This document shows positions 1-6,085 of a stretch of 6,085 bases of DNA, piece after piece. Position numbers and translations under genes: made by a program. Source of the DNA: a virus. The stretch covers positions 1 to 6,085 of the IMG/VR virus record IMGVR_UViG_3300045988_000909. The stretch is one strand, 5' to 3'. The first letter of the stretch is position 1. Every line of letters begins with the position of its first letter. The notes beneath the pieces are model-generated. The model had not been told where the DNA came from, ran no database searches, and worked only from the letters and a program-made list of their open reading frames with translations.

Positions 1-55
1 CCATATACTTGTTCAAGATAGCTTGAGAATCAGACTGTAAATAAACCTGGGTCGT
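1..55. repeat. Terminal direct repeat, copy 1 (circular-genome assembly overlap)
   Basis: Bases 1..55 (ccatatacttgttcaagatagcttgagaatcagactgtaaataaacctgggtcgt) match 6031..6085 exactly by direct comparison. An open reading frame runs through the junction without interruption. Confidence 0.95.
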
Positions 56-673
56 TTGAGCGGCAGAGAGCCTACCAGCGGTAACAGCATTCTCCAATTG
101 TTGACGTTCCATAGATTGGTCTAATTCAGCAGAAATACGACCTGTTTGCTTATTCCAATAACCAGATTCACCAATACCTATTTGTTTGTAGTTCGTATCG
201 CCTTTCATCTTCTCAACCATATATGGCGTCATAACATTAATCTGGTTAGATTCAGAAATAAGCTTTTTAGCTTGAGCGAATGAAGTCAAAGCAGTATCCA
301 CACTTGAAAAATCAGGATGATAAGCCTGATACGGAATAGGATTAGCAGCAGAAGCCTGAGCACCAGAAGGTGAAGAACCAGAACCAGCACCTGTTTGGGC
401 GGCAGAGCCGGACAAGAACGGATTCAAACCACGAGAAATCATAGCTTCAGGGGAATTATATTCTCGCGATTCATCAACCATCTTCTCTTGCCAATCACGT
501 TGCTTCTGAGCTTCCAACATATTAAACTTATTGGTAGTCTGGGTATTACGGAAATTAGCACGATTAGCACTAGACTGTTGCAACGTACCAAAAATACCAC
601 TAATAGCGGCACCAAGGAAATGATGTTCATTTCTAGGAGAGAGTATGCTCTCTCCAATCTCTAGATACCTCAT
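1..673 (-). CDS. VP2: Minor capsid / DNA pilot protein (VP2-like), N-terminal part of a gene that wraps around the circular genome
   Basis: Hand translation of the minus strand from ATG at 671..673 gives MRYLEIGESILSPRNEHHFLGAAISGIFGTLQQSSANRANF...DESREYNSPEAMISRGLNPFLSGSAAQTGAGSGSSPSGAQ... with no stop down to base 1. An in-frame stop lies two codons upstream at 680..682. The frame joins the 5582..6046 ORF exactly through the 55-nt overlap. Total length is 1122 nt, or 373 aa. The Gly/Ala-rich N-terminus and the (E)YNSP....GLNP block resemble gokushovirus/alpavirus VP2 as I recall it. This ORF is missing from the supplied track because it runs off the window edge. Confidence 0.8.
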   Translation of the reverse strand, partial: MRYLEIGESILSPRNEHHFLGAAISGIFGTLQQSSANRANFRNTQTTNKFNMLEAQKQRDWQEKMVDESREYNSPEAMISRGLNPFLSGSAAQTGAGSGSSPSGAQASAANPIPYQAYHPDFSSVDTALTSFAQAKKLISESNQINVMTPYMVEKMKGDTNYKQIGIGESGYWNKQTGRISAELDQSMERQQLENAVTAGRLSAAQTTQVYLQSDSQAILNKYM

Positions 674-1116
674 TGTGCACTAGCGGCAGGGGCGGAAACC
701 TCTGGGGCGGGCGCTGCCTGTTCCTCTGCCAGCATAGCCTGAGCGTATGCGGTTAATTCAGACTTTTCTTGAGCCAATTGTTCCAACACAGCCTGACGTT
801 CAGACATGGTTTGACAATGACGAGAAATAACACAGTTGAATCGCTCTTCATCCGTCATGTTATCCATAGGAGTAGACGGAGTAGGATACATCTGAGCTAA
901 AATATTATTTACATTCATATCGCCAAGAAGACGACGATATTTTTCCTGATTCAAAAGGATTTGGGTCATATCACATTGAATCAAATCTCCATCAGGAGAT
1001 TCATCATACATGACCGAATCGTAAACAGAAGACTGATAACACGGGTTGCCTTCTACCAATTCAGGGACGTATGAATCTTTCTCAAAATTCTCATTTTTAT
1101 AAGCAAAACTTCTCAT
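670..1116 (-). CDS. Hypothetical acidic protein, 148 aa; possible internal scaffolding protein (VP3-like) by size, position and composition
   Basis: The ORF is open from 1203. I chose ATG at 1114..1116 (MRSFAYKNENFEKD...) as the first start that does not overlap VP1, whose stop is at 1127..1129. Alternative in-frame ATGs are at 1203, 1185, 1167 and 1143. The protein is Asp/Glu-rich, with a predicted helical C-terminal half (SERQAVLEQLAQEKSELTAYAQAMLAEEQ) and an Ala/Pro-rich tail. Stop TGA at 670..672 overlaps the VP2 ATG (ATGA). The functional call is positional inference only. Confidence 0.55.
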   Translation of the reverse strand: MRSFAYKNENFEKDSYVPELVEGNPCYQSSVYDSVMYDESPDGDLIQCDMTQILLNQEKYRRLLGDMNVNNILAQMYPTPSTPMDNMTDEERFNCVISRHCQTMSERQAVLEQLAQEKSELTAYAQAMLAEEQAAPAPEVSAPAASAQ

Positions 1117-1126
1117 AACAAGCAAA

Positions 1127-2872
1127 TTAATAAGGTAAACCATTTCTATCCAAATTCTGCACAGCATAAACTTTGAAGTTAACATTACACAATAATTGGT
1201 CATAAGCCACAGAACACTTAGAGCCAGAAACTTGAGGTTCGAAAATAGAGTTCAATTGTTGAGGGCGAACCTTCATAGACCGATAAGACCAACTACCAGA
1301 AGATGTAAGAACAGACCATCCATCAATAGGAGAAACCCAAGATTGGTAAGCAAGACCAGAACGGAATGCAGCATGGACAGTGTCAACGTTAGATTTCCAT
1401 TGCCAGTAGCGAAGATTATATCCAAGAGAACCAGAAACAAGACGAGACGGGTTGTTGTGAAGATTCAAAGCAGGAACAGCTTGCATACCTAATTGATCGA
1501 ATGCAGGTTGAGGGAAATCAGTAATAGAGGTAACAGTCAACTGAGGACTCTGGCCAGTCAAATTCCAATCGACCAAAGGTACAGCATGATATACGCACAT
1601 AATAACCTGATGCTCGGCGCCACAATCATAAGTCAACGCATGGCCGGAAGCAGAACCTACGCCTTTACCAGCGATGACAGCTTGAGAACCATCAGCGTCC
1701 AAATTGGTATTCAAGACTTCATTAATATTGATTACATTAGACCAACCTCCAATATAATGAGCATGATTGCCCATGTATTCAGGGGCATTAACACCGAACT
1801 GAGCACGCATCTGGTCTGAATAATCCTTGCTTGCGAATTGAACTATCTCTTTCCAGCGCTGTAAATATTCCGTTGCTCGGATTGAAAGAGCGGAAAGGTC
1901 AGAATTAAGACGAACTGTCAATGCATTGGAAGTAGAAGGATTAGCAGCATTGGTTACAACGGAGGTTCCAGAAGCAGGGTTAATCAAATAAGATGAAGAA
2001 CCCGAAGAACCAGAAGGGGTATTGGTTACAATTCGAGAAGGCGAAAGAGAGGGTTGGTAAGAAGAAGGTAAAACAGCTACGTCACCGTACTGGCTACGCG
2101 GCAAAATACCCATAAAATAGTCTTTCGGATAGTTTGCATACCGAAGCTGGATCATTTCAGGGGAAAGATTTAATTGAGATTTTCCATCCCAATAATCAAC
2201 ATTGTAAGAATAAGACAGGTGTTTCTCCCATTGAGAGTCAGAGAAGAAGTCATAATAAATCTTCTGATAAGCCAACAGCGGAAGAATGTTTACAGTCTGG
2301 CTAACACTGTAAACCAAAGGGTTAGAAGCATCGGTAACAGAACTTAGACCTAAATAAGCTTGGGTAATAGCGGCCTTAGCGGTATTTGAGGGGGCAAGGA
2401 AAGAACCATATCCAAGCATATCCAATATCTTAGAAGCGCCATAGACGTATGGTAAACCAACGTCATCAAGGACGTCATTGCCATTAACCGTTTGAAGACT
2501 TAGAGACAACAAACTCAACGTGGTATTCGGCACGGAAGTTAACCTCTCAGTATTAGCAGTATTGCTAGCGGCAGACGTTATATAATCCGTCATTTGGGTA
2601 AATGCCTGCGGAAGAGCACGAGAAATCAAGCGTAGCGGCACAGCGTAGAAATCATAGTACTCTTTAATGCGAGTGTATGCAGCCGTGTTAACAGGAACAG
2701 TACGGGTAAACCAGTCGGAAGAAATACGATATTTGTTATTAGGAATAGCAATTTGCCAATAACAAGGAAGAATTTCTCCAACTTTTGCCGTAAATAATTT
2801 TTTACTAGACAAATCAAAAGAAGAGCGATGTACAGCAATTTTCGCTCGATCTAGTGGATTAAAATCACTCAT
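1127..2872 (-). CDS. VP1: Major capsid protein (Microviridae VP1 / phiX174 F family), 581 aa
   Basis: This is the largest ORF in the window. The N-terminal block HRSSFDLSSKKLFTAKVGEILP...RTVPVNTAAYTRIKEYYDFYAVPLRLI matches the conserved jelly-roll N-terminus of microvirus major capsid proteins (recalled HRS.FDLS...FT.K.G.L.P...VNTAA.TR..EYYDF..VP.RL pattern of Alpavirinae-like VP1). ATG is at 2870..2872 and TAA at 1127..1129. Confidence 0.93.
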   Translation of the reverse strand: MSDFNPLDRAKIAVHRSSFDLSSKKLFTAKVGEILPCYWQIAIPNNKYRISSDWFTRTVPVNTAAYTRIKEYYDFYAVPLRLISRALPQAFTQMTDYITSAASNTANTERLTSVPNTTLSLLSLSLQTVNGNDVLDDVGLPYVYGASKILDMLGYGSFLAPSNTAKAAITQAYLGLSSVTDASNPLVYSVSQTVNILPLLAYQKIYYDFFSDSQWEKHLSYSYNVDYWDGKSQLNLSPEMIQLRYANYPKDYFMGILPRSQYGDVAVLPSSYQPSLSPSRIVTNTPSGSSGSSSYLINPASGTSVVTNAANPSTSNALTVRLNSDLSALSIRATEYLQRWKEIVQFASKDYSDQMRAQFGVNAPEYMGNHAHYIGGWSNVININEVLNTNLDADGSQAVIAGKGVGSASGHALTYDCGAEHQVIMCVYHAVPLVDWNLTGQSPQLTVTSITDFPQPAFDQLGMQAVPALNLHNNPSRLVSGSLGYNLRYWQWKSNVDTVHAAFRSGLAYQSWVSPIDGWSVLTSSGSWSYRSMKVRPQQLNSIFEPQVSGSKCSVAYDQLLCNVNFKVYAVQNLDRNGLPY

Positions 2873-2888
2873 AATTAATTAATTCAAA

Positions 2889-4571
2889 TTAGACCATACG
2901 GTTAAATATATTATTAGCGTCATTCAATTTCTTATGCTTAATCATATTACGACAGAATGTTGCACTACGGATCCTGAGTTGGTCAAGAAGTTGAAACGTT
3001 TCACTCGAAGAGGACGAGATGGAATCGATTTCAGCACCGCTCTGCGGTAAGACGAACATACTATCCGATATATCGGGGAATTGGGCTCGGACCATATACG
3101 AATCTCGTAAATTTTGATAGTCTTTCTTCTTTTCATACTCTAGTCCAGTTTTGATGATAAATATAATACGACTGGCATAAGAGTCAAGATTACCACCGAT
3201 GGAAGGCAAATGCCAATTTCTGAGGAATTTACTGACATAAAGGAAAAGCCGATATAATTTATTAACATAAGATTCAGTATCGAAGTCAACAGAACTGAAA
3301 CAGCACCTAGTAGAACACCTAGAAGCATGTAAAATAATTTCATCTTCATTTGTTAAATCGTTATTGGTTAACATAAGGTACTTATAATAAGCACGAACAA
3401 TAGAAAGAATAGAATCGGAATCATAAGCTACGATACCGAATCTTGCAATTCTTTTTGGCGCGTCTGCAACAGCTCGAATAATTCTAGCAATCGCAGTAGC
3501 ATCGTCATAGCGAGCACTTGAGAATCGGGGGAGTAAGGTACGGATATACGACATGGGAGGAGTTGATTTAACACTAATCCCGTTGAAGTTATAGATTCGT
3601 CCATTAATGACAGAATCGATTTTTTGCTCAATCGCGTGATAGACGTCTTCACCTTCTTCAAAAACCTCGCCTTTTTCAAAAAATCCAAGAGATGCTCTTT
3701 GGCGGGGTCTAAACGCGCGGCATGATCTATATAATAGGGGAGCAGAGCTAAGGCTGTTAACGTAACTCGCAACGTACGATGAAGCTCCACCGCGGGCAAT
3801 CTGGAAATCTGAACGACCGAGTTTCCAACTCTTATCATGACACTGTCGTAATACTTCTGAGACTTCTTTCGAGTTCGTGAATAATAAGATATGGTAATGC
3901 GGGCGGAAATGGACTGGTCCATATTCACCCACAGCGTAGAAATGTAGCGTTTCATAAGAACCTAAAACTTGAGATAAATGTTTACGTAATCGTTTGATAT
4001 AGTTCTGAACATCAACATAATTTAAGAAGGGTATAAGGTTATTAATACCGTATTTTTCAGCAACGGGATATACCGAATTGTCGACGGCCTGCGTTTTACG
4101 GATAAAACTACGAATAGCATCCATACTAAGAAACCAATTGTCCTTAACAGGAACATATTCCTTGATTCCACGGTCAAACGGCACCGTGCCTTGAACCTGC
4201 GTGAAGAATATATGACGCAATAGGGAAGAATCCTCAGGTTGATACTCAGAAACAGGGATATAAGAGTGGCGTTCATACCCAAATACTTTATCTCCTGAAA
4301 TGCTTAAAGTGTCTTCATATTCACTATGCAGAACCTCGCAATTCATCAAAGGAACATGCTCATTATCATAAGTAAGCGTTACAAAATAAGAGTACTTGAA
4401 AGCACTTCCTGCGGTCCTCACGCGCATAGACGCTTTTTTAGCACGCTTATGAATACAGTAATCACATTGACCACAATCTACAGCAATACGATGGCCTGTG
4501 TAACGGTTAGTTATATAAGAACGATTCTGACAATGGTCAACAGCCTTAAGCAAATCAGGAGAATATTTCAT
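2889..4571 (-). CDS. VP4: Rolling-circle replication initiator (HUH endonuclease; Microviridae VP4 / phiX174 gpA family), 560 aa
   Basis: All three superfamily-I RCR motifs are present in order. Motif 1 is FVTLTY (4368..4385). Motif 2 is the HUH element HYHILLF (H-Y-H at 3891..3899, checked against the nucleotides). Motif 3 is YVASYVNS, with two catalytic-type Tyr at 3774..3776 and 3762..3764; the phiX174 gpA di-tyrosine motif is YVAKYVNK as I recall it. An N-terminal Cys/His cluster (DHC...H...CGQCDYCIH) is also present. ATG is at 4569..4571 and TAA at 2889..2891. Confidence 0.93.
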   Translation of the reverse strand: MKYSPDLLKAVDHCQNRSYITNRYTGHRIAVDCGQCDYCIHKRAKKASMRVRTAGSAFKYSYFVTLTYDNEHVPLMNCEVLHSEYEDTLSISGDKVFGYERHSYIPVSEYQPEDSSLLRHIFFTQVQGTVPFDRGIKEYVPVKDNWFLSMDAIRSFIRKTQAVDNSVYPVAEKYGINNLIPFLNYVDVQNYIKRLRKHLSQVLGSYETLHFYAVGEYGPVHFRPHYHILLFTNSKEVSEVLRQCHDKSWKLGRSDFQIARGGASSYVASYVNSLSSAPLLYRSCRAFRPRQRASLGFFEKGEVFEEGEDVYHAIEQKIDSVINGRIYNFNGISVKSTPPMSYIRTLLPRFSSARYDDATAIARIIRAVADAPKRIARFGIVAYDSDSILSIVRAYYKYLMLTNNDLTNEDEIILHASRCSTRCCFSSVDFDTESYVNKLYRLFLYVSKFLRNWHLPSIGGNLDSYASRIIFIIKTGLEYEKKKDYQNLRDSYMVRAQFPDISDSMFVLPQSGAEIDSISSSSSETFQLLDQLRIRSATFCRNMIKHKKLNDANNIFNRMV

Positions 4572-4573
4572 AA

Positions 4574-4882
4574 TTATTTTCGTTTATCAATCACCTGGCG
4601 ACGATCGCGCGGGCCAAATGAAATATGAATAAATGTAGGATATAATATCAATTGATCAAACACATGAGTACTTTCCGAATAATTATGGATATGATTGAGC
4701 AACCGATTATAAGTAGTAGAACCATACGGTTTAATATCAATAGCTTCTCCAACCAAATGTTGAGAATTAGGGACACCACCAGCAGCTTTATTTTCAGTAA
4801 TAGAACGTTTAGCGCTTGTCACCGAAAAATGCAGGTTAAAACACAATAAATGTTCAAGGAAATTCATAAGGGTAGTATTCAT
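4574..4882 (-). CDS. Small zinc metallopeptidase of the M15 (VanY / M15_3-like, LAS fold) family; candidate peptidoglycan hydrolase (endolysin-like), 102 aa
   Basis: The sequence VTSAKRSITENKAAGGVPNSQHLVGEAIDI...FIHISF carries the M15 signature SxHxxGxAxD (H42 at 4757..4759, D49 at 4736..4738). A distal His (H86 at 4625..4627) completes an H-x6-D...H zinc triad. The upstream R-x4-N element is typical of M15_3 enzymes. ATG at 4880..4882 overlaps the upstream stop (ATGA). TAA at 4574..4576 lies 2 nt before the VP4 ATG. Confidence 0.75.
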   Translation of the reverse strand: MNTTLMNFLEHLLCFNLHFSVTSAKRSITENKAAGGVPNSQHLVGEAIDIKPYGSTTYNRLLNHIHNYSESTHVFDQLILYPTFIHISFGPRDRRQVIDKRK

Positions 4883-4962
4883 AATCCAATAGCGTTAAGA
4901 ATATAACCTAAGGCGGCAGACACAGCACCAATTACAATTTTCCAAATATTGTTACTTTTCAT
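4879..4962 (-). CDS. Tiny single-pass membrane peptide, 27 aa (MKSNNIWKIVIGAVSAALGYILNAIGL); possible holin-like partner of the peptidase
   Basis: ATG is at 4960..4962. Stop TGA at 4879..4881 overlaps the peptidase ATG at 4880..4882 (ATGA). A short charged N-terminus is followed by about 20 hydrophobic residues. The same frame is open back to ATG 5065..5067, giving a 62-aa two-hydrophobic-segment version (MVLEIILSEFLRWVLLLLWIQLKKK...). That longer version would overlap the 85-aa ORF by 116 nt. The true start is unresolved. Confidence 0.4.
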   Translation of the reverse strand: MKSNNIWKIVIGAVSAALGYILNAIGL

Positions 4963-5209
4963 CGGATTGAGTTTTAAGTTCAACAAAATTATCTTCTTCT
5001 TTAATTGAATCCACAATAACAATAAGACCCATCGGAGAAACTCGCTCAGAATAATTTCCAAGACCATCTAAAGAATTGACAATATAAGGCGGCATAACAT
5101 CACGACCAGTTTGTTTTTCTTTAAGAGAAATAATAAATTTCAACATAATTACAAAGTTTAAAATGTTAATGAATAATGAGTTAGATTCTACAGGGGCAAA
5201 GGAAAGCAT
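4952..5209 (-). CDS. Hypothetical protein, 85 aa, with N-terminal hydrophobic (membrane-anchor-like) segment
   Basis: This is the first ORF downstream of the only large intergenic region. ATG at 5207..5209 is preceded on the coding strand by an A-rich tract (ttattcaaaaaaaATG). The segment NSLFINILNFVIMLKFIISL is hydrophobic and is followed by a mixed-composition 50-aa tail. An alternative internal ATG at 5144..5146 would give 64 aa. I recognise no family. Confidence 0.5.
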   Translation of the reverse strand: MLSFAPVESNSLFINILNFVIMLKFIISLKEKQTGRDVMPPYIVNSLDGLGNYSERVSPMGLIVIVDSIKEEDNFVELKTQSDEK

Positions 5210-5294
5210 TTTTTTTGAATAAACAAAATATTTCAGAGTTTTTTTTGTTCTACGGTTAGAGTGTGAGTTGTGCGTTTATAGACAAGAGGGATCG

Positions 5295-5317
5295 AATTTG
5301 AGATGATAACTCAAATT
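5295..5317. other. Perfect 8-bp inverted repeat / hairpin (aatttgag-atgataa-ctcaaatt)
   Basis: 5295..5302 is the exact reverse complement of 5310..5317, with a 7-nt loop. A further G:T pair is possible at 5294/5318. Confidence 0.7.
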
Positions 5318-5369
5318 TCCTTCGGACACAACTAGGGGCTTCGCTTGAATAACATAGGGGTATAGGCAC

Positions 5370-5391
5370 GGCAAGTCAAGTCTGTCTTGCC
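5370..5391. other. Hairpin ggcaag-(10 nt)-cttgcc, optionally extended by outer pairing gcacg (5366..5370) / cgtgc (5404..5408)
   Basis: 5370..5375 is the exact reverse complement of 5386..5391. The outer 5-bp complement was seen by eye. Confidence 0.55.
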
Positions 5392-5408
5392 TTTGCGCAC
5401 CGACGTGC

Positions 5409-5432
5409 TAAAATACCGGAGCGGAACGCTCC
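5409..5432 (-). terminator. Candidate intrinsic terminator downstream of VP2 (weak)
   Basis: The minus strand reads GGAGCG-TTC-CGCTCC (5432..5418), a 6-bp GC-rich stem with a 3-nt loop, followed by GGTATTTTAG (5417..5408). The U-tract is short (4 U), so this is tentative. Confidence 0.3.
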
Positions 5433-5498
5433 TCTAAAGAAGTCGCTCCGCTCCATTTTATATCAGGCCCTACGCGGGCGGCGGGTGTATATCGCTCC
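5418..5498. repeat. Cluster of CGCTCC hexamers (4 direct copies, 1 inverted)
   Basis: CGCTCC occurs at 5427..5432, 5444..5449, 5449..5454 (overlapping by one base) and 5493..5498. The inverted copy GGAGCG is at 5418..5423. A manual scan of all 'cgct' occurrences elsewhere in the window found no other CGCTCC. Confidence 0.7.
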
Positions 5499-5516
5499 AG
5501 AGCCGCGATGGGCTCT
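5499..5516. other. Hairpin agagcc-gcgatg-ggctct
   Basis: 5499..5504 is the exact reverse complement of 5511..5516. A competing pairing is atcgc (5491..5495) with gcgat (5505..5509). Confidence 0.55.
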
Positions 5517-5581
5517 TAGTCCTGAAGTATAGAACGTAGAATGTAGACATATTCTTCTATCACAGGGGAAAGGAGAATAGA

Positions 5582-6085
5582 TTAGTAGCCAATACCATTG
5601 GCTGAAGATGGATTGCCACGAGAACTAAACTTAAGCTTAGGCATGTTCTGGAAAATCTTAGTACCATAATCCACAGCATTACGAAGACCATAGGAATCAA
5701 AGTCTTTCTTAGCGTTTCCGGCAGACCACTTGTAATAATCACGGAGAGCTTTGTCCTTAGAATACTGCATATTCTTGCGATTATTCACATTTTTGTAATC
5801 CCATAGAGAATCATAATACTGCGTATAGTAAGCCATATTCGTAGCAGACATCAGAGCATCAGCAGTACCAGAAGCTATCTTGTTAGAAATCTTCTGGCCT
5901 TGTGTCTGAGCAGACATCTGAATAGCGCGCTGAAGTTCAGTTTGAACCTGTTTCTCAGTTAAAGCACCTTGCTGCACAAGATTATATAGATACTGAGATT
6001 TTATAAACAAATCTGCTTGTTGTTGAGTATCCATATACTTGTTCAAGATAGCTTGAGAATCAGACTGTAAATAAACCTGGGTCGT
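5582..6085 (-). CDS. VP2: Minor capsid / DNA pilot protein (VP2-like), C-terminal part (6031..6085 duplicates 1..55)
   Basis: The track ORF 5582..6046 starts with an 'M' that is really an internal TTG (Leu) codon at 6044..6046. The frame stays open upstream to the window end (..TTQVYLQSDSQAILNKYMDTQQQ..). Stop TAA is at 5582..5584. The sequence is Gln/Tyr/Lys-rich, typical of pilot proteins. Confidence 0.8.
   Translation of the reverse strand, partial: TTQVYLQSDSQAILNKYMDTQQQADLFIKSQYLYNLVQQGALTEKQVQTELQRAIQMSAQTQGQKISNKIASGTADALMSATNMAYYTQYYDSLWDYKNVNNRKNMQYSKDKALRDYYKWSAGNAKKDFDSYGLRNAVDYGTKIFQNMPKLKFSSRGNPSSANGIGY
6031..6085. repeat. Terminal direct repeat, copy 2 (circular-genome assembly overlap)
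   Basis: Identical to 1..55. This implies a 6030-nt circular unit. Confidence 0.95.

Follow-up and report, generated by a model that had tools for sequence, protein, structure and literature searches.

The window analyzed here, the whole stretch of 6,085 nucleotides, is a complete circular microvirus genome: bases 1-55 are identical to bases 6031-6085, and the unit length is 6,030 nt. The minus strand carries every gene of the window, in the order VP1, a 177-aa scaffold-like open reading frame (ORF), a pilot-protein gene that spans the circular junction, a structured intergenic region, a 64-codon ORF, a 102-aa ORF and Rep. The major capsid protein VP1 occupies 1127-2872, and the replication initiator Rep/VP4 occupies 2889..4571 and matches Pfam REP_ORF2-G2P (E 2.3e-16) and PHROG 942 (E 5.7e-35). 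The window as a whole shows ~89% identity to several 'Dulem virus' genomes from lemur faeces and to one human Microvirus sp., all of which carry a 'peptidase' annotation, and the virus is a gut Alpavirinae-like microvirus.

A serially overlapping run of genes leads from the 64-codon ORF (ORF64), which comes first, through an unannotated 27-codon membrane-peptide gene (4879..4962, minus strand) and the 102-codon peptidase gene to Rep. ORF64 (4952..5146, minus strand; beginning MLKFIISLKEKQTGRDV) is conserved and its function is unassigned; it was found in all relatives and has 2,577 homologues. It matched no Pfam, PHROG or NCBIfam family, and its AF2 model was unusable (pLDDT 41.6). The NCBIfam models likewise gave no match to the peptide or the peptidase, and an Rfam search of the window returned no match.

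The 102-aa ORF (4574..4882, minus strand) translates as MNTTLMNFLEHLLCFNLHFSVTSAKRSITENKAAGGVPNSQHLVGEAIDIKPYGSTTYNRLLNHIHNYSESTHVFDQLILYPTFIHISFGPRDRRQVIDKRK and encodes a short-form M15A/Peptidase_M15_3 zinc peptidase, assigned by Pfam, PHROG and fold. Counting residues, we located R26-x4-N31, S40-Q-H42-L-V-G45-E-A47-I-D49 (SQHLVGEAID) and F84-I85-H86 (FIHISF), in agreement with the first-pass annotation, which had listed H42-x6-D49, H86 and R26-x4-N31 and had placed the ORF directly before Rep. The gene terminates with its stop codon at 4574 and Rep begins with its ATG at 4571, which leaves the 2-nt spacer that this annotation described. The M15/LAS membership that it had proposed is also borne out. 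In a profile search against the M15 families the protein matched Pfam PF08291 Peptidase_M15_3 with E 1.6e-9 and 38.3 bits, above the gathering score of 23.2; it matched PHROG 894 'endolysin' with E 2.8e-14; and the top fold neighbor of its model was an M15A enzyme, 1LBU. We therefore regard membership in the M15A family as very close to certain.

We found 1,931 homologues of the peptidase at E<=1e-3 in a large protein collection. The best are 91% identical and lie on contigs of ~6 kb, and one of them is named 'MAG TPA: peptidase [Microviridae sp.]'. In a full scan with HMMER, 511 relatives were recovered from 1.84 billion cluster representatives. Among them the ~100-aa short forms are a small group; the bulk are 120-150 aa long, and their alignment to the protein begins near their residue 50. 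Similarly, only positions 38-107 of the 108 in the Peptidase_M15_3 profile are matched, and the N-terminal ~37 positions, with the F-x-x-x-E segment, are not. By these alignments the 102-aa peptidase is classed as an N-terminally truncated variant of the domain, in which ~35 of the usual N-terminal residues are missing; this fits the minimal size attributed to it in the first-pass annotation. The 102-aa form may define the minimal active M15A core, and might be of interest for enzybiotic engineering.

The protein gave a compact, confident AF2 model (pLDDT 95.2, pTM 0.86) from an alignment of 90 sequences. [quoted passage not shown] Further PDB neighbors were VanY, LdcB, the RB49 L-Ala-D-Glu peptidase and Hedgehog N-domains, as fits the Hedgehog/DD-peptidase (LAS) fold, and among predicted viral structures (BFVD) the best matches, down to 2e-16, were microvirus peptidases and 'Peptidase M15A, C-terminal' proteins. 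A search of the PDB with the single protein sequence was marginal (1LBU, E 0.14), and a profile was needed for a clear match; with the profile of 90 relatives, 1LBU was found at E 7.7e-13. Although 1LBU is thus the best match by both structure and profile, the 102-aa enzyme differs from it in having no N-terminal peptidoglycan-binding domain and in carrying FxH for HxH, and the TM-score is just 0.55 over the 77 columns.

In the pairwise alignment to 1LBU, H42 corresponds to H154, D49 to D161 and R26 to R138. In the Hedgehog alignments H86 falls on the second His of the HIH motif, which we take to be the third zinc ligand of Sonic hedgehog (Shh). Accordingly, H42, D49 and H86 are the predicted zinc ligands, and R26 is the predicted arginine for the substrate carboxylate. 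H42, D49 and R26 are invariant both in the 90 diverse relatives and in 75 distinct 102-codon alleles; across these alleles S23, N31, S40, D76, Q77, F84, H86 and S88 never vary either. F84 occupies the place of the general-base His195 of 1LBU, and S88 that of D106 in the phage enzyme LysPM1, a proposed proton-transfer residue. The pN/pS ratio of the gene over the 75 alleles is 0.28 in its own frame; the two alternative frames give 1.05 and 1.63. The peptidase gene is therefore real and under selection, and a decaying pseudogene was rejected on the grounds of this selection and the residue invariance. The 102-aa product is almost certainly an active metallopeptidase.

Peptidases of this kind are well known from microviruses. 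In 11 genomes of human-associated Gokushovirinae and Alpavirinae, Roux et al. (2012) found genes for M15_3 peptidases that had been acquired horizontally at least twice; they proposed that the enzyme is an endolysin that dissolves the wall as infection ends (PMC3394797). Kirchberger et al. (2022) described peptidases as recurrent lysis-associated accessory genes of microviruses that pass between microvirus families by recombination (PMC9239249). An M15 metallopeptidase is also present in most of the marine Occultatumvirinae (PMC11499846), and an 'M15A family metallopeptidase' is encoded by phiHBP1, the first microvirus of Bacteroides to be cultured (PMC13064476). The first-pass annotation had considered such a gene atypical for so small an ssDNA genome and only sporadically noted. 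Given the 2012 report, its 11 genomes, the recurrence of the gene as an accessory and the 'peptidase' label in GenBank relatives, it is instead ordinary for gut microviruses. A microvirus M15 peptidase as a candidate lysis enzyme is thus already known and routinely annotated, and the peptidase finding by itself changes nothing; its value lies in its surroundings. What appears to be new is the coupled gene for a 27-residue peptide, the existence of peptidase-less relatives that keep this peptide, and the N-terminal truncation of the enzyme. The gut Microviridae M15_3 peptidases (Dulem, bajarodmic, mar) share with ours the Pfam family, the kind of virus, the habitat, the proposed endolysin role and the evidence of mobility; here, however, the enzyme has the truncated 102-aa form and always lies between a gene for a 27-30-aa membrane peptide and Rep.

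Three single-domain M15A phage enzymes have been shown by experiment to be muralytic, namely the ST79 M15A peptidase, Spp64 and LysPM1 (PMC5025407, PMC13461873). They come from Burkholderia phage ST79 (149 aa), Shewanella phage Spp001 and Proteus phage Homer (116 aa), respectively. Like the 102-aa enzyme, they consist of the Peptidase_M15_3 domain only, with SxHxxGxAxD, (W/F)xH and the R138-equivalent arginine, and have neither a wall-binding domain nor a signal peptide. The (W/F)xH variant is the rule in all three (PMC13461873, PMC5025407). The 102-aa enzyme is 14-47 residues shorter at its N-terminus and has S88 for D106 of LysPM1; moreover, its host phage is a T=1 ssDNA virus, whereas the three enzymes are from tailed phages with a holin and spanin cassette. 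Among homologues from tailed phages, dozens are annotated as endolysins, including those of Stenotrophomonas, Xanthomonas and Burkholderia phages at 39-47% identity. Because of the homology to the three characterized endolysins and the intact site, we consider that the peptidase is quite probably muralytic, and a role in lysis is likely. The first-pass annotation had anticipated both, and the analogy with these enzymes speaks for them. It had also noted the absence of an export signal and of a wall-binding domain, and this holds: the Peptidase_M15_3 domain stands alone, and the protein has no hydrophobic stretch fit for a signal peptide or a transmembrane (TM) helix (maximum Kyte-Doolittle mean 0.89 over 19 residues).

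Directly upstream of the peptidase lies the 27-codon gene, the product of which, MKSNNIWKIVIGAVSAALGYILNAIGL, has a cationic N-terminus (K2, K8), W7, and then a 19-residue G/A/S-rich helix with a mean Kyte-Doolittle value of 2.0, giving one predicted TM domain. Its ATG overlaps the last codons of ORF64, and its TGA stop overlaps the peptidase ATG as ATGA at 4879-4882, so that a TM ORF both adjoins and overlaps the start of the peptidase. The first-pass annotation had asked how the enzyme reaches the periplasm and had not spotted this gene, which is a concrete candidate answer. The ORF and its ATGA overlap are kept in 13 of 13 close genomes. The peptide is nearly invariant in these genomes, many of the nucleotide differences being synonymous, whereas their peptidases fall to 65-83% identity. 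The pN/pS ratio of the peptide among the 13 genomes is 0.15 in its own frame as compared with 1.2 and 5.9 in the other two, and in a larger sample it was 0.13, again with values >1 in the other frames.

We also looked for the peptide in front of more divergent peptidases, covering Dulem 238, 226, 243, 241 and 257, mar56 and mar62, four Logan contigs and two IMG/VR contigs. Every divergent short-form peptidase examined, down to 40% identity, was preceded at the same position by a homologous peptide of 26-30 aa, which ended either with a 4-nt overlap or 0 to 12 nt before the peptidase start. The peptides fall into two sequence types, ...W[KR]IIIGAVSAALGY[IV]LN..GL and ...K.[NK]W[IL].A[IV]ISA[IV]VAALT[SA]LLSNL. 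Scanning IMG/VR with a degenerate DNA pattern for the first type, we obtained at least 119 loci, 118 of them on microvirus contigs of ~5.4-9.4 kb. Among the matches listed, the peptide stop overlaps an ORF matching the M15 profile in 106 of the 118 contigs, with 102 aa as the commonest length, and in three further contigs the peptidase lies at the contig end. For the second type, the DNA-pattern scan added two microviruses that are arranged in this way, gave one chance match, and found no such arrangement in tailed phages. Taken together, the 27-codon peptide is very probably a real gene.

This gene is annotated in no GenBank record examined, and among the papers searched we found none describing such a membrane-peptide gene. 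In the GenBank records of Dulem 238, 226 and 243 the peptidase CDS is wrongly extended upstream over the peptide gene in another frame; one automated gene call does exist for a 30-aa homologue of the peptide. The gap is systematic, in that ORFs under 30 codons are missed. When twelve variants of the peptide were compared with PHROG and Pfam, holin families came up repeatedly, but only below threshold (phrog_443, 689, 785 and Pfam Phage_holin_3_3; E 0.01-0.13). These are matches which we treat as a hint and do not count as homology, as they may reflect only TM composition.

We considered whether the G/A/S-rich helix and the peptidase form a single SAR endolysin, and rejected this reading. The helix is a separate ORF with its own stop, and only a -1 frameshift could join the two; on inspection by eye, the junction sequences differ between genomes and show no conserved slippery heptamer. 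The peptidase ATG is conserved in all of the close genomes but one (L004), which has GTG.

The converse of the pairing does not hold. The short-form peptidase was always accompanied by the peptide in the samples examined, but nine of the 118 contigs among the matches listed, from several samples, keep ORF64, the peptide and Rep and have no peptidase (L037, L070, L076, L087, L095, L097, L109, L118 and L126). A six-frame search of these nine contigs found no M15 match (best E 0.2), and in eight of them the peptide has the C-terminus ...SAIGV. The difference is a clean indel, in which an unrelated AT-rich spacer of ~54 nt takes the place of the 309-nt peptidase gene between the peptide gene and Rep, with good identity on both sides. 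In a rough neighbor-joining tree of VP1, the peptidase-less genomes are scattered among the peptidase-bearing ones. In addition, comparison with Dulem virus 242 revealed a trough in the peptidase gene, with 73-78% nucleotide identity against 90-96% in both flanks; at the protein level, identity is 67.6% for the peptidase and 90.7% for VP1. Given this divergence trough and the presence/absence pattern among close relatives, the peptidase behaves as an exchangeable cassette, in line with the horizontally acquired module envisaged in the first-pass annotation. Since the peptide is kept without the peptidase, the peptidase is dispensable and the peptide has a function independent of it. The persistence of the peptide in the nine peptidase-less genomes also argues that lysis has no strict need of the peptidase.

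Based on these observations, we propose, with a probability of about 50%, that the peptidase is an accessory endolysin coupled to a holin-like membrane peptide that gives it access to murein. The peptidase would be made in the cytoplasm without an export signal. The peptide would be translated first, and the peptidase would be coupled to it in a fixed ratio through the ATGA stop/start overlap. The peptide would then insert N-in, as its two N-terminal lysines suggest, as a single-pass helix of the inner membrane, where it would most likely oligomerize through its small-residue (G/A/S) face. The resulting holin-like lesion would let the folded 11.7-kDa enzyme reach the murein, the peptide stems of which the peptidase would cut at the end of infection. 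As to the peptide's own part in this scheme, that of an access factor for the peptidase is plausible, although we would stop slightly short of even odds. More tentatively, the single-helix peptide of 27-30 residues might be the conserved core of the lysis of Bacteroidales by gut Alpavirinae-like microviruses, with the truncated M15A peptidase as a recombining plug-in cassette, translationally subordinate to the peptide, that can be lost while the phage stays viable.

If this last reading is true, the peptide would be a previously unrecognized lysis effector and, whether holin-like or single-gene, smaller than any other known. No lysis mechanism has yet been established for microviruses outside the phiX174 group, although these phages rank with the commonest ssDNA viruses in the gut of mammals. 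The peptide gene and the polymorphism of the peptidase lead to a simple, testable two-gene hypothesis of lysis.

In its layout, the locus resembles the holin-endolysin cassettes of tailed phages, including those with pinholins, in which a small membrane-protein gene lies upstream of, and overlaps, the gene for a cytoplasmic muralytic enzyme; the TM helix rich in small residues is a further likeness to holins and pinholins. The lack of any hydrophobic segment in the peptidase and the conservation of the peptide gene directly upstream speak for a holin-like role. On the other hand, the peptide ends with its helix and thus has one TM domain but not the charged hydrophilic C-terminal domain that is a hallmark of holins. 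It also differs from the cassettes in its length of 27-30 aa with one helix, in having no antiholin dual start and no accompanying spanin, in its persistence without the enzyme in nine genomes and in the sub-threshold level of its holin-family matches. To our knowledge, characterized holins are far longer than, and unlike, a 27-aa peptide without a charged C-terminal tail. No outer-membrane disruptor (spanin or disruptin) was evident in the genome.

The main rival to this model, although rather unlikely, is that the peptide is a primary, self-sufficient lysis protein, as are phiX174 E and the short TM lysis proteins of ssRNA phages, and that the peptidase is an optional booster cassette that provides, for example, faster lysis or lysis of non-growing cells. 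The retention of the peptide under the same constraint in the nine genomes without any peptidase would be expected in this case, and no other candidate lysis gene is visible in these peptidase-less genomes of ~5.6-6.1 kb. Constraint is stronger on the peptide than on the peptidase (pN/pS 0.13 vs 0.28), and peptidase alleles are exchanged by recombination while the peptide is nearly invariant. Protein E, an MraY inhibitor, is likewise a short microvirus-encoded protein whose functional part is one N-terminal TM helix, and enzyme-free lysis of this kind would fit the peptidase-less relatives. However, the peptide shows no sequence similarity to E, it has no proline or other E feature, and it points to no target. 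Its gene is not embedded in another, as it shares only a few nucleotides with a neighbor at each end, and it is coupled to a peptidase in >90% of the genomes among the matches listed. If the peptide merely blocked wall synthesis, the cytoplasmic enzyme would have no access to murein before lysis, and the conserved translational coupling would therefore be hard to explain. The missing proline and the overlap with neighboring ORFs at the ends only also speak against an E-type gene as such. The idea of single-gene lysis and the holin-like model overlap if the peptide permeabilizes the membrane.

Other explanations concern the enzyme itself. It seems very unlikely that the signal-less peptidase acts in the cytoplasm on peptidoglycan precursors, by a VanX- or VanY-like cleavage of D-Ala-D-Ala or of the pentapeptide that would starve cross-linking and cause lysis with no export. 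The closest solved structure, 1LBU, is indeed a D-Ala-D-Ala carboxypeptidase, VanY and VanX belong to the same clan, and the enzyme has no export signal; but the three characterized M15A phage enzymes degrade sacculi or permeabilized cells from outside and work with holins, and the coupled membrane peptide would be left unexplained. Even less probable is a role in entry, with the peptidase carried by the virion to breach the murein so that DNA can be delivered; for this idea, raised in the first-pass annotation, we found no support. Close relatives infect without the peptidase, its gene is grouped with non-structural genes and coupled to the membrane peptide, and its 102 aa include no capsid-targeting extension, although tailed phages do have the M15A C-terminal domain in tail or baseplate proteins and in one tape-measure protein. 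We know of no microvirus that packages a murein-opening entry peptidase. A decaying or non-catalytic remnant, in which the N-terminal third of the domain has been lost, is hardly credible. The limited Pfam coverage (38-107 of 108) and the F in place of the 1LBU general-base His could be read in this way, but the length of 102 aa is conserved in most alleles, the site residues are all invariant at a pN/pS of 0.28, the model is compact and confident at pLDDT 95, and F/W-x-H is the norm in active phage M15A enzymes.

The pairing of peptide and peptidase is specific to the short-form lineage. The M15 gene of phiHBP1 encodes a full-length protein of 134 aa with 40% identity to the 102-aa enzyme, lies downstream of Rep and, unlike the short-form genes, is preceded by a non-membrane ORF of 54 aa. 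This different location, with no membrane peptide before the gene, argues against a universal pairing.

Finally, we examined the likely host. VP1 of the window is 34% identical over its full length to VP1 of the Bacteroides fragilis phage phiHBP1 (E 2e-106). A first VP1 scan of the genome collection gave no match, whereas an alignment-based scan detected integrated VP1 relatives at 25-37% identity in contigs of Prevotella, Paraprevotella, Xylanibacter and Bacteroidales, which also contain integrated Rep relatives. None of the integrated relatives carries the peptidase, so that the host assignment is one of relatedness, resting also on the VP1 identity to phiHBP1. A sigma-70 promoter scan was uninformative, as would be expected for a Bacteroidales host. 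Judged from these sequence relationships, the host is likely to be a member of the Bacteroidales.

We compared the window with the locus of Dulem virus 242 and found that the peptidase gene (4574-4882) lies in a local divergence trough, where nucleotide identity falls to 73-78% against 90-96% in its flanks. As judged from this alignment, the local trough between flanks of 90-96% identity indicates that the peptidase allele was replaced by recombination. A second break relative to the same virus falls in the part of the Rep gene that encodes its C-terminal region (2926-3225); Rep is 560 aa long in the window versus 607 aa in Dulem virus 242. In nine close relatives from IMG/VR (L037, L070, L076, L087, L095, L097, L109, L118 and L126), no M15 peptidase was present anywhere in the genome. 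All nine retain ORF64, the membrane peptide and Rep, and in place of the 309-nt peptidase gene they have only some 54 nt of AT-rich spacer.

The membrane-peptide gene, an unannotated minus-strand gene of 27 codons (4879-4962) that encodes a single-helix peptide, has a stop codon overlapping the peptidase start (ATGA). Purifying selection acts on this gene more strongly than on the peptidase gene, and it precedes every short-form (N-terminally truncated) microvirus M15 gene that we examined. In Dulem viruses 238, 226 and 243, the GenBank CDS annotated as peptidase or 'hypothetical protein' (locus positions 638-1012) begins 63 nt further upstream, and this extension crosses the membrane-peptide gene in a different frame; the conserved peptidase start in these three loci is the ATG at locus position 701. 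The peptidases of Dulem viruses 243 and 241 are labeled only as 'hypothetical protein' in GenBank. The start of the membrane-peptide gene is in turn overlapped by the 3' end of ORF64 (4952-5146, minus strand), a conserved ORF of 64 codons beginning MLKFIISLKEKQTGRDV..., which has 2,577 homologues and matches no known family. Starting ORF64 at its earliest ATG (5209) would give a product of 85 aa, which is probably an overextension, since the relatives begin at MLKF or MQKF. The AF2 model of ORF64 was unusable (pLDDT 41.6).

The record has an exact terminal redundancy of 55 nt (1-55 = 6031-6085) and represents a circular genome with a unit length of 6,030 nt. Its cut point falls inside the pilot-protein gene, which spans the junction on the minus strand (673 down to 1, then 6030 to 5582). 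Between this gene and ORF64 lies a structured non-coding stretch of about 300 nt (5255-5565, minus strand), which is GC-rich (49% versus about 40% elsewhere), contains the hairpin GGAGCGGAGCGACTTCTTTAGAGGAGCGTTCCGCTCC and is predicted to fold strongly as ssDNA (MFE -51.3 kcal/mol, z -4.8). It is the best-conserved part of the genome relative to Dulem virus 242 (92-98% identity), and an Rfam search of it gave no match. This stretch may be an origin or a complementary-strand priming region.

Relatives of VP1 and Rep, with VP1 identities of 25-37%, were also found in eight loci (L028, L029 and L031-L036) from Prevotella, Paraprevotella, Xylanibacter and Bacteroidales. The contigs that hold them range from about 17 kb to 2.8 Mb and are assigned to bacterial genomes and MAGs, and the location of the relatives inside such contigs suggests prophages; the fetched flanks of these loci contained no M15 gene. 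Two further loci, L027 and L030, on short contigs from Saccharospirillum and Marinomonas assemblies, look like co-assembled fragments of free microviruses.

Follow-up and report, generated by a model that had tools for sequence, protein, structure and literature searches.

A conserved 27-residue peptide gene overlapping a putative endolysin gene in a microvirus lineage, and its candidate role in lysis

Known lysis genes of small phages and the locus studied

Protein E of phiX174 blocks MraY and LysM (levivirus M, 37 aa) blocks MurJ. Such single-gene lysis (Sgl) proteins, among them also MS2 L, lyse on their own, typically by inhibiting lipid II supply at MurA, MraY or MurJ. They have their home in small single-stranded phages (PMC7693330, PMC12506998), and no E-like lysis gene is known for the Alpavirinae (PMC3091885). 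M15 peptidases have been known from microviruses since 2012 (Roux et al. 2012, PMC3394797), which makes dated the claim that a muralytic enzyme is unusual in a microvirus; an earlier, sequence-only reading of this DNA had called a holin-endolysin cassette an unusual lysis strategy for a microvirus. Muralytic activity in microviruses is known for the unrelated lysin Ebor Gp7 alone (PMC11980548). The peptidase studied here resembles the microviral M15 peptidases (PMC3394797, PMC9239249) and the Ebor lysin (PMC11980548) in being one of a set of horizontally acquired, lysis-associated accessory genes, and the 700-nt recombinant peptidase region of Kirchberger et al. 2022 (PMC9239249) is the block analysed here. 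A membrane partner of the peptidase goes unmentioned in the passages searched in the three papers (PMC3394797, PMC9239249, PMC11980548). Compared with those passages, the present analysis extends the recombinant block into a small transmembrane ORF, and finds that the conserved peptide gene outlasts the peptidase in the lineage concerned.

The window, by which we mean the whole stretch of 6,085 nt that was analysed, comes from a gut microvirus of an Alpavirinae-like lineage, the hosts of which are probably Bacteroidales. Integrated capsid relatives were seen in genomes of Prevotella, Paraprevotella, Xylanibacter and Bacteroidales, and a capsid protein 39% identical to that of the window is found in phiHBP1, which infects B. 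fragilis and is the first Bacteroides-infecting microvirus to be cultured (PMC13064476). The peptide gene is fixed in the lineage, and its place in the interval from a small upstream ORF to Rep does not change (Table 1). Its position, and the overlap of its stop codon with the start codon of the peptidase gene, had been correctly given by the sequence-only reading, as the ORFs of the window show. The 11-nt overlap with the upstream 64-aa ORF was absent from that reading.

Table 1. Features of the peptide locus, in window coordinates
Feature	Position	Strand	Remarks
Gene for the 27-aa putative membrane peptide	4879..4962	-	Product MKSNNIWKIVIGAVSAALGYILNAIGL; start ATG 4960-4962, stop TGA 4879-4881
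ATGA stop/start overlap of peptide and peptidase genes	4879..4882	-	TGA 4879-4881 with peptidase ATG 4880-4882
11-nt overlap of peptide gene and upstream ORF	4952..4962	-	ATGAAAAGTAA; peptide start codon with last codons and stop of the upstream ORF
Upstream 64-aa ORF	4952..5146	-	MLKFIISLKEKQTGRDV...SDEK; TAA 4952-4954; conserved in relatives
35-codon N-terminal extension giving the 62-aa form	4963..5067	-	Judged to be no conserved coding feature
102-aa Peptidase_M15_3 (LAS-type zinc peptidase), putative endolysin	4574..4882	-	Without signal sequence
Rep/VP4 replication initiator	2889..4571	-	Pfam PF23343; starts 2 nt past the peptidase stop

The peptide gene is conserved and under purifying selection

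The peptide ORF was present in all 74 evaluable loci from relatives ascertained by Rep alone. Over codons 5-25, pN/pS was 0.097 in the peptide frame, compared to 1.59 and 6.5 in the other two frames. When whole ORFs were compared, with Rep represented by its first 150 codons, the peptide gene had the lowest value of four neighbouring genes (peptide 0.12, Rep 0.18, peptidase 0.30, upstream ORF 0.44). Loci found by means of a degenerate codon pattern look conserved in codons 6-21 by construction and are circular for selection, and pN/pS was therefore taken from the Rep-ascertained loci and, for subfamily 2, from codons outside the search pattern only; in this independent lineage the peptide pN/pS was 0.066. 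The 4-nt stop/start overlap was kept in 117 of 117 distinct subfamily-1 ORF sequences with the peptidase next to them, as ATGA in 115 cases and GTGA in two. At the other end of the gene, an ATG or GTG in the peptide frame was always retained though the C-terminus of the upstream protein varies (SDEK, NNEK, QDGN, DNGK, VSHE), which leaves a single conserved start codon, ATG, or GTG in two relatives (L186 and L219).

Since the ORF is kept in every Rep-ascertained relative and is under purifying selection in its own frame, it is a genuine, selected gene, and the same two lines of evidence rule out a chance ORF. The check on conservation and on synonymous versus non-synonymous change across relatives, which the sequence-only reading had suggested, thus favours the gene. 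That reading had also thought the ORF probably unannotated, and it carries no annotation in any GenBank relative examined, while metagenome gene callers often predict a 73-aa version in its frame; the gene is thus either skipped or fused into a spurious reading frame. Comparison of the peptide to Pfam, PHROG and NCBIfam yielded no family match above threshold, and a DNA-pattern search of bacterial genomes gave no match. Likewise, a regex scan of the integrated capsid relatives (25-37% identity; one locus 64% over its best segment) revealed no member of the peptide family, and an Rfam search of the window gave no match.

The peptide has a short, basic N-terminus (K2, K8) that also contains W7, followed by a helix of 19-22 residues reaching the C-terminus. 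The Kyte-Doolittle mean across residues 9-27 is 2.0 for the window peptide (range 1.8-2.2), the helix has a low hydrophobic moment (0.20), and the N-terminal net charge is +2. On a helical wheel the small and polar residues group at 180-280 degrees, and in subfamilies 2 and 3 small or polar residues stand in matching register when the peptides are aligned manually from the conserved Trp. Judged by hydropathy and helical wheel, the peptide fits a single transmembrane helix, in agreement with the short polar N-terminus and one hydrophobic helix proposed from the sequence alone. The summed Hessa free energy is positive, at +0.5 to +2.5 kcal/mol, with +1.6 for the window peptide, so membrane insertion would be favoured only marginally. 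The helix core, IGAVSAALGY, is almost invariant among relatives; such invariance is more than a generic hole-former would need and fits a specific binding partner.

Linkage of the peptide to an M15 peptidase

The neighbouring peptidase matches Pfam PF08291 (38.3 bits vs a cutoff of 23.2, E 1.6e-9) and PHROG 894 'endolysin' (E 2.8e-14). It carries the M15/LAS signature of H-x6-D zinc ligands with a distal H and an S-x-x-R substrate arginine, and the residues R26, H42, D49 and H86 are invariant in 59 relatives and align with those of Dulem 257, mar56, phiHBP1 and MG945328. Outside the microviruses, its closest homologues come from canonical lysis cassettes of Stenotrophomonas, Burkholderia and Bacteroides dsDNA phages, where they share 41-47% identity with it, carry the annotation 'endolysin' and are accompanied by holins and spanins. 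On this basis the enzyme of the window is considered a putative endolysin. Residue 14 falls at position 38 of 108 in the profile, which leaves no N-terminal extension, and the maximum 17-residue Kyte-Doolittle means of the close homologues Dulem 257 and mar62 are 0.62 and 0.95, respectively. The profile alignment and these low values uphold the earlier view that the peptidase lacks a signal sequence; with neither a signal peptide nor a signal-anchor, the enzyme would depend on a membrane lesion. We know of no route by which microviral M15 peptidases cross the inner membrane.

Adjacency of peptide and peptidase was found in three different arrangements. Besides the overlap in subfamily 1, the peptide gene lies just upstream of the peptidase gene in 49 loci of subfamily 2, mostly with a 3-nt gap, and in porcine microviruses the order is reversed, with the peptidase followed immediately by a similar peptide. 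The porcine-type peptides show only weak homology to those of the window type (E 0.01-0.5 when 802 ORFs were searched), and a search of IMG/VR with the porcine-type pattern returned one match, which was unrelated. Every sampled member of three related subfamilies has the peptide and, where an endolysin is present in them, it always adjoins the peptide. Moreover, two microviruses with only 27.5% identity between their capsid proteins share a block of 735 nt that spans the peptidase and the first part of the peptide ORF. In these genomes the amino acid identity is 74% for the peptidase and 69% for the peptide, compared to 27.5% for VP1 and 33% for Rep, and the two genes have apparently travelled together between microviruses that diverged deeply. 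In bajarodmic viruses 66 and 679, and in D_HF5_96, small hydrophobic ORFs also lie close to the peptidase; these were not counted and may be due to chance.

The linkage is nevertheless not obligate. The M15 gene is absent from nine distinct subfamily-1 genomes and from all three sampled genomes of subfamily 3, a sister group, with the peptide kept in the same slot and Rep directly 3' of it. In the nine subfamily-1 genomes the peptide pN/pS was 0.107, i.e. the constraint is unchanged, which gives no support to the view that the peptide is there for the sake of the peptidase. Conversely, the isolated Bacteroides microvirus phiHBP1 encodes an M15 peptidase homologue without this peptide and forms plaques, which speaks against a strict dependence of the peptidase on the peptide. 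The presence of the peptidase differs between genomes whose Rep proteins are only 6-14% divergent. The peptidase-less genomes are not monophyletic in a Rep neighbour-joining tree, which excludes a single loss and indicates a presence/absence polymorphism, arising either from repeated loss or from one deletion allele spread by recombination. The polar residue at helix position +16 (N/Q vs S) correlated inconsistently with the presence of the peptidase, and no other recognisable lysis candidate was found in a peptidase-less genome.

Canonical holins open lethal membrane lesions at a set time, are set off early by energy poisons and are required for endolysin release. Compared with the holins of dsDNA phages (above all small pinholin-type ones with one or two helices, such as S21 68), the peptide is likewise small, putatively located in the inner membrane, and joined by a stop/start overlap to a cytoplasmic endolysin. 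By its hydropathy it would have the minimum of one transmembrane helix expected of a small phage holin, albeit with marginal insertion, and one face of this helix consists of Gly/Ala/Ser-type residues, as for helix-helix packing. A cassette beside the endolysin occurs in the window, in 117 of 117 subfamily-1 sequences, in the 49 subfamily-2 loci and in the porcine group, and homologous M15 endolysins of Bacteroides, Burkholderia and Stenotrophomonas phages also adjoin holin-like membrane proteins. In contrast to these holins, the peptide has only 27 residues and one helix, comes from a 6-kb ssDNA genome, is kept in endolysin-less relatives and shows no sequence similarity to any holin family. 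It has no charged hydrophilic C-terminal cytoplasmic domain but ends in the helix (...LNAIGL-stop), with K2 and K8 as its sole charges, and no conserved dual start, the upstream in-frame starts being unconserved; a holin/antiholin dual start is common, though not universal. Of the miniature holin-endolysin pair proposed earlier, the recurrent adjacency, the conserved overlap and the endolysin-family neighbour thus stand, whereas the occurrence of the peptide without the peptidase, the reverse case of phiHBP1 and the missing charged tail count against it.

Like the Sgl proteins phiX174 E, LysM and MS2 L, the peptide is a very small single-helix protein of a minimal single-stranded phage with a highly conserved helix, and in the peptidase-less relatives it is the only lysis candidate. 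It differs from them in having its own genomic slot, where it overlaps its neighbours by just 11 and 4 nt instead of being embedded, in mostly coexisting with a tightly linked muralytic enzyme, and in lacking any sequence similarity to them. The peptide could be the sole lysis gene of a genome with no muralytic enzyme, as is characteristic of Sgl phages, only in the peptidase-less relatives and not in the window.

A further comparison concerns Pfam DUF6486 and the NCBIfam 'smalltalk protein' (~30 aa), which are similar in size. Weak but consistent matches came from subfamily-3 peptides, at 11.4-18.6 bits to DUF6486 (cutoff 22.7) and 13.6 bits to smalltalk (cutoff 24.7), all of them below cutoff; the window peptide and subfamily 2 gave no match to either family. 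Smalltalk genes presumably often lie beside N-acetylmuramoyl-L-alanine amidase genes, and if this adjacency holds and the families are related, it would lend strong support to a role in lysis. Smalltalk is annotated in Bacteroides thetaiotaomicron (PMC10434189).

Possible roles of the peptide

The peptide is the best candidate to date for a membrane-acting lysis component in Bacteroidales microviruses. We tentatively prefer to regard it as a minimal holin-like lysis peptide that is also effective without the peptidase, an explanation that is quite possible but to which we give somewhat less than even weight. The peptide would insert with its N-terminus in the cytoplasm and its helix end at the periplasmic face. 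Peptides building up in the inner membrane could then self-associate via the small/polar stripe K8-G12-S15/A16-G19-N23-G26, and the resulting assembly may permeabilise or depolarise the membrane. Such a lesion would give the neighbouring, signal-less M15 peptidase access to peptidoglycan, as a holin does, and the stop/start overlap may bind both products to a single translation stream. The peptidase would be an optional, mobile add-on, and in its absence the peptide would be sufficient, presumably via host autolysis. The presence of the peptide alone in peptidase-less genomes counts against the holin reading, since in a Gram-negative host a pure holin kills without releasing particles of 25-30 nm. 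If the peptide is a holin, it would set a lower size limit for holin function and would reveal a two-component lysis cassette in ssDNA phages.

A role outside lysis is somewhat unlikely, but several observations are in its favour. The peptide could be a modulator like phiX174 K, an anchor or regulator of Rep or replication, a superinfection exclusion factor, or an accessory in entry or assembly, with the peptidase adjacent only because a compact genome tolerates insertions there. Outside subfamilies 1 and 2 the peptide gene always directly precedes Rep: the gap is 6-22 nt in the porcine microviruses, and 10-50 nt both in subfamily 3 and where the peptidase is missing. Peptide and peptidase also each occur without the other. 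On the other hand, the only places taken by the peptidase are the two flanks of the peptide gene, the two genes share one recombinant block between families, and the 4-nt overlap is kept without exception (117/117). The lack of any other lysis candidate in the peptidase-less genomes also speaks against a role unrelated to lysis.

Alternatively, the peptide might act as a single-gene-lysis 'protein antibiotic' that blocks a specific inner-membrane enzyme of envelope synthesis and would thereby lyse growing cells unaided, with the M15 peptidase as a facultative booster in the same locus. The unchanged constraint in the nine subfamily-1 genomes without a muralytic enzyme agrees with this, as do the coming and going of the peptidase among genomes differing by 6-14% in Rep, the near invariance of the helix (outgroup identity 64-74%, compared to 32-58% in the upstream ORF) and the fact that small single-stranded phages are where such proteins are known from (PMC7693330, PMC12506998). 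It is however unlikely, since a blocker of wall synthesis makes no early membrane lesion and hence would be of no use to an endolysin in the cytoplasm, least of all when the host is a slow-growing gut anaerobe, and yet the peptidase has come to lie beside the peptide in three separate ways at the least, and both genes appear co-mobile. Moreover, no target can be named, and the window encodes a muralytic enzyme, which is by definition absent from single-gene-lysis genomes. In its boldest form, this explanation would make the peptide the long-missing autonomous lysis protein of Alpavirinae-type microviruses, its helix binding a Bacteroidales envelope-biogenesis protein and M15 being a mobile accessory that docks repeatedly, which we consider quite unlikely. 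If the peptide does act alone, few known lysis proteins would be as small, and it could serve to probe an envelope target of Bacteroidales; as an autonomous 'protein antibiotic' it would also lead to a new target for antibacterials within a dominant gut phylum.

It is very improbable that the true product is a longer, two-helix class II-type holin, of 62 aa in the window and 73 aa in many relatives, that overprints the upstream gene as phiX174 E does D. The 62-aa form put forward by the sequence-only reading is indeed present as an ORF from ATG 5065-5067, and of its 189 nt, 105 fall within the upstream gene, in the +1 frame. This frame has no stop in 125 of 127 distinct relatives, of which 92 also offer an in-frame ATG 46 codons further upstream; the 73-aa version is what metagenome gene callers predict, and midway along the upstream ORF synonymous divergence dips to 0.20. 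However, in a T3-rich genome such as this one, hydrophobic stretches without stops are commonplace in the +1 frame: the genome-wide density of +1-frame stops is just 0.03-0.05 per codon, and four control +1 stretches in Rep, of 65-177 codons, are likewise open in 69-70 of 70 relatives. Among ordinary Rep windows the synonymous dip would rank near the 5th percentile, and it ends short of the junction with the short ORF. Nor is the start conserved. Its Met is retained in 46 of 73 relatives, an upstream ATG is lacking in 14 of 49 subfamily-2 genomes, and a stop directly upstream of ATG 5065 in the window removes the first 11 codons of the 73-aa form, while the upstream ATG itself arises because a conserved Asp-Val is encoded as GAT GTT in the real frame. 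Stops occur within the extension in two relatives (L017 and L129), and in subfamily 3 they lie 1-3 codons upstream of the peptide ATG. The upstream 64-aa ORF, for which profile searches gave no family match, is the real coding frame beneath the extension: it is 32-58% identical to outgroups, compared to 24-44% for the overlapping +1 frame and 64-74% for the short peptide. The 62-aa form thus has neither the two conserved helices nor the conserved start of a class II holin, and a database search with it as query gave matches confined to the same lineage.

Finally, it is hardly credible that the peptide region is the N-terminus of the peptidase, joined by a frameshift or as part of a 124-aa 'peptidase' and acting as a signal-anchor, because, although PP511858, PP511489 and PP511332 annotate an N-extended 124-aa CDS across the region, the extension in the peptidase frame is Cys/Trp/Arg-rich and non-hydrophobic (MEDYHWSCFRCSRLRL...), that frame contains two stops in the window and selection falls on the peptide frame; no slippery sequence was seen in the last five codons. 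The 124-aa CDS is labelled 'peptidase' in Dulem viruses 226 and 238 and 'hypothetical protein' in Dulem virus 243.

Position and coding evidence of the small gene

The 27-aa ORF proposed by the sequence-only reading to lie immediately upstream of the M15 peptidase gene was recovered with exactly the same boundaries: its ATG at 4960–4962 opens MKSNNIWKIVIGAVSAALGYILNAIGL, and its TGA at 4879–4881 overlaps the peptidase ATG at 4880–4882. The first 11 nt of the small ORF overlap the end of a 64-aa upstream ORF, and 2 nt separate the peptidase stop from the start of the replication initiator gene (Rep); upstream ORF, small ORF, peptidase and Rep therefore form one tightly packed run. Every gene of the window lies on the minus strand, and the terminal repeat shows that the window represents a circular genome, about 6040 nt long.

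Features of the window and their positions
Feature	Position	Strand	Basis or remark
Terminal repeat	1–45, repeated at 6041–6085		
Major capsid protein	1127–2872	-	gene reading
Rep	2889–4571	-	gene reading
175-aa ORF in the Rep +1 frame	3428–3955	-	
Peptidase_M15_3, 102 aa	4574–4882	-	gene reading and Pfam
Small ORF, 27 aa	4879–4962	-	
Upstream ORF, 64 aa	4952–5146	-	
Low-pS stretch of upstream ORF	~5002–5098	-	codons 16–48
Largest non-coding region	~5210–5580		
GC-rich hairpin GGAGCGGAGCGACTTCTTTAGAGGAGCGTTCCGCTCC	5409–5460	-	within largest non-coding region
Scaffold-like ORF and pilot protein		-	also present

As had been anticipated, the gene is unannotated, the records of GenBank relatives leaving an empty 69-nt gap at the site. 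In the records of Dulem viruses 243, 226 and 238 (loci L005, PP511858; L213, PP511489; L214, PP511332), the peptidase gene is annotated as a 124-aa CDS, labelled 'peptidase' in the latter two and 'hypothetical protein' in Dulem 243. Its start is probably miscalled, since the first ~22 codons read through the small peptide gene out of frame.

Relatives were gathered by whole-genome megablast, by peptidase-based and Rep-based locus searches, and by a search with a degenerate nucleotide pattern encoding the peptide. Because the pattern search forces apparent conservation, only Rep-ascertained loci were used to assess whether the gene is real. The small ORF was present in all 74 evaluable loci of this set, in which 72 distinct nucleotide versions encode 35 distinct peptides. 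Over codons 5–25, the stretch overlapping no other gene, synonymous divergence (pS) was 0.416 and nonsynonymous divergence (pN) 0.040, giving a pN/pS of 0.097 in the peptide frame compared with 1.59 and 6.5 in the two other frames; these are pooled pairwise values that take no account of phylogeny, but the frames differ strongly. Among the 59 loci having all four genes, pN/pS was 0.12 for the small ORF, 0.18 for the first 150 codons of Rep, 0.30 for the peptidase and 0.44 for the upstream ORF. A peptide-frame ATG or GTG is always kept, although the upstream protein differs at its C-terminal end among relatives. The peptide is also retained in more distant genomes, including mar56 and Dulem viruses 226, 238, 241 and 243, where the core IGAVSAALGY is identical and the peptidases are 46–62% identical to that of the window.

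Extent and family of the peptide

A 62-aa form with two hydrophobic segments, starting at ATG 5065–5067 in the same frame, had also been considered. A 73-aa protein in this frame is a frequent prediction of public gene callers, 125 of 127 distinct relatives have the frame open, and pS falls to 0.20–0.22 in the middle of the upstream ORF versus 0.39–0.41 at both ends. All three arguments fall in the light of controls. Third codon positions are 44–57% T, which makes +1-frame stops rare (0.03–0.05 per codon), and four +1 stretches of 65–177 codons inside Rep are open in 69–70 of 70 relatives; in any gene this rich in T at third positions, the +1 frame yields hydrophobic 'proteins'. The pS dip is not exceptional, since its minimum of 0.20 is near the 5th percentile for ordinary windows of 32 codons in Rep (range 0.135–0.55); it fades ahead of the junction with the short ORF and could mark a nucleotide-level element. 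Moreover, a stop immediately precedes ATG 5065 in the window, stops interrupt the extension in two relatives (L017 and L129), and a further group of peptides (subfamily 3) has a stop 1–3 codons upstream of the peptide ATG. Identity to outgroups is 24–44% for the extension, 64–74% for the short peptide and 32–58% for the true upstream frame. The long form was accordingly rejected, and we conclude that the ~27-aa form is the sole conserved product. In Rep itself, +1-frame stops cluster between the four open stretches, and local pS dips to 0.13–0.23 at codons ~224–260 and 328–350, which may reflect codon bias only or, alternatively, genes overprinted in that frame.

The peptide consists of a short basic N-terminus, a Trp and a helix extending to the stop codon. 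The single hydrophobic segment noted earlier is borne out by a Kyte-Doolittle mean of 1.8–2.2 with a low hydrophobic moment, and the summed Hessa free energy of +0.5 to +2.5 kcal/mol makes the helix only marginally hydrophobic. It is rich in Gly, Ala and Ser, and K8, G12, S15, A16, G19, N23 and G26 fall within 180–280 degrees of the helical wheel as a single small/polar face. The positive-inside rule predicts a cytoplasmic N-terminus. Searches of Pfam, PHROGs and NCBIfam gave no match to the peptide, the only leads being sub-threshold matches of subfamily 3 to DUF6486 and 'smalltalk protein', both ~30-aa families of unassigned function.

Beyond the window-type peptides (subfamily 1), subfamily 2 (MKSETKSKIWSAIIAAAVSLLTSIAQIFS, 29 aa) comprises 49 IMG/VR loci and Dulem 257, with a close variant in mar62. 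The peptide lies directly upstream of the peptidase in every one; the commonest spacing is a 3-nt gap (TAAGTCATG in 30 of the 49 loci), and mar62 retains the ATGA overlap. Its pN/pS on codons outside the search pattern was 0.066. In subfamily 3 (e.g. MADDSKKTKLWSAIISAIVAALTSLASALF), the peptide gene is flanked by a small upstream ORF and Rep, the genomes have no M15 motif anywhere, and no recognisable muralytic domain was found among all ORFs of one genome of this type. In a manual alignment, a small/polar stripe at +5, +9, +12, +16 and +19 from the Trp recurs in these subfamilies. Finally, 13 porcine GenBank microviruses encode a 29–30-aa peptide such as MTKEQLNKISNALCALISAVCAALSYFFS, placed directly after the peptidase and just before Rep in the seven genomes examined, with a core (I-S-A-V-C-A-A-L-S-Y) resembling that of the window. 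A subfamily 1–3 profile ranks the porcine peptides as the top four among 802 six-frame ORFs, but with E values of only 0.01–0.5, so they are either distant homologues or convergent analogues. In other M15-bearing microviruses, short and strongly hydrophobic ORFs of unrelated sequence lie close to the peptidase (L231, bajarodmic virus 66, 17–139; L232, 501–563; L233, 462–533), one example being an annotated 40-aa MVYILVLVLVVIKLIIILCFRKKK... about 400 nt upstream of it; they may be analogous partners or may have arisen by chance in AT-rich sequence.

Relation of the peptide to the peptidase

The peptidase scores above threshold against Pfam PF08291 and also matches PHROG 894 'endolysin', and its R26, H42, D49 and H86 are invariant. 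No N-terminal extension was found, in agreement with the suggestion that it lacks a signal sequence, and from its sequence it is a credible cytoplasmic endolysin. Homologues with 41–47% identity are annotated endolysins of Stenotrophomonas phage Siara, whose cassette comprises the endolysin, two holin/antiholin genes and then i- and o-spanin, and of Burkholderia phage KS9 (holin, endolysin, Rz/Rz1). In B. fragilis siphophages, the homologue is flanked by a multi-helix membrane protein on one side and a protein anchored at its N-terminus on the other. This likely lysis cassette is unannotated in BF10P2 (L337, 814–2357) and BF698P1 (L338, 833–2361), where the 163/164-aa membrane protein, 132–135-aa M15 peptidase and 201-aa anchored protein are all 'hypothetical' in GenBank. 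Four IMG/VR contigs (L027, L069, L117 and L128) carry short internal duplications in or just past the peptidase-gene start that break the frame, probably assembly artefacts or defective variants.

The proposal of a holin–endolysin pair stood as regards association. Peptide and peptidase are adjacent in three different arrangements, and all 117 distinct subfamily-1 sequences with a peptidase retain the 4-nt overlap. MG945328 and MG945336, cited as an example of inter-family recombination by Kirchberger et al. (PMC9239249), have in common a 735-nt block of 76% nucleotide identity that contains the peptidase (74% aa identity) and extends into the peptide ORF, where amino-acid identity is 69% and synonymous differences are numerous; the rest of the two genomes is deeply divergent, VP1 and Rep being 27.5% and 33% identical. 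Obligate pairing did not hold. In nine distinct subfamily-1 genomes, the peptide gene is followed by a ~50-nt AT-rich spacer and Rep, with no peptidase, and the peptide pN/pS of 0.107 in these genomes indicates that selection is not relaxed. Since these genomes are dispersed across the Rep tree, each nearest to peptidase-bearing neighbours at 6–14% amino-acid distance, the peptidase is a presence/absence polymorphism in the population and the peptide is fixed. The reverse is seen in phiHBP1, the first isolated Bacteroides-infecting microvirus (PMC13064476), whose M15 homologue follows Rep and which lacks any peptide of this family. The peptide is thus a fixed gene of the lineage, and the peptidase a mobile accessory that repeatedly lands beside it.

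A similar AT-rich spacer is common to the peptidase-less genomes (L159, L197, L198, L200, L206 and L210; also L056, L067, L074, L077, L088, L094, L102, L131, L216 and L218), and in most the peptide ends in AIGV; this commonality despite the scatter suggests one deletion allele spread by recombination, or repeated loss. The gene order in phiHBP1 (L234/L228, PV598014) is Rep, a 54-aa ORF like the upstream ORF of mar62, the 134-aa M15 peptidase and VP1, all CDS but that of the capsid protein VP1 being 'hypothetical', and its description does not discuss lysis (PMC13064476).

Possible function and host

A lysis role best explains jointly the attraction between the genes, the need of an endolysin for a membrane lesion, the absence of another lysis candidate and the precedent of tiny lysis proteins acting at the membrane in small phages. 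We tentatively favour a holin-like permeabiliser that would also be able to act alone. A membrane role outside lysis, for instance one connected with Rep, which the peptide gene otherwise always precedes, is a serious if less probable alternative. More doubtful is a target-specific inhibitor acting in single-gene lysis: the near-invariant helix and the persistence of the peptide without any muralytic enzyme would suit it, but it is rated below the holin-like reading because a block of wall synthesis would not open the wall early to a cytoplasmic endolysin, although selection has repeatedly brought the two genes side by side. Membership of the canonical holins was rejected, as the peptide lacks their charged C-terminal tail and conserved dual start and is sometimes without their endolysin companion. 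M15 peptidases in microviruses were already known (PMC3394797, PMC9239249, PMC9865509), and activity has been demonstrated for one microviral lysin (PMC11980548); a search of the literature found no mention of a membrane partner. What is new here is that ssDNA phages carry a minimal membrane peptide, a candidate lysis protein, that is paired with an endolysin but also occurs without one.

The closest GenBank entries are microviruses sampled from lemurs, dogs and humans (73–89% nucleotide identity, whole-genome megablast). The host is very probably a Gram-negative member of Bacteroidales, because the window's capsid protein shares 39% identity with its phiHBP1 counterpart and capsid relatives occur on genome contigs of Prevotella, Paraprevotella, Xylanibacter and other Bacteroidales (best-segment identity 25–40%, 64% at one locus); capsid relatives also occur on short contigs from a few non-Bacteroidota assemblies. 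The GC-rich hairpin, without a match in an Rfam search of the window, could be an origin, terminator or packaging element; the fold of 5380–5500 has a free energy of -24.8 kcal/mol (z -3.07 versus shuffles), and the relatives' records carry differing 'hypothetical proteins' in this region.
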